Translations under genes and position numbers: made by a program
In this document: positions 1-64,000 of the stretch, in pieces
Layout of the letters: every line of letters starts with the position of its first letter
How positions within the stretch are numbered: the first letter of the stretch is position 1
Notes under the pieces: model-generated
Seen by the model: only the letters and a program-made list of their open reading frames with translations
Told to the model about the DNA's origin: nothing
Database searches by the model: none
Assembly: GCA_963733035.1 (NCBI GenBank)
Contig: CAVTBU010000007.1
Span: 384,001 to 448,000, forward strand
Reading direction: 5' to 3'
DNA from: Pirellulales bacterium
GTDB taxonomy: Bacteria; Planctomycetota; Planctomycetia; Pirellulales; PALSA-1355
DNA: 64,000 nt

Positions 1-211
1 CCACGAATCGATCAAAGTCCGCATCGCCACGCTTTTCTGTTGCGTTGTCGTTCAAGGCTTCATTGGCAGCAGCTTTATCCTCATCTTGATCAAAGTTCCA
101 GCCGCGTGGGTTGTCGGTGTTGCCCCAACTATACGTATGTTTAAGCGTGCCGTCTGGATTTGTCGTAAATATGAAGCTATGGCTCAGCTTATTGTAATTC
201 CATCTTCGCTC
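1..211 (-). pseudogene. 5'-truncated reading frame running off the window (ERRWNYNKLSHSFIFTTNPDGTLKHTYSWGNTDNPRGWNFDQDED...); possibly a polymorphic-toxin/Rhs-type C-terminal domain cut by IS256
   Basis: Stop-free minus-strand frame of ~70 codons that starts abruptly at the IS256 end. It has lower GC and lies next to a toxin-immunity pair. The family call is from recall only. Confidence 0.4.
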
Positions 212-1617
212 GGATTGAGCAACCGTTTTTCTGTAAAAGCTTCGGGAGCTTGTTTGGGGTGGGCTAGTTGGTTTCCAGGTTGAGGTAGATTTTTCCGGTT
301 TCCCAGTCTTCGCTGGTTTCTTGGAGGATGGCGGTGACGAGCCGCAGGAGCGAGGCCTCGTTGGGGAACAGCGTGGCGACGCGGGTGCGGCGTTTGATTT
401 CTTCGTTGAGGCGCTCCAGCGGATTGCTCGTGCGCAGCCGGCGGCGATGTTCGGCCGGCAAGGCGAACACGGTCAGTCCTTCGGGCACATTGGCTTCCAG
501 CCAGGTGGCCAGCTTCGGCGCGGTGGTCTGGTACTTCTGAACCAGCACGTCCAGTTGCCGCTCGGCCTCGCCGCGATCGGGCGCGTCCCACACGCCGCGC
601 AGATCGCGAGCCACCTCGCGCCGCATCGGCAGTTTCGGCACGTAGTGCAGCGCGTTTTGCATCAGGTGGAACTGGCAGCGTTGCCAAGGGACGCTGGGGA
701 AGCAAGCCCGGCGTGCCTGGCCCAGCCCGGCGTGATCGTCGCTGGTGATCAGCCGCACGCCGTGCAGACCGCGGTCGATGAGCGAGGAGAGGAACGAACG
801 CCAGTGCACCTCGGCCTCGGAGAGCGAGACGCTGACTCCCAGGATCGAACGCCGGCCATCGGGCGTGACACCGATCGCGATCAGCACCGCGCAATCGACG
901 ACGCTGCCGCCGTGGCGAACTTTTTCGTAACGGGCATCGAGGATCAGGTACGGCGTCGCGCCCAGCGGCCGCTTGCGCCAAATCTCCAGCTCGGCATCGA
1001 GCTGCTCGGCCGCCCGGCTGACCTGCATGCTGGAGACCTCACAGCCGCACAACTCGCGGGTGATCTCGGCCACCTTGCGCGTCGAGACGCCTTGCACGTA
1101 CATCTCGGCCAGGGCCAGCTTCAAGGCCCGTTCGCTGCGTTCGCCGCGTTCGAGCGCCGACGGGTAGAACTCGACGCCACGGGTTTGGGGCACCTGCAAG
1201 TGTAACTTGCCGAGACGGCTGGTGATGGTCTTGGGCTTGAAGCCGTTGGCATAACCGAGTCGCGTTTCGGTGCGTTCATAAGGGGAGGCGCCCAGCACCG
1301 CGGAGCGTTCGAGCTTCATCGCTTCGTTGAACAGGGTTTCGAGTGCCTGAGCCATGCCTTCGAATCCGTGCTCGGCCAGGAGGTGGACAACTTCGTCGCG
1401 GGCGTTAGATTGATCGTGGTGGGCCATGGGGGCGAACTCCTTTCGTTTTGCGTAGAGAACAAAATCAAAAGGAAACCACCTTGGCCCACCCCTTTCAAGC
1501 TCGTCGCCGCGTGTGAGGCCTGGCTCCGCTTCGGCTCGCTGACGCTCGCCTTCGCTCCGCCAAGCCTCACACGCGAATTCCTTGAGTGCTGTTTACAGAA
1601 GAAACGTTACACCAACC
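212..1617 (-). mobile_element. IS256-family insertion sequence
   Basis: Imperfect 26-bp terminal inverted repeats: GGATTGAGCAACCGTTTTTCTGTAAA (212-237) and the reverse complement of 1592-1617, GGTTGGTGTAACGTTTCTTCTGTAAA (19/26 identical). They enclose a Mutator-type transposase. No target-site duplication is visible. Confidence 0.88.
264..1427 (-). CDS. IS256-family DDE transposase
   Basis: 387 aa with motifs EMYVQGVSTRKV, YLILDARYEKVR, LITSDDHAGL, WQRCQFH and RTSNPLERLNEEIKRR. Confidence 0.96.
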   Translation of the reverse strand: MAHHDQSNARDEVVHLLAEHGFEGMAQALETLFNEAMKLERSAVLGASPYERTETRLGYANGFKPKTITSRLGKLHLQVPQTRGVEFYPSALERGERSERALKLALAEMYVQGVSTRKVAEITRELCGCEVSSMQVSRAAEQLDAELEIWRKRPLGATPYLILDARYEKVRHGGSVVDCAVLIAIGVTPDGRRSILGVSVSLSEAEVHWRSFLSSLIDRGLHGVRLITSDDHAGLGQARRACFPSVPWQRCQFHLMQNALHYVPKLPMRREVARDLRGVWDAPDRGEAERQLDVLVQKYQTTAPKLATWLEANVPEGLTVFALPAEHRRRLRTSNPLERLNEEIKRRTRVATLFPNEASLLRLVTAILQETSEDWETGKIYLNLETN

Positions 1618-1722
1618 CCACTTTTTGTGGGGAAGTCCACAAGAACCGGTTATTGTCCACCAATTCGTTCGTCAATGCAGCCCACTTCTTGCGTTCCAGC
1701 TCTCTCGTACAATCGCAACTCC

Positions 1723-2706
1723 CTACATTTTAGCGTTTTCATCTGCGTCTGCTCGTCCCTGCTTCGCCTGTGCTTCGCGAGCTTTCCGGGCCGCTACTTC
1801 GGCAGCCATCTTCCGCTGGTACTCACCGCTGTCGGTTGACCATGACCGCCATCGTTCAAGGTCCTCTTGAGCGACTTTTATCGACTCACCATGAGTTTCG
1901 AGCCAGCGGATGAGAGCATCGTAGTCTGCATTCTGCCGTGGTGTCCACGCTGAGCTTTTGTAAGGATTCGTCTTATATGTAATCAACAAGTGAATAAGGC
2001 GCTGATTGCTGTTGAAGGTGCATATTGTGTGATCAGCGCCGGCCTCCAGTAGCGTCAATGCGATGTCAAATTGTCCACCCCATCCAGCAGCAAGCATCGT
2101 GGGTGTTGTGTAACTTGCGCTGAGGTGATTGATATCCGCACCCTTGTCGATCAGGAGTCGAATTCGTTGTTTTTTGTCTGGCGACTGTGACCTAATTACG
2201 GCAAAGATGGGCGCGTCACCTTTCCATAGAGCCTTAGTTTCCTGCTCGATGTTCGGGTCACCGCCATGGGCAAATACCGCATCGAAATACCCGGGAAATG
2301 TAGTTCCACTCGCTAGCCAAGTCACTGACGTTCCCGACATGATCACACCGCGGGTTCCAAAGTCGTCTTCAACGATGACATTGGGATTGGCGCCGTGCTC
2401 CAGCAGCTTCTTGAATCGTCCCAACTGGTTGTCCGGAAAGGCCCACAACAGCGGGGTCATCTTTCCTTTGCCCTGGGCGTTGATGTCGGCGCCGGCCGCG
2501 ATCAGCCGGTCCATCTCGGCCAGGTCATTGGTCTCAATGGCGCGACAGAGTGCGATCACTTGCGGATCGCTGAAGAAATCTTCGGCCTTCCATTCGAACT
2601 TTTCGTGCCAGGTGGACTTGGGCAACACTTTTTTCACCTGCTGGCAACCAAGAAGCAAGGGAAGGACGGCGACACAGAGGTTAACGCAACAGGAACAGTG
2701 GAACAT
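1723..2706 (-). CDS. Ankyrin-repeat lipoprotein, putative immunity/accessory protein for the adjacent phospholipase (PhlB/YplB-like)
   Basis: Lipobox LLGC after a hydrophobic stretch, and ankyrin-type repeats (GADINAQGKGKMTPLLWA, LLEHGANPN, LLEAGAD). Starts ~20 bp downstream of the lipase stop. Confidence 0.78.
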   Translation of the reverse strand: MFHCSCCVNLCVAVLPLLLGCQQVKKVLPKSTWHEKFEWKAEDFFSDPQVIALCRAIETNDLAEMDRLIAAGADINAQGKGKMTPLLWAFPDNQLGRFKKLLEHGANPNVIVEDDFGTRGVIMSGTSVTWLASGTTFPGYFDAVFAHGGDPNIEQETKALWKGDAPIFAVIRSQSPDKKQRIRLLIDKGADINHLSASYTTPTMLAAGWGGQFDIALTLLEAGADHTICTFNSNQRLIHLLITYKTNPYKSSAWTPRQNADYDALIRWLETHGESIKVAQEDLERWRSWSTDSGEYQRKMAAEVAARKAREAQAKQGRADADENAKM

Positions 2707-2728
2707 CAGTTCACCCAAGCGAGCATGT

Positions 2729-4054
2729 CTACCACGAGAAATAATTGTAGCCAAGCGCATCCACCACCAGCACTCCCAGAAAGTTTTCTTGAGCCAACAG
2801 GCCGTACGCTACCGTTTGCATAAAATGGGATTTCGTCATGGTGACGACCCCTTCGAGCGCTGGTACCACCGCAACCCAATACTGTTCGGCCAAAATCGAA
2901 GCCGTGAAAACCGTGATGTTGGCCGCCATGTCCAAATCGTAGGGCCCGTCAAGCGGAACCCGATGCCCAAGGGCGTCCGCGAATGCTGGCACAGCCTCGT
3001 GTACTACGTCTTGCATGGCGCTGATGATGTCCCAGTCCGTGTAGTATGCTTCAATTAGTGTCGCAGCATTGTTGTACCTTGCCAGCGAGCCAGCGTATAG
3101 TTCGACGTAGCCTCCTTGTCCGTTCGGAATTGGATCGTCGTTGGCATTGCGCACATAAAGTGTGTCGATATTCAAACCCGCCGCGTTGAATGTGTCGGCC
3201 CTGAAACCGCCGACAACCGCAGCGGCGCTGGCCAATCCACCACCGAGCGAATGGCCAGTAATGGTTAGTGCGCCATTTTGGAACTTCAGCACTTGACCAA
3301 GAGCAAAGCCGACCTCCATTGCCGCGTTGTACTGCGGCGCGGACCAGCCGAGCCCTTGAGCGATGTTGTTTTGCCAATCATCCCATTCTAGTTGCGCCAA
3401 ATCGTCGTCGGTACCGGCAAATGCCAGGATGTACCGGTGCTCGCCGGCGACAAAATCCCGGTAAACGGCGGCCCTAAATCCTGGCACGCCGCTGTTGCCC
3501 GCGGGATTGAGGAGCGTCGCCGTTGCCTGAGGCACGCCGAGAGCAATCAAATCTGCCGGCTGGAGAAGTTTCAACCCGAAGTCCGGAAGGTCTGTCGGGG
3601 CGTATATGTTCCACGCGGCGACCGCATCGCGTACTTCCCGCCGCGTTTGCAATTGATACAAGAAAGAGTCCGGACGGACAACTTCGTATTTGACGGAATC
3701 CGATCCCAAGGAATTTCCATTGACGACAACCGTTGCGGTGATGAAGTCGTTCGGCCGGTGGTTCTGCTGGATTCCGCCTAGGGTGGTGAATGCAAGTTTC
3801 TGCGTGACGACTCCTTCTGCGAATACCAGGATTTCTCCCGTAGTCGGGTCATAGCCTAGGTCTTGGAGGGAATATGCGTTACCACCAAGAATGCGGTTTC
3901 CACCTTGATCGATGGTTGCCGGGTTGCGGGCGTCATCCGCCACTCCGGTGTTCCAAAAAGCGACCGAACCAGAGTCTGCGCCGAACGGAATGCTGAACCT
4001 CACCTTTATCGCCGGATCTGTAGCATTGAGCCCAGGCGTCAGATGCAAGATCAT
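2729..4054 (-). CDS. Alpha/beta-hydrolase lipase/phospholipase A1-like effector (PhlA/YplA/DUF2974-like), probably the C-terminal part of a larger protein
   Basis: GHSLGGGLA nucleophile elbow, plus ILAFAGTD, DWQNNIAQGLG and TFNAAGL motifs. No signal peptide or RBS is evident. Confidence 0.8.
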   Translation of the reverse strand: MILHLTPGLNATDPAIKVRFSIPFGADSGSVAFWNTGVADDARNPATIDQGGNRILGGNAYSLQDLGYDPTTGEILVFAEGVVTQKLAFTTLGGIQQNHRPNDFITATVVVNGNSLGSDSVKYEVVRPDSFLYQLQTRREVRDAVAAWNIYAPTDLPDFGLKLLQPADLIALGVPQATATLLNPAGNSGVPGFRAAVYRDFVAGEHRYILAFAGTDDDLAQLEWDDWQNNIAQGLGWSAPQYNAAMEVGFALGQVLKFQNGALTITGHSLGGGLASAAAVVGGFRADTFNAAGLNIDTLYVRNANDDPIPNGQGGYVELYAGSLARYNNAATLIEAYYTDWDIISAMQDVVHEAVPAFADALGHRVPLDGPYDLDMAANITVFTASILAEQYWVAVVPALEGVVTMTKSHFMQTVAYGLLAQENFLGVLVVDALGYNYFSW

Positions 4055-4070
4055 AGGCGTCTTTGGGGAG

Positions 4071-4096
4071 AAATTAAAGGGGACGCGAACCTTTTT
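4071..4096. repeat. REP-like imperfect palindrome AAATTAAAGGGGACGCGAACCTTTTT
   Basis: AAAGG...CCTTT arms located at the edge of the low-GC toxin cassette. It is single-copy in this window. Confidence 0.35.
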
Positions 4097-4819
4097 CTGT
4101 TTGTCGGGTCACTTACGAATCGCTAGGCCGGTCGGGATCCGTTGGGCCGGGTGAGCGGCTGCTGTGGCAGAAGGAGGGAGGGAGGGAAAGGACAGCGGCA
4201 CGCCCGCCAGGCGTCTTACGGACGGGCACCGATTTGCATTTTAACGCATTATCTCCCTAGATGAGGACTTTGACCTTTTCAAGGGCCGTAACTTTTCTCG
4301 CCGGTCCGACCCTTCTCACCCGCATTTTTCTGCCGTGCGTCGCGATGGAAGCCTCTTTGCGACTTTGCCTCTTTCAATCGAGCCAGCCGTTGGGCTAGCC
4401 TACGGTCGGCAAATTCTGGACAGCGGCCGCGCGGAGGACCGTCATGTTTCATATCGGGCAAAATGCGAAAGCTGCGGGCTGCGACATGTGTCATTTATCA
4501 GGTTACAAAAGGCGAAAAGAAAAGTGCGCGCAACTTTCATCCCGAAAAAAGGCCACTCGAAAACTTTGCGAATTCCGAACCGGGCCAACGGGCTGCCAAG
4601 CGAGCCCGTCGGCGTTCGACTCAGGCGGGACTCGAAACGCCGAAGAAATGTCGCGCCCGCTCGCACGCTTGAAACCGGACCAACCCATATCGCATAACAA
4701 GTGCTCACAATCGCCCAGCACCCCCCTGCCCCTTGCCCGGCGCCTGCCAATCTGGCACCATAAGTCGTCTATTTCCAGGACTGGCTATTCAACTCCCCCT
4801 TTGGCGAGAACCACGACCG

Positions 4820-6133
4820 ATGGCTGCTGCTTTTCCCAACGTTGAGAAAATCCGCTTCGAGGGCCCCCAGAGCAAAAACATGCTCGCTTTCCACCACTAC
4901 GATGAGAACGAAATCGTCGAGGGAAAGCCGATGAAGGAGCATTTCCGCTTTGCCGTTGCCTATTGGCACACCTTCCGCGGCCAGGGAGCCGACCCGTTCG
5001 GGCCGGGCACGATGGTGCGGCCTTGGGAAGCCGCCGAAGACACGGTCGCCAACGCCCGGAATCGCGTGAAGGTGGCCTTCGAGTTCATGGAGAAGCTCGG
5101 CGTTCACTTCTACTGCTTCCACGACCGCGACGTGGCGCCCGAGGGCAAGACGCTGGCCGAGTCGAACAAGAACCTCGACGAAGTCGTGAAGGTGCTCAAA
5201 GAGGAGCAGAAGCGCACCGGCATCAAGCTGCTGTGGGGCACCGCCAACCTGTTCAGCAACCCCCGCTACATGCACGGCGCCGCCACCAGTCCCAACGCCG
5301 ACGCCTTTGCCTATGCCGCGGCGCAGGTAAAGAAGGCGATCGAAGTGACCAAGGAGTTGGGCGGCGTCGGCTACACCTTCTGGGGCGGCCGCGAAGGCTA
5401 CCAGAACTTGTGGAACACCGACATGAAGCGCGAGTTCGATCACCTGGCGGCCTTCATGCACATGGCCGTCGACCATGCCAAGCAGATCGGCTTCGACGGG
5501 CAGTTTTACTTCGAACCCAAACCGAAGGAACCGACCAAGCATCAGTACGACTTCGACGTGGCCAACTGCATCAACTTCCTGCGCACCTACGGCCTGACCG
5601 ACCACGTGAAGATGAACATCGAAACCAACCACGCCACGCTGGCCGGCCACACGATGCAGCACGAAATCGAGTACGCCGGCGCGCAGGGCTTTCTGGGATC
5701 GATCGACGCCAACACGGGCGACTTGCTTTTGGGTTGGGACACCGATCAGTTTCCCACCGACATTTACCTGACCACCACCTGCATGCTTTCGATCTTGAAA
5801 TTCGGCGGTCTCTCGCCCGGCGGCATCAACTTCGACGCCAAGGTGCGGCGCGAAAGCTTCGAGCCGGTCGATCTGTTCCACGCCCACATCGGCGGCATGG
5901 ACGCCTTTGCCCGCGGCCTGAAGACGGCGGCCGCGATTCGCAAAGACGGCATCCTCGACAAAATGCTGGCCGATCGCTACAGCTCGTGGGGAACCGGCAT
6001 CGGCGAGCGGATCGAGGCGGGCAAGGAGGATTTCGCCTCGCTCGAAAAATACATGCTCGAAAAGGGTGAAATCACGCCCAATGTCAGCGGTCGGCAAGAG
6101 CTGCTGGAGAATATCATCAACACGTACATCTGA
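4820..6133 (+). CDS. xylA: Xylose isomerase (class II)
   Basis: Motifs [47 protein letters not shown] and GWDTDQFP. Confidence 0.97.
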
Positions 6134-6522
6134 CCGCGTCCCCTGTTGCGAACCGCGCGGCCGCGGCAATTTCAGATGGCGGCATTCGCCGTCGCACGAA
6201 CGCACGGCAATCGCTCGCGAAGGCGGAACTTCGTCGTTGCCGTTCGACATCCTCCCCACGGGGCGGCCTCGCGCGCGTGTCGGCGCCGTTTTTGTGCGCC
6301 TTGGAAAATCGCAGCTGAAGATCGAGTTTTCGCTTGGTTTTGTACGTTCAGCTTTTCTGATATCGCGCTGGGCCGGATATCGCGAGGCCTGCCCCTTTTT
6401 GATGCAGCTAGCGACCTCGCGCGGCTGCGTCCCCGCGCAACGCGCAGCGACGCGCAAGGACTTGCGCGATTGTGTGCCTGGCTTCAGCGGGCCGTTAGAA
6501 GTTCGTGTCGCTGCTTGTCGGC

Positions 6523-6538
6523 TGGCACAGTCCTTGCA
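6523..6538 (+). promoter_or_regulatory. Sigma-54 (-24/-12) promoter
   Basis: TGGCACAGTCCTTGCA, with correct GG-N10-GC spacing, ~80 bp upstream of the HAD-IIA gene. Confidence 0.7.
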
Positions 6539-6617
6539 AGTATGAATGCCGTGCTGGTTCAACATCCCTGGCAAGAGAACTCAGCATTCGTTTTTTTCAC
6601 CCAAGGACCTGCGTTTT

Positions 6618-7421
6618 ATGCGACACGGATTTTTGATTGACATGGATGGCGTGATCTATCGCGGCGGCCAACTCATACCCGGAGCGGCTGAGTTCATCGC
6701 CCAATTGCAAAACCAAGGAACCCCCTTCGCGTTCCTAACCAATAATAGTCAACGTACGCGTCGCGACGTGGCCACCCGACTCGAGCGGATGGGCATCGAC
6801 GTCGACGAGCAACACGTCTTCACCTGCGCCATGGCCACGGCGCGGTTTTTGGCCCAACAACTGCCCGAGGGAACGGCCTACGTGATCGGCGAGGGAGGCC
6901 TGTTGCAAGCACTGCATCAGAACGGCTACTCGATCGTCGACCACGATCCGGACTACGTCGTGGTCGGTGAGGGGCGGGTGCTCACCTTCGAGATGCTCGA
7001 AGCGGCCACGCGGATGATCCTCGCCGGTGCGAAGCTGATCGCCACGAATCTCGACCCCAACTGCCCCACGCAATACGGCATGCGCCCCGGCTGCGGCGCG
7101 ATCGTCGCCATGCTCGAAGCGGCGACCGGGCTGAAGGCCTTTAGCGTCGGCAAACCCAGCCCGGTCATGATGCGAGCCGCCCGCAAAGAGCTGGGCCTCT
7201 CGACGGCCGAAACCACGATCATCGGCGACACGATGGAGACCGACATCCTGGGTGGCGTCGAGATGGGTTACCGCACCGTGCTGGTCCTCTCCGGCGGCAC
7301 CAAGCGCGAGGACCTGGCCCACTACGCCTATCGCCCCGACGTGGTCGTCGACTCGATCGCCGACCTGGTCGGCATGGAGCCGGCGATGATTGGCGAACCC
7401 ATCGTGGCCGGGGCAGTCTGA
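6618..7421 (+). CDS. HAD-IIA family hydrolase (NagD-like)
   Basis: Motifs LIDMDGVIY, LTNNS, GKPSP and IGDTMETDILGG. Confidence 0.92.
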   Translation: MRHGFLIDMDGVIYRGGQLIPGAAEFIAQLQNQGTPFAFLTNNSQRTRRDVATRLERMGIDVDEQHVFTCAMATARFLAQQLPEGTAYVIGEGGLLQALHQNGYSIVDHDPDYVVVGEGRVLTFEMLEAATRMILAGAKLIATNLDPNCPTQYGMRPGCGAIVAMLEAATGLKAFSVGKPSPVMMRAARKELGLSTAETTIIGDTMETDILGGVEMGYRTVLVLSGGTKREDLAHYAYRPDVVVDSIADLVGMEPAMIGEPIVAGAV

Positions 7422-7442
7422 ATGCGATGCGCACGCTGACTG

Positions 7443-8111
7443 TCAATAGTTGAACGCCACGCCGCGCTCGTGCAGATCGCTCGCGAGTTGCGCCGTGGTG
7501 GTGTATTGCACGGCGTCGAAGCCGGCTGCCTTGGCTCCGGCGACGTGGCCGGCCACGTCGTCGACAAAGAAGATCTCCTCGGGGGGCAGGCCGGCCAACT
7601 TGGCGGCTCCGGCGAAGATCTTTGGCGATGGTTTGCAGGCGCCCAGTTCGTAGCTCAACGCGTAGATTTCGAATCCCTTGTTGAGTAGCGCGTATTGCCC
7701 GCGACAGTAGCTCCAATGCCCGGGACAGGTGTTCGACAGGATGCCCAGGCGATAGCCGGCGGCAATCAACGCGCCAACGAGCGGATAGATGGACGTGTTG
7801 GGAGAAAAAATGGCGCTGCCGGCCAGTAGCAAGGCGTCGAAGTTGGGGCGGGAGTCGGTCTGGCGGCAAAAGATTTCGTAGAACTCGCGATCGCCGATTT
7901 CGCCGGCCTCATACCGCAGCTCCAAGTCCGTGGCGAAAACCGTGTCCCACACCCGCTGTTCGGAAACCCCGGCCACCGCCGCCATCTGCCGCGCGGCCAG
8001 GTGGTGATCGAACCTGAGAATCACGTTGCCGAGATCGAAGTAGAAAAACTTGGTGCGGGCAAGCGTGGGGCGGTGGGCAATGGGAGCAACTTCGAGCGCT
8101 TGGCTGGTCAT
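7443..8111 (-). CDS. HAD-IA family phosphatase
   Basis: Motifs FDLGNVI, ILSNT, KPSPKIF and FFVDD. Confidence 0.88.
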   Translation of the reverse strand: MTSQALEVAPIAHRPTLARTKFFYFDLGNVILRFDHHLAARQMAAVAGVSEQRVWDTVFATDLELRYEAGEIGDREFYEIFCRQTDSRPNFDALLLAGSAIFSPNTSIYPLVGALIAAGYRLGILSNTCPGHWSYCRGQYALLNKGFEIYALSYELGACKPSPKIFAGAAKLAGLPPEEIFFVDDVAGHVAGAKAAGFDAVQYTTTAQLASDLHERGVAFNY

Positions 8112-8119
8112 ATCGGGTT

Positions 8120-8743
8120 CTAAAGTTTCTTGATGCGGACGTCTTTGTACCAGGCTTCGCTCGGCGGCCCGCCGTGGATTTGCAGGCCGATCAGTCCCTT
8201 GCGTTCGATGGCATCGTCCGGTTCGTGGTAGTCGACCGTCTGCCGGCCGTTGATCCAAAGCTGGATGTGCTCGCCCTGGCAGCGAATCGTGTAGTCATTC
8301 CACTCGTCGCGTTTGAGAACTTCACTAATAACTGTTTTGTCGGCGGCCGCCAGAATCTTGTTGCGGCGTGATTCGTCATACAGCGACCCCCAGTAGCCGT
8401 CGCCCAGGTCGGCCTGGTAACCGCGCACTTCGTGGTGATTCGGGATTCTGCGGCTGCGGATTTGCACGCCCGCGTTGGCTCCCTGGCCGAGCACCTTGAA
8501 CTTCAGCCTCAATTCAAAGTCGCCGAACTCACTCGTGGTACAGAGGAATTCGTTGCGCGGGATCTTGGCTTCGAGCGTGCCCCCGACGACCGCGCCGTCT
8601 TCGATCCGAAAATGGTCGAGATTCCCTTCCCAACCGGCAAACGACCGGCCATCGAACAGCGGTACGAAACCCGACTCATCGTCGGCCACGGCGACGCCGG
8701 CCAGCGCGGCCGCCAGCAAGCAGCCAACTAACAAGGTTTTCAT
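8120..8743 (-). CDS. DUF1080 (3-keto-disaccharide hydrolase-like) secreted protein
   Basis: Signal peptide; motifs LFDGRSFAGW, NAGVQIRS, GYQAD and GLIGLQIHGG. Confidence 0.88.
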   Translation of the reverse strand: MKTLLVGCLLAAALAGVAVADDESGFVPLFDGRSFAGWEGNLDHFRIEDGAVVGGTLEAKIPRNEFLCTTSEFGDFELRLKFKVLGQGANAGVQIRSRRIPNHHEVRGYQADLGDGYWGSLYDESRRNKILAAADKTVISEVLKRDEWNDYTIRCQGEHIQLWINGRQTVDYHEPDDAIERKGLIGLQIHGGPPSEAWYKDVRIKKL

Positions 8744-8946
8744 TGTTGCTCTCTCGTGGATGACGGCGCGAGCTTCCGGCCTGGTGATCCAATAGTTCGT
8801 TTGCCAGCATATCTGCCGATCGGACGGCTCGCCAGGGCTCACGCCCCCCCTGCCCTGTCGGCGGCCGCGACTGGTCAGCGACATTTAATCGTCCTAAGAT
8901 GACGGCACCAGGAATAAAACATCCCGTCGCACCAAGGACAATGGTC

Positions 8947-9438
8947 ATGAGCACGATTGCCGTCCTGACAAAAAGCTATGAATTCAACCGGGCTCGCACG
9001 CTGGCGACACTCGACGAGATCGAAAAGCTGCCGGATCCTCAAGCTGCCCTGGCCTACCGTTTGGCCCCCGGGCGGGCACACATCGCCTGGCAGCTTGCGC
9101 ACATCGGAGTCACGGAAGACATTTTCGCGAACGAACGGTTGGTGCCGGAGCGCCCCGGGCGGTTCGGCGAGTTGTGGCCGCGGTTTCGCGGCGGCAGCCA
9201 GGCGGATGACCAGGTGCCCACGCTCGCGGAGCTTCGCGAAATCCTCTCGGAAAGCCGCGTACAACTGCTGGCTACCCTCGCCACGTTCAGCGATGACCAA
9301 TTGGACCAGGTTCCTCCACCGCTGGCCGAAAAGCAGTGGACGATTCTGACTGTGCTGCACATTGTCGGTTGGCACGAGGCACACCACCAAGGCCAGGCCC
9401 ACGCGATCCTCAATGCGTTCAAAGCGCATAAATTGTAG
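8947..9438 (+). CDS. DinB-family protein
   Basis: Metal-binding His motifs HIAWQLAHI and WHEAHHQGQ. Confidence 0.8.
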   Translation: MSTIAVLTKSYEFNRARTLATLDEIEKLPDPQAALAYRLAPGRAHIAWQLAHIGVTEDIFANERLVPERPGRFGELWPRFRGGSQADDQVPTLAELREILSESRVQLLATLATFSDDQLDQVPPPLAEKQWTILTVLHIVGWHEAHHQGQAHAILNAFKAHKL

Positions 9439-9458
9439 CGGCGCGGCACAAAGCTGAA

Positions 9459-9488
9459 TTGACGCCAGGATTCGGTCGCGAGTACAGT
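9459..9488 (+). promoter_or_regulatory. Candidate sigma-70 promoter for the uORF-DUF1559 transcript
   Basis: TTGACG-N18-TACAGT. Confidence 0.45.
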
Positions 9489-9524
9489 GAGGAGGTTGAA
9501 TTCTTCGGTTTGGACCGATTGTCC

Positions 9525-9911
9525 ATGCATTGCGCCACACGCCCACGTCTGACCACGCTCATGGTATTGGCCGCCTATTTGGCCGCCCATACCCTTGGTG
9601 CGCTCTTGCACGAGCGGTTGCACGTTCATGCCGCCGGTGATGTCTGTTGTCATGCTCATGACCACAATCATGGGCACGCGTATGAGACCGAAGCCTCGAC
9701 CCCCGAAGGCAACCTGGCCTCGAAGGGAGCACTGCACGATCACGATTGTGTTGTCTGTCGAGTCACGGGTCAGCCGGTCGTTCCAGCCGTTGCGGCTGAC
9801 TTCGACATGGTCGCGGACGTTCGTCCCGACGCCCTCCCCTGCCCTGCCGCCGCGCCCCGTTCGCTCGCGGTGCGGATCGCTCAATCGCGGGCCCCTCCCC
9901 TCGCCGTCTAA
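9525..9911 (+). CDS. His-rich CxxC/RAPP upstream ORF (DUF2946/CruR-like putative ribosome-arrest leader)
   Basis: N-terminal hydrophobic segment, His tract, HDHDCVVC, and C-terminal QSRAPPLAV*. Confidence 0.75.
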   Translation: MHCATRPRLTTLMVLAAYLAAHTLGALLHERLHVHAAGDVCCHAHDHNHGHAYETEASTPEGNLASKGALHDHDCVVCRVTGQPVVPAVAADFDMVADVRPDALPCPAAAPRSLAVRIAQSRAPPLAV

Positions 9912-9996
9912 CGGCGTTTGATTGGTCACTCCGCCGGTGCTGCGCGCTTTGAGATTGCGCACCGTCGGCAACCTTTGACTAGGGAGGTACCAGGCT

Positions 9997-12396
9997 ATGG
10001 TAACCGTCCGCAAGGCGTTCAGCTATGTAGGGGCACGTCAAGTGGTGGCGATGTTTCACATCGTTGCCTCCTGGTTGGCGAGCTGGCGGGCTCGCGGAGG
10101 GCAGGCCCTACCGCAGTCGGAGCGGAGCGTGCCCGCCGGCGGCGCGTCGCCTGCCAGATTCCCATCTTCTGGCGATCTGTCCTCGAAGCAACCTCGAAGG
10201 TTCCATTCAGCTATTCGAGCTCAAGCGAACGCATCGCTGGCCCATGAGATTCAGTACGGCGAGATCGATGCCCATTCACACTCACGAGCTCACACGGCCG
10301 TTGAGGCCCTGGCCCAAAGGCTGGCTCGAGCTGTCGATCCCGATCCTGCACTTCGAGGATCCGATTTTGTTTTCTCCTCATGCCTTGGCGGGCGTGACGA
10401 GACGCGGTTGATAGGGCTGGCCTTTCAGAACCGCGGTCCACATCCAAGAGAGCAATTTGCGAGCGATGCCGACGGCGGCCGCTTTCTTGCCGGCGGAACG
10501 GCTCATCTTCAGCCACATCTTCTTGATACCGGGTTCGCAGCGGATGGCCGTCCAGGCGGCCTGCTGCAACACCCAACGCAAGTCGCGGGGTCCGGTCTTG
10601 GCGATGTGCCCTTCTCGTTGTTTGCCGCCGCTGGCGAAGACGCGCGGATGCAGTCCCGCATAGCAGGCGATCGCCTTGCGATAGGTGAAGCGACGGAAGT
10701 CGCCGACTTCGGCCAGGACTGTGGCGCTCACAATCAGGCCGACACCCGGGAAGGTTTGCAGCAGCGCGGCCGTGTCGCGGAATCGCTCGCTGGCGAGGAG
10801 GCGCCGCAACTCCATTTCGGCTTGGGCGATCTGCCGTTCGACGAGGGTCAACTGGTCGACGCACTTCCAAAGGATGGCCACATGTCGCTCGGACAGCTTT
10901 GTCTCGAAGGCCTTCAGGTAGCGAATCAAGCCATCACTCTGCAACCGCGCCGGCCCCGGACGGTTGTTGGCGTTCATGATGCTTTTGACCTGGTGCAGCA
11001 CACGAGCATGCAATCGCGAGAGCTGGTTGCGATGTCGCGTCTGGTCCTTGAGGATTTGTACTTCCAGGGGGGGTGCGTAGGCCAGCGGCAAGCGGCCGGC
11101 GGCCAGCAACTCGGCGACGTTTTGGGCGTCTTCCCGGTCGGTCTTCAGCCGTCGGCCGGCCAACGCCCGGGCGGCCGTGGCATCAGCCAAGACCAGCTTT
11201 TCGACGATCGGTTCCAGCAGGTCCCACAGCCAGCGGTAGAAGCCCACCGCCTCAATCGCGACGACTTGCGGCCGTGGCAGTGCGGCGAAGAACTCGGCAA
11301 TCTGCGCCCGACACTTACAAGCCAGTTTACGAAACGAGATTTCCCCACAACACGGACAGTAAACGCAAACGGTCAACGTGTCCTTGTGCAAATCGATGCC
11401 GACGCACCAATGGTGCGTGAGAGTTCCCATCCTCATAATCAGCCTCGCCATGTAGGGGTTTGGAATCAGCACCCAACGCGACGGCAGGATAACACCCGCC
11501 GCCGACCCCTACATGGTTTCACATTGGTTGAACTATTGGTCGTGATTGCCGTGATCGGCATCTTGGTGGGGCTGCTGTTGCCCGCGGTCCAGGCTGCCCG
11601 TGAAAGTGCGCGGCGGTCGCAGTGCCAAAACAACCTCCGCCAAATCGGCGTGGCAATGCAAAACGCGCACGGAGCCCGGGGTTCCTTTCCACCGGGATTT
11701 ATATCGCGGGCTCCGAACAAGAACGATGATGGCCTGGGGCCCGGCTGGGGTTGGGGCGCGCATTTGATGCCGTACATCGAAGAGGCAAATCTGCAAATCG
11801 ATCTGGCGCGCGAGATCATGGATCCCGTGCACGACCAGGTGCGCCAGACTCGCGTGGCCACCTATCTTTGCCCCTCGGATCCGGATCCGCCGCAAACGTT
11901 CTCGGTGGCGGATGACAGTGGCACCGAACTGACAAAAGTGGCTTTTGCCAATTATGTGGGTGTCGGCGGTACGTTCGAAGTCACGGAGTTTCCCGACACT
12001 GGCACGGGTGTCCTGTTTCGCAACCGGCGGATTCGCATCGCCGAGATCACGGACGGCACCTCCAGGACGCTAATGGTGGGCGAACGCAGCAGCCGTCGCT
12101 CGCCACAAACCACCTGGGTGGGAGCCGTCACCGGTTCGGCGATTCCACCGGTCAACCCGACGTACGATACCGAGGGGCCACCGGTGCTGGTGCTCACCAA
12201 CACCGGCGAGACCGAAGACGACCGCGTGCCGAACAATCTGCTTGACCACGTCGAGGACTCCAACAGCGAACATCCCGATGGCGTGAACTTCCTGCTCTGC
12301 GATGGATCGGTGCGAATCATCAACAACCAGATTGATCCACGCGTCTGGGCGGCACTGGGAACCCGGGCCGGCGGCGAGGAACTCGGCGAGTATTGA
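9997..12396 (+). CDS. DUF1559 prepilin-type N-terminal cleavage/methylation protein. Native gene = 9997-10020 + 11521-12396 (299 aa); now carries an in-frame 1500-bp IS110 insertion
   Basis: SD GGGAGG at 9982-9987. Rejoined N-terminus MVTVRKAF+[33 protein letters not shown]-terminal H-X9-DG motif ([12 protein letters not shown]). Confidence 0.9.
10150..10377 (-). ncRNA. Putative bridge/seek RNA of the IS110 element (boundaries approximate)
   Basis: Non-coding region downstream of the transposase with two related 21-nt units (10203-10223 and 10272-10292). Their variable cores match the element junction and the insertion target respectively. Internal stems are visible. Confidence 0.7.
10378..11436 (-). 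CDS. IS110-family DEDD recombinase/transposase
   Basis: [13 protein letters not shown] and KTDREDA (DEDD), PGVGLIVSA, catalytic-Ser motif FASGG, and ARKL. The start could be 11430, 11436 or 11451. Confidence 0.95.
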
Positions 12397-12601
12397 CGGC
12401 CGATGTTTGGCCGGGGCCACTCCTGACGTACGAAGTTTCGCACGTTTCACGCCGCCCAAGGGGCTTGGCCACTGGCTTGGCCGGCGCCGCGGGCGCGCTA
12501 TAATCCCATGTCTCGTCGTGGGCTGGTAGAATACGGCCAGAGCCTGCCGCGGCGTATGGCGTGCGTGTTTTCTGCCGAGTTATCCCCACGAAAATTGCCC
12601 G

Positions 12602-14015
12602 ATGACCACGACCACCAAACCCGCCACGCTGGCCGAGCTTCGTGCCAGCGGCTGGACTTCGAAATCCGTCAAGCAGGAAATCTACGACAACTTCATCCGC
12701 ATGCTTAGCCAGGGAGACGAGTTGTTCCCCGGCATCATCGGTTACGAAGACACAGTCATTCCCGAGATCAATCTGGCGCTGATTGCCCAGCACGATATGT
12801 TGTTCCTGGGCGAGAAAGGTCAAGGCAAGAGCCGGTTGATGCGCTCGCTGTCGCGGTTTCTAGACGACGAAATTCCTTACATCGACCTGGCCGAAGCCCC
12901 TCTGCACGACGATCCCTATCGGCCGATTACCAGCGCCTGCAAAGAACTGGTGGCGAGCGTTCCGGATGACGAAGTGCCCATTGCCTGGTGGCCGCACCGC
13001 CCGCTATGCCGAGCGGCTTGCGCCGGGCACCAAGTTCGCCGACATCATCGGCGAAATCGACCCCGCGAAGCTGGCCGGCGGCACCAGCATGTCGACCGAA
13101 GAGGCGTTGCACTTCGGTCTGATCCCGCGGATGCATCGCGGCATCTTCGCCATCAACGAGCTGCCCGAGTTGGACGAATTAGTGCAGGTCGGTCTGTTCA
13201 ATATCCTCGAAGAACGCGACGTGCAAATCCGTGGTTATCCGATCAACTTCGATATCGATGTTTTGATCCTGTTCTCGGCCAACCCGGCCACGTACAACCG
13301 TAGCGGCAAGGTGATTCCGCAGCTTAAGGATCGCATCGGTTCGATCATCCACACGCATTACCCGACGGAGCGAGAGCTGGGCATCCAGATCATGGAACAG
13401 GAAGCCGAGATTGATTTGGGAGGCGACTTCCCGGTGGTCGTGCCTTACTTCATGCGCGAGATCATCGAACAGATGAGCATCGCCGCGCGAAAGTCGAAGT
13501 ACATCGATCAGCAGTCGGGCGTCAGCGCACGCTTCAGCATCGCCAACTATCGCACGATGGTCGCCAGCGCCCGGCAGCGCAGAGCGCTGTTGGGCGAAAA
13601 GCCGGCTGTGCCGCGGATCAGCGACCTGGGGCACCTGTATAGCTCGTCGCTGGGCAAATTGGAGCTCGACATGATGGGCAGCCATCAGATGTCCGAGCGT
13701 CAGGTGCTCGACGCGATTATGGCCGAAGCCATTCGCACGGTGTTCGACGAATACGTCGACCGTCATGGCCTGGAAGAAGTTAGCGAGATCTTCTCGCAAG
13801 GCGTGAAGATCGAAGTCGGCGACATGCTTCCCTCGAGCCAGTATGCCGACCGGCTCACACGCGTCCCACCCGCCTGGGAAAAAGCCTTCGAGGTCAACGC
13901 CTCCAGCGATCCCGCGGTTCGCGCCTCGTGCGTCGAGTTCGTCCTGGCCGGCCTGTATGCCTCCGATCGCATCTCGCGCACCCAACAGCGAGGAAGAATC
14001 ATCTACGAGATTTAA
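12602..14015 (+). CDS. Mg-chelatase ChlI/MoxR-like AAA+ ATPase (frameshift near 12990)
   Basis: Walker A GEKGQGKS in the first frame; [13 protein letters not shown] and FSANP in the second frame. Confidence 0.85.
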
Positions 14016-14086
14016 CGAGCATTCCGAAGTAGGAGCCAGCGAAGTCGTCGTCTTTCTCATCCTACAGCCTTCACCCTTCAGCCTTC

Positions 14087-15781
14087 ATGAAAAAGCCTCT
14101 CGGCGGCGTCATTCACACATACCAGCGTTACGATCCGGCGAAGCTGCCGAGCCCGACGCAGCCGCCGCCGGACCTCGTCTCGCCGGCTTTCGAACACATG
14201 CTGATGTACGGCAGTATGCGCGAATTGACCGATGAAGAACTGGCTCGGGCGATCAAGCTCGACCCGAGCCAGATTGCCGGCCTGGGGCCCAGCATCGAAG
14301 CGCTCAAGGCGATCCTCGAAGAACGCAAGCGAAAGATCCTGGCAAAATACGAGACCAAGGGAGTTGTGAAAGAGGCAGCCGACACTTATCAGGACTACGG
14401 CCAGGGCATGAAACCGCCGCGCAACCTCCGGCAGCGGTTTGCCGACAGTTTCAAGAACGAGCAAATCCGCGAGCTTGAGCGGCTGTGGTATCAAACCGGC
14501 GACGACCGCTCGCGCTTCGCGCGGCAACTCGTGCAATTGGCCGACCTGTTGGGAGACAAGTACCAGGTTGACGAACTGGCCGGCAAATATGACTTCACCG
14601 GCCGCACATCAATGAACGTGCCCCAGGCCCTGGCAATCAAGGAAGAGCTCGAAACAATCGACCGCTTGCTAAAACAACTCGAAGAAGCATCCAAGACGGC
14701 CCAAATCGCCGTCATCGATCTGGAGGAGTTGGCCGAGTTCACCGAGCCCGGAGAAGTCGAGAAACTCAACCAGCTGCAAAAGCAGGTCGAGGAGTTGATG
14801 CGGCAGATGGCCGAGCAGCAAGGGCTCGAGCGGGGTCCCGACGGATTTCACCTCACGCCGCAGGCCTACCGGCTGTTTCAGGGGCGATTGCTGGAGCGGA
14901 TCTTTGCCAACCTTGAGGCGGCCCGCAGCGGCCGGCACCAAGGTCCGATCGTCGGTGAGGGCGCCGTTGAAATGCAGCGCACCAAGCAGTATGAGTTCGG
15001 CGACTCGGTGGCGAATATGGACATGCCCGCCTCGCTGATCAACGCCATGGTGCGTTCCGGCGCGAACTTGCCGATCCGGTTGAAACAGGAAGATATTGAA
15101 ATCCATCGCACTCGCAACACGCCCAAGTGCGCCACCGTGGTGCTGATGGATATGAGCGGCTCGATGCGCTATGGCGGTATCTACGTGCAAGTCAAGCGAA
15201 TGGCACTCGCACTCGACGGGTTGATTCGACGCGAATACCCGGGCGACTTCCTGCAATTCATTGACATGCATACCTTCGCCAAGCCTGTCCGCTCCGCGGA
15301 TATCGCAGCGCTGATGCCCAAGCCCGTGACGGTGTTCGACCCGATCGTGCGACTGCGGGCCGACATGAGCCGCGAGGATATGAGTGAGTACTACATTCCG
15401 CCGCACTTCACCAATATCCAACACGCCCTGCAGCAAGGCCGACGATTCTTGGCGACGCAAGATACGCCGAATCGGCAAATTATTCTAATTACTGATGGAC
15501 TGCCGACAGCCCACTTTGATGGCCCACACCTGCACATGATCTACCCGCCGCATCGCAGCACCGAAGATGCCACGATGCGCGAAGGAGCACTTTGCCAACG
15601 AGACGGGATCACGATCAATATTTTTCTCTTACCCAGTTGGTCGCAGTCGAGCGAGGATGTACAGTTTGCGTATCGGCTGGCCGAGAGCACCAAGGGACGG
15701 GTATTCTTCACGGCCGGGCGCGACTTGGATCGCTACGTCGTGTGGGACTACCTTAATCGACGCCGCGATATCATTTCCTAA
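14087..15781 (+). CDS. von Willebrand factor A domain protein, partner of the AAA+ ATPase
   Basis: MIDAS motif DMSGS, plus TNIQHAL and ITDGLPTAH. Confidence 0.88.
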   Translation: MKKPLGGVIHTYQRYDPAKLPSPTQPPPDLVSPAFEHMLMYGSMRELTDEELARAIKLDPSQIAGLGPSIEALKAILEERKRKILAKYETKGVVKEAADTYQDYGQGMKPPRNLRQRFADSFKNEQIRELERLWYQTGDDRSRFARQLVQLADLLGDKYQVDELAGKYDFTGRTSMNVPQALAIKEELETIDRLLKQLEEASKTAQIAVIDLEELAEFTEPGEVEKLNQLQKQVEELMRQMAEQQGLERGPDGFHLTPQAYRLFQGRLLERIFANLEAARSGRHQGPIVGEGAVEMQRTKQYEFGDSVANMDMPASLINAMVRSGANLPIRLKQEDIEIHRTRNTPKCATVVLMDMSGSMRYGGIYVQVKRMALALDGLIRREYPGDFLQFIDMHTFAKPVRSADIAALMPKPVTVFDPIVRLRADMSREDMSEYYIPPHFTNIQHALQQGRRFLATQDTPNRQIILITDGLPTAHFDGPHLHMIYPPHRSTEDATMREGALCQRDGITINIFLLPSWSQSSEDVQFAYRLAESTKGRVFFTAGRDLDRYVVWDYLNRRRDIIS

Positions 15782-15814
15782 TTCCTCACAGCGGCAAGCT
15801 TCGTCGGCGGGAAC

Positions 15815-16888
15815 ATGACTGAATTGCCTCAGGCAATGATCTACGGTGCCAACGGCTACACGGGCCGGCTGATCGCTCGCCGCGCCGTCGAGCAGGGTCT
15901 GAAGCCCACATTGGCCGGGCGAAATTCCGAGGCCGTGAAAGCCCTGGCGGCAGAACTCGGCCTGCCGTCGATAGGCTTTAGCCTGCAACAGCCGGCGCAA
16001 ATCGCCGAATATCTAAAGGGATTCGCGGCCGTGATGCACTGTGCGGGTCCGTTCTCGCAGACCGCGCGGCAGATGATGGATGCCTGTATCGCCAGCGGCA
16101 CCGACTATCTGGACATCACCGGTGAGATCGACGTCATTTTGGCCGGCGTGCAGCGGAGCGAGCGAGCGCAGGGGGCGGGAGTGGCCCTGATGCCGGCCGT
16201 CGGTTTCGACGTTGTGCCTAGCGATTGCCTGGCCGCGCTGCTCGCTGACAAGCTGCCCGAAGCCAAGGTGCTGCAACTGGCGTTCGCCGGTACCGGCGGA
16301 CTGAGCGCGGGTACCGCCAAAACGATGTTCGAATCGCTGCCACACGGAGGCAAAGTGCGCATCGACGGCGAAATTCGCGACGTGCCGACCGCTTGGAAGA
16401 CCATGGAAATTCCCTTTCGCGACGGCAAGCGATTCTGCATGACGATCCCATGGGGTGACGTGGCCAGCGCCTATTACTCCACTGGTATCCCGAACATCGA
16501 AGTTTACACGGCCGCGTCGCGCAAACAGGTATCGCGAATTCGCAAGTTTCGCTTTCTATTGCCGCTGCTGGGGTTTGGCCCGATACAGCATTTCGCCCAG
16601 CGTCGCATTGGCAAGACGGTCAAGGGGCCCTCAGACGAAATGCGACAGAACACGCAGTCGTCGCTCTGGGGCCGCGTGAGCGACGACCACGGCAACAGCG
16701 TTTCGGCGACGCTGCAAACCCTCAGCGGTTACGAACTGACGGCGGTCACCGCCGTGGCCGCCCTGCAAAAGACGCTGGCACGGGAGGTGCCTCGAGGTTT
16801 TTCGACCGCGTCCCAGGCCTTCGGCAAGGAATTCATCCTCAGCTTTCCGAAGACGGACATTGTCTTCGAGCAATCTGTCGCCGGGTGA
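15815..16888 (+). CDS. Saccharopine dehydrogenase-like NAD(P)-dependent oxidoreductase
   Basis: Motifs YGANGYTG, CAGPF, YLDITGE and GFDVVPSD. Confidence 0.9.
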   Translation: MTELPQAMIYGANGYTGRLIARRAVEQGLKPTLAGRNSEAVKALAAELGLPSIGFSLQQPAQIAEYLKGFAAVMHCAGPFSQTARQMMDACIASGTDYLDITGEIDVILAGVQRSERAQGAGVALMPAVGFDVVPSDCLAALLADKLPEAKVLQLAFAGTGGLSAGTAKTMFESLPHGGKVRIDGEIRDVPTAWKTMEIPFRDGKRFCMTIPWGDVASAYYSTGIPNIEVYTAASRKQVSRIRKFRFLLPLLGFGPIQHFAQRRIGKTVKGPSDEMRQNTQSSLWGRVSDDHGNSVSATLQTLSGYELTAVTAVAALQKTLAREVPRGFSTASQAFGKEFILSFPKTDIVFEQSVAG

Positions 16889-16908
16889 CCGCTGACGTAG
16901 GGCAGCGC

Positions 16909-17148
16909 CTAACGTGATGCGTCGCCTGGCGGCGGTCCTAGGGAGTTGATTCCCAATGCGAGCAGCAGGCACAACAGATCGATCGCCCAAGCGACGCCGG
17001 TGCCCAGCGCAACGCGATCAACTGCCGCCGCGCCGACCGCGTCTTGCATGGCAGAAAGCAGGCGTCCCACGGCCAGTTCCACCACGATCGCCAGTGGCAA
17101 AACACAGCCTGTCGCAACCAAAATCGTCATCACGCGTGGAGAAATCAC
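16909..17148 (-). CDS. Small two-TM membrane protein
   Basis: 79 aa with two hydrophobic helices, filling the intergenic gap. Confidence 0.55.
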   Translation of the reverse strand: MISPRVMTILVATGCVLPLAIVVELAVGRLLSAMQDAVGAAAVDRVALGTGVAWAIDLLCLLLALGINSLGPPPGDASR

Positions 17149-17395
17149 GGTGGCCGCCCGAAGGTCTAGTTTTCCTAGTTTTCCCAGTTATGCGAGCTGC
17201 CTGCCGAAGTGTCAATCCCGCCGACGCCACCCCGGTTTGTTGACTCGCAGGCGGTGGTGAACACAATAAAACGTTAGGGAAGAGCGCGGACCTCTGACGG
17301 ACATGCGGAACTCCTCCGTGGCTCGCAGGGGCAACACCCGTCCGGCGGCACCAACCGGGGCCAGCCGGCGTAGCGAATTTCGTACGGAACCTCTC

Positions 17396-19749
17396 ATGAG
17401 CCGACCAGGCCTGGCGCGGTGGTTATCTTTTGTGGCGGTGCTGCTGGTGTGCTCCTGCGGAGCCGCTTCGCTGCACGCGTCGACGATCATTCTCAAGGAT
17501 GGTCGCCGCTTGCAAGGTCGTCTCGGCAAGACCACCGGCCTGGCCGCCAACCCCCAGAACAACGCGGCTGGCGCGCCGCCCACGATCACCCTGGTCGACG
17601 ATGATCTCCGCCGCGTATTTATTCCAACGTTTCAGATTCAGGCCGTCGACGAAATCAACGCCGGCGAGATCCCCGAGCGGGTTCACATTCACCAGCGCAC
17701 GGCCACGGGGGGCGGCCGCGTCAATCGCGTCGGACAAATCGTCAAGATGACCCCGTTCGACGAATACGGCCGCCGTGTCGTCACGATGATGACCAACAAG
17801 GACAAGCTCGACGTGATTCAGGGAATTACGCTGATCACGCCCCACTGGACGAAAGTCGAAGGGCTGCAAACCAGCAAATTGACACCACTCGTCTGGGACA
17901 TGCGAATTGCCACCAGTTCAATTCCGCGCGATACGCTGCACGCGATCCTCGTCAACAACACCACGCGCAAGAATCTCGAACAGCGTTTGCGCGTCGTGCG
18001 TCTCTTCCTGCAGGCCGAGCGCTATCAGGATGCACGGCAGGAATTGGAAGGCGTGCTGGCGGACTTTCCAGATCAGGAACAACTCAAGCAGGAAGTGCAG
18101 GCTCTCCAGCAACTGCACGCCCGCAACATCGTCAAGGAAATCGAGCGTCGCCGTCAGGCCGGACAGCACATCCTGGCATATAACCTGCTCCAGGAGTTTC
18201 CCACCGACAACGTCGCCGGCGAAACGCTGCAGCAAGTCCGCGAGATGCTCACGCGCTACCAGGAAATCATTGCCCAGCGGGCGCGCGTGGTAAAGGAACT
18301 TGCCGAAAACACGGCCGCCCTGCCGCCCGGCGACCAGCGTAAACGCTGCGAAACGCTCAACAAGGAACTCGACGCCGAGATGAGTATGGCGAACTTCGAT
18401 CGTCTGGCGGCGTACCTCCGCTTGAGCGACGACAAGAGCCTGAGCGCCGAACAAAAACTCTCGCTGGCCTACAGCGGTTGGCTGCTGGGGAGCGATTCGG
18501 CGGACACGAACCTGATCGTGTCATTATCGCTGGCCGAAGCCCGCGACTTGATTTTGCAGTACATGAACGAGCCCGTGCTGCTGAAGCGCAACGAGATCGA
18601 GCAAAAGCTGCGCGTGCTCGAGGGGGCGGCGGTGCCGCTGATCGCGAAACTGATCGCGCACATGAAACCGCCGCTGGCTACGCCTGCGCCGTCGGTCGAA
18701 ACCCCCCGACTTTACAAGTTGCAAGTGCCGATCGGCATCGACCGCGAGGCCGACGTGACCTATCACGTGCAATTGCCCCCGGAATACGACCCCTATCGTC
18801 GCTATCCGACGATTGTCACGCTCAACGGCACCGGCACGACGCCCGAGAACCAGCTTGACTGGTGGGCCGGCGCGTCCGACGGCAATGGCAATCGATTGGG
18901 GCAGGGCACTCGATACGGCTACATCGTGATCGCGGTCGACTGGCTCAAGGAAGGGCAGCAGGAATATGGCTTTTCCGCCCGTGAACACGCGGCCGTGCTG
19001 GCGGCCTTGCGCGACGCCTGCCGGCGATTTTCCGTCGACACCGATCGGGTCTTCCTCACCGGGCATTCCGTGGGTGGTGATGCCGCCTGGGACATTGGTC
19101 TTGCGCATCCCGATCTGTGGGCCGGGGTGATTCCCATCGTGGCGGAGTCCAAAAAATACTGCTCACACTATTGGCAAAACGCCGCGATGCTGCCGTTTTA
19201 CGTCGTGCAAGGTGAACTGGACGGCGACAAGGTGAAAGATAACGCCCAGGACCTCGACCGCTACATGATTCATCGCTACGACGTGACGGTCGTCGAGTAT
19301 CAGGGCCGCGGCCACGAGGATTTCTATGAAGAGATCCAAAACCTCTTCGACTGGATGGAGCGCCGTCTGACCCGCAACTTCTTCCCCAAGGAATTCGAAG
19401 TCTCGACGATGCGCACCTGGGACAACTACTTCTGGTGGCTGGAGGTGAACGATCTACCGCCACGCTCGATCGTGGAACCAAGTAACTGGCCGCCCAAGCG
19501 CGGTACCGCGCCGCCGAACTGAGGGGCAAGGTGCTGGCCAGCGGCGACATCGTGATTCCCAATACCGGCATTCAGGTGGGCATCTGGCTCTCGCCCGAGA
19601 TCCTCAATCCCGGACGCGACAAGATCGACGTCACGATCGGGGGGCGCAGGCACGTTATCAACACGCAGCCGAACCTCAGCGTGCTGTTGGACGACGTCCG
19701 GACGCGCGGCGACCGCGTACACCCGTTTTGGGCCAAGTGGCAGCAGTAG
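17396..19749 (+). CDS. Secreted protein with C-terminal alpha/beta-hydrolase (esterase/peptidase) domain (frameshift near 19510)
   Basis: Signal peptide; motifs LTGHSVGGDAAWD, GELDG and GRGHE. The C-terminus continues in the 19531-19749 frame. Confidence 0.8.
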
Positions 19750-19837
19750 CCGCCGCTGCAGTCGCCCGTCTTCGATGCGCGGTCTCAATGTCGGACGCGC
19801 TTCCTGCCTTGTCGGCACGGCGCTTCGTTCGAAGCCG

Positions 19838-21799
19838 CTATTGAACGGCCGCTTCGCTCGTGTTGCTGGTGAGCGTCTCCTCGGTTTCTTCCGCCGCTGG
19901 CTTGCTCGGTTGCACTTCCTTGGTCAGCGTGAAACCGGTCAACAGCCAGCCGGACTTTTCGGTGGTCATCGTCATGCCGGCCGGACCGAGATAGCGGCGT
20001 ACCATGTCGTAGCTCGGCAGTTTACTGCCGTCGATTCGTTGTGCCCGAAGCACGCCTTCTTTCTCTTCACCCAACAGCGAGTTCAGTAGTTTGCCAATCA
20101 TCGACTCGCTCTCGGGCATCTTGCCGGTTCGCAGCAACTCGTAGGTGCCGCGGTAGGCTTCGTCCGTGCGGGTGAACGCCTGACCGAATTGCTCCGGCTG
20201 GGCAATGGCCGTTAGCTCACCCTGCACGCGGAGGTAATCGGCACTGTTGGCCAGCTTCGGACCATTCTCGAACTCCGTTAGGATTCTGGTCAGAATGTCG
20301 ATGTGGGTGGCCACGAAGAGCTGTCCGTGGGCGACGGTAACGGCCGAGTTGGGAGGCAGTGCCCGTTCTTCCTCGACTTCGTCGGTGTTTTCGGCGGGGA
20401 GATCGAGCGGGCTGTTTTCGATGGTGATCATCGGCAACTCCGCCTTTTCGTCGACGATTTCCCAGACGACGTGGCCTGCGATTTCGCGGCGGCGCGTATC
20501 GGGGTCGGTCTCCATCCACTTCTTAATCACCTTGGCCAGGTGCACTTCGTCCTTCGCCTCCACGGCGAACAGCATCCTCTCGCTCTTGGGAGTGATCGGT
20601 ATCTGCAGGTCTGAGATCACCGTAATGCGATCGCCAAGATAGCCGATCAGATCCTTGCGAATGTCGATTTGCGGGCCGTTCTCGTCGGTTTTGATGGATT
20701 CGAGCACGTCTTCGAAGACCTCGTCGCCCACGATCTGGTTGACCAGGGTCTTGGAGTTTTCAAAGGCATTCTTGGTGTCGAGATTCACCGCGGCATAGGT
20801 GGCCAGATCGCGGGGCACCCAATTCGGCGGCGTGAATTTTCCACCGTTGGGAAACTTCAGCATCCGGGCCGAAAGCTCGAAGCGCTCGCCCCCTGCCTGG
20901 CTTCCTGGTGCATGAATATACGTGCGGTGCAGCAGCTCGAATTTATCCGTCGACAAGTTGACGAAGCCACCAACGCCCTCGATCGCCGTGAAGCCTTCAG
21001 CTTTGAGAATCTTCAGCATATCGGTGCCGCGCTTCTTGGGCTGGTTGAGGCGCGTCGCGTCGGCATAGCCAAACGGCTCGAGGAACCATCGGGCCTGTGG
21101 TTCCAAACCGCCAGCGGCTTTCTGACAGCGATCCATAATTGCCCGATAGGCAGGCAACGAAGTCAGGGCGTCGTCCTGGCCGCCGCCAGCCTGACGCGAG
21201 AGAATGTCTTCGATTACCTTCAGGTCGTCCGAGGCGGCCAGCAGGTCGTCCTTCACGAAATAGGCGACTTGACGCGCCGGGACGTCGTCGTGTTTCGGCG
21301 TGTCATAAATAACAACCGTGGCCCCGTGAATCGTGCGCTCGCTGCGGGTCGCCTTGCGGGCAGTCATGTTGTCGTCGATTTTGGACAGCAGCCGGCTGGT
21401 GGCACCTTCGTGGCCGGTGACGTCGGCCAACACGACGACCGCGTCGCTGGTTTCGCTGAGCAGGAGCAGCCCCAGCGCTACTTCACCCGAGGGGACACCG
21501 TCGAGATCATCCCAGCCGATCCCCAACTTTTCGTGCGTTTTGGTCCACTGCTCGCTGAGTTGATTCTTGAGGTCGTCGACAAACGGCTTCATCGCCGGGT
21601 CGGCGGCCAGCTGGCCCAGCTGCGTTTTGTCGAAGGCTGCTTCGAACTCATCCACGTCGGCGATTGACAGGTAGGCTTTGGTGGTATTGGGCAGGAGAGT
21701 TTCCGTGGGAGGGACCGCGGCATAGCCGACCACCTGCGTGCAAACGACAAGAAACAGGCCGGTACACGAAGTCCAACTGAGGCGCGCCACGATAGTCAT
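19838..21799 (-). CDS. Secreted hypothetical protein (DUF3352-like)
   Basis: 653-aa ORF with a signal peptide and typical codon usage. Confidence 0.7.
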   Translation of the reverse strand: MTIVARLSWTSCTGLFLVVCTQVVGYAAVPPTETLLPNTTKAYLSIADVDEFEAAFDKTQLGQLAADPAMKPFVDDLKNQLSEQWTKTHEKLGIGWDDLDGVPSGEVALGLLLLSETSDAVVVLADVTGHEGATSRLLSKIDDNMTARKATRSERTIHGATVVIYDTPKHDDVPARQVAYFVKDDLLAASDDLKVIEDILSRQAGGGQDDALTSLPAYRAIMDRCQKAAGGLEPQARWFLEPFGYADATRLNQPKKRGTDMLKILKAEGFTAIEGVGGFVNLSTDKFELLHRTYIHAPGSQAGGERFELSARMLKFPNGGKFTPPNWVPRDLATYAAVNLDTKNAFENSKTLVNQIVGDEVFEDVLESIKTDENGPQIDIRKDLIGYLGDRITVISDLQIPITPKSERMLFAVEAKDEVHLAKVIKKWMETDPDTRRREIAGHVVWEIVDEKAELPMITIENSPLDLPAENTDEVEEERALPPNSAVTVAHGQLFVATHIDILTRILTEFENGPKLANSADYLRVQGELTAIAQPEQFGQAFTRTDEAYRGTYELLRTGKMPESESMIGKLLNSLLGEEKEGVLRAQRIDGSKLPSYDMVRRYLGPAGMTMTTEKSGWLLTGFTLTKEVQPSKPAAEETEETLTSNTSEAAVQ

Positions 21800-22297
21800 C
21801 TCCTTGGCTCGAAAAGAGCAGACGAGAGCTGTTAATTTGGCAAAACGCGGGTAAGTCTAGGCATCGACCGCTGAACTTACTAGATCGGCTCAACCTTCAG
21901 GGCGAATTCATCCCGACGCCCCGGCGAAATCCTTTTCCAGCAAGCAACCTCAACAGAAGCCGTAGATCGTGCAAACTTTGCCCCGCGACCTTGCGGCTTG
22001 GGCAAGATCTTCCTGCAACTTAGCGAATTTGGCAAAAGCCTGCCGCCCCTCTATCGTTAAGAAGCCTGGGCCGAAAAAGGGGAGCGGATGCGTGCGCTTA
22101 GTGTATCGGCCTACCAGGCGATAAAATGAACTCGCCCGGCGCCCCGCGGGATTAAAAAGGTGTTAGACGCGTGGCTGTTACGCACTTTGGACATCGGAAT
22201 TTGCGCAACCGCGAATGGGGGGGAAATGAAATTGGCCCCCTCTTTGCCGCTTGCCCGCCGATTCTGCCAGCACCTGCACCGAATTTGAGAATGCCAG

Positions 22298-23692
22298 ATG
22301 CGTGATTTTTCCAATGAAAACCTCAGCCACGACGCCGTGCACGGCTACATCCCGTTTGTCTCCCGAGCCGATGGGGACGAATCGAGCGAACGGCAGGTAA
22401 TCGACCACCCCTGGGTGCAAAGGCTTCGGCAGATCCACCAACTGCAGACGGCCTGGTGGGTGTTTCCCACGGCAGAGCACACGCGGTTCCAGCATGTCAT
22501 TGGCGTCATGCACCTGGCCAGCCGGGCAGTCGACCGCCTGTACGACAGTTTGCGAGAGGTCTGCCCCGATGTCCCCAGCCGCGGGTACGTCGAATCGTTG
22601 ATGCGGATGGCCGGGTTGTTGCACGACGTCGGACACGGACCCTTCGGGCATTTCCTCGATGAGCACTTCCTGCGTCAACACGGCCTGACCCACGAAACAT
22701 TGGGAAGCACGATCATTTGCGACGAGTTGGGCGACATGCTGCGCCGTATCCGCAAGAATCCCAACAGTCAGCTCGAACCCGGCGAACAACTTGACCCACG
22801 GCAGATTGCCCTGCTGATCACGCGGCCCAAGGGCGAAGCTGCATCCGACGTGCCCCGTTGGTTGGAATTGCTCCGCAGCCTGTTCAGCGGCATCTATACC
22901 GTTGACAACATGGACTTCGTCCTCCGCGATGCCTACATGTCGGGCTATAACTCCCGGGCGTTCGATCTCGAACGTCTGCTGCACTACAGCTTCTTCACGC
23001 CGCAGGGTCTTACGATTCACAGTCGCGGAGTGGCGGCCCTAGTGCGGTTCATGAGTGTGCGGGCCGAACTGTTTCGCACCGTCTATTTCCACCGCACCGT
23101 ACGGGCCATCGACTTGTCGCTGGCCGATCTGTTTGCCGACAGCAAGGACTACCTGTTCCCCGGAAGTCCGTTGGAACACCTCGACGCATATCGCCAATTC
23201 ACCGAATGGTCGCTGCTGGTCGACGTGTCACGCTGGGCGTCGAGCGACGACGCGCGGCAGCGAGCACTGGGTCAGAGATGGCAGGCTCTGCTAAACCGGC
23301 AGATTCCCTGGAAGATGGCCTGCCAGCGCAATCTCGTCTTTGGCGCGGCTGAGACCGAACGCAGCAGCATTTTCGCCCGGGCCGATTTCGTGGAGCGCGA
23401 GCTGCGGGCTCAGCTTCCGCGGGAAATGGGCGACTTGCCGTTGCGTGTCGATTTGGCGCGCCACATCCACCGCCCCGATACGCGCGGTCCGAGCCAGGGG
23501 CAGAACTTCCTCTGGGACCCGGCCCGCGACGAACCTCGTCCCCTTACCGACGATCAACTCTATCGGCAGTTGCCGCTCGCGCACCGCATCTGTCGCGTCT
23601 ACGCCCAAGATCTCTCGCACGCCCCCAGGCTGGCCGCGGCACTTGATAGCCTGATCGGTCCGGGCGGTAGCGACGATTTGACGAATATGTGA
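22298..23692 (+). CDS. HD-domain phosphohydrolase (dNTP triphosphohydrolase-like)
   Basis: Motifs DAVHGYI, QRLRQIHQL, HTRFQH and LHDVGHGPFGH. Confidence 0.9.
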   Translation: MRDFSNENLSHDAVHGYIPFVSRADGDESSERQVIDHPWVQRLRQIHQLQTAWWVFPTAEHTRFQHVIGVMHLASRAVDRLYDSLREVCPDVPSRGYVESLMRMAGLLHDVGHGPFGHFLDEHFLRQHGLTHETLGSTIICDELGDMLRRIRKNPNSQLEPGEQLDPRQIALLITRPKGEAASDVPRWLELLRSLFSGIYTVDNMDFVLRDAYMSGYNSRAFDLERLLHYSFFTPQGLTIHSRGVAALVRFMSVRAELFRTVYFHRTVRAIDLSLADLFADSKDYLFPGSPLEHLDAYRQFTEWSLLVDVSRWASSDDARQRALGQRWQALLNRQIPWKMACQRNLVFGAAETERSSIFARADFVERELRAQLPREMGDLPLRVDLARHIHRPDTRGPSQGQNFLWDPARDEPRPLTDDQLYRQLPLAHRICRVYAQDLSHAPRLAAALDSLIGPGGSDDLTNM

Positions 23693-23724
23693 GATGCCCA
23701 ACCCTGCCGCGCCTCGGGCAAAGG

Positions 23725-24054
23725 TCAGTCGTGGTCGGCCCGCTGCCGGAAGGAGTCAAGGAGCCGCCGTACGCGCACGTGATTTTCATCCGTCTGCGCG
23801 ACAACGAGCGACAGGTTGTCTCGGTAAACGCTGACGGCGGCGTTTTTCATCCAGCTTTCCGGATCGACCGTCGTCTTCATCAAAGAAATAAGTATGGATG
23901 GGTCGAAACGTTTTCCGGCATACACGGGCAGATCGGATACGGCATACACCTTGTTGTAGACAATCGGCTCAGCGGGCGCCGCGGCGCGCGATGTGTGCGA
24001 GACCAAAAGTGTTAGCACGAGACAACCGGCCCCAAGAAGACGAACGGAACGCAT
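23725..24054 (-). CDS. Small secreted hypothetical protein
   Basis: Signal peptide ending in AAA. The mature part resembles a secretin N-domain-like repeat. Confidence 0.55.
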   Translation of the reverse strand: MRSVRLLGAGCLVLTLLVSHTSRAAAPAEPIVYNKVYAVSDLPVYAGKRFDPSILISLMKTTVDPESWMKNAAVSVYRDNLSLVVAQTDENHVRVRRLLDSFRQRADHD

Positions 24055-24317
24055 GGCGAATTCCTTTCCTAGGTCCCCGAGGTTGATAAATTCGGCGGCG
24101 ACTTCATACCGAAAACCACAAAATCTGGCAATACCTCTGATCCGGCCGCCGGCGGTAGTAACCGGCCCGATCCTGTGCCGAGAATCCGGGTGATTGGCCG
24201 CCGAACCTTGTCGCCTGCGTCCGTTTTCAAATGGTAGGTTTTTTGTGTTGACGATTTGACGAATACGTAAATTTCCAATGCTTCAGCGAAACCGAATTTC
24301 GTCGAGGAAATACGGTA

Positions 24318-24668
24318 ATGAACAACGTGTCTATCGTTCTTGGCATGTCGAATGTCGCCGTCGCGCTGATTTCCATTGCGGTGTCGATTCCCCTTTTGCG
24401 CGGCAGGATTAAGCCGAACGTATGGTATGGATTCCGGTTTTCTGAGTCATTCGAATCCGAAGACGCCTGGTTCGCCATCAATCGCTACGGAGCCGCTCGC
24501 ATGATCCTTTGGTCGATCCCTCTGCTGTTGTTGGGCCTTGCCGCCGGTGTCCTTTCCTTGGCGGACGACACGATATCCGTTTTTGTTATCGCCGGCGCGC
24601 CGTTGTTGATTCTTGTGCCATGCGTCGAGAGCTGGCGTTTCGCCAGACACTACCGTGCTGACGTCTGA
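24318..24668 (+). CDS. SdpI-family membrane immunity protein
   Basis: IKPNVWYGFR...SEDAWFAINRYGA motif, three TM segments, and RBS GAGG. Confidence 0.8.
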   Translation: MNNVSIVLGMSNVAVALISIAVSIPLLRGRIKPNVWYGFRFSESFESEDAWFAINRYGAARMILWSIPLLLLGLAAGVLSLADDTISVFVIAGAPLLILVPCVESWRFARHYRADV

Positions 24669-24802
24669 CATGGGGGCACATGCGTGCGGCATTGGCAATC
24701 ATTCTTCGCAATTGCCGGCAACTATCCCGCGGGCCCCGCGAATGTTAGTCTACCCACTTGGCATTTGATCGAACGCTTTTTTCCACGGCCCCAACAATCG
24801 CC

Positions 24803-26232
24803 ATGTCCGACTCGACTCTTTACGCCAATCCGCTCATCGAACGTTACGCGTCCCGCGCCATGGCGACGCTGTGGGGACCGCAGCGAAAGTTCAGTACCTG
24901 GCGGCGGCTGTGGGTGGCGCTGGCCGAAGCGGAGGCTGAGCTAGGACTGCCGATCAAGCCGGAACAAATCAATGAACTGAAGGTCCACGTCGACGACGTC
25001 GACTTCGCCAAGGCAGCCGACTACGAACGCAGGCTACGGCACGACGTCATGGCGCATGTGCATACCTACGGCGATGCCTGCCCGAAAGCGCGGGGCATCA
25101 TTCACCTGGGTGCTACCAGTTGCTACGTCACCGACAATACCGATCTGATCCTGATTCGCGAAGGGCTCCAGCTCGTGCGCGACCGGCTGGTGTCGGTGAT
25201 CGCCAAACTCGGCGACTTTGCCGAGCAGCATCGCGACCTGCCTTGCCTCGGGTTCACCCACTTGCAGCCGGCGCAACCAACAACCGTTGGCAAACGGGCC
25301 ACGCTGTGGATCTACGATCTCGTGCAAGACCTCGGCGAGCTCGAGCACCGTCTGACCACACTCCGGCGCGCGGCGTGAAAGGCACGACCGGGACGCAGGC
25401 CAGCTTCTTGGAACTGTTTGCCGGCGACCACACCAAGGTTCGCAAGCTTGACGAGTTGGTTTCCAAGAAGCTCGGCTTCGACTCCAGCTACGCCGTTACC
25501 GGACAGACGTATTCGCGCAAGGTCGATGTGCAAGTGATTGACGCCCTGGCCGGAATTGCCGGCAGTGCCCACAAGGCGGCCACCGATCTAAGGCTGCTGC
25601 AAGGCCGCAAGGAAATCGAAGAACCTTTTGAGAAGGACCAGATCGGCTCCTCGGCCATGGCCTATAAGCGCAATCCCATGCGCTCGGAACGGATTTGTGG
25701 CCTTGCGCGCTACGTCCTCAGCCTGCAGTCGAGCGCGGCCGCCACGCTGGCCACGCAATGGCTTGAACGCACGCTCGACGACAGCGCCAACCGCCGGTTA
25801 GTGCTGCCGCAGGCGTTTCTGGCCGTCGATGCCCTGCTGATGCTCTATGAGAATATCGCCTCGGGCCTGGTTGTCTATCCACAGGTCATTGCTCGCCAAT
25901 TGGCCGAGGAACTGCCGTTCATGGCGACCGAGGCCATCCTGATGGCCGCGGTTGCTTGCGGCGGCGACCGCCAGGATCTGCACGAACGAATCCGCCAGCA
26001 CAGCCAGGCCGCCGCAGCCGAAGTAAAACTGAAGGGCGCGGCCAACGACCTGATCGAGCGTCTGGCCGCCGACGCGGAGTTTAAAGGGGTAAACCTCGGC
26101 GAGATGCTTGATCCGGCCCGCTTCGTTGGTCGCGCACCCGAACAGGTCGATGAGTTCCTGGCCGAAGTCGTAGCGCCCATCCGCAAGCGCTACCCAAAGG
26201 CCGGCGCCGGCAGCGTGGAGTTGAAGGTCTGA
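24803..26232 (+). CDS. purB: Adenylosuccinate lyase (frameshift near 25365)
   Basis: Motifs [24 protein letters not shown] and [11 protein letters not shown]. Confidence 0.95.
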
Positions 26233-26312
26233 ACGCGACGTTGCGGAATCGCGAACAGAAAGCCCAGGGGAAACTTTCCCTGGGAACTCAGGCGCCTCCT
26301 GCACTTACCTGC

Positions 26313-26828
26313 TTAGATCAAATCCAACTTCCGCGCCGGCCGCTTCTGCACACGGCAGTCGGCACACAGACCGGTGAAGATCAAACGGTGGCCGGTAACG
26401 CGGAAATGATACTGCCGCTCCAGGGCCTCGCCGATCTGGGCCACTTCGTCGCTGTGGAATTCGATCAGTTTGTTGCACTTCTGGCAGTGCAAGTGGTCGT
26501 GTTGTGGGTAGCCGTAATCGTGCTCATAAACGGTGCGTCCACCCAGGTTCATGCTGCGGAGCAGCCCGGCGTCGACCAATTCACTCAACGTGCGATAGAC
26601 GGTGGGACGGCTGACTCGGTGCGCCGCTTCCACGCCGGCCAGATGCATGATCAGGTCTTCGGCGTCGAAGTGGTCGTGACGCTTGAACACCTCGTCCACG
26701 ATGATCCGGCGCTGCTGGGTGGTACGCTTGCCCTTGCTCTGCAGAAACTCCTCGAACCGCTCGCGCGGCGTGAGGGCGACCTTGACGGTCCCCAGCGAAA
26801 AGTCTTGCGAGGAGAAATCTTGCGGCAT
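26313..26828 (-). CDS. fur: Fur-family transcriptional regulator
   Basis: Motifs TQQRRII, HFDAEDL, VSRPTVYRTL, HDHLHCQKC and GLCADC. Confidence 0.9.
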   Translation of the reverse strand: MPQDFSSQDFSLGTVKVALTPRERFEEFLQSKGKRTTQQRRIIVDEVFKRHDHFDAEDLIMHLAGVEAAHRVSRPTVYRTLSELVDAGLLRSMNLGGRTVYEHDYGYPQHDHLHCQKCNKLIEFHSDEVAQIGEALERQYHFRVTGHRLIFTGLCADCRVQKRPARKLDLI

Positions 26829-26892
26829 AACAGGTGACCAGGGAGCCAGCGACGAAACAAGAGACCAGCTCACGCAAGTCTAGCTGGCAAAA

Positions 26893-26907
26893 CAAGAATC
26901 ATTATTG
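26893..26907. promoter_or_regulatory. Fur-box-like 7-1-7 inverted repeat (putative autoregulatory site)
   Basis: CAAGAAT-C-ATTATTG (6/7 arm match), AT-rich, ~65 bp upstream of the fur start. Confidence 0.55.
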
Positions 26908-27032
26908 ATTTTAAGGATGGGGTGCAGAAAATCAAGCGGACATGTAGGGTTCGCGCTGAACGGCGTAACAATTCAGGGACCACTGAATGCCGACTGGTAT
27001 TGGGCGGATGTCGAGTTGCCCTGATTAACGTG

Positions 27033-27302
27033 TCATTCCGCGGAAATGGGTGAACAACAGGAACATCCGGCCGGGTGTGCGTCAGGTTTTCCTAGTTGCC
27101 GCATGCTCTCGGGATGTTCGTTCCACCAGCGGTGATAATCGCGCAGATCGGAGCGGAAGAGATAGATCGGATACCAAGGGAAGATAGGCTCGTGAGTTCC
27201 GGTGCCACAACCGACCGGGTCGGCGGCCATGTCGACCAACATGCAGCCACTTTGCGAGACGAACACCGCGCTCATGAGGACTGTCAAGAGTGTCCGAGCC
27301 AT
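27033..27302 (-). CDS. Putative small lipoprotein
   Basis: Hydrophobic N-terminus with SGC lipobox-like motif and a Cys-rich C-terminus. Confidence 0.45.
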   Translation of the reverse strand: MARTLLTVLMSAVFVSQSGCMLVDMAADPVGCGTGTHEPIFPWYPIYLFRSDLRDYHRWWNEHPESMRQLGKPDAHPAGCSCCSPISAE

Positions 27303-27411
27303 TGGTGAGTACACGCGCGGCGCGTCTTACTGGTTACTAACCTCGGGCGCGCGAGTACGACATCACGCGCCCCTTCCCTGGAGCGCTTGCAGCATCGTCG
27401 AGACAGATGCT

Positions 27412-27693
27412 TTAGGCGATCTCGTCCAACAGTCGATCGAGGGCCGTGCTCAGCTTGTCGCCGGTCTCGTACGTGCCATTGGCGAGTGCGGCGCGGATCG
27501 ATTCGACGCGATCGGCACGAATATCCGGAATCTCGGCCAACTGCGAGGCAATCTGGCCCGCCTCGGAGATATCAAGCCGATCGCTGGCCGGCTGTGTGCT
27601 CGGTGTGGACGGAGACGATTCGACCGAACGCGCCGAATGCGGACCGTGGATGGACTGAGCGCCGTGGAGTTGCGAAGGACCGTGAATTTGCAT
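27412..27693 (-). CDS. flgM: Anti-sigma-28 factor FlgM
   Basis: DRLDISEAG...IRADRVESIRAALANGTY motif; RBS GGAGG. Confidence 0.85.
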   Translation of the reverse strand: MQIHGPSQLHGAQSIHGPHSARSVESSPSTPSTQPASDRLDISEAGQIASQLAEIPDIRADRVESIRAALANGTYETGDKLSTALDRLLDEIA

Positions 27694-28431
27694 TGCTTCC
27701 TCCCTTGGCAACCGTACTACACCTTTGGGGATGGGGTCAAATCAGACCGCCAGCCCGGTTGGGGGAGTCATTGCCAATCGAACTTGGATTACTGGGAAAT
27801 GGCCGGTGTTTGTCGTAGCGGACTTAATCGTGCAGTTTCGATTCGCCTGTTCGCCGGGACCGAAGGCTCGAAAGAGCCTGCGAATGGTTAAGAGTGGTCC
27901 GGAGAACCTCCTGGAATCGACACGCTGCTGCAAACAATTGTCCGTTACTCGAAAGCTGCTTACCGGCGCCGCAATCCATGTCTGGGAGCGACCTCGCGAG
28001 CGCGAAAGTGAGCACCCTTTGTATCGGCGAACCGGTGGCCGGTCATTGAACGAAATTGCAAGTCCTCCAACTTCGTATTCTGAATCAGGTTAGTACTTAT
28101 ACGACCTAGGGCGGTCGCCCCGATCAACCGTGCCCCTGCCACGGTGGCAGGGCGTGCTTGGGCGGCGGATTATAGGAACCGGCGGCCCGAGCAACAAGGC
28201 GGAAAGCATCGTGCGGGGTAGAAAGTCGCCTCGCTAGCATGGCTGGAGCCGTCGACAGCCCTCGAACACGCCACTCGAACGGCTGATTGGCGTCGGTGGG
28301 AAAGGTTTTTTCCCACTCTCCGGCGGGAATCTCCAGTTTTTGCTGCCAATGGACGAAACCCCCGTCGCGGGCGGCGGTTGAATCTTTTAGATCCAACCCC
28401 GTCACTGCTTATTGCTTACGAGGAGAATCGC

Positions 28432-29448
28432 TTGTCCAAACCGCACTTACTGGTGGCGGCCCTGGCCGCACTTTTGACGACCGCTACGGGGAGTGCCGGC
28501 GATGCTCCGGCGGGCATCGACGCCCCTGCCCTTTTTAAGCAGTTGGACGGCAACTCCGACGGCGTGCTCGCCGAGGACGAGATTCCCCAAGATAAACGAA
28601 GCCTGTTCGAACGGCTGGTACGGTTAGGCGATGGCAACGCGGACGGCAAACTCTCGGCCGACGAATTTGCCGCGGGGCTGGCGGGCGGCAAGAAGCGGCC
28701 CGCCGCCGCAGGTCCCACCTCGCCGAATGGTCCGGCCAAGGCCAAGCCCCGACGCCCCGGCAAGGCGGAGCGTCCGGGGCCTGGCCGCTTATTTGCGCGG
28801 CTCGATGCCAACCAGGACGGCAAAGTGGAAATCGACGAAGTGCCGGCCGAAGGCCGCGATCGGTTCGCCAAGCTGGTCGAGCGGAATGACAAGGACGGCG
28901 ACGGCGCGCTCTCGCAGGACGAGTTCGTGACCGATAATCCGGTTCGCAACGCCAGTACGACGCGACCGTTGGCCGACCGTGATCCGGCCGAAGTCTTCAA
29001 ATTCATCGATCGCAACGGCGACGGCAAGGTCGAGGCCGACGAAGCCCCCGAAGCCCGTCGCGAGGGCTTGGCCCGCATGATCGAGCGGGGCGACAAAGAC
29101 GGCGACAACGCGCTTTCGCTCGAGGAGTTCACCGCGATTGCCAAGCGAGTGCGAGCCGCACAGGCGCAGCAGTCGGCGGCGAAGCCACAAGCCGCGAAAA
29201 AGAAGAATCCCAAACGGCCCAGTGCCGCAAAGACCGCCAAGAAGGCCAAGCAAAAAGGTGGCCAGGTCGCCGCGATGCCGGCCGGACTGTTTGGCGCGCT
29301 CGACGCCGACCGCGATGGCAAGCTCGATAGCGACGAAATCAGTGCCGCCTCGTCGGTGATCCTCAAGCTCGACAAGGACGGCGATGGCAGCGTTTCGGTT
29401 CGCGAAGTTGCCGCTACCGCCAAGAACAAGAAGAAGAAAGATAAGTAA
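28432..29448 (+). CDS. Secreted multi-EF-hand protein
   Basis: Signal peptide and about eight DxNxDG/DxDxDG loops. TTG start after GAGGAG. Confidence 0.85.
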   Translation: MSKPHLLVAALAALLTTATGSAGDAPAGIDAPALFKQLDGNSDGVLAEDEIPQDKRSLFERLVRLGDGNADGKLSADEFAAGLAGGKKRPAAAGPTSPNGPAKAKPRRPGKAERPGPGRLFARLDANQDGKVEIDEVPAEGRDRFAKLVERNDKDGDGALSQDEFVTDNPVRNASTTRPLADRDPAEVFKFIDRNGDGKVEADEAPEARREGLARMIERGDKDGDNALSLEEFTAIAKRVRAAQAQQSAAKPQAAKKKNPKRPSAAKTAKKAKQKGGQVAAMPAGLFGALDADRDGKLDSDEISAASSVILKLDKDGDGSVSVREVAATAKNKKKKDK

Positions 29449-29746
29449 GACCAACGTTCGTCTGCCGCTAATTCGGACGAGCTTTTGCCCGCGAAGCTCA
29501 AAGCTCGTTCGATCCTCTCAGGCATCGAGCCATCCCCCCGGCTTGATGCCTGATTTTTTGCGCTTTCGGCCACGCACGCCGTCGCCCCTGAGTGGTGGAG
29601 CCACGGTCCTCTTTGGGCGGCCGGTTTTAAGGATTCTCCAGCCTAATCAGACCGTTCCCAGCCGTCACCCGGGCGGAATTCAAGGCGCGAGACCGTGCTA
29701 GACTTCCAGAATGGGGTGAGAATTCCCGGCTTCCGGAGAGACCATC

Positions 29747-30733
29747 GTGAGTACGGCCGAACTGGTTGGGCACTGCACGCGGCTGCCTGCCGAACTCGAA
29801 AACCAATTGATTTGCCCGCGATGCCAGTGCCGACTCGAAGTCAGTCGGAGCGAGTGCCGTTGTACGCACCCTGGCTGCGGTGCCACGTACCCGGTCCGAC
29901 AACAGGTGCCCGTGCTCATTAATGAGGCCAACAGTCTCTTCTCAATCGCGGGCATCGTGCGCGGCGAAGATAAGCCGTTTCCCACCGCCCCCAGCGCCGC
30001 GCGGCAGTGGATATCGCGGTTAGCACCGTCGCTGAGCGCCAACGTCAGCAGTTCGCAAAACTACCGTACGTTTGCCCGGGAAGTCCTCAAGCTTTCCACG
30101 CCGGCTCGGGTGCTGGTGATCGGCTCGCGGGTGTTGGGCAGCGGCATGGAGATCCTCGCCGAGCATCCCGATATCGAGATCGTCGAAAGTGACGTCGAAC
30201 TCGGGCCACGCCCCGCCGTGATTTTCGATGCGCACGACATTCCCTTCGAAGATGATTCGTTCGACGGCGTGATCGCTCAAGCCGTACTCGAACACGTAGC
30301 CGATCCGACGCGGTGCGTCGCCGAGATGGCACGGGTGCTCAAGCCGCACGGCGCGGTCTATGCCGAAACTCCGTTCATGCAGCAAGTGCACGAAGGAGCG
30401 TACGACTTCACCCGTTTCACGCATCTGGGACACCGTCGCCTGCTGCGCGACTTCGAGGAGATCGACAGCGGCATCGCTTGCGGCCCGGGCATGGCCCTGG
30501 CCTGGGCGTGGCGGTACTTCTTATTGAGCTTTGCCCGAAACCGCTACTCGCGGACCATCGCCACGGCCCTCGCGCGCGGCACGGGGTTTTGGCTGAAGTA
30601 TTTCGATCGCTTTTTGGCCAAGCGTCCAGGTGCGTACGATGCGGCCTCGGGCTTCTATTTTCTAGGCCGCTTGAGCCAGCACCGGCTGACCGACCGTCAG
30701 CTCGTGCATCTCTATCGGGGTGGCATTCGATAG
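29747..30733 (+). CDS. Class I SAM-dependent methyltransferase with N-terminal Trm112-like Zn finger
   Basis: LICPRC...YPVRQQVPVL, followed by DAHDIPF, AVLEHV and RVLKPHG. Confidence 0.85.
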   Translation: MSTAELVGHCTRLPAELENQLICPRCQCRLEVSRSECRCTHPGCGATYPVRQQVPVLINEANSLFSIAGIVRGEDKPFPTAPSAARQWISRLAPSLSANVSSSQNYRTFAREVLKLSTPARVLVIGSRVLGSGMEILAEHPDIEIVESDVELGPRPAVIFDAHDIPFEDDSFDGVIAQAVLEHVADPTRCVAEMARVLKPHGAVYAETPFMQQVHEGAYDFTRFTHLGHRRLLRDFEEIDSGIACGPGMALAWAWRYFLLSFARNRYSRTIATALARGTGFWLKYFDRFLAKRPGAYDAASGFYFLGRLSQHRLTDRQLVHLYRGGIR

Positions 30734-31082
30734 GTCGCTCGGCCGGCAGTCGAATCGAGACGTCGGCCACTTGAGGGCCCCCGAGAGTTTTTGGCGCTTT
30801 GGGTGCCCATTTCGTTGGCAATCGAAGAGGCATTTTCAGGACAGGAACCGATCGCGTGGGGAGAATTTGCAACGTTTTGGACGCTCCAAATATTGGGCCG
30901 CCCAACCGACGAATGGGGCACAAGATTGGGAACCTGGCGGCGAACAATTCCTAGAGGCAGCGTGTCACTTAGGACAAATGACGGCAGTTGGCGTGACGGG
31001 GCCATTTAACCCCGCGAACCCGAACCATACTGGGTACTGTCCCGTAACTAGGTGGTAGGGACGACCACCAGTTTTTGGCGTT

Positions 31083-31098
31083 TGGACCAGGACTTGCA
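31083..31098 (+). promoter_or_regulatory. Possible sigma-54 promoter
   Basis: TGGACCAGGACTTGCA has GG-N10-GC spacing but an imperfect -24 box. It lies upstream of the small ORF at 31172. Confidence 0.35.
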
Positions 31099-31171
31099 AT
31101 AAGTCGGCTGCCCGAACGCGAGAGTGGTGGATGGAAGCGGTCAAAAAGGACAAGAGAGGAGGCGGACGACC

Positions 31172-31369
31172 ATGACGCACGAATTTCTACCCAGCCCGGC
31201 GTCCAAGAAACAGGATCCAGACAAAATCCAGCAGAACCTGGAATCGTTCGCTACGTTCGACCTTTGGATGGACGATCAGTTGGAAAAGCTGGTCGCCCGG
31301 TGGATCCACGCGGCCGCTCCGAATGCCGAGCGTGCTGCGCTGAAATTCGAACGGTCATTTGTCCGCTAA
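31172..31369 (+). CDS. Small hypothetical protein (65 aa)
   Basis: Strong RBS GGAGG; sits in an intergenic position. Confidence 0.6.
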   Translation: MTHEFLPSPASKKQDPDKIQQNLESFATFDLWMDDQLEKLVARWIHAAAPNAERAALKFERSFVR

Positions 31370-31461
31370 CGGCGCCTGGCTTCCGCGAGACGACGATCGA
31401 CCGCATAAAAATCGCCCGCAAAACCATGGAACGCTCTGGTTCGAATCGTTCCGGTGCTGAT

Positions 31462-33669
31462 CTACGGGCGGGCTAACCACTTCACGGCTTCGGCAGTTGT
31501 TCCCTCCGCGGGGCCTGTGTAAACCTGCAGCTTGCCGCCCGCTCCAGCGGCCGTATATGCGGCGCTCACCAACCCCGGCGGCATCGGCGCTTCTCCCGCC
31601 AGCCACGTAGCGCCTGGCGCGCCAAGTGCCAACAGCCCTGGCAAGTCTCCATACTTCACCGCGCCGGGCAGAAAGTTCACGTCGCGAGCGCTCGTCACCT
31701 TTGCGAAACGGAACCCGCCTGTGTCGATTGCAGCTCGCCCCACCGCTTCGCCGGCTTGCGCCCGCGCGGCCGCCGCCCAGGCGCCGGCGGTGCCTAATCC
31801 GAGCAGGTCAACTTGTGGTTTCTCTCCGGCATACGTGCTACAGAACGAAATCAACGTGAGTACATCGTGCACTCGTTCAGCGAACAGCGCCGGATTGTAA
31901 CCGTACGTGTAGCCGGCGAACTCGCGCGGGTTGTCGACGCGGCGGTTCTCGGTGACGGGCTGCCCATCTTTCAGGAACTCGCCCTGATAGAGTAGATCGA
32001 CTCCCACGACCGCGGCCCCCGAAGCAAGCAGTTGCTTCACTTCCGCAGTCGGCATTCCATCGGCTCCAAACAGACCGTCCTTGCCTGCCTCGTGAATCCA
32101 GATCACCACCCGCTTGTTCCAGTTGGCCGGATGGAAGATCACGACGGGTAGTTCCTCTCCGGCCGGACGGTTGCGAACGAGCGAATTGAGTTGGCGGTAG
32201 TCGGCCTCGTCGGCTTCGGTCGTGGCCTCGTATTCCAATTGATCGGATGCCGGAAGCCGACGTCCAATGACAATGTCGAAGCCGCCCCCCACTACTTCGC
32301 GAAACTTTGCCAGCGAAGTCGAGTCGCTCGGCGTCAGCGCCGCAATTTGACGATCCGCCGCTTCGGTCATGTACTTCACGAGCGATCGCTCGTAGTCGCC
32401 GCCGCTGGGCGGTTTGGGATGCGCCTCGTCCCACACCGTCATCTCCGCCACCGACAGCAGCGGGAAGTCTTCCTCGATGACCGGCTCGGGAAGCTTCAGC
32501 CCCAAGTGTTTGTTGAGGAATTGATACATCACTTCGCGGCTGACAAAGTTGTAGTTGTGACCGAACTGCGGCAGGACCTTCCCCAGCACCAGGTCTGGCA
32601 CGCCGAGCATCACATAGTGCTGCTTGAGCTCCGGCAACCCCTTGGTCGCTAGTTCCTTTGTCCAATCGTCCGCGCCCGTCATCCCCAGCGGACGCGGCGC
32701 GGTCAGAGCCGCGAACTCGATATTGCCGGTGCCCACCCGAAGCAGGCTGCAATTCTCGCAGGTGCAGCCACCTTGCATGGCGGTCGAAACCATCACGGCT
32801 GGAAACGCCACGGCGGGCCGTTCGTCGATGGCCACCAGGATGAACGTCTGCGTGCCTCCACCGCTCGCGCCGGTCACGGCGATGCGGGCCGGATCGACGT
32901 CAGGCAGTTCGCTCAGCCAGTCGAGCGCCCGAATCGAATTGTACGTTTGCAATCCCATGATGCTTTGCAAACGAAGTTCGGCCTGCGTGCTGTAAAAGCC
33001 CCAGTTCTCCGCTGTGTCGAAATCGGGACGCTGTTTGGAAAATCCGTGCGCCAAGCCTTCGGACAACTGTTGGCTATCGGCGCGGCCGACCATGTCGTAG
33101 TGAAACACAATGCAGCCCATCCGGGCGAGCTGTACGCAACGCGCCTGCAACGGCGATCGCGCGCCGTTCATAAATCGCTCGGCGCCGGCCACGATTTGCT
33201 TCTTGGCCTCCGCTTCGCCGGCATCGTAAAAGCGACCGTCGGCCCAGTGACCGTGCGGGCACAAAACGGCTGGCAGCTTTCCCTCCTTGCCGGTGGGGCG
33301 ATACAGATTGCCTGTCACGAAATGACCCGGGTAACTTTCCAGGTAGACGCGCTCGACGGTGTAGCCTTCGCGATCGATCTTGCCGTGCACCACGGCGTTG
33401 TGCGGCGTGCGCTCGGGCATCGGCCACAAACCGTTGGCCACTAGGACCTGTCGCCGTACGTCCGCGGCCCGACGGGTCCAATCTTCTTTGCTGGGCGACG
33501 GGGTAAACGGAAAATATCCGTTCAAGTCTTTCAGAGGTCCCAAGCGAACGTCATTTGGCGTTTGCCCCTCGGGCAAGATTCGGGGCCCAGCAGCGATGGC
33601 TGCCGGCAGCATGGCACCCAACACGAACAAACAAAGCGCAATTCGACGAGCACACGAAAAATACATCAT
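31462..33669 (-). CDS. Secreted acetylxylan-esterase-like double alpha/beta hydrolase
   Basis: Signal peptide; motifs LCPHGHW, VTGASGGGTQT and GGCTCE. Confidence 0.85.
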   Translation of the reverse strand: MMYFSCARRIALCLFVLGAMLPAAIAAGPRILPEGQTPNDVRLGPLKDLNGYFPFTPSPSKEDWTRRAADVRRQVLVANGLWPMPERTPHNAVVHGKIDREGYTVERVYLESYPGHFVTGNLYRPTGKEGKLPAVLCPHGHWADGRFYDAGEAEAKKQIVAGAERFMNGARSPLQARCVQLARMGCIVFHYDMVGRADSQQLSEGLAHGFSKQRPDFDTAENWGFYSTQAELRLQSIMGLQTYNSIRALDWLSELPDVDPARIAVTGASGGGTQTFILVAIDERPAVAFPAVMVSTAMQGGCTCENCSLLRVGTGNIEFAALTAPRPLGMTGADDWTKELATKGLPELKQHYVMLGVPDLVLGKVLPQFGHNYNFVSREVMYQFLNKHLGLKLPEPVIEEDFPLLSVAEMTVWDEAHPKPPSGGDYERSLVKYMTEAADRQIAALTPSDSTSLAKFREVVGGGFDIVIGRRLPASDQLEYEATTEADEADYRQLNSLVRNRPAGEELPVVIFHPANWNKRVVIWIHEAGKDGLFGADGMPTAEVKQLLASGAAVVGVDLLYQGEFLKDGQPVTENRRVDNPREFAGYTYGYNPALFAERVHDVLTLISFCSTYAGEKPQVDLLGLGTAGAWAAAARAQAGEAVGRAAIDTGGFRFAKVTSARDVNFLPGAVKYGDLPGLLALGAPGATWLAGEAPMPPGLVSAAYTAAGAGGKLQVYTGPAEGTTAEAVKWLARP

Positions 33670-33846
33670 GGGAGTCACGTCTCGGGGGTAACGCGGTTCA
33701 GCTTCAGGTTGGATCGCTAGGTAGGATATACTGGCCCCCGTCCAGAATAGGTGCTAGCGGGCCAGAATTCCAGCGTCCCGGACGTTTGGCGGGCCGAAAT
33801 CATATCTCGGACACCCTTCCTGATTGGGGCAACTGACGAGGAGTTC

Positions 33847-34527
33847 ATGAGCGATCGACATCGGGCCGTCTATGTCGCGGCCAACGCCCAGCAGGCTCAT
33901 ATGCTGCGGAACCTATTGGCCGACGCCGGCATCAACTCGTTCGTCAGCAACGACACGCTGAACGGCGTCCATTTTTCCCCAGGCGACTGGATGGTCCGCG
34001 CCGCCGGTGGTCCTGGGTTCGAGCCCACCGCGCCCAAGATCGTTGTTCACGAGGACCATGCCGAACAGGCTCGACAAATCCTGTTGGCAGCGGAAGTCAC
34101 GCTCGACAGCGGCGAGGCCTCGCCCGAATTAACGCGGCTGGTCGCCGAAGCCGACGCCGACGCGCACTGGCCAGCATGCCCACATTGCGGTCGGCCGCGT
34201 CTGGCAACTTGTCCGATCTGCAAGTCTTCGGGAACCGACTTCGCCGAGGCTTTCTTGCCAGAGTCGGACGATATTGCGACCGACGAGCAGCAGCATTTGG
34301 TGCTTTGTCCGACCTGCGACGAGGCGTTCGCGCCGCGCTATCCGGCCCGCTGCGAATGGTGCGGACATCGATTCCGCGACGGCTACGAAGCGCCCGAGCC
34401 GAAGCCGCTTCTCTCGCCGCCGCAATTGCCGGCGGACATGAACGGCCGCGTGGGGCTATTACTGCTGGGAATGGCGGTCGTACTGGCAGCACTGTTCGGT
34501 TGGTTTTCCTTTTTGGTCGAGCGCTGA
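33847..34527 (+). CDS. DUF2007-like N-terminal domain + Zn-ribbon membrane protein
   Basis: AHMLRNLLADAGI motif, four CxxC pairs, and a C-terminal TM helix. Confidence 0.7.
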   Translation: MSDRHRAVYVAANAQQAHMLRNLLADAGINSFVSNDTLNGVHFSPGDWMVRAAGGPGFEPTAPKIVVHEDHAEQARQILLAAEVTLDSGEASPELTRLVAEADADAHWPACPHCGRPRLATCPICKSSGTDFAEAFLPESDDIATDEQQHLVLCPTCDEAFAPRYPARCEWCGHRFRDGYEAPEPKPLLSPPQLPADMNGRVGLLLLGMAVVLAALFGWFSFLVER

Positions 34528-34657
34528 TCGCGGTGGATGCCGCCAACTAGCACCGACGACACGGTTGACCAGCGGTGCGAATGCCACCCGCGGCGCGACG
34601 GCCCAAACGCCGTCGGCGTTGCCTCCGGGCTAAACGCGATGCCGGTTGCCGAAGACG

Positions 34658-36064
<1,407 letters not shown>

Positions 36065-36279
36065 TCATCGTATCGGTCGTAGAGTGTTTGTCAATTCAAA
36101 GCGTATGCCGTCACGATGCTTTGGGGGCCGGCCCGGCAGTTGCGAATCGGGCTGTGCAACTCTCGCGTGGCATCACGTTGGCGGCCGTGCTATATTCGAG
36201 CCATACGAGGGGGCACGAGTATCCCAGCTGTGCGATGGATTCGCTCGTCGCCTTCCGGTTGCTCACGTGGAGAACCACG

Positions 36280-36699
36280 ATGAAATCCGTCTCGCTCGTA
36301 GCGCTTTGCGCATGTAGTCTTTTTCTTGACGCTGCCCGAGCTGCCGACGAACAAGCCGACCAGCAAAAACTCCAGGGCAAGTGGATCGTCGACTCGTTCG
36401 AGTTCGACGGTATGCCAGTCGATCAAATGACCGGCGCAACCCGCGAGTTCGTCGGCGACAAATACACGCTCGTCCCCAAATCTGGCGAGTCCTACAGCGG
36501 CACGTTCAAGCTCGCGCCGGGCGAGTCGCCCAAGCAAATCGATCTGATCATGCCCGACCGAACCCTTCAGGGCATCTACGAGCTGGACGGGCAAATTCTA
36601 AAGATGGCCTATACGCTCGACGGCGACGCGCGACCAACCGAGCTTGCAAGCAAACCGGGAACCGGTGTCGTGCTAGTCGTGCACAAGAAAGCGAATTAG
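36280..36699 (+). CDS. TIGR03067 domain secreted protein
   Basis: Motifs KLQGKW, PKQIDL, GIYELDG and RPTE. Confidence 0.85.
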   Translation: MKSVSLVALCACSLFLDAARAADEQADQQKLQGKWIVDSFEFDGMPVDQMTGATREFVGDKYTLVPKSGESYSGTFKLAPGESPKQIDLIMPDRTLQGIYELDGQILKMAYTLDGDARPTELASKPGTGVVLVVHKKAN

Positions 36700-36808
36700 C
36701 CGAACTGAAGCTGTTTAGCCCGGAGCCAGCGGCGAAGGTGCTTTTGCACGACCCGCCACAGACGTCCACGGCGATATTTCCGCGCAATTGAATTCCGTCG
36801 CGCGGCAG

Positions 36809-38191
36809 CTACAGTGTCTTCAAGTACTCGAGCACCGCCTGCTTTTCATCGTCGGTCAGCGCATCGGGAAACGTGTGCCCTGCGGCGCTTTTGCCGAATT
36901 GCGTGGTGTCGAAATACTTGCGGCGCTCGCGACCCGACTTCACGTCCGCCGGAAGCTCGTCAAAGGTGGCAATCTCCAGCCCGACGTTTTGCTGATCGTA
37001 GCCGTCCTCGGTGCGGCGCCACACTTTGGGCCGCTCGCTGGGATGCAGCACGTGCCATAGCGTCGGCACCGCGCCGTTGTGGAAGTACGGCCCAGAGGCC
37101 CAAATGCCGTCCAGCGGCGGGGCGACGTAGCCGCCCGGATCGTCAACCGTCTCATCCTCGCCGAAGTGGCCAAACCACGTCTTGGCATAGCCGCGCCGGT
37201 GCTCGGGCGAAAGCGACTTGAGCCGCACAGGATCGGTGGCGACTTCCTCGATCGGCACGATCTTGTTCGGATAGGTCTCCTCGGCGCCATAAGTGCCGTG
37301 ACAGTCGGCACAGTGATTGTTAAAAACCACCTCGCCCTGCCCTGCCAATTGCTTGTCGACTGCAAACGGGTATGCCGGCGCTTCGAGCGATTCGAGCCAG
37401 GCGTAAACTTCCTCGAACTCGTCTTCGAGTTCCGCGAACTGCTTCGGCCCATTTTCCGGAATCAGCATGAACTGCATCAGCGGTCGGTGCCCCTTGGGCG
37501 CAAAACCGTCGCAGTAAAGATGCGACTTCTTTTTGAAGTTCCACCAGGCCGGGGCATCGTGATCGTGATGCGTCATCGGCGGCGGCACACTCGGCCTGAA
37601 GTTCAACTCGGGGTCGCGATTGGCCATCAGGGCCACGCCAAACATCACGGCGTTGGTTGTGCCATTGCTCGTGCCCAGGGGAAAGACGGTCGAGGCCAGA
37701 TCCATTCGCGCCAGCTTCTTATGAAGCTTCAGCTTCGTGCTGCGGACGTCCTCCATCAGCGTCTGCATCGCGAAATGCGAATTCGGCACACCGGGAATCA
37801 CCATGCCCGCTACCTTTCCCTGGTGGCAAGATAGGCAATTCATCGTCCAGGTGCCGTTCGACTCGACGACGTATTGTTGCGGCTTTCCGGACGTGTCACC
37901 GGGAGTGGAGGTGAAACCGTACCGCGAGAATGCCATTTGCCGCCGCTCTTCGGGAGTCGCCTTTTCGGCCTCGCTGCGTGCTGGCTCTTCCCAGACCTGC
38001 CAAATGTTGTCGAACACCTCCTGATCAAAGTCGGCCGACAGGATCGGCTCGCTGGTCAGAAATTTGTAACCGGCCGCGGCATAAGCCTTTGGAACAATCG
38101 GGTCGATCTGGATGGCCAGCGGATTGTCGGCGGCCAATGCGAGTGAAGCGGCGAAAACCGCTGCCAGCGAGGCCGAAACGGTGAGCCTCAT
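36809..38191 (-). CDS. Secreted di-heme cytochrome c (RoxA-like)
   Basis: Heme motifs CLSCH and CADCH, plus GYVAPPLDGIWASGPYFHNG. Confidence 0.85.
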   Translation of the reverse strand: MRLTVSASLAAVFAASLALAADNPLAIQIDPIVPKAYAAAGYKFLTSEPILSADFDQEVFDNIWQVWEEPARSEAEKATPEERRQMAFSRYGFTSTPGDTSGKPQQYVVESNGTWTMNCLSCHQGKVAGMVIPGVPNSHFAMQTLMEDVRSTKLKLHKKLARMDLASTVFPLGTSNGTTNAVMFGVALMANRDPELNFRPSVPPPMTHHDHDAPAWWNFKKKSHLYCDGFAPKGHRPLMQFMLIPENGPKQFAELEDEFEEVYAWLESLEAPAYPFAVDKQLAGQGEVVFNNHCADCHGTYGAEETYPNKIVPIEEVATDPVRLKSLSPEHRRGYAKTWFGHFGEDETVDDPGGYVAPPLDGIWASGPYFHNGAVPTLWHVLHPSERPKVWRRTEDGYDQQNVGLEIATFDELPADVKSGRERRKYFDTTQFGKSAAGHTFPDALTDDEKQAVLEYLKTL

Positions 38192-38383
38192 GCGATCAAC
38201 TCCCGAGGGTGGTGCGTTGCGCGTTAGTGTAACACGCCGCCACCAAGAAAGAAATATCCGGACAAGTCGGTCCATAGCCCACCCCGGCTTCCGGCGAACG
38301 ACTGGTAAATGGTTTTGGGATGCGGGCGCGCTCGACCGCTGCAAGGTTTCCTGGGTGCGGCACCGCGACTTACCACCTTGTTG

Positions 38384-39169
38384 TCAGTTGCGAGTTCGTT
38401 GCTTGTAGAGTCCCCAAAAGTCCGGCGCGACGGTTTCCCGGTTCGGGTCGCTTCGGGTGAAGAAGTACTGGGGGCCCAGGTGGGCAAGAACCGCCTCCTC
38501 GCGGGCCTGGTATGCGGGCGTGTTCCACGATTCGGGAGAGTCGGCCAGCGACAGGAGCACGCCATCACTAATCGCATGCGCCTCGCTGGCGGGTGCGGAG
38601 ACGAGTTGGTCGCGTCCGATCAGGTTCACATAGACGTTGCCAAAGTAATTCAGCCAGTACAGCCCAGGAAGATACTTTGTCAGCCGAATACCCACTGCCC
38701 AGGTTCCTTCTTGGTCGCTGTGCATATTCTTGGCTTCGAACTCCTCTCGCAGATGAGCGTGCCCGTACGTAATGGGCAACTGAGCACAGATGTCCCGAAA
38801 CAACTTGTGGACCGTTGGCACGACCGGACTGCCTTCGATGGACGGGAGATCAAGAAACTCGATTGAGAGTCGGTTCATGTCAGGAGGGTATGTTGTGTCG
38901 CAGTAATGCAGATAAAACCTGGCGCCGGGCTGCTTGGTCCATAGAACGCCACGTCCCAATCCCCTCCGAGGTGGAAGCGACTCGTGTACGAATTCATAGA
39001 GCTGCGACGGATCCCGGATTGCCATTGCATCCGGATCGTCCTCAAGGCAAGAAGCCCGGAGCCGAGAGTACCAGCTCGGCAAATGCTCACGCAGCACGGC
39101 CATCAGCGAATCCAATTGCGGCCGATCGAACATCGGCCGATCGAGGCAGAAAGAACACCAAATATGCAT
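38384..39169 (-). CDS. Hypothetical protein resembling polymorphic-toxin immunity proteins
   Basis: LPGLYWLNYFG...IGRDQL motif; lower GC than its neighbours; no adjacent toxin. Confidence 0.55.
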   Translation of the reverse strand: MHIWCSFCLDRPMFDRPQLDSLMAVLREHLPSWYSRLRASCLEDDPDAMAIRDPSQLYEFVHESLPPRRGLGRGVLWTKQPGARFYLHYCDTTYPPDMNRLSIEFLDLPSIEGSPVVPTVHKLFRDICAQLPITYGHAHLREEFEAKNMHSDQEGTWAVGIRLTKYLPGLYWLNYFGNVYVNLIGRDQLVSAPASEAHAISDGVLLSLADSPESWNTPAYQAREEAVLAHLGPQYFFTRSDPNRETVAPDFWGLYKQRTRN

Positions 39170-39445
39170 TGCGCTCCTCCACGGAGTTCATTTCGATCTA
39201 TTTGCCGTCGAGCCGCTCGATTCGTCCCCAGCCGCCTGTAAAGAACTCCCCCCAACTGCGCACTCGCTTGTAGCCGAATTTGGCGCTAAGCTCGTCGACG
39301 AGCTTTCCCATCTCCAAGGCCTTTTTCAGAATGGCGGCTAAGCGAAGTCAGCATTGACGCGAGCCGTTCATGGCAAACGGCGATAGGAAAGGATATTCTC
39401 GCGTCGATAGAGGCTCCGTCACCGCGCGACCGCAATGGCCCTCGC

Positions 39446-40844
39446 TTACAGCGTCCAGCCCTTGCGATATTCGGAGTGCACGAACGCATTGAGTTCCGGG
39501 GCGTTGGTTAGCCGCTGATTTTCCGCGTCCCACTCGAGCCGCCGGCCGGGAGCGCGCATCGCCAGCACGCCGAGCAGCGCAATCTCGGTCAGGGGGCCAC
39601 TGTAGTCGAAATTGGAGACGGGGCGACCGTCGCCTTTGCATGCCGCCAGCCACTCCTCGTAATGCCCGACCGAGCGGGGAATTGTCTTGGGCACCTTCGC
39701 CGCTTCTTCATGCAGCGCCGCCGGCAGCAACTGCGGCATGCCGCCGTGCGAACCATGAAACATCTTGCCCTTGGTGCCGACGTAGAGCACCCCGTTGCCA
39801 GGTAGCTCACTCACGGCCGGCATTTCCGCCGGCGTCGGCGGCATCAAGCCTCCTTCGTACCAGGTCATCCGCACCGGGGGCTGCGTGCCGCGCGCCGGAA
39901 ACTCGTAGGTGATGATCGAGGCGATCGGAAACGTCTCGCGGTTCGGGCTGCCGTCGGCCCGACGCGAGCCATCGAGCGTCGAACGACATTCGACCGTGGT
40001 CGGCGCGCCGAGCCCCAGTGCCCACACCGGATGGTCGATGATGTGGCAACCCATGTCGCCCAGCGCGCCCGTTCCAAAATCCCACCAACCGCGCCAGTTG
40101 TGCGGCGCGTAGGCGGGATGATAGGGACGCTGCGGGGCCGGACCTAACCACAGATCCCAATTCAACGTTGTCGGCACCGGCGGCATATCGGCAGGCCGAC
40201 CGATGCCCTGCTTCCACAGTAGCCCCGCGCGGTCGCTCCAGGTGTGTACTTCGGTGACGTCGCCGATCACGCCCGCCTGGATCCATTCGTTGGTCAGTCG
40301 CGCTCCTTCGGTGGCATGCCCTTGATTACCCATCTGCGTGGCGACTCCGGCGCTGCGGGCGGCCTTGGTCAGTTCGCGGCATTCGTGCAGCGTGTGGGTG
40401 AGTGGTTTTTGGCAATAGACGTGCTTGCCGGCGCGAATGGCGGCCATTGCGGCCACGGCATGCGTATGGTCGGGCGTGCCGACCGAGACCGCATCGATGT
40501 GCCTGGCCTCTTGATCGAGCATTTTTCGAAAATCCTGATACCGCGGCGCCTTGGGAAAGGCGTTGAAAATTCCGGCCGCCCGTTGCTCGTCCACGTCGCA
40601 CAGCGCCACGATGTTTGCGCCGTTCTTGGCGTGTGTCGCGATGTCGCCGCCGCCCATCCCCCCTGCCCCGATCCCCGCCAGGTTGACGCGCTCGACTCGG
40701 CGCCAGGTAACCGCCGCCCCCAAGCACGTGCCGCGGCACGATCATGAAGCTGAACGCGGCTGCGCTGCCGGCCAGGAAACTACGTCGGCTGGGAAAATCG
40801 CCGGTGGTCGATTTTGTCGTGTGTGAAGCGATGCGATGTTTCAT
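39446..40844 (-). CDS. Tat-exported Gfo/Idh/MocA oxidoreductase (frameshift near 40695)
   Basis: Twin-arginine SRRSFL; motifs AGIGAGGMG, TPDHTH, YCQKP and GDMGCH. Confidence 0.9.
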
Positions 40845-41040
40845 CGAAGCTCCTTTCGGGCGAACAAGCGAGCGCGGGTAGGATGGTGCGTTGCAAGTGG
40901 GACTTAGTATAGCGGGGGCGCACGTGCCGCGCGGTTGGCGGTCGCGAATCGTCAGAATGCCGTATTCAAGACGGGGGATGCCGAAGTGGTCACGGGCGGA
41001 CGCGGTCGGCGATGCCTCGCGGCTAAACGGTTCCGCGTGG

Positions 41041-44000
41041 CTAGCTCTTCGTGGGCTCGTAACCTAAGTTCGGGGCCAGCCAGCGCTCAACTTCCGCGAG
41101 CGTCATTCCCTTGCGTTTGGCGTAGTCTTCGGCCTGGTCGCGGGCGATGCGGTCGACCGAGAAGTAGCGGGCCTCGGGATGGGCGAAGTACAGGCCGCTG
41201 ACACTGGCGGCCGGCAGCATCGCGAAGCTTTCGGTCAGCTCGATGCTGGCCTTGTTGGTGGCATCGAGCAGTTTGAACAAGATCGCCTTTTCGGTGTGAT
41301 CGGGGCAGGCCGGGTAGCCGGCCGCGGGACGAATACCGCGGTACTTCTCGGCAATCAATTCGTCGTTCGAGAGATTCTCCTCGTCGCCGTAGCCCCAGTC
41401 GTGGCGGGCACGCTTGTGCAGGCATTCGGCAAACGCTTCGGCCAGTCGATCGGCCAGGGCCTTCACCAGAATGGAATGGTAGTCGTCGTGGTCGGCTTCG
41501 TACTGGGCCACCAGTTTGTCGATGCCGATGCCGGTCGTGACCGCAAACGCGCCGAGATAATCTGGCCGACCGCTATCGAGCGGAGCGACGTAATCGGCCA
41601 GCGACGTGAAATGCTTCTGACCCTTGCGTTCCCACTGTTGGCGCAGCATGTGAAACCGTGTCAGTTCCCGCTGCCGCGACTCGTCGGCATACAGCACGAC
41701 GTCGTCTCCCACGGAGCCCGCCGGCCAGAAGCCGTACACACCGCGCGCGGTCAGCAGCTTTTCGCTGACGATCCGCTTGAGCATCGCTTGGGCGTCTGCG
41801 TAGAGTTTTTTCGCACTCTCGCCGTAGGTCGGATCGTCGAAGATCTTGGGATACTTGCCCTTCAGTTCCCAGGTGAGAAAGAACGGCGACCAATCGATAA
41901 AGTCCACCAGCTGCTCGAGCGGGAAATCCTCCAGCACCCGCACGCCCGTGAACGACGGTTTGTCGATCCGCACATTGGCCCAATCGGTCGGCAGGTGTCT
42001 TGCCTTGGCCTCGGCATAGGGTGTCAGCGCGATCTGCTGCCGGGTGTTGTACGACTCGACCAGCGCTTCCTGATCCTGCCGGTTCTTGGCTTCGAAGCCG
42101 GTCCGCAGTTTCGGATTAATCAGTCGATCGACGACCCCCACGCTGCGCGAGGCGTCGAGCACGTGCACCGTCGCATTGCGATAGGCCGGGGCGATTTTGA
42201 CGGCCGTGTGCTTGGCGCTGGTGGTGGCCCCGCCAATGAGCAGCGGGATGTCGAAGTCTTGGCGGTCCATTTCGCCAGCCACGTGCACCATCTCGTCGAG
42301 GCTCGGCGTGATCAAGCCCGACAGCCCGATCATGTCGACACCTTCGCTACGGGCGGTCTCCAGAATCTTTTCGCAGGGAACCATCACGCCCAAATCGATT
42401 ATTTCGTAATTGTTGCAGCCGAGCACCACGCCGACGATGTTTTTGCCGATGTCGTGCACGTCCCCCTTGACCGTGGCCAAGAGCACTTTTCCGCGAGCCG
42501 ACTGCGACTGCGTACCGGCTTCGATCTTCTCCTGCTCCATGTAGGGCAGCAGGTAGGCCACGGCCTTCTTCATTACCCGCGCGCTTTTGACGACTTGCGG
42601 CAGGAACATTTTGCCGGCGCCGAACAGGTCGCCGACGATCGACATGCCGTCCATCAGCGGCCCTTCAATGATCTGCAGGCAGCGATCGTATTTTTGCCGA
42701 GCTTCCTCAACATCTTGTTCGACGTAGTCGACAATGCCCTTGACCAGCGCATGCGCCAGCCGCTTTTCCAAAGGTTCGTTGCGCCAGGCCAGCGTCTGTG
42801 CCTCGCTCGGGCCGCCTGACTTTTTAACCGTTTCGGCAAAGCTGACGAGCCGCTCGGTGGCATCCGGCCGGCGATTGAGCAGCACGTCTTCGACCAACGC
42901 GAGCAGGTCCTTGGGAATCTCCTCGTAGACCGCGAGCTGACCGGCGTTGACGATGCCCATGTCCAGCCCGGCATGGATCGCGTGATACAGGAATGCCGCG
43001 TGAATCGCCTCGCGCACCACGTCGTTACCGCGAAACGAGAACGACACGTTGCTCACTCCGCCAGAAACCTTGGCGCCCGGACAGCGCTGCTTGATCAGCT
43101 TCATGGCCTCGAAGAAGTTGACCGCGTAGTTGTTGTGCTCCTCGATCCCCGTGGCCACGGTGAGGATGTTCGGATCGAAGATGATATCCTCGGGCGGCAT
43201 GCCCACTTTTTCGGTGAGCAGCTTGTAGGCCCGCTCGCAGATGGCCGCCTTGCGGTCGGTTTCGGTGGCCTGCCCTTCCTCATCAAACGCCATGACCACG
43301 ACGGCGGCGCCGTAGCGGCGTACCAGTCGGGCGTGGTGCAGGAACTGCTCTTCCCCCTCCTTGAGGCTGATCGAGTTGACGATGCCCTTGCCCTGGACGC
43401 ACTTGAGGCCGGCCTCGATGACCGACCACTTGGAGCTGTCGACCATGATCGGAACCCGGGCAATCTCGGGTTCGGCCGAGACGAGGTTCAGGAACTTCGT
43501 CATGGCTGCCTCGCCGTCGAGCATGCCTTCGTCCATGTTGACGTCGATCACATTCGCGCCGGCCTCGACCTGCTCGCGGGCCACGGCGATCGCCTCCTCG
43601 TACTTCTCGTTGAGGATCAAACGGGCGAACTTCTTCGAGCCCGTGACGTTGGTGCGCTCGCCAATCATCAAGAAGTTGCTGTCCGGCCGGATCGTGAGCA
43701 CTTCGAGTCCGCTTAAGCGAGTCAGCGGTTCGATCTTCGGCCGCTTTCGGGGCTGCTTGTCGGCCACCGCCTCGGCGATGGCCTTGATATGGGCAGGCGT
43801 TGTTCCGCAACAACCGCCGACAATGTTCAGCCAGCCGTTGGCCGCGAATTCGCCAAGTACCTTGGCCATCATCTGGGGTGTTTCGTCGAAGCCGCCGAAA
43901 GCGTTCGGCAGGCCGGCGTTCGGATAGCAACTCACATAGATCGGCGCGATCCGCGATAGCTCTTCGACATACGGCCGCAGCATTTCGGGGCCAAGTGCGC

Positions 44001-44751
44001 AGTTCATGCCCACGCTGAGCAAATCGGCATGCGAGATCGAGTTCCAGCAGGCCTCGACCGTTTGGGCCGAGAGCGTGCGGCCGCCGTCGAAGATGGTGAA
44101 CGAAGCCATCACCGGCAGGCGGATATCGTGATCGAGAAAGTACTTCTCGACGGCAAACAAACAGGCCTTGAGCACCAACGTATCGAACGCCGTCTCGCAA
44201 AGCAGGATGTCGACGCCCCCTTCCACCAGCGCGTCAACTTGTTCGTAGTAAGTTTCGACCATCTGGTCGAACGTGGCGCTGCGGTAGCCAGGGTCGTTGA
44301 CGTTGCCGGCAATGGAAAGCTGCTTGTTCGTCGGCCCGATCGAGCCGGCTACGAATCGCGGTCGCTCGGGTGTCTGCAGACTGAGCTGATCGGCGGCCTT
44401 GCGGGCAAGCGCCACGGCCGCCAGATTCAACTCGCGCACACAGTCCGACATGCCAAAGTCGGCCATCGCCACGCTGGTCGCGCCGAAGGTGTTCGTTTCG
44501 ACGATATCGGCCCCCGCCTCCAGATATTGCCGATGAATCTGCTCGATCGCGTCCGGCTGGGTAAGCACCAGGACGTCAATGAAGTTCTTCAGGTCGTGTG
44601 TATGCCTGGCAAACCGCTCGCCGCGGAAGTCTGCCTCGTCGAACTTGAGGGCATGCACCATCGTGCCCATCGCTCCGTCGAGCACCAAAATGCGCTGTTG
44701 GAGCAGTTTTTCGAGGATTTCGCGTGACTGGGCTTGCTGGAGAACGGTCAT
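41041..44751 (-). CDS. metH: B12-dependent methionine synthase
   Basis: Motifs [28 protein letters not shown] and RPAAGYP. Confidence 0.98.
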
Positions 44752-45256
44752 AGGCTTTCGCTGGGGGAACTGGGGGACCTTGGTCTGGATATCTCTCTCG
44801 ATGCCACCGTCTGTATTACTACGCGACAGGGATCCAGCGCATTTTGCACCGTTCGTGATCGATTCCACCCGAACTGGTGAAGAGCCAAAGAGTTGGCACC
44901 TTTGCTGTTGCGCCTTCGCCCAACTATCGCACACCTCCACTAGCCTCGCAACCGCCCAGCCGCTGCTTAAGTGTAGGTTCACTGGTCAAGCAACCTCTTG
45001 GCCGCCTTGGGTTTGTCGCCAAACAAGAGCCCATTTCCACAACCCCGGTTCGCGCTGGTCGAAGCTGCCAGCAGACAGCGGTGGGAGCGCGGGTCCCGAC
45101 AGGTGTTTCCCAAGGCCCCTAACATCGCCATTTGCCGCACGCCGGAGAAGACTCAAGATCGCTACGATCGCGACCCGATACGAAGGACAGTCGCAAATCA
45201 TGCGCGCGCGGCACATCGTGCCGCGTCGCCAGTACTTCGCGTTCGTGTGGGAGACC

Positions 45257-46053
45257 ATGGTCGTGACACCAAACTCGGCTCATTCGCCGACGCACGTTGC
45301 CGGCGCCAACGACCCGAACCCAGCCGTTTTGAACGTTCGTCGTCCGGGCACATTGCGCGGCCCAATGCCGGACGAGCTGGACGATGACGCCGTACTGGCC
45401 ACTTTCGACAAACAAGAGCGAACCTTGCCACCCACGGTGATGCGATTGCCGCATCTGGCCACCGCTTCGCGACCGACGCCGTCGCGTCGCTATTCAATCC
45501 TGTCGATTGCCCACTGGGCGGCTTTGGTCTTGGGCGGAATGATCGCCCTATGGTTGATCTTCGGTGGACGCAGAAAGCCGATTGAAGAGTTCGACAAAAC
45601 ACCCGACGCAACGGCGCCGGCGCGAGCCGCTCACGACAAAGCATCCGATTGGAAGGCGCCGCCGCTGCCGTCGGCGGGCGACTCGCAGGCTCCCAAGTGG
45701 ACGCCGCCGCCGGTCCCGTCCGCCGGTGAGTCGCCAGCACCCCAGTGGACTCCCCCGGCGCCCGCCGCTTCAGAGCCAGCCGCCAGCGTCGCCGTTCCGC
45801 CTGTGGATGAACCCTCTCACGAAACACCGACGCACGAAGCGTGGCCGCAGGGTGGTGCAATCGACTCGCCCGCGGCCGAGCCCGAACTGCCGCCGAGCTA
45901 TGATGCCTCGCATCAACACGCGCCGACGGACTCTCCGTCGGGGCCGGCTCGCGCACGGCCAGTCGCGAGCCGCCACCAACGGATTACGACTCACCTTCTT
46001 CCGCTGCGGATGATGCTCAACCTCTAGGAATCACGGTGCCGGTACCGCAATGA
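45257..46053 (+). CDS. Pro-rich single-TM hypothetical protein (probable frameshift near 45950)
   Basis: TM helix and Pro/Trp repeats (WKAPP, WTPPP). The alternative-frame C-terminus ends in an ATGA overlap with the next gene. Confidence 0.55.
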
Positions 46054-47030
46054 CCACTTTCGACCGCGCTTTCATCAAAGCGTTTACCGACGCCCCGGTA
46101 CATCCGGCCGTGGGGCCGACCGAGGCCGTCACGCCGCCGCATGTCGCCCAGGTCCAGCCCGCCCGCGTCCGATTGGGCGGTTCGCCGGCCCGTGCTAGCG
46201 AAGTAGGGGAGTCCACGCGTCGCGAGAATCTGGTGCCGCCGCCGCGCCCCCTGTCGAGCTTCACCCCACAGCCGAAGCTACAGGACTCGTGTCGAGCCTT
46301 GCTGGAGGTCGACCGGTTCGCGTGGCCCACGGCCACGTTGGATCTTCTCGCGCGAGCCAGGACCGAGTGGGACCTGTTTGCCGAACAACTCATCGAGCGG
46401 ATGGCACAAGGTCAGAAATGTCTTGCCGTGGCGAGCACGGGTCGGGGTGACGGACGCACGACCGTGACCTTGGCACTCGCCAAACTGTTGGCCGAGCGTG
46501 GTCTGCGAACCGTGGCCGTGGACGCCGACTGCGACCATCCCACGTTAGTCAACGCTTGCGGCGTTTCGGTGCACACCGGCTGGGACGATCAGGTCAACAC
46601 CGAACTGGTTCCCGGCGAGTCGTTGATCGCGGCTGTCGAGGAAGGCGTCACGCTGATGCCCTGGCGTACGCCGGCTCCGAGCGGTCATTCGCTTCCGACG
46701 TCGCAACGGGCGGCGACGCTCTTTGCAACGTTGCGCGAGCATTACGATTTGACCGTGATCGACGCCCGGCCGCTAGTGGGCGAGACCGCCGTTGGCGACT
46801 TCGCGAATTTTGCCAAAGCCGCTCATGTCGACGCGTTGTACCTTGTGCACAACTTGAGCTTGCCTGACCGCGAGTCGCTAGCCGGGACTTGCGCCAAGCT
46901 GCGGCTGGCTGGGTTGCCGGTCGCCGGCGTCATTGAGAATTTTGTTTCGTCGCGGCCGCCCGTGCGTCCCGCATTTCCTGGTTCCTCCGCGCTGCCACGC
47001 CACCGGGCGCCGGCGCGACACGTCGAGTAA
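46050..47030 (+). CDS. P-loop protein, BY-kinase (CpsD/CapB)/MinD-like
   Basis: Walker A-like STGRGDGRTT; motifs AVDAD, YDLTVID and GVIENF. Confidence 0.7.
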   Translation: MTTFDRAFIKAFTDAPVHPAVGPTEAVTPPHVAQVQPARVRLGGSPARASEVGESTRRENLVPPPRPLSSFTPQPKLQDSCRALLEVDRFAWPTATLDLLARARTEWDLFAEQLIERMAQGQKCLAVASTGRGDGRTTVTLALAKLLAERGLRTVAVDADCDHPTLVNACGVSVHTGWDDQVNTELVPGESLIAAVEEGVTLMPWRTPAPSGHSLPTSQRAATLFATLREHYDLTVIDARPLVGETAVGDFANFAKAAHVDALYLVHNLSLPDRESLAGTCAKLRLAGLPVAGVIENFVSSRPPVRPAFPGSSALPRHRAPARHVE

Positions 47031-47044
47031 AGGTTGACCTGACG

Positions 47045-47866
47045 ATGTACGAGGCTTATTGGCAATTGCAATCGCGTCCGTTCGAGAACTGCACGGAGGC
47101 AAAGTTCTATTATCCCAGCGAAGTGCACCAGGGCGCGCTGCTCAAACTCCGCTACGCCGTCGAGAATCGCCGCGGCGCCGCGCTGTTGGCCGGTGCCGCC
47201 GGCGTCGGGAAGACGCTGTTGATCAATTCCTTGAAGCGTCAGGTGGGCGACGCCTGCCAGCCGTTCGTGCACATCGTGTTTCCGCAGATGTCCGTCAGCG
47301 AGCTTCTTAACTACCTGGCAGCGGAAATTGGCGCCCTGGCCAGCCCCACGGCCATCGCCACGACCGACGAGAGCGTTCGCCGCCTGCAAACGTTTCTGGA
47401 AGAAAACACCCGCCGTGGCCAGCATGCCGTAATCGCCATTGATGAAGCCCAATTGTTGCTGGAAACCGAGGCGCTCGAAACGTTGCGGCTGCTGTTGAAT
47501 TTCGAAATTCAATCGCAACCCGCCCTGACCATGATTCTCTCGGGTCAGCCTCAATTGTTGCCCGCATTGGAACGCCTGCCCGGTCTGGAAGCCCGGCTGG
47601 GCGTTAAGTGCCTGTTGCGGCCGCTCAACCTCGAAGAGACCATCAGCTATGTAAATCACCGCATGACGGCTGCGGGCGCAACGCACGAAATATTTACGCC
47701 CGAAGCACTAGCCACGCTGCACGAACTAACCGGCGGCAATCCTCGGAAGGTGAACCGTCTCTGTGATCTGGCTTTGCTTATCGGCTATGCCGAAGAGCAG
47801 GTGCGCATCAACGCGCCTCAAATCGAGACCGTCTGCAACGAGTTGGTCACCGTCTCGCCGGAATAG
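47045..47866 (+). CDS. ExeA/GspA-family AAA ATPase
   Basis: Motifs MYEAYWQLQSRPF, GAAGVGKT, IDEAQ and GNPRKVNRLCD. Confidence 0.9.
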   Translation: MYEAYWQLQSRPFENCTEAKFYYPSEVHQGALLKLRYAVENRRGAALLAGAAGVGKTLLINSLKRQVGDACQPFVHIVFPQMSVSELLNYLAAEIGALASPTAIATTDESVRRLQTFLEENTRRGQHAVIAIDEAQLLLETEALETLRLLLNFEIQSQPALTMILSGQPQLLPALERLPGLEARLGVKCLLRPLNLEETISYVNHRMTAAGATHEIFTPEALATLHELTGGNPRKVNRLCDLALLIGYAEEQVRINAPQIETVCNELVTVSPE

Positions 47867-47908
47867 TTGCCGCGTCGCAAGGCCCCTCGGCATGGTAAAA
47901 TCGTCGCC

Positions 47909-49479
47909 GTGAATGGGCCATCTCCAGTGCGCGATCTTCTCGTCTCCGCCGCCGTGGCCTTGCTGTGCGCCCTGTTGCTGCTCGCCACCTCGTCACGGCT
48001 GCCCATCGTGTGGGACGAAGGGGACACGATCGTTCGAGCCGAAAGCCTGCGCGACCTGGCCGATTGGCGGCAAGTGGGTGCGTGGCCCTACACGATCGTC
48101 CGCGAAGGACACCCGCCGCTTGTCGGATTGCTCGTGGCCGGCGGCGAGCGGCTAGCGCCAGGTGGCCTCGATCCGCTCACCCGCGACCGGTTCGGTCCGA
48201 TCCTGCTGTTCTCGCTGGCGGCCGGGGCGATGTTCTATCGACTCAAGCGAGACTACGGCCTGTGGATCGTTGGCATCGTCGCCATTGGTGTCTTGATGAC
48301 GATGCCCCGCATGTTTGCCCACGCGCACTTCGCCACGCTCGACGCACCGCTGACGGCGTGCTGGGTACTCGCCTGGGCGACGTTCGCACCGGCGCGGCGA
48401 AATTGGGCCTGGACGCCGCTGTTCGCCCTGGCGCTCGGCCTGACGCTGGCGGCCAAGTTTACCGGCTGGCTGGCCCCCCTCCCCTTTATCGCCTGGACAG
48501 TGTTGTATCGCGACCGCGGTGGACTGCGGGCGCTGGCCGTCGGCGTGCCGCTGGCGGTAATGGTGTTCGTGGCCCTCAACCCGCCGCTGTGGAGCCAACC
48601 GGTGGAAGGTCTGCGTACGTTCTTTGAGCTGAATTTGAACCGCGGAGAGAATCCAGGACTGAATATCACCACGCAGTTCTTCGGCCGGCTATACGACCTC
48701 GACCACCCGTTGCCCGCGTACAACACGATCGTGTGGACGCTGATCGTCGTTTCGCCAATGTCGCTGCTGCTTGCGGGAGTCGGCGTCGTGGCCACGATCC
48801 GCCGTTGGCGAACGGATCCGGTCTCCACGCTGTTGGTGTTTCCGTGGCTGACGTTGCTCGTCGTGCGAGCCCTCCCTTGGGCTCCGCCACACGACGGGGT
48901 CCGCCTGTTTCTGCCCAGCTTTGCATTCCTGGCGGCGCTGGCCGGCGTGGGCGCTGGCCGAGCGCTTTATCGCGAGACACTATTCGGTCCGAACAGAATC
49001 GTGGCCCAGGGTTGGGCCAAAGTGGCCATTGGCATTGCTTTGGTGATGGGAACCGTCGATGCCGTGGCCTACTTTCCGCATGGCCTCTCGTTTTACAACC
49101 GGCTGATTGGCGGGCTCGCGGGGCGACCGCTCTGGGAATGGAACCAACGTACTATTGGGACGCTCTCGACCGCGAGACCTTGAGCTGGCTCGCCGAACAC
49201 ACGGCCCGCGACGAGAAGATTGCCTTCGCTAGTGCGCCGCCCAAGAACTTGGAGCTCCTCAAGCGTTGGGGAGCGCTCAGGCACACGCCGAGCGACCCTG
49301 GCCGGTTTCGCTGGTACGTCGTACAACGCCGTCCGAGCGGACTGCAGCCAGCCGACCAGTGGCTCATCGAGCACGTTGAGCCGGCCTACGAGCGAACGTT
49401 CTCCGGCGTGCCGCTATTGGACGTCTATGATTACGAGCAGTTCGAACACGCGCTGGCAGCGACTCACACGGTGCGCTGA
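47909..49479 (+). CDS. GT-C membrane glycosyltransferase (PMT/ArnT-like; frameshift near 49120)
   Basis: VWDE loop, GHPP motif, many TM segments, and EPTYYWD in the second frame. Confidence 0.8.
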
Positions 49480-49484
49480 GCGGC

Positions 49485-50708
49485 TCAGGCCAACTTGGCC
49501 ATCGTGGCGTACAGATCCAGGTCGGCGCGATCGCCGATGATGGCGAAGACCCGCTGAATTTGTCGAAGGCCGTCCGCAATCACGAATCGCCCGTTGCGGC
49601 CGCCGCTCTTGGCGCCTAGCACGTAGAAATCGACCTCACGGCACACGACGTCGCCAGGCTCCATCGTCTCGACCGCTCCCGTGCGCGGGCAGCAGCCCAG
49701 TTGCAACTCCTCATAGAGCCTCGCGTCGACGCGGTAACCGACGTTGGCAATCACCCGATCGAATTCCGATTCACTTGGTTCGTTCGTTTGTGCGCCTCCC
49801 AGCCGCACCGCGAAGCGGCCCAAATCGGGATGCCAGGTGAGCGATTCAACCGTTGTGTCGGACAAATGCGTGACGTGATTGGCATCGTCCGACGCCAGTC
49901 GTCGCGCTTGTTCGTGAATCCGTCGCCGAGTTGCCTGAACGTCGTCCGACGATCGGCCATTCGAGTCGGAAATTGACGATCGCGTCGCCCAGGTGATCCA
50001 AGTATCGGGCGCCTGCGAAGCCAAATCCGCCAGTGCCACGAGCGTCGTGACGGCCGAATCTCCGTCCCCCACGAGCAGAATATTGCGGCCGGCATAGCGC
50101 TCGCGGTCGGCCCCGAGTACGTCGGGCAGCCCATATTCCACGTGCGTTGCGGCGACAAGTTCGCCCGCGGCCGGCAGGCCGTCCGGCCCCAGCCAATGGT
50201 GACGCCCATAGGTGCCCGTTGTATCGAGGACCGCCTGGGCGGTGGCAAATCGTTCGTGTGCGTGGCCGCTCGGGTCGGTCGTGCGGAGCAGCAGGCGAAA
50301 GTCGCTGTCGGCACGCTCCTCGCTGTCCGCCCCTTCCCCCTTGAGCCATCCCTCTCGACCGACCGCCAGCACTTCGGTGCCCGGGTGCAAACTGTCGATG
50401 AGTAAATCGGACTGGGCCAACGGCAACAGATAGCGCCTGCGGTAGTCTCGGCCGGTGAGCAGCGCATCGTCGTCGGGCGGTTGCCAGTTCGGGTCCTGGG
50501 CCTTAAGTGCCGCCATGCCCAACGGCGAACGATTCTGGCCGAACGGCGTAAACATCTGCACGTGGCCCCACTGCTCGACGTGTTCGGCCACCTGGCTACG
50601 CTCGTAAACGTCGACGTCGTAACCGAGGTAGCGAGCGTATAACGCCGCCTCGAGTCCAATCGGGCCCGCCCCCAGAACAGCGATCCGTGCCGGAGTGTCA
50701 ATCGCCAT
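49485..50708 (-). CDS. FAD-dependent oxidoreductase
   Basis: Motifs GAGPIGLEAA, DTTGTY and ANVGYR. Confidence 0.85.
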   Translation of the reverse strand: MAIDTPARIAVLGAGPIGLEAALYARYLGYDVDVYERSQVAEHVEQWGHVQMFTPFGQNRSPLGMAALKAQDPNWQPPDDDALLTGRDYRRRYLLPLAQSDLLIDSLHPGTEVLAVGREGWLKGEGADSEERADSDFRLLLRTTDPSGHAHERFATAQAVLDTTGTYGRHHWLGPDGLPAAGELVAATHVEYGLPDVLGADRERYAGRNILLVGDGDSAVTTLVALADLASQAPDTWITWATRSSISDSNGRSSDDVQATRRRIHEQARRLASDDANHVTHLSDTTVESLTWHPDLGRFAVRLGGAQTNEPSESEFDRVIANVGYRVDARLYEELQLGCCPRTGAVETMEPGDVVCREVDFYVLGAKSGGRNGRFVIADGLRQIQRVFAIIGDRADLDLYATMAKLA

Positions 50709-50719
50709 GCTGCTGGCTC

Positions 50720-51874
50720 TCAGGATACCGTCGTCTCATGGCGCGGCCGATTCGCCACCGATGCGGTGGGCGACTGCCGATCCAGTCGAAACGGCGTGAG
50801 GTCCACATCGGTTTGTTCACCGGCCATCAACTGATTCATTACCACGGCCGTCCCGGTCGAGAGTTGCAGGCCGCCACGGAAATGGCCGGCGGCGACCCAG
50901 GCATTTTCCAGTTCCGGCACGCTTCCCAGGTAGGGTATGCCGTCGAGGGTTGCCGGCCGCAAACCGGCCCAGGAACGTTCTAGCTGCGCGGCCGACAAGT
51001 CCGGCACCAGGCTCAATGCAAACCGCACTAGTTCGCCGATCGAACCGGCCGTGGTCGCGCGATCAAAGCCCGCGTCCTCTTCCGTCGAACCCACCAACAC
51101 GCGTCCGTCGGGCCGGGGCACCAAATAGCGTTTTCCCTCGTTCACGATGCGCGAAAAGAGCGGCCGATTCTGCGACAGCAGGGCAATTTGTCCACGGATC
51201 GGCTTGATCGCCAACTGCACCCCCAATTTGCGCGCCACGGCGCCGGTCCACGCACCCGTTGTGACGCAGAACGCTCTGGCTGAATATTTTCCGGCGGTGG
51301 TCCGCACGGCGGTAATCCGCTCGCCGCGAATCTCAAAATCTTCAGCCGCTACGCCCGGGCATACTTCGACGTCCCGTTGCGCACAGCCCACCAGCAGCGC
51401 CTTCAAATGACGAGGATTGCGAATCTGGTGTTCGTCCGCCACCAGATACGCCCCTGCGATTACGCCGCTGGGACGCAACGCCGGCTCGGCCTGCTGCAAT
51501 GCACCGCCGGAGAGCGGCTCGGCCGCAATCTTGCGCGTGGCCGCCCAACTGCCAAGTTGCCGCAGGTGCTCGATCTCGCGCGCCTCGCGGGCCAAATAAA
51601 TCGCGCCGCAGCGGCGATAGCCGTTGTCGATGCCGGTACTGTCCCGTAGCTGTTCTGCCCAAGTGGCATGCAGGTGGTTGCTCAAGGCAACGAGCTGTTC
51701 GAGCGGATCGAGGTTACCTTCGCCAGCCGGTGGCAAAATGCCCGCACCGGCCCACGAGGCTTCGCGCCCTGGCTGAGTCGCATCGATCACGCGCACGCTT
51801 TGGCCTCGTCCGGCCGCTTCGTACGCGATCGAGAGCCCAACGACGCCTCCGCCGATCACTAGCAAGTCTGCCAT
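50720..51874 (-). CDS. thiO: Glycine oxidase
   Basis: Motifs GGGVVGL, ASWAGAGIL, PIRGQ, WAGLRP and GHFRGG. Confidence 0.85.
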   Translation of the reverse strand: MADLLVIGGGVVGLSIAYEAAGRGQSVRVIDATQPGREASWAGAGILPPAGEGNLDPLEQLVALSNHLHATWAEQLRDSTGIDNGYRRCGAIYLAREAREIEHLRQLGSWAATRKIAAEPLSGGALQQAEPALRPSGVIAGAYLVADEHQIRNPRHLKALLVGCAQRDVEVCPGVAAEDFEIRGERITAVRTTAGKYSARAFCVTTGAWTGAVARKLGVQLAIKPIRGQIALLSQNRPLFSRIVNEGKRYLVPRPDGRVLVGSTEEDAGFDRATTAGSIGELVRFALSLVPDLSAAQLERSWAGLRPATLDGIPYLGSVPELENAWVAAGHFRGGLQLSTGTAVVMNQLMAGEQTDVDLTPFRLDRQSPTASVANRPRHETTVS

Positions 51875-51971
51875 CGGATCCCCTGAAAATCGCCTTACGG
51901 CGGTCCGCTGTTTTAAGAACGCCCGCCATTGTATCGCCGGCTGTCACAATGGACGAGCAGGCGGCCGCGAA

Positions 51972-52208
51972 TCAATGCGACGCGCCGCTCTGGAGAATCC
52001 TCCGCAACAGCAATTCATCGATTCGGCCGCGGAATCGCTCCTTGCCGTCGATGACCACCACCGGCACGCATTCGTCGTACCTCTCTCGAAGCGCCGGGTC
52101 CGCATCGATATCCAATACCTCGAATTTCAGTTGATGCCGCACGAGCACCTCGGCCGCCACATCGCAGAGATGGCACGCCTGGCGGGAGTAAAGCACAATT
52201 TCGGGCAT
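51972..52208 (-). CDS. Glutaredoxin-like protein (DUF836)
   Basis: Motifs YSRQACHLCD and VPVV. Confidence 0.85.
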   Translation of the reverse strand: MPEIVLYSRQACHLCDVAAEVLVRHQLKFEVLDIDADPALRERYDECVPVVVIDGKERFRGRIDELLLRRILQSGASH

Positions 52209-52552
52209 AAAGTTCTCCATCAAGACGCCTGGCCTCCCCGCCGTTGGAGTGGGGAAATTCGGGGCCGCCGGGCCAAATTCACCGATTTCGGTGCTCCGGG
52301 CGGGGCGACAACTTTGCGACAATTGCCGCTCGGGACTATCCTCACAATGGAGCGTCGCCATGAAGTGCGCCGTCCCCACGAGCGGCTCGGGTGGCAAGTC
52401 AAGCGTCGTTCGGTTCGTTAAAGTTCCTGTTGGTTTAGAGAGCGTTCGAAACTATTCTAACCCGCGCCGACCGGCTCCGTCTTGCGGTGATTTGGCGTGG
52501 GTCGAGTCGCACACGCGAGAAGGCGACGAGGATACACGTCCTCGGCTTCATC

Positions 52553-54065
52553 ATGGGTAAGCTCGCCGTCGACAGGTTTCTGGCGCTCGTCGGACGTAGC
52601 GGTCTGGTGGAACCAGATCGGCTCAATGCCCTGATCGAACAGTGGAAAAGTCAGGCGACCGTCGAACAACTCGACGACGCGGTGGACTGCGGCGCTTTTC
52701 TTGTCCGCGTTGGCGCACTGACCGCTTGGCAGTGCCACAAGCTGCTCGACGGCCGACATCGCGGCTTCATGCTTGGCAACTACAAGCTGCTCGATCACCT
52801 GGGCAGCGGCGGCATGAGCAACGTCTACTTGGCCCAGCACGTGCTCATGCAGCGGCTCGTGGCCATCAAAGTCCTGCCCGAGAATCTCGTGGGCGACTCC
52901 TCGTATCTGGCAAGGTTTCACTTCGAGGGTCAAGCCGTGGCGGCGCTCGACCATCCGAACATCGTGCGTGCCTACGATCTGGGAAGCGAGGGCAAGATAC
53001 ACTACTTGGTGATGGAATACGTCGATGGCAGCGACTTGGAAGCCCTCGTCGAACGCGGCGGTCCACTCCCCTATCACACGGCTGCCCGTTACATCCTGCA
53101 AGCGGCCGAGGGATTGGAACACGCACACCGATCGGGTCTGGTGCATCGCGACATCAAGCCCGCGAACCTGCTGGTCGACCGACAAGGCACGGTTAAAGTG
53201 CTCGATATGGGCCTGGCCCGCTTCAAGGCCGAAGTTCGGCCCGTGCCCGAGTTTGCGCGCGACGAGCAGGTGCTGGGAACCGCCGCTTATTTTGCCCCGG
53301 AACAGGCCGTCAACAGTCAAACAGCGGATGCCCGGGCCGACATCTACGGCCTCGGTTGCACGCTGTATTTCCTGTTGACCGGGCACCCGCCATTTCGCGG
53401 CGAATCGGCGATGGAACTGATGACGGCGCACCATCGACAAACCGCGCCGAGCATTCAAGCCGAACGCCCTGACGCACCGCCGGCGTTGGTGGCAATTTGC
53501 CAAAAGATGATGGAGAAGACGCCCGAGCAGCGTTTTCAATCGGCTCAAGAGCTTGCCGACCAGCTTGCCCAGTGGCTCGACGCCGAGCGTGATGCGGGCA
53601 GGCTGTCGCGCGAATCTGGCGAAGAGACAGCCGGCGCCCCCGCCCATTCTTGGGGCGACACGGATCACAACCTTCAAGACACGGCGCGCATCGAACGGCT
53701 GGCCCGTCAAGCGGCCCCACGGTCCGACGTATTCTCCGGCAGCAGTCCCGGGACGGCGCGGCGCGAGCCGGAAAACGAATCGGACGTGATTGTGCCTCCG
53801 CCGCCTCCAACACCGCCGGCCGTTCCCCCCGCGCAACGCGCATGTCGCCGCGATTCCAACGGTGCAACCGGTTGTGTCAGTGCCGCTTGAACCACCGCGC
53901 GCCGTCGCGACCGAGGCGATTGTGCGCGACGTCGTGACGCCGCGAGTCAGCGCGTCGCGCGCGATGATTAAGCGCTCGCGCGGCGGACAATTCTGGCCGG
54001 CAATTTTTCTAGCCGCGCTCGTGCTGGGAACGATTCTTTTCGCCTTGTTCGCGCTCGGACAGTAG
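52553..54065 (+). CDS. Hanks-type Ser/Thr protein kinase with C-terminal TM (frameshift near 53830)
   Basis: Motifs LGSGGMS, VAIK, HRDIKPAN, DMGLA and APE. The TM segment is in the 53790-54065 frame. Confidence 0.9.
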
Positions 54066-54391
54066 CGCGGCCTGCGGCCCAATTGAATTCCCTCACGAGA
54101 GGGGGTATCGCATGGGCGAAAATGCACGCCGTCAAGACCCCCATCTGGCGAAAAAAACGACCCCAGTGGATAATTGTAAGTCATTATGTATAAGCCACTT
54201 AAGAAAGTAGATTGCATTTCGTCCGAAGTCGCACGTAGGATAGGTATAGTCGGTTTGTCGACCGGCTTTCCAAGGGAGCTTCCGGGCGTCAAACCGGAGG
54301 GCTTGCAGCAGGCAAATCGCGCCTCGATTTACTTCAAAGGATTGACTCGTGCTGCCACAAATGATGCCTTTGTTTTTTCGTCCGCCCTGCC

Positions 54392-55114
54392 ATGCAACGT
54401 CGCGAACACAATTCGAAAGGACGGTTTCTCAAGCCGCAGTTTTCGAACTCGGTGGCGTGGGGCAAATCGCGCCGTCGCGGCGGTCAGGCACATAAACGAT
54501 CTCGCAGTCTCAAACGCAACTTGAAGTTGCCATTTGTACCCCCCGAAGACTGGCACGAACCGCGTGAAGATGGCGAAGGTTATCGCATTATCGTGCAGCC
54601 ACCGGGCAACGGTTATCGGCACGTCTTGACCCCCGATGACGTCCGCCGCCGACTGTCCGAGTTCCCAAGTTGGATGCTCGAAGAGCTCGAGGTAATTCAA
54701 TTTAGCCGGATGACGCGCAAGAAGCAGAGCTTCCCCTGCTACGGCATGCAATGGGGCTCGAGCCTGTATCTTTACCCAATCGAAGTCGGTTTGGTCGAGT
54801 ACTACAATTGCCCGCCCACGCCGGCGCAGGTCAACGAGGCCCGCATGTACGGCGGCGAATGGTCGGAAACGTCGCCCGGCGTGTGGGGGTTACGGTGGAC
54901 CGAGGAGTCGCTCCGCGACTTCTACCTCAATAACATCCTCATCCACGAATTGGGACACTTGGTCGACAGCCGCAACACGGGTTACGTGGCTCGCGAGCGG
55001 TATGCCGAATGGTTTGCCGTGGAATACGGCTACAAGCGAAGTCAAGCCAGTCGACCGCCCAAAAAGATCACGCGCCGGCATCATGCCACGGGCTCCAGGC
55101 GCCGACGTGCCTAG
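54392..55114 (+). CDS. Hypothetical protein with zincin-like HExxH motif
   Basis: LIHELGH followed by ERYAE; basic termini. Confidence 0.65.
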   Translation: MQRREHNSKGRFLKPQFSNSVAWGKSRRRGGQAHKRSRSLKRNLKLPFVPPEDWHEPREDGEGYRIIVQPPGNGYRHVLTPDDVRRRLSEFPSWMLEELEVIQFSRMTRKKQSFPCYGMQWGSSLYLYPIEVGLVEYYNCPPTPAQVNEARMYGGEWSETSPGVWGLRWTEESLRDFYLNNILIHELGHLVDSRNTGYVARERYAEWFAVEYGYKRSQASRPPKKITRRHHATGSRRRRA

Positions 55115-55216
55115 CCGTTCGCCCGCAGGCCGCTCGTTCAGGTCGCTCCGGGCTGCCGCTCGTCTTATAATTAGACTACTCGCCAGTCCTTCCCGCGCAA
55201 AACAGTAGAGGCATCG

Positions 55217-57069
55217 ATGCTAGGGCGCAGTCAACGAGGAGGTGCGGCCTTCATCGCGGCCGTATGCTGCGTGCTTGTCGCGCCGGCACACGCCGCTGCG
55301 CCTTCGGTTGCCGACCGCGGCCAGGTGAAGCAGGCCGAATCGGCCCTCACGCGGGCCGGAAACTTCTATCGAGCCAAGAAATATCGCGAGTCAGGCGACG
55401 CCGCCCGCGAGGCGATCGGGCTTGTAGAGGCTTTGCCGGCCGACGATTCGCGGGCCTGGCAGTCGCTGCTTGAGCCGCTGCGAAAACAACTGACGCGTGC
55501 CAAACAACTCCTGGCCACGCATGGCGTCGAGATTCCCGAACTGTCCGCTCCCAGCGCGGCCCCGCCGGCCGGCCTTGGCGCCAGTTTTACGAAAGACGTG
55601 ACGCCGATTTTGCTCTCGCGGTGTGGCAACTGCCACGTGCAGCGTGCCCGAGGCGAGTTCAGCATGGCGAGTTTCGCGGCATTGGCAAAGGGGTCGCCCG
55701 GCGGAACCGTCATTATGCCCGGCGACGCCGAGGGGAGTCGGATGATTGAGCTCGTCGAAACGGGAGACATGCCGCGCGGTGGCGGCAAGTTGAGCGCCGA
55801 GGAATTGACGGTGCTCAAGTCCTGGATCAACGCAGGTGCCAAGTTCGACGGAGACGACGAGGCCGCCTCGCTGGCCAGCCTCGCGCCGAGCACTACGCCA
55901 GCAACGACTAAGCTCGAAGTCGTCGCGGCCGGAGCGCAGGATGAAGTGCGATTCGCGCGCGATATTGGACCGATCCTGCTCAACAACTGCTTGGAATGTC
56001 ACGGCGAGCGCAACGCGGGGGCCAACTTCAGCATGAGCACGTTTAGTCGCCTGCTGCAAGGGGGCGCAGCCGGTCCGCCGTTTGTGCCCGGCAAACCGGC
56101 CGATAGCCTAATCATCAAAAAGCTCCGCGGCACGGCCGGCGGGGCCCGCATGCCCCAAGGTCGCGATCCACTGCCAGAAGCGACCATTGCGAAAATTGAA
56201 AAGTGGATTTCGCTGGGCGGAAAACTCGACGGGCCGGATCCGGGAATGGCGCTCGCGGATGTCGTTGCCCAGAATGCGGCGTCCCGAATGACGCATGCCG
56301 AGCTGAGTAAAGAGCGCGTGGCTCTCTCGGCAAAGACCTGGCGGCTGATTCTGCCCGACGTAGAAGCCAATCGTGAGGAGAGCGAGAACGTGCTCGTCGT
56401 CGGCGGCGTCGGCAAGGAGGTCCTCGCCGAAGTAGCACTCACGGCCGATGAACAAGTGGCGAAGCTCCGCAAACTTTTCAAGGTTCCCGACAACGAGCCG
56501 TTGATTCGCGGCCGCCTCACGCTCTACGTCTTCGACAAGCGCTACGACTATGGCGAAGTGGGCACGATGCTTGAACATCGCGAGTTGCCTTTGACTTGGC
56601 ACGGCCATTGGGCCTATAGCCCGCTCGAACCGTACGGTTGCATTCTGCTCTCCGACCGCGGCAAAGCCCCGCCGGGCCTGGTCGCGCAACAAATCGCCGG
56701 CGTGTACGTGGCCAGTTTGGGAAATGTGCCCCGTTGGTTCTCTGAAGGCAGCGCCCGCGCGATCGCCGCACGCATCGATCCGAAGGACCCGCGGGTCCAG
56801 CAGTGGGACGACCGCGTTGCCGAGGTGCTGGCCACCACCGACAAGCCCGAGGGCTTTCTCACGGAAAAACTTCCCCCGGAAGATGGCGACGTGCTGAGCT
56901 ATAGCTTCGTATCGAAGCTGCTCATGTCGCCGACGACGCGCTACGTGGCCCTGATTGCGCGCTGCAGGAAGGCGTGCAATTCGACGAAGCATTCGCCAAG
57001 TCGTATCGAGGCACTCCGGCCGAAGCCGTGCCAGCCTGGCTTTCCCGCGTCAGCCGCCGCCGTCGCTAG
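55217..57069 (+). CDS. Secreted planctomycete cytochrome c domain protein (frameshift near 56960)
   Basis: Signal peptide; heme motifs CGNCH and CLECH, each followed by MP. The likely true C-terminus ends at the TAG at 57067-57069. Confidence 0.8.
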
Positions 57070-57102
57070 GGTCCGCGAGTTTCCCTCTTATAGGGCCGGC
57101 GA

Positions 57103-57342
57103 TTAAAGACCGAAACTTTCCCGGCTTACCAGCGACCCAATGGTTTCCCACCGCCCCGACTCGCCCAGGAAGCAATACCCTCGGTCGCCGACGATGCCGT
57201 GGCTGCCGGCATAGCTGTGGACGATAACTGGCTTGGCATCGATAGTCGTGTACTCGTGGCCGTTCCAATGCAGCAACAGCGCCTGCGATTGACGTCCGGG
57301 TTCCAGAGTTTCGACCAGTTCGAATAGTTGTAGTTGAGCCAT
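57103..57342 (-). CDS. Small hypothetical protein
   Basis: 79-aa ORF with RBS GGAG, directly downstream of larE. Confidence 0.5.
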   Translation of the reverse strand: MAQLQLFELVETLEPGRQSQALLLHWNGHEYTTIDAKPVIVHSYAGSHGIVGDRGYCFLGESGRWETIGSLVSRESFGL

Positions 57343-57364
57343 GATCGGTTTTCTCCGCAAAACC

Positions 57365-58201
57365 TTAGTTCGAACGCGACAACGACTCGATGCTCACGAG
57401 GGAATTCAGACTACCCGAGCGAAACCCCTCGAGATCCAACGTCACGCATTTAAAACCTAGTTCCTTCAGCCGCGCAACGAGCGGTTCGCGATGCTCCGGC
57501 ATACACATTTTGGCGAGCGCCTCGACGGGAACTTCCAGCCGGGCAACATCGCCCCCGTGATACCGTACGCGCACGTTACGCAAGTCCTGCGAGCGCAAGA
57601 ATTGCTCGGCGGCGTCGATCATTGCCAGCCGCTCGGGCGAAACGTGTTCGCCATAGGCCACCCGGCTGCTCAAGCAGGGCGTCGCCGGTTTGTCCCAAAT
57701 CGGCAGTTCCCACTGTTGGGCCAGGGCACGCACCTCGGCCTTGTTGAACCCGCACTCGGCCAAGGGACTCGCCACGCGATGTTCGCTGGCTGCCTTCATG
57801 CCGGGGCGATAGTCACCCTGGTCGTCGATGTTCGCCCCGTTGAAGATCACGTCGGAGCCCAGTTGCTCGGCAAGGCCTTCAATCTGAGTGTAAAGTTCAG
57901 TTTTGCAGTGATAACAGCGGTCTGGCGCGTTGCGAAGATATTCCGGTTTGGAAAACTCGTCGGTGTTGATGACCGCGTGGCGAATGCCGATCAGGGCGGC
58001 CAACCGGCGTGCCTCGTCCAACTCTCCCGAAGCCAGGCTGGCGCTCGTGCCCGTCACGGCCACCGCACGGTCGCCCAGAACCAGCTGCGCCGCTTTCGCC
58101 ACCACCGTGCTGTCGATTCCGGCCGAGAAGGCCACCGCGCAATTGTCGTATTTGCCAATGAAGGCGAGCAGACGTTCGCGTTTCGCGGCCAGGTCGGTCA
58201 T
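57365..58201 (-). CDS. larE: ATP-dependent sacrificial sulfur transferase LarE
   Basis: PP-loop AFSAGIDS; motifs RCYHCK, DYRPG and PCLSSR. Confidence 0.9.
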   Translation of the reverse strand: MTDLAAKRERLLAFIGKYDNCAVAFSAGIDSTVVAKAAQLVLGDRAVAVTGTSASLASGELDEARRLAALIGIRHAVINTDEFSKPEYLRNAPDRCYHCKTELYTQIEGLAEQLGSDVIFNGANIDDQGDYRPGMKAASEHRVASPLAECGFNKAEVRALAQQWELPIWDKPATPCLSSRVAYGEHVSPERLAMIDAAEQFLRSQDLRNVRVRYHGGDVARLEVPVEALAKMCMPEHREPLVARLKELGFKCVTLDLEGFRSGSLNSLVSIESLSRSN

Positions 58202-58393
58202 GCTGGTAAACAAAACAAGCTACGGGTCAGTTTGCGACGGGCAATCGAATTATACACCCCACGCGTCACCCTGGCAGAGACGAGATTGGCGGCGCGACAC
58301 GATTGCCGCACGTCGGCTACTTGCACGGCTAAAATGTCTGTGGGATATTTGCAGACATTGCTCACTTCAGCGGCACTCCCAGCAAGGCTACGC

Positions 58394-59106
58394 ATGCAGA
58401 TTTGGCCAGCGATCGACCTCCGCGGCGGCAAATGCGTGCGTCTCCAGCAAGGAGACTATGCCCGCGAAACCGTGTTTGGCGAGGATCCCGCCGCCACGGC
58501 TCGTCACTGGGTCGACGAAGGGGGGCAGTATCTCCACCTGGTCGATCTCGATGGTGCCCGCGCCGGCGGCGTCGCGAATTGGGACAGCATCGCTGCCATT
58601 TTGGCCGCCGTCGACGTGCCTTGTGAACTGGGCGGCGGCGTGCGCGATCAGCAGACGATCGCCCGCCTGCTCGACATGGGGCTCCAGCGCGTGGTGATTG
58701 GCACGTTGGCCATCAAGCAGCCCGATTGGTTTCGCCAGATGTGCGCGCTATTTCCAGGTCGGCTGGTGTTGGGAATCGACGCCCGGGGCGGCCTGGTGGC
58801 CACCGAGGGCTGGCTGGAGACGAGCCACGTGCGGGCGGTCGAACTGGCCCAGGGATTCGCGCCGAAAAAATCGCGGCGATCATCTACACCGACATCGAAA
58901 CCGACGGCATGCTCAGCGGGCCGAATCTCGCCGCGCTCGAGCAGATGGCCACGGCTGTCGACCTTCCCGTGATCGCTTCGGGCGGTGTGGCCACCGCCGA
59001 CGACATTACTCGACTATCCAAGTTGCCCGTGGCAGGTTGCATCATCGGGCGCGCACTCTACGAAGGAACCCTGAAACTAGCCGACGCGCTAGCTCGAGCG
59101 CGTTGA
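58394..59106 (+). CDS. hisA: ProFAR isomerase HisA (frameshift near 58860)
   Basis: Motifs PAIDLRGGKCVRL, LHLVDLDGA, TDIETDGMLSGPN and ASGG. Confidence 0.93.
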
Positions 59107-59137
59107 CAAGCTTCCTATTCACAGAAGGGAAACTAGC

Positions 59138-61234
59138 ATGGCGCAGATCCAGGTCCAGGATATTCGCAACATTGTTTTTGGCGGCCACGGATCGGCCGGA
59201 AAGACTTCGCTGGCGGACGCCATCTTGACTAAAACCGGCGCCGTCACGCGGCCGGCCAGCGTCGACGACGGCACGAGCATCTGCGACTTCGACGAGGAGG
59301 AAAAGCATCATCACCATTCGATCGAATCGTCGCTCGTGCACTTCGAGCATGCCGGCAAGCACTTCAACCTGATCGACACGCCGGGCTACCCGGACCTGAT
59401 CGGCCAGGTGCTCGGCGCGCTGCACGCCGTCGAAACCGCGGCGATCGTGGTCGATGCCCATTCCGGGTTGGGCGTAAACACGCGACGCGTCTTTAGGGAG
59501 GCCGGCCAGCGGGGCCTCGGGCGAATTGTCGTCATCAACAAGATGGATACCGAGAATGTCGACTACCCTGCCCTGCTCGGCTCCATCCAGGAATTGTTCG
59601 GGAGCGCCTGCATCCCGCTCAATGTTCCAATCGGTCACGGCCACGACTTCAAGGGCGTCGTCAGCACGCTCAAACCCGACAGCGCCGACGGCGCGCTCGT
59701 CGACCCGGCCTCGATTCGAGAGTCGTTGATTGAGGCGATCATCGAGGTTGACGAGGCAGTGACCGAACGCTACTTCGAGGGCAATCTCCCGACCGACGAG
59801 GAAATCTCGCGGTTGATCGTCGATGCCGTGGCCCAGGGAACGCTGATTCCGGTGCTGAGCGTTTCGGCAAAGACCGGCGCTGGCCTGCCCGAACTGCTCG
59901 ACGCGCTTGCCCTGTGTGCGCTGCCACCTGACAAGATCGAGCGCACGGCGAAAAACGAAGGCGGCGAGGAGGTGGTGCTCAAGGCCGACCCGGCGGGCCC
60001 CTTGGTCGCCCAAGTGTTCAAGACGCGCATCGACCCGTTTGTGCACAAATTGAGTTTCATTCGCGTCTTTTCCGGTACCCTGAACAAGGACGACAGCGTG
60101 CACGTGTCCGGCGCAAAGAAGGGGGTTAAGCTGCATCAGTTCCTTTCGGTGCAAGGGGGGGAAACGCATCCGATCGAACATGCCATTGCAGGCGAAATCG
60201 TGGCCGTCGCAAAGGTCGACGAATTGCACACCAGCTACTCGCTGGGTGAATTGGAACTACCCAAAATCAAATTCCCCACGCCAATGGTTGGGCTGGCCGT
60301 CTCGCCCAAGAGTCGCGGCGACGAAGGCAAGCTCTCAGGCGCGTTGCAAAAGATCGTCGAGGAAGACAGCACCGTTGCCTTGCATCGCGACGCGCAAACG
60401 CACGAGCTGGTGATGAACGGCATGAGCGAGCTGCACCTGCAAATGATTCAGGAGCGACTCAAGCGGCGCGACAAGGTGGAAGTGGATACCAAGGAGCCCA
60501 AGATTCCCTACCGCGAAACCGTGCAAGCCAACGCCGAGGGAAGCTACCGCCACAAGAAACAGAGCGGCGGCCGCGGCCAGTTTGGCGAGGTGCACATCCG
60601 TGTCTTCCCCTTCCCCACCGGGACCGACCCGGCGGAGTTCTGCACCAAGGAACGTTTTCCCAGCATGCGCGAGTTCCACTACGACCCCGATCATCATTTC
60701 CTCTGGGTCGATTCAATCGTCGGCGGTTCGATTCCCAACAACTTTCTGCCCGCCGTCGAGAAAGGCTTCAAGGAGCGGCTCGCACGCGGTGTCATCGCCG
60801 GCTACCAGGTGGAAAACGTCGGCGTCGAAGTCTTCTTCGGCAAACACCATCCGGTCGATAGCTCGGAAGCCGCCTTCAAGACGGCCGGCTCGATGGCCTT
60901 TCGCAACGTCTTCCAGGAAGCCAGGCCAGGGCTGCTCGAACCGGTGGTCGTGCTGCACGTCACTGTGCCCGGAAGCAAGCTGGGCGACATCAACAGCGAC
61001 ATGTCCGGACGCCGCGGCCGCGTGCTGGGCATGGATTCGGCCGGTGGCGACCTGCAAACCGTGACGGCCGAAGTGCCGCTAGCCGAGGTGACCACCTACG
61101 CCCGGAGCCTGTCGAGCATCACCGGCGGTCAGGGGAGCTACACGATGGAATTCGCCCGCTACGATCTAGTGCCCGGCAACGTGCAGAAAGAGATCGTCGA
61201 CAAGGCCGTGCTCAAGGAGGAGGAAGAAGAGTGA
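59138..61234 (+). CDS. fusA: Elongation factor G paralog (EF-G2-like)
   Basis: Motifs GHGSAGKT, DTPG, NKMD, KKQSGGRGQF and HPVDSSE. Switch I is divergent. Confidence 0.9.
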   Translation: MAQIQVQDIRNIVFGGHGSAGKTSLADAILTKTGAVTRPASVDDGTSICDFDEEEKHHHHSIESSLVHFEHAGKHFNLIDTPGYPDLIGQVLGALHAVETAAIVVDAHSGLGVNTRRVFREAGQRGLGRIVVINKMDTENVDYPALLGSIQELFGSACIPLNVPIGHGHDFKGVVSTLKPDSADGALVDPASIRESLIEAIIEVDEAVTERYFEGNLPTDEEISRLIVDAVAQGTLIPVLSVSAKTGAGLPELLDALALCALPPDKIERTAKNEGGEEVVLKADPAGPLVAQVFKTRIDPFVHKLSFIRVFSGTLNKDDSVHVSGAKKGVKLHQFLSVQGGETHPIEHAIAGEIVAVAKVDELHTSYSLGELELPKIKFPTPMVGLAVSPKSRGDEGKLSGALQKIVEEDSTVALHRDAQTHELVMNGMSELHLQMIQERLKRRDKVEVDTKEPKIPYRETVQANAEGSYRHKKQSGGRGQFGEVHIRVFPFPTGTDPAEFCTKERFPSMREFHYDPDHHFLWVDSIVGGSIPNNFLPAVEKGFKERLARGVIAGYQVENVGVEVFFGKHHPVDSSEAAFKTAGSMAFRNVFQEARPGLLEPVVVLHVTVPGSKLGDINSDMSGRRGRVLGMDSAGGDLQTVTAEVPLAEVTTYARSLSSITGGQGSYTMEFARYDLVPGNVQKEIVDKAVLKEEEEE

Positions 61235-61435
61235 GTGGCGACCGGTACCAAATCGCCTAAACTCCGTGGGCCGAGCGGTCCGAAGACTAGACCAGGAAGC
61301 TTGATTTTGCGGCCTGTGACGCCTACGATTGTCGGCGAAACGGCTGTTTTGCTAGCACGCCCTACTTTTCACTCGGAAATTCGGCCTGAAGTCCTCACGA
61401 TCTCGGGGCGAGTCGACCTGCGGAGTGCATCAACC

Positions 61436-61492
61436 ATGACGACGACCAAAGATCAACTGGCTCGGGGTTGTCGCTGCTCCTGTACGATGTAG
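61436..61492 (+). CDS. Putative Cys-rich leader peptide MTTTKDQLARGCRCSCTM
   Basis: GGAG at 61422-61425, three clustered Cys codons, located ~100 bp upstream of the serine acetyltransferase gene. Confidence 0.65.
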   Translation: MTTTKDQLARGCRCSCTM

Positions 61493-61506
61493 CCGTTAGC
61501 GGCTAC
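61489..61506 (+). terminator. Hairpin overlapping the leader stop codon, followed by a pyrimidine tract
   Basis: GTAGCCG-TTAG-CGGCTAC followed by CTTCTTC. Confidence 0.4.
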
Positions 61507-61594
61507 CTTCTTCGCTCTCCGTTTCTCCGTATTTCGCCCGCCCCGCGGGCCCCTTTTCCGCGCACCGGTGATGTGGTGCAGGAGCACGAACACC

Positions 61595-62554
61595 ATGGCC
61601 TCGGACTTACGCCGCAAAGAACAACTGCCCGAACTGACCAAGCTGATCGTCGATACCTATTCCGAGCTTCCCTCGATCAGCCACCTGGGACATTGTCCGC
61701 TGCCCAACTACAAGATGGTGGTCAGCGCCGTCGAGGACATCAAGGAGATCCTCTACCCGGGCTATCGCCGCCGCGAAGGGCTGCACATCGGCAACGTGAC
61801 CTACCACGTGGGCGACCTGATCGACGGCTTGCACGATAAACTGACCACGCAAATCGCTCGCGCCATGCGGCACGACGCCGGCTACTCGCACGATTGCGAC
61901 ACGGAGGACCACGACTTCGAGGCCCTCGGCCAGGCCAAGGCGATCTTGTTCCTCGAAGCGCTGCCTGAGCTGCGCAAGATGCTGGCGCTCGACGTGCAAG
62001 CGGCACACGACGGCGATCCGGCCGTCAAGACGCTCGACGAGATCATCTTCTGCTATCCCGGTCTCGAGGCGGTAACGATTTACCGCGTGGCTCACTTGCT
62101 GCATCAGTTCGAAGTGCCGCTGATTCCGCGAATGATGACCGAATGGGCCCATTCGAAAACCGGCATCGACATTCACCCGGGCGCCAAAATCGGCAAGCAC
62201 TTCTTCATCGATCACGGCACGGGCGTCGTGATTGGCGAAACCTGCGAGATCGGCGACCACGTCAAGCTGTACCAAGGCGTGACGCTCGGTGCCCTGTCGT
62301 TTGCCACCGACGGCGACGGCAACCTGTTGCGCGGCCACAAGCGGCACCCGACGATCGAGGACCACGTCGTCATCTACGCCAACGCCACCGTGCTGGGCGG
62401 CGCGACGGTCATTGGGCACCACTCCGTGATCGGTTCCAGCGTCTGGCTCACCCGAAGTCTCCAGCCGCATACGACCGTGGTGCTGGAAAAGCCGAAATTG
62501 AAAATGCGGGCCGACATCCAAGAGATGCATCCCGAGGCGAATTTTCAGATTTAA
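61595..62554 (+). CDS. cysE: Serine O-acetyltransferase (EpsC/CysE type)
   Basis: Motifs [36 protein letters not shown] and KRHPT. Confidence 0.93.
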
Positions 62555-64000
62555 GCGATTGCCGGGGCCTTCGCGGCTGAGTTGCCGCGTTTGCGCCGAC
62601 TGAGCCAGCCGACCAACGCGACACTCAGCAAGACGCATGCGCTCGCGCCGCTGATCAGGGCGCCATAAAGAATGCTCCTCGGCCGATAACGATAGACGAG
62701 CCGATGTTTACCGGCGGGCAGTACCACGCCACGCATCACGCGGTTGGTCCGCAAGATCGGAACGGTCCGCCGCTCTCCGTCGGTCTCCACGAAGGCTTCC
62801 CAACCCGGATAGTGCTGGTCGGAAAGAACAACGAGCCCCGGAGCAGTCAGCCGCGCATCGATCTCCACGCGCGACGGTTCGGCCGCCACGATTCGGCAGG
62901 ATTCCGAGCGGGTCGTGCCTTCCGCCACCGGAGAAACCGAGAGCGTTGAACGCGTCTCGACGACCGCTGTCGCTCGCCAATCGCGTGGTTGGCCGTCGGG
63001 AAAGGCAATCTCAGAAGTAAACTTCTCGATCCTGCGCGGCGAATTGCTTTCCAGCGGCGGCAACACTTTCACATCGTGGACGATCCACGTCCGTGGGAGG
63101 GCCGTCGGCCGCTCACCCAGCAACATGTCTTCCGCGATTTCGATCGGCCGACTTATCTCTTCGCTTGAGGTCATCGAGACAAGCGCCGACCGGGCGCCCA
63201 CCAGGTCGAGCAACGCCGGGTCGGGAAGGCCCCCCCTCCCCGACCGCCGATTGTGTGTCTGCGCCACTTTGAGAAGGATCGCATAGTCGCTGCCGGCGAC
63301 GGTCTGCAGCACCTCGGCCAGCGGCACCTCTAGCGGCAGCGGAAATCGGGGCCATAGCGTGTCGCGATACCAGCGTAGGCCCTCTTGATAGCGGTCGGGC
63401 GATGCGGTCGTTTCAAACGACGGGGGTGTCGGCGTCAGTTGACGGAATAGGCGGTAGTTCGACGTGTCCTTGGGCAAACGACTCAGAACCCGCGGTCGAA
63501 AACGCCACAGGTCCGCAGGCGCGTAGACGACAAGATCCTTTTGTGCCGCTCCAAGATCGATGGCCACCACCGCGGTCATGGCAACTTGCATCAATCGTCG
63601 ATAGGATGTGCGTCGGCCGAGCCATAGGATGGCCAACACGACGAGGGAAACCATCGAAGCATGCAGCAGAGCGTCGGCAAAGTCCGTTAAAGCGCCCTTG
63701 CCGTCGAGCGGACCCAGCCAGGGGGCCGCGGTCGCACTGGCGAGCGATGACTGAATTTGTGGCCAGTCATAGAGCGTGCCGGCGCCTGCCGCCGCGCCCA
63801 CAAGTGGAATCAGCATCAGCCAGTTCAGCAGCCGGCGGCTGCCTGATTCCCAAACGTCGCGCCAGCCGTAAGCTGCCAGCATGCTCAACCCCAGGCTTGC
63901 GAACACGAATAGCTTGGACGGATAGCGGAACTGAATGTATCCGGGCAGGAAGGTCGCCAGACACCAATACAGTCCCCCGACCTCGCCACCAACGCCAAAA
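62551..64000 (-). CDS. YfhO-family membrane protein (5' end outside the window)
   Basis: TM-rich N-terminal part; C-terminal [12 protein letters not shown]...[15 protein letters not shown] followed by a TM helix. Confidence 0.8.

Follow-up and report, generated by a model that had tools for sequence, protein, structure and literature searches.

Sequence comparisons point to an RNA-guided insertion sequence held open as an in-frame leader of a prepilin-type gene

In the 64,000-nucleotide stretch of a Pirellulales genome analysed here (the window), a DUF1559 gene is interrupted by an insertion sequence (IS) which, judging from its homologues, is an RNA-guided member of the IS1111 family. Its 3' RNA guide is predicted to read the Phe-Thr-Leu codons of the prepilin motif, and the insertion therefore falls, in DUF1559 and related pilin-like genes, in the Phe codon just past the Gly or Ala at position -1. 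The comparisons further indicate that, in this lineage, selection maintains the whole element as a stop-free extension of the host ORF, in frame with it. Besides the strand opposite the transposase gene, the stretch kept open takes in both ends of the element and the gene for the guide RNA; its length changes in multiples of three, and the element end supplies (R/K)PLHG ahead of FTLVE. Production of the host protein probably remains possible, and we infer that it is trimmed to its normal form.

According to the mechanism that we propose, ribosomes starting at the host Shine-Dalgarno sequence and ATG would read through the IS and produce a prepilin with a leader of ~500 aa. Like other prepilin leaders, this one would remain cytoplasmic. 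Prepilin peptidase would then cleave the rebuilt G|F site and release an unchanged mature protein, and the IS-encoded polypeptide would be discarded as junk rather than serve as a functional protein. As a result the insertion would be nearly neutral, and the element could persist at low copy number. That a guided IS is kept open, read through and relieved of its leader by prepilin peptidase is the best explanation overall, and one that we consider likely. We also lean, if less firmly, towards the broader view that a radiation of RNA-guided transposons, whose two or more subfamilies share just 35% identity, has turned into "protein-level introns", translated within the prepilin leader and removed by the peptidase. 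An earlier note on this DNA had read the element as hiding in a cleaved leader so that the mature protein is unchanged, and as a whole that interpretation is supported.

The interrupted gene and the element within it

Direct reading confirms what the earlier note had described at this locus: an IS of exactly 1500 bp inside the A-F-T-L codons of a DUF1559 gene, a host frame that runs from its native Shine-Dalgarno sequence and ATG through the antisense strand of the IS without a stop, and an IS end that supplies basic residues and the Gly at -1 before FTLVE (RPLHG|FTLVE). The features are as follows.

9982..10017, + strand: host Shine-Dalgarno GGGAGG, start ATG and native leader MVTVRKA (direct reading)
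9997..12396, + strand: fused ORF of 799 codons (direct reading)
10018..11517, - strand: IS1111-type insertion sequence, 1500 bp (direct reading, homologue comparison)
10025..10033, no strand: subterminal inverted repeat ATGTAGGGG at the transposase-distal end, next after the extension GCT of 3 bp
10179..10360, - strand: structured RNA conserved within the non-coding region 3' of the transposase gene, a seekRNA/bridge RNA candidate (RNAalifold and conserved blocks)
10202..10221, - strand: candidate donor guide AGCTCGAATAGCTGAATGGA, matching the IS end CATAGC plus TGAA
10271..10290, - strand: candidate target guide AGCTCGTGAGTGTGAATGGG, in which GAGnGTGAA is the reverse complement of TTC ACn CTC (F-T-L)
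10378..11472, - strand: gene of a DEDD transposase; its longest ORF has 364 aa, translation likely starts at the ATG at 11451, and TTA, CTA and TCA codons are absent
11450..11458, no strand: third, internal repeat copy ATGTAGGGG, overlapping the likely transposase start and able to pair with 11506-11514
11503..11532, + strand: rebuilt class III signal-peptide cleavage site, predicted (direct reading, Pfam, right-end comparison)
11506..11514, no strand: subterminal inverted repeat CCCCTACAT at the transposase-proximal end, encoding with GGT the residues P-L-H-G in the host frame
11518..12396, + strand: predicted mature DUF1559 pilin-like protein, 292 aa plus stop (PF07596, PF07963)

The fused ORF begins with the 7 codons of the native prepilin leader, continues in antisense through all 500 codons of the IS and ends with the DUF1559 body. 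Its ATG at 9997 stands 9 nt past GGGAGG (9982-9987), and the host codons ahead of the insert read ATG GTA ACC GTC CGC AAG GCG TTC (9997-10020), the insert splitting the prepilin motif A|FTLVE within its Phe codon. TTCA flanks the insert on both sides (10018-10021 and 11518-11521) at a spacing of exactly 1500 bp, and the IS span becomes 10022-11521 if this shared TTCA is given to the transposase-proximal end. The final IS codons, CGA CCC CTA CAT GGT (11503-11517), encode RPLHG and are followed by TTC ACA TTG GTT GAA for FTLVE. The features of a type IV prepilin substrate can be read directly: G/A at -1, F at +1, E at +5 and a hydrophobic helix. On the 799-aa product Pfam finds PF07963 (residues 506-528, E 4.7e-7) and PF07596 (532-781) and no other domain, and past the cut site PF07596 covers the body as a complete DUF1559 domain (1-267/268, E 1.9e-49). 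The same genome encodes prepilin peptidases of the A24 type (PF01478 at G000:C5:318298-318609 and C6:357003-357650). No uninterrupted ortholog was found in the three other genomes of the genus, where the best match to the mature protein is 49% identical.

The inverted repeats ATGTAGGGG and CCCCTACAT are perfect over 9 bp, or 11 bp long with one mismatch, and are conserved in homologues; beyond them lie terminal extensions of 3 bp (GCT) and, counting the shared TTCA at that end, 7 bp (GGTTTCA), with no target duplication. By the IS1111 convention the extensions measure 7 bp and 3 bp and the subterminal repeats 11-13 bp (PMC11187229). The transposase carries the DEDD/RuvC-like N-terminal domain (PF01548, E 3.3e-10) and the IS116/IS110/IS902 C-terminal domain (PF02371, E 1.9e-25), and the non-coding region past its stop is ~356 bp long (10022-10377), compared with ~45-65 bp ahead of its start. 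Together with the subterminal repeats and the specificity for site and orientation, these properties place the element in the IS1111 group. As to the junction promoter that the circular intermediate of IS1111 elements carries, TTGACA is conserved near the distal end, but inspection by eye revealed no clear -10 element. The internal repeat at 11450..11458 was the deletion partner that gave a 75-bp mini element on contig C8; this mini copy is in frame but lacks an in-frame start codon upstream. The 17-mer CCCCTACATGGTTTYAC is present in 2 of 401 genomes of the phylum (G000, the genome of the window, and G396). Among sequencing runs, none of RNA was listed as containing this DNA, and the best DNA run shares a fraction of 0.22 of its words.

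For the structured RNA, RNAalifold on 31 homologues gives 48 pairs, 19 of them showing compensatory changes; an Rfam scan of 9900-11650 returned no match at E <= 1. The candidate guide GAGnGTGAA is found in most of the listed prepilin-type copies, is replaced by CAGGCTGAA or GAGACTGAA in lineages with the target TTCAGyCT, and covaries with the target. Computationally, the RNA thus matches both target and donor flanks in the manner of a seekRNA, and we regard it as a candidate for one.

Insertion site, frame and leader across the family

We retrieved 100 homologous loci, of which 99 keep the junction; the metagenomic homologues are the best 80 of 426 matches. The right junctions of L110, L114 and L116 were read by hand, and L115 ends short of the junction. 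In all 99 loci with a junction the element occupies the same site in the same orientation, with the transposase antisense, and ...CTACAT(G/A)GT is joined to the TTC of an N-terminal motif; in 83 of them this is the G|FT(L)(V/I)E prepilin motif. The suggestion in the earlier note that the element targets a conserved coding motif is thereby borne out, and the comparison turned up no unrelated site and no mixed orientation. The homologous loci have equivalent short basic host leaders, starting 5-20 codons upstream of the junction.

The frame is kept just as widely. A length divisible by three together with a stop-free host frame is found in 57 of the 66 prepilin-type copies with both ends, and the in-frame, stop-free copies span 30 different lengths from 1386 to 1650 bp. 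Clustering at 95% nucleotide identity leaves 48 open and 7 shut, and 28 of 35 distinct lengths are divisible by three (binomial p 2e-8). The 55 open elements contain no stop in the host frame and on average 13.2 and 18.1 stops in the other two frames. L108 and L120 are likewise stop-free in the host frame, tandem arrays remain in frame (L059, L126), and L004, a relative with 35% identity, has the same design at 1668 bp; in 301 genomes of the class no L004-type transposase was found at E <= 1e-70. Nine of the 66 prepilin-type copies are out of frame, five of these with an intact transposase. In L011/L012 and L019 the frameshift is confined to roughly the first 100 nt, at the host-start end, and L118 has 16 stops. 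Since intact host gene bodies also adjoin closed copies, the intactness of the host body is uninformative on function.

Sister lineages have been retargeted to RRWFQ|FSLRTLL, a motif without Gly at -1, where they lie in the same orientation just past a host start codon. These lineages have lost the open frame, which is found in one of 11 retargeted copies. In a quick, midpoint-rooted maximum-likelihood tree they are nested in at least three places among the prepilin-type rows; the contrast rests on this tree and on 3-4 independent target switches.

At the cleavage-site end, all 72 distinct prepilin-type right ends carry GGT as codon -1, and 67 of them encode R or K at position -5, by way of six different codons; the basic end with Gly, noted earlier in the window copy, is therefore a property of its homologues as well. 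The R at -5 is also kept in the retargeted lineages (11 of 13), and is thus not specific. Over the remainder, dN/dS values of 0.08-0.26 were obtained for the transposase, of 1.1-1.5 for the host frame that overlies it and of 0.5-0.98 for the non-coding part, and the synonymous sites of the transposase are free (dS 0.2-1.2). By this measure the analysis shows that the predicted ~500-aa leader would not be a conserved protein, and that its openness alone is kept. Prepilin leaders face the cytoplasm (PMC7248040), and 51 of 55 copies have a leader free of segments resembling transmembrane helices; for comparison, the pilin N-terminus reaches a score of 2.81. Searching a set of 5.8 billion proteins, with 8000 pre-filtered candidates scored, gave at least four matches to the leader at 40-62% identity. 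No Pfam domain lies within it, neither Hint nor any other splicing domain. A leader of 500 aa has, to our knowledge, no experimental precedent, since known prepilin leaders are about 5-30 aa long.

Alternative explanations

The transposase gene is antisense to the host gene and codon-aligned with its frame, and the earlier note had cautioned that such frames are often open by chance at high GC, here 60%. For the window copy alone, TTA, CTA and TCA account for 0.88% of the 12,670 codons of 28 Pfam-verified window genes, which gives a probability of ~0.03-0.04 of finding none in 364 codons, that is, 3-4% for the transposase part; the copy additionally has a stop-free non-coding part of 363 nt and a length divisible by three. 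Two of 21 other IS110-family transposases from related genomes are also without antisense stops (mean 3.1 per 364 codons), as against 69 of the 74 intact transposases of the family. Among the transposase codons of this family, CTN and TCN end in A in 0 of 459 cases, compared with 173 of 2002 in the other four-fold families, and TTA:TTG is 0:109 (Fisher p 1.5e-16 for codon avoidance). With 57 of 66 copies open in the prepilin-type lineage and one of 11 in its sister lineages, the caution is answered: the family-wide counts rule out chance, the open frame is no accident of high GC, and we assign this explanation a probability close to nil. Alternatively, expression of the host gene could resume at a start codon inside the IS and close to its end, for instance the ATG at 11410, with a leader of 36 aa, the long frame then being irrelevant. 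The earlier note had raised this start as an alternative, and an in-frame ATG 34-36 codons upstream of the cut site does exist in the window and in ~32 of the 72 distinct right ends; it is not general, however, as 23 of the 72 have no in-frame ATG 10-60 codons upstream, and the ATG at 11410 is the complement of a conserved transposase His codon. An internal start would also leave unexplained both the avoidance of stops over 1.4 kb upstream and the lengths in multiples of three, and we judge it improbable.

One could also speculate that the antisense ORF specifies a working protein of the IS, expressed from the host promoter and start codon, given that an ORF of ~500 codons is present in relatives down to 35% transposase identity. 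We find this very improbable: the host-frame dN/dS of 1.1-1.5 is accompanied by free synonymous sites in the transposase, the values in the non-coding part are near those of shifted frames, the conserved peptides there coincide with RNA guide blocks, and neither the absence of Pfam matches nor the few database proteins resembling the leader (at least four) speaks for a conserved product. A different possibility, unlikely but deserving some weight, is that read-through is selected for reasons other than rescue of the pilin, translation shielding the host-sense transcript from premature termination and so avoiding downstream polarity, or keeping a full antisense RNA across transposase and guide that damps transposition. 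The selection signatures indeed require translation only, not a functional product, and the leader sequence is unconstrained. A general benefit of this kind should, however, persist in the retargeted lineages, which share the orientation and the position past a host start and nevertheless lose the frame; nor does it need a far junction in frame with the host body or the invariant GGT. Read-through followed by clipping at the rebuilt cleavage site thus remains our preferred explanation.

Relation to known systems and wider meaning

The element resembles the IS1111 group (ISEc11, ISPa11, ISKpn4/ISPst6, IS4321/IS5075; Siddiquee et al. 2024, PMC11187229) in its DEDD transposase and subterminal repeats, its 7-bp and 3-bp extensions without duplication, its strict specificity for site and orientation, and the long non-coding region past the transposase, with a structured RNA carrying target- and donor-matching segments. 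The targets named there include REP and attC, the ends of transposons and a short linear site, whereas the present target is protein-coding, namely the codons of the prepilin cleavage site, and the present element forms a wholly stop-free in-frame host extension and rebuilds a protease site. The terms "pilin", "in-frame" and "Planctomyc" were not found in the text of that paper, whose supplementary target logos might list the target, and our literature search brought up no description of an IS within a prepilin leader, nor of an IS whose antisense frame is free of stops.

Restoring the function of the interrupted gene, as proposed here, and having a conserved multi-copy target are traits shared with the phages and islands of tRNA and tmRNA genes. 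Such elements integrate in these genes or in gene ends and carry a replacement of the displaced end, so that restoration occurs at the DNA level by duplication of the gene end, whereas in the present case a host protease would strip the translated element from the protein. Inteins, IStrons and group I-II introns are selfish coding-region inserts rendered harmless through removal after transcription or translation. The likeness to them is one of outcome only, as our element has no self-splicing domain (Pfam) or ribozyme (no Rfam family), and its proposed removal depends on the host prepilin peptidase and would work only at an N-terminal leader. Rickettsia palindromic elements are in-frame miniature elements in ORFs. 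Coxiella MITEs are too (PMC5896051), and both share with our element that frame-keeping mobile DNA is tolerated in ORFs, the 75-bp copy on C8 being of this kind; they are, however, short and stay in the mature protein, whereas here a full autonomous IS of 1.4-1.7 kb lies in the part predicted to be cut off.

If our explanation is true, it adds a new route to transposon harmlessness, translation followed by clipping by a host signal peptidase, distinct from the routes that the element leaves unused, a non-coding safe site or self-splicing. The class III signal peptide would then offer elements a safe harbour, even when they are stacked in tandem, with the gene left alive. Our explanation also predicts a prepilin peptidase that accepts leaders of 460-550 aa, which would be of use in protein engineering. 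The element shows 1.5 kb of DNA under three constraints at once, namely the coding of a transposase, the structure of a guide RNA, and an antisense frame that is free of stops and admits in-frame indels only, and the sister lineages offer natural examples of bridge RNA/seekRNA retargeting from one coding motif to another. For annotation, "prepilin-type" proteins of ~800 aa may be IS-bearing alleles in which the opposite-strand transposase may go uncalled; L014, the record of a cultured isolate, holds a fused ORF of 827 aa.

The interrupted gene and its relatives

Direct reading of the sequence bears out the locus as the earlier note had described it. It has a 799-codon open reading frame, a 1500-bp insert, an antisense transposase and a resumed FTLVE motif. 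GGGAGG stands 9 nt 5' of the ATG at 9997, from which seven native host codons (MVTVRKA) lead to the Phe codon TTC at 10018 and then into foreign DNA; FTLVE (TTC ACA TTG GTT GAA) restarts at 11518, exactly 1500 bp on from 10018, and TTCA is found at each of the two junctions. By Pfam, an N-terminal methylation motif precedes the DUF1559 domain of the host gene, and codon boundaries are common to transposase and host frame.

Features of the locus and its element
9997 (ATG) to stop ending 12396, + strand: fused open reading frame, 799 codons (direct reading)
11472..10378, - strand: transposase ORF, 364 codons, PF01548 and PF02371 (Pfam)
3' of the second junction: DUF1559 body, PF07596 complete (1-267 of 268, E 1.9e-49; Pfam)
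10025-10033: subterminal repeat, distal end (beside the host start), ATGTAGGGG, 3 bp from the terminus
11506-11514: subterminal repeat, transposase-proximal end (beside FTLVE), CCCCTACAT, complement of ATGTAGGGG, 7 bp from the terminus
11450-11458: third, internal repeat copy, overlapping the likely transposase start
~10179-10360, - strand: candidate structured RNA (conserved fold of 31 homologs)
10271-10290: candidate target guide block, AGCyCGTGAGnGTGAATGGG, matching the F-T-L codons
10202-10221: candidate donor guide block, GAATAGCTGAATG, matching the element's own end plus TGAA
G000 C8:385481-385555 (L135:1438-1512), same genome but outside the window: transposase-less mini copy, 75 bp, with both subterminal repeats and TTCA on each side

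PF01548 and PF02371 are both domains of IS110-family DEDD transposases. Excerpts of Siddiquee et al. 2024 (PMC11187229) describe the IS1111 group as having subterminal repeats, 7- and 3-bp extensions, no duplication and a downstream non-coding seekRNA region; as far as those excerpts go, our element has in common with it the repeats, the extensions (when the common TTCA is assigned to the transposase-proximal end), the lack of duplication and a downstream non-coding region, here ~356 bp 3' of the transposase stop. A genome search found a single full copy, the remaining IS110-type transposases of the same genome being only 25-31% identical to that of the element. The internal and terminal repeats (11450-11514) are 9-bp inverted partners separated by 47 nt; the predicted hairpin would take in ATG 11451, the likely start of the transposase, and could serve as a translational brake on read-in transcripts. 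The window also holds a Mutator-family transposase gene (264-1427, - strand; PF00872, E 1.9e-108).

Homologs were gathered by transposase similarity, regardless of frame. Searching 40 related genomes gave 3 loci, two of which are pieces of a single copy; a scan of species-representative genomes added 17, and a metagenome scan 80, the best 80 of 426 matches. With the window this comes to 100 loci, 99 of them with the transposase-5' end. The earlier note had proposed tabulating sites and orientations: in 99/99 loci, the best 80 of 426 metagenome matches included, a ...CTACAT(G/A)GT end directly meets the TTC codon of a motif at the host N-terminus, and the transposase runs antisense to the host. 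Its suggestion that a conserved prepilin coding motif is targeted holds for the 83 prepilin-type loci, in which F-T/S-L-V/I-E follows the element's Gly; the other 16 are retargeted to another motif, mostly RRWFQ|FSLRTLL. Among prepilin-type host genes long enough for the test, 26 of 29 are DUF1559, and on the distal-junction side lie ordinary short basic leaders (MNPRKG|F, MRRRPG|F, MARKA|F) with a start codon 5-20 codons off. The element is sparse: of 401 genomes sampled from the phylum, 2 have its 17-mer junction. The genome of the window has 23 prepilin-like N-termini, 13 with TTCA. An empty-site allele of the interrupted gene was not found in 3 other genomes of the genus.

The open frame and chance

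Host-frame stops correspond to the codons TTA, CTA and TCA on the transposase strand, which account for 0.88% of the 12,670 codons of 28 genes verified by Pfam; one of the 28 has none. For the 364 codons of the window copy this gives P ~0.03-0.04, and its open frame, taken alone, is no more than suggestive. Two window ORFs opposite Pfam-verified genes (4769-6574, - strand, 601 aa; 41179-42819, + strand, 546 aa) are shadow frames of the kind ordinary in high-GC DNA, and a caution about the null.

Across the family, the excess of open frames over chance is overwhelming. The tabulation of length modulo 3 and stops that had been proposed finds that 57 of the 66 prepilin-type copies with both ends among the loci collected are a multiple of three in length and free of host-frame stops (55/64 from a pattern search, plus L110 and L116). 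The open copies have 30 different lengths (28 plus 1650 and 1668), and clustering at 95% nucleotide identity leaves 48 open vs 7 closed clusters. Counting stops in the 55 open copies of the pattern search gives 0 for the host frame, against means of 13.2 (minimum 8) and 18.1 (minimum 10) for the remaining plus-strand frames. Twelve intact transposases have no TTA to 109 TTG. Divisibility by three in 28/35 distinct lengths (binomial p 2e-8) and the avoidance of A-ending CTN/TCN codons in these transposases (0/459 vs 173/2002 in other four-fold families; Fisher p 1.5e-16) carry overstated p-values, because the sequences are related and not independent; transposase dS between compared pairs is nevertheless 0.2-1.2, ample time for synonymous drift into the forbidden codons. 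Antisense stops are absent from 69/74 intact transposases among the loci collected (five exceptions, two of which arose from wrong ORF picks) vs 2/21 other IS110-family transposase ORFs, each 300 codons or longer, in the 40 related genomes (mean 3.1 stops per 364 codons), so that the earlier caveat of an antisense frame open by chance does not extend to the family. The two open controls, L048 (G017:C523; 409 codons) and L038 (G037:C15; at least 452), may be chance; no prepilin motif was seen at the ends of these transposases.

The retargeted lineages provide a natural negative control. They have the same orientation and sit directly behind the host start, in a motif whose -1 residue is not Gly (PLHS at 7/13 distinct right ends). 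The frame is open in only 1/11 copies with both ends, the exception (L065) being a prepilin-type element at an FTLRTLL site, and only 4/14 transposases lack antisense stops. On a quick maximum-likelihood tree, midpoint-rooted, retargeted rows are nested in at least 3 places among prepilin-type rows (an 8-row and a 3-row clade, support 100 each, plus singletons), and every switch off the cleavable motif is accompanied by frame loss. The stop-free, in-frame state is under selection specifically in prepilin-targeting lineages. The motif RRWFQ|FSLRTLL is another conserved planctomycete N-terminal motif, target of these sister elements (L052-L054, L066, L079, L090, L091, L093, L105-L107, L109, L114, L119, L121); among their hosts, that of L091 carries a T2SS protein G domain.

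Constraint on the leader and its predicted removal

dN/dS by region and frame
Transposase: 0.08-0.26
Host frame, across the transposase gene: 1.1-1.5
Host frame, across the non-coding part: 0.5-0.98
Shifted frames, across the non-coding part: 0.55-2.9

We considered and rejected the leader as a functional protein, since its dN/dS over the transposase is 1.1-1.5, its conserved peptides (HSAIRA, AHSHSRA) are translated RNA guide blocks and no Pfam domain was found in it; selection on the leader keeps openness only, not protein sequence. The few database proteins that match it (40-62% identity, 452-996 aa) carry PF07963 and PF07596, so gene callers already call such fusions. As the earlier note expected of homologs, the basic-Gly end is retained, codon -1 being GGT in 72/72 distinct prepilin-type right ends among the loci collected and -5 Arg/Lys in 67/72, via six different codons; Arg at -5 persists in retargeted lineages too. 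Its alternative start, ATG 11410, fares poorly: it is the complement of a conserved transposase His codon, present in only ~32/72 right ends and missing from 23.

We know of no precedent for cleavage of a ~500-aa prepilin leader. A24 peptidases are encoded in the genome of the window, and in 51/55 leaders every 19-residue window stays at or below 1.6 Kyte-Doolittle (pilin N-terminus median 2.81). Prepilins, according to excerpts of PMC7248040, insert with the leader in the cytoplasm, and the peptidase then cuts it off. Even a long leader would thus have no membrane to cross. The most economical explanation, and probably the right one, is that of the earlier note: the element would be translated as part of the host prepilin leader and discarded with it by prepilin peptidase, which would make the insertion harmless. 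The main rival, that selection favours read-through because it protects the transcript or controls the element, seems unlikely to us; what chiefly appears to link the open frame to leader removal is the frame loss on target switch, in few independent events. A literature search found no published report of such an element in a prepilin leader.

Some copies speak against harmless insertion through leader removal. Nine of the 66 prepilin-type copies among the loci collected are closed: L003=L021, L007, L020 and L023, all from one MAG record series, have broken transposases too and may reflect assembly indels or decay; L011/L012 and L019 have intact transposases and a frame open up to the distal end, shifted against the host start within the first ~100 nt; L118 has 16 stops. 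The mini copy, which arose by deletion between the distal and internal repeats, matches the full copy in insertion site and orientation. Its host is a different prepilin-like gene, conserved family-wide (orthologs in 19/33 genomes of the family; the five read have ordinary leaders that lack the mini copy). The mini copy is in frame and stop-free, adding 25 residues to the leader; no in-frame ATG, GTG or TTG was found upstream, and an SD with its ATG is off the frame by a single base, next to runs of T5 and C4.

Target choice and nested insertions

Strongly conserved blocks run through the alignment of the 3' non-coding regions, which have a common fold of 48 pairs, 19 with compensatory changes (31 sequences); no Rfam family matches this candidate RNA. 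Reverse-complemented, GAGnGTGAA gives TTC ACn CTC (F-T-L codons), and the altered guide blocks of retargeted L054 (CAGGCTGAA), L066, L079 and L090 (GAGACTGAA) and L109 (CAGACTGAA) match their own TTCAGyCT targets. The guide-target and guide-donor matching logic is like that of seekRNAs, the RNA here being predicted from sequence, and prepilin-motif targeting in 83/99 loci appears to be RNA-guided by this candidate.

The same in-frame, stop-free design recurs in a distant subfamily: L004 (G017:C1239:1-2430; transposase 35% identical) has a 1668-bp insert, in frame and stop-free, with left junction METIKRKTRLDSSTRVG|FISVG. Its members L004 and L059 have FISVG at the left end, inserts of 1668 and 1608 bp and DUF1559 hosts. 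Tandem copies stay open through both elements: in L059 and L126, more than 540 open codons precede the second copy, with a similar picture in L064. In L059, L064, L126 and L086, the insertion follows a site that a previous copy or scar had rebuilt, still in one frame, the host leader of L086 ending in a degenerate RPLPG scar.

Follow-up and report, generated by a model that had tools for sequence, protein, structure and literature searches.

The window, a 64,000-nt stretch of a Pirellulales contig (CAVTBU010000007.1), contains a prepilin-like gene that is interrupted by an insertion sequence coding for its transposase on the opposite strand. The main features of the locus are:

9997..12396, + strand: host DUF1559/N-methyl prepilin-like gene, split by the element (PF07596 and PF07963 on 11512-12396)
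10021..11517, - strand: IS1111-type insertion sequence of 1497 nt, junctions read, with TTC on each side (10018-10020 and 11518-11520)
10378..11436, - strand: intact gene for an IS110-family RNA-guided transposase, 352 aa from its ATG (Pfam, NCBIfam)
10025..10033, unstranded: subterminal inverted repeat, right-end copy, ATGTAGGGG on the + strand (from the junctions and homolog ends)
11506-11514: partner of this inverted repeat, CCCCTACAT

The element splits the host gene between MVTVRKAF and TLVELLVV, and on the + strand its left and right junctions read AAGGCG TTC|AGCTATGTAGGGG and CCCCTACATGGT|TTC ACATTG, respectively. The transposase combines a DEDD (RuvC-like) N-terminal domain (DEDD_Tnp_IS110, PF01548, E 3.3e-10) with a C-terminal PF02371 domain (Transposase_20, E 1.9e-25) and scores 199 bits against the NCBIfam model NF033542, 'IS110 family RNA-guided transposase' (cut-off 140); its reading frame is open from a GTG at 11472, upstream of the ATG. 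A protein search with it recovers 685 homologs at E<=1e-30. In the sections of Siddiquee et al. 2024 (PMC11187229) drawn on here, IS1111 elements are set apart by a GL-P----S(t)G motif in the C-terminal domain of the transposase, by subterminal inverted repeats of 7-17 bp and by a longer non-coding region downstream of tnp. All three are present: the C-terminal domain carries the motif, with S269 and the flanking G invariant in the homolog alignment; 9-bp subterminal inverted repeats, inset 4 and 3 nt from the element ends, are kept in homologs; and the non-coding stretch 3' of the tnp stop spans 357 nt (10021-10377) as against 81 nt (11437-11517) before the ATG. On the transposase domains and motif, the repeats and the non-coding layout, we assign the element to the IS1111 group of the IS110 family. 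The inverted-repeat core (ATGTAGGGG) occurs once more within the left end, at 11450-11458, where this third copy could form a hairpin with 11506-11514; it resembles a pseudo right end and is also kept in homologs, whose antisense peptides all read ...LHV(R/G)G....

Relatives comprise 135 loci from scans of genome and metagenome contigs and one close relative from a phylum-wide genome search. Both element ends were recovered in 103 of 137 homologous sources and are almost invariant (LE ACCATGTAGGG, RE CTACATAGCT). The family is site-specific: seen in the orientation of the element, almost every site has the form ...CTCGACGAGCGT GAA|IS|(G/A)AA ACC..., which on the host strand spells Gly/Ala-Phe|Thr-Leu-Val-Glu-Leu-Leu, and almost all of the 103 two-ended elements sit at ...ACGCTC-type Phe-Thr-Leu codons. 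Among the 69 prepilin-type sites with a readable flank, 57 have a short in-frame leader starting with ATG (e.g., MRRRPGF). For comparing guides with sites we used 76 unique element-site pairs, 14 of them at non-prepilin sites, most of which represent a second motif, RRRWF.F|SLRTLL, also N-terminal. Read in the orientation of the element, the left junction triplet is GAA in 73 of the 76 pairs, while the right one is AAA in 39 and GAA in 31. This mixture on the right, together with TTT at nine of the 23 motif sites in the element's own genome, points to the target as the apparent source of the right triplet and to the donor as that of the left, and these origins seem to constrain the position of strand crossover. 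The shared core is the 3-nt GAA; that of IS621, from the IS110 group, is CT.

Two further observations concern the insertion sites. Sister lineages retargeted to the conserved N-terminal motif M..RRRWF.F|SLRTLL (L015, L026, L057, L075, L076, L078, L079, L082, L083, L086, L088, L090, L091, L104 and L114) have guides that match it exactly, and in L026 and L114 the site lies at the Phe two codons earlier in the motif. In L024, L025, L028, L084, L098, L099 and L144 a second end-like motif adjoins the full element, suggestive of insertions in tandem or nested in one another; the left junction restores a Gly-Phe-Thr-Leu target, in agreement with this reading.

The non-coding tail downstream of the transposase gene holds two related units, CCATTCAGCTATTCGAGCTCA (10203-10223) and CCATTCACACTCACGAGCTCA (10272-10292), which the first-pass annotation had quoted with correct positions throughout. 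As it had noted, the core of unit 1, TTCAGCTAT (10206-10214), is identical to the junction at 10018-10026, and that of unit 2, TTCACACTC (10275-10283), matches the junction sequence TTCACATTG at seven of nine positions, both coding for Phe-Thr-Leu. It had further proposed that this 3' non-coding region of an IS1111-type element encodes a two-loop seek/bridge RNA, and both the element features above and the covarying fold below argue for this. The candidate RNA has the following parts:

10161..10358, - strand: predicted structured core of the seek/bridge RNA (RNAalifold, 69 homologs)
10353-10357/10193-10197, - strand: helix P1 (RNAalifold)
10327-10342/10260-10274, - strand: helix P2 (RNAalifold)
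10285-10316, - strand: helix P3 and apical stem (RNAalifold)
10257-10259/10203-10205, - strand: helix P4 (RNAalifold)
10216-10244, - strand: helix P5 and apical hairpin (RNAalifold)
10316..10321, - strand: right-target guide, RNA GCCUUU (Ala-Phe), in the 5' strand of the target loop
10275..10283, - strand: left-target guide, RNA GAGUGUGAA, in the 3' strand of the target loop
10245..10256, - strand: 5' strand of the donor loop, UACUGAAUCUCA, the place in the fold where a right-donor guide is expected
10224..10238, - strand: variable apical hairpin, upper stem of the donor loop (AGCGA/UCGCU), containing GAACGC (10227-10232)
10206..10214, - strand: left-donor guide, RNA AUAGCUGAA, in the 3' strand of the donor loop

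The fold was derived from 69 distinct tails out of 85 anchored ones, chosen for the canonical 69-nt spacing between the two guides. Its consensus has 40 pairs, of which 19 show compensatory changes; paired cells amount to 96.6% (86.1% in shuffles) and the score for covariation to 0.337 (0.149 in shuffles), with neither value reached by any of 500 shuffles, while a control in which the partners were slid gives pairing of 28-46%. The RNA displays two equivalent internal loops that hold the guides, as in seekRNAs and bridge RNAs, each with a closing helix below and UGGGCC...GAGCUCG plus an apical hairpin on top. The target loop has a 5' strand that terminates in 10316-10321 and a 3' strand formed by 10275-10283; the corresponding strands of the donor loop are 10245-10256 and 10206-10214. 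The target loop precedes the donor loop on the minus-strand RNA, an order that had been proposed from the two units and is seen in the conserved fold. Folding the whole 366-nt tail as a single sequence does no better than a shuffled sequence (z -0.44), so that the RNA structure is drawn from the alignment only. A scan of 9500-12000 against Rfam 15 gave no family above its gathering score and two chance-level matches (E 6 and 7), and a promoter and terminator scan found no sigma-70-like promoter site and one terminator-like site as compared to 1.5 expected.

The guides read from the target loop complement both target strands, overlap at the core and change with the target, as do those of seekRNAs and bridge RNAs. 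Against the + strand TTCACATTG (11518-11526), the left-target guide forms seven Watson-Crick pairs and one G.T wobble, with one end mismatch. It follows the left flank in 102 of the 103 anchored elements, and in the retargeted lineages it appears as the exact matches CAATCTGAA, GAACTGGAA, CAGCGAGAA, CAGGCTGAA and GAGACTGAA. Mutual information between RNA columns and flank positions is dominated by lineage structure, and direct pairing tests were used instead. All nine positions of the left-target guide pair, by Watson-Crick or wobble, in 28 of the 76 pairs as compared to 11.0 on shuffling, and at least eight in 62 as compared to 36.0, neither being reached in 300 shuffles; here, as in the comparisons that follow, the homologs are related, so that shuffle tests overstate independence and their counts do not equate to probabilities. 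With prepilin sites only, the six non-core positions still pair at 5.06 versus 4.76 (0 of 2000 shuffles). Position 1 is mismatched at 36 of 62 prepilin sites, which makes the effective left-target guide about 8 nt long. At the third position of the Thr codon, U is the guide base seen most often (27 of 59), with 19 wobble pairs and 15 mismatches.

On the other side of the target loop, the approximately six nucleotides directly 5' of the first UGGGCC follow the core and right flank across the homologs. This right-target guide pairs with the strand bearing GAACGC, i.e., the core and right flank; in our element GCCUUU meets GCG-TTC with four Watson-Crick pairs, one wobble and one mismatch. It is paired at all six positions in 39 of the 76 pairs as compared to 20.5 on shuffling (0 of 300 shuffles reach this), and for prepilin sites only the observed value is reached by one of 2000 shuffles. 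Long right-target matches, such as TTCCGGTT and GCCTAT, are found in the retargeted lineages. Together the two target guides spell Ala-Phe-Thr-Leu (GCC-UUY / UUC-ACA-CUC), as the first-pass annotation had read them, and the element's own site, GCG TTC ACA TTG, departs from this ideal only synonymously, with one difference covered by the G.T wobble.

The second half of the target loop had been sought elsewhere at first, by joining GAGUGUGAA to GCGUUC (10227-10232) through a GCAUCG/CGAUGC stem. GAACGC (10227-10232), GCATCG (10231-10236) and CGATGC (10266-10271) do occupy the positions assigned to them, GCGUUC is a perfect 6/6 complement of the core and right flank in this one element, and the 6-bp stem can be drawn. 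However, the guide and stem roles given to them find no support in the relatives: a perfect 6-mer complement of the core and right flank occurs between the units in two of 76 pairs versus 0.8 on shuffling (reached by 57 of 300 shuffles), and the mean best match, 4.24 versus 4.17, is reached by 297 of 2000 shuffles. GCGUUC, a match at chance level, lies in the variable apical hairpin, whose AGCGA/UCGCU stem (helix 6, alignment columns 127-131/137-141) covaries with many compensatory changes. The drawn stem falls outside the conserved fold, in which GCAUCG is part of helix P2, pairing with its 5' strand, and CGAUGC of the variable apical hairpin. Moreover, it is a different segment, 10316-10321, that covaries with the right flank. 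We consider this arrangement very improbable and take 10316-10321 as the right-target guide.

The donor loop is read from the element's own end. The left-donor guide has the same sense as the right-end tip plus core (10018-10026 on the + strand), and its first six nucleotides equal the element end in 69 of the 76 pairs. Variant guides ATAGTT (seven), ATAGCG (two) and ATAGCA (two) covary with variant ends. Of the seven mismatching pairs, three are elements with the guide ATAGCT and the end ATAGTT, and four mismatch otherwise. A search for the right-donor guide on both strands of the donor junction gave no consistent match, 32 of 69 elements having no pairing of at least 6 nt; the right donor flank hardly varies, which makes covariation unusable here, and the donor loop is hence only half explained. 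One might therefore suppose that the RNA is a target seeker only, with the transposase reading the donor ends through the subterminal repeats and the match of AUAGCUGAA being of minor import. Such a division of labor would agree with the empty-handed search for a right-donor guide, with the near-invariance of the ends and inverted repeats, and with the suggestion in the consulted part of the seekRNA paper (PMC11187229) that end recognition by IS1111 elements may differ. Yet the left-donor guide tracks the variant ends and belongs to a loop whose architecture resembles that of the target loop, and we judge the seeker-only alternative unlikely. The assignment of unit 2 as target guide and unit 1 as donor guide, made from a single sequence, is borne out by the homologs, where the former covaries with the insertion site and the latter with the element end. 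Covariation across homologs, whose lack had been named as able to overturn the reading, likewise speaks for it: three guides follow their flanks and the fold itself covaries.

The internal copies of the junction could also be DNA sites, such as transposase-binding repeats or relics of end duplication, rather than parts of an RNA. No RNA run was listed as containing the element sequence in our search of such runs, and the two units share flanks (CCATTC...CGAGCTCA) in the manner of repeated binding sites. These shared flanks, however, are strands of RNA helices that covary with 19 compensatory pairs, which a DNA site does not need; the guides vary with the target and not with the element end alone; and relatives have been found experimentally to use such RNAs, per the relevant part of PMC11187229. 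We hold a DNA-only explanation to be scarcely credible. Instead, it is in our assessment highly likely that 10021-10377 encodes, on the minus strand, a bispecific guide RNA of the seekRNA/bridge-RNA type with two structurally equivalent loops.

In the mechanism that we posit, the target loop would use the right-target guide GCCUUU of its 5' strand to pair with the strand bearing the core and right flank, and the left-target guide GAGUGUGAA of its 3' strand to pair with the left flank and core on the opposite strand. In the donor loop, the left-donor guide AUAGCUGAA would match the right tip of the element and the GAA core. The guides would thereby send the element, in circularised form, to the codon for Phe(+1) in N-terminal methylation motifs of the prepilin type, in every case antisense to the host gene. 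By analogy with published work on relatives, the RNA is expected to be made, to bind the transposase and to drive recombination.

The IS1111 seekRNAs of ISEc11, ISPa11 and ISKpn4 offer the closest precedent. As far as the sections of Siddiquee et al. 2024 (PMC11187229) used here describe them, these elements likewise have subterminal inverted repeats, a DEDD transposase carrying the GL-P----SG motif, a long non-coding region downstream of tnp and two short matches to opposite target strands. In them the two matches overlap at the point of crossover, and the one to the top strand lies 5' of the one to the bottom strand, which is the order seen here. The same sections describe REP, attC and transposon ends as targets, whereas the target here is a prepilin-like Gly/Ala-Phe|Thr-Leu coding motif; and, unlike in those systems, a second loop matching the element's own end can be read here and, in the host frame, the element has no stop codon and a length of 3n. 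The IS621 bridge RNA of the IS110 group, as presented in the consulted part of Durrant et al. 2024 (PMC11208160), also combines target-binding and donor-binding internal loops in one RNA, with left guides that pair to one strand, right guides that pair to the other, and a shared core. It differs in lying in the left end rather than the right, in the reversed order of the guides within a loop and in having a right-donor guide, for which our search found no counterpart. The same part of that paper gives a right-end bridge RNA as predicted in 93% of IS1111 elements. Our transposase is only distantly similar to that of IS621 (structures 8wt6 and others; E 3e-10, C-terminal domain only). A literature search over titles and the beginnings of abstracts returned no report of an IS110/IS1111 element targeting prepilins or of an in-frame insertion sequence. 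The guide RNA is of the known seekRNA/bridge-RNA kind, and what distinguishes the system is its target in a coding motif, its natural series of retargeting events and its in-frame design. In it, an RNA-guided element has a conserved peptide-coding motif as its target instead of intergenic repeats. With about 100 related RNA-guided recombinases whose guides are readable against their sites, including several natural retargeting events, the system also forms a natural series useful for the guide rules of the less-studied IS1111 branch, namely guide order, the 3-nt core, wobble tolerance and the missing right-donor guide.

The in-frame design emerges from the + strand, where the frame from the host ATG (9997) is open through the whole element to a stop at 12396, a total of 799 codons. 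Among 98 distinct elements, the length is divisible by three in 71, and the antisense phase in frame with the host Phe is stop-free in 70, as compared to 0 and 2 for the other phases. We defined the prepilin-targeting class as the 81 elements whose left-target guide ends in GTGAA: 65 of these are 3n long, 67 are open throughout, and the non-coding tail alone is open in 68 versus 4 and 7 in the other phases; after clustering at 80% nucleotide identity, 23 of 27 clusters are open. None of the 14 non-prepilin relatives is open, all having 2-16 stops, and, as a host background, the three codons in question are missing from 130 of 1322 gene pieces. On the host strand the left tip reads CCC CTA CAT GGT TTC, i.e., Pro-Leu-His-Gly|Phe. 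The antisense product of 499 aa matches no Pfam family. These sequence patterns suggest selection for translation through the element. An effect of GC content was considered as the source of the antisense open frame and rejected: the median number of stops in the other two antisense phases is 13-15, and the open non-coding tail, the stops in the non-prepilin relatives and the background count contradict it too.

Mobile DNA that stays silent inside genes is exemplified by IStrons and group I/II introns, which rely on RNA splicing, and by inteins, which rely on protein splicing; in-frame Rickettsia palindromic elements are another case. As with all of these, an insertion of the present kind into coding sequence need not destroy the host protein. 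We think it quite possible, while stopping short of calling it probable, that the family lives in cleaved prepilin leaders, with the read-through peptide removed by the host prepilin peptidase and the mature protein left normal. On this proposal, the element would insert exactly at Phe(+1), always antisense to its transposase gene, with its length kept a multiple of three and one antisense frame stop-free from end to end, and its left tip, ...Pro-Leu-His-Gly, would rebuild the Gly(-1)|Phe(+1) site of the prepilin peptidase. The host ribosome would read from its own start codon through approximately 500 element-encoded codons, and the peptidase would then cleave the element-encoded peptide off at the cytoplasmic face of the membrane. 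The retargeted sisters at the non-prepilin motif, with neither the 3n length nor the open frame, would be in keeping with this. Unlike introns and inteins, the element is a complete insertion sequence whose transposase lies on the opposite strand; it appears to be translated through, and its removal would be the work of the host leader peptidase and not of self-splicing. If the read-through is true, a transposon would here have a new means of remaining harmless within a gene, being removed at the protein level by a host enzyme.

The genome itself (6.6 Mb in 10 contigs) encodes Peptidase_A24 homologs and, of its 23 motif sites, five are fully compatible with the left-target guide. An element-wide DNA search finds one full copy in it, a count that by itself gives no sign of activity here, and four DNA runs that were checked yielded short low-depth contig pieces only, bridging neither a circle junction nor an empty site. 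On another contig (C8, L002:1494-1572), a 75-nt remnant occupies the same Gly-Phe|Thr-Leu position in a different prepilin-like gene. This miniature derivative joins the tip of the right end to the left end, as a deletion between ATGTAGGGG repeats would, and it is in frame and stop-free.
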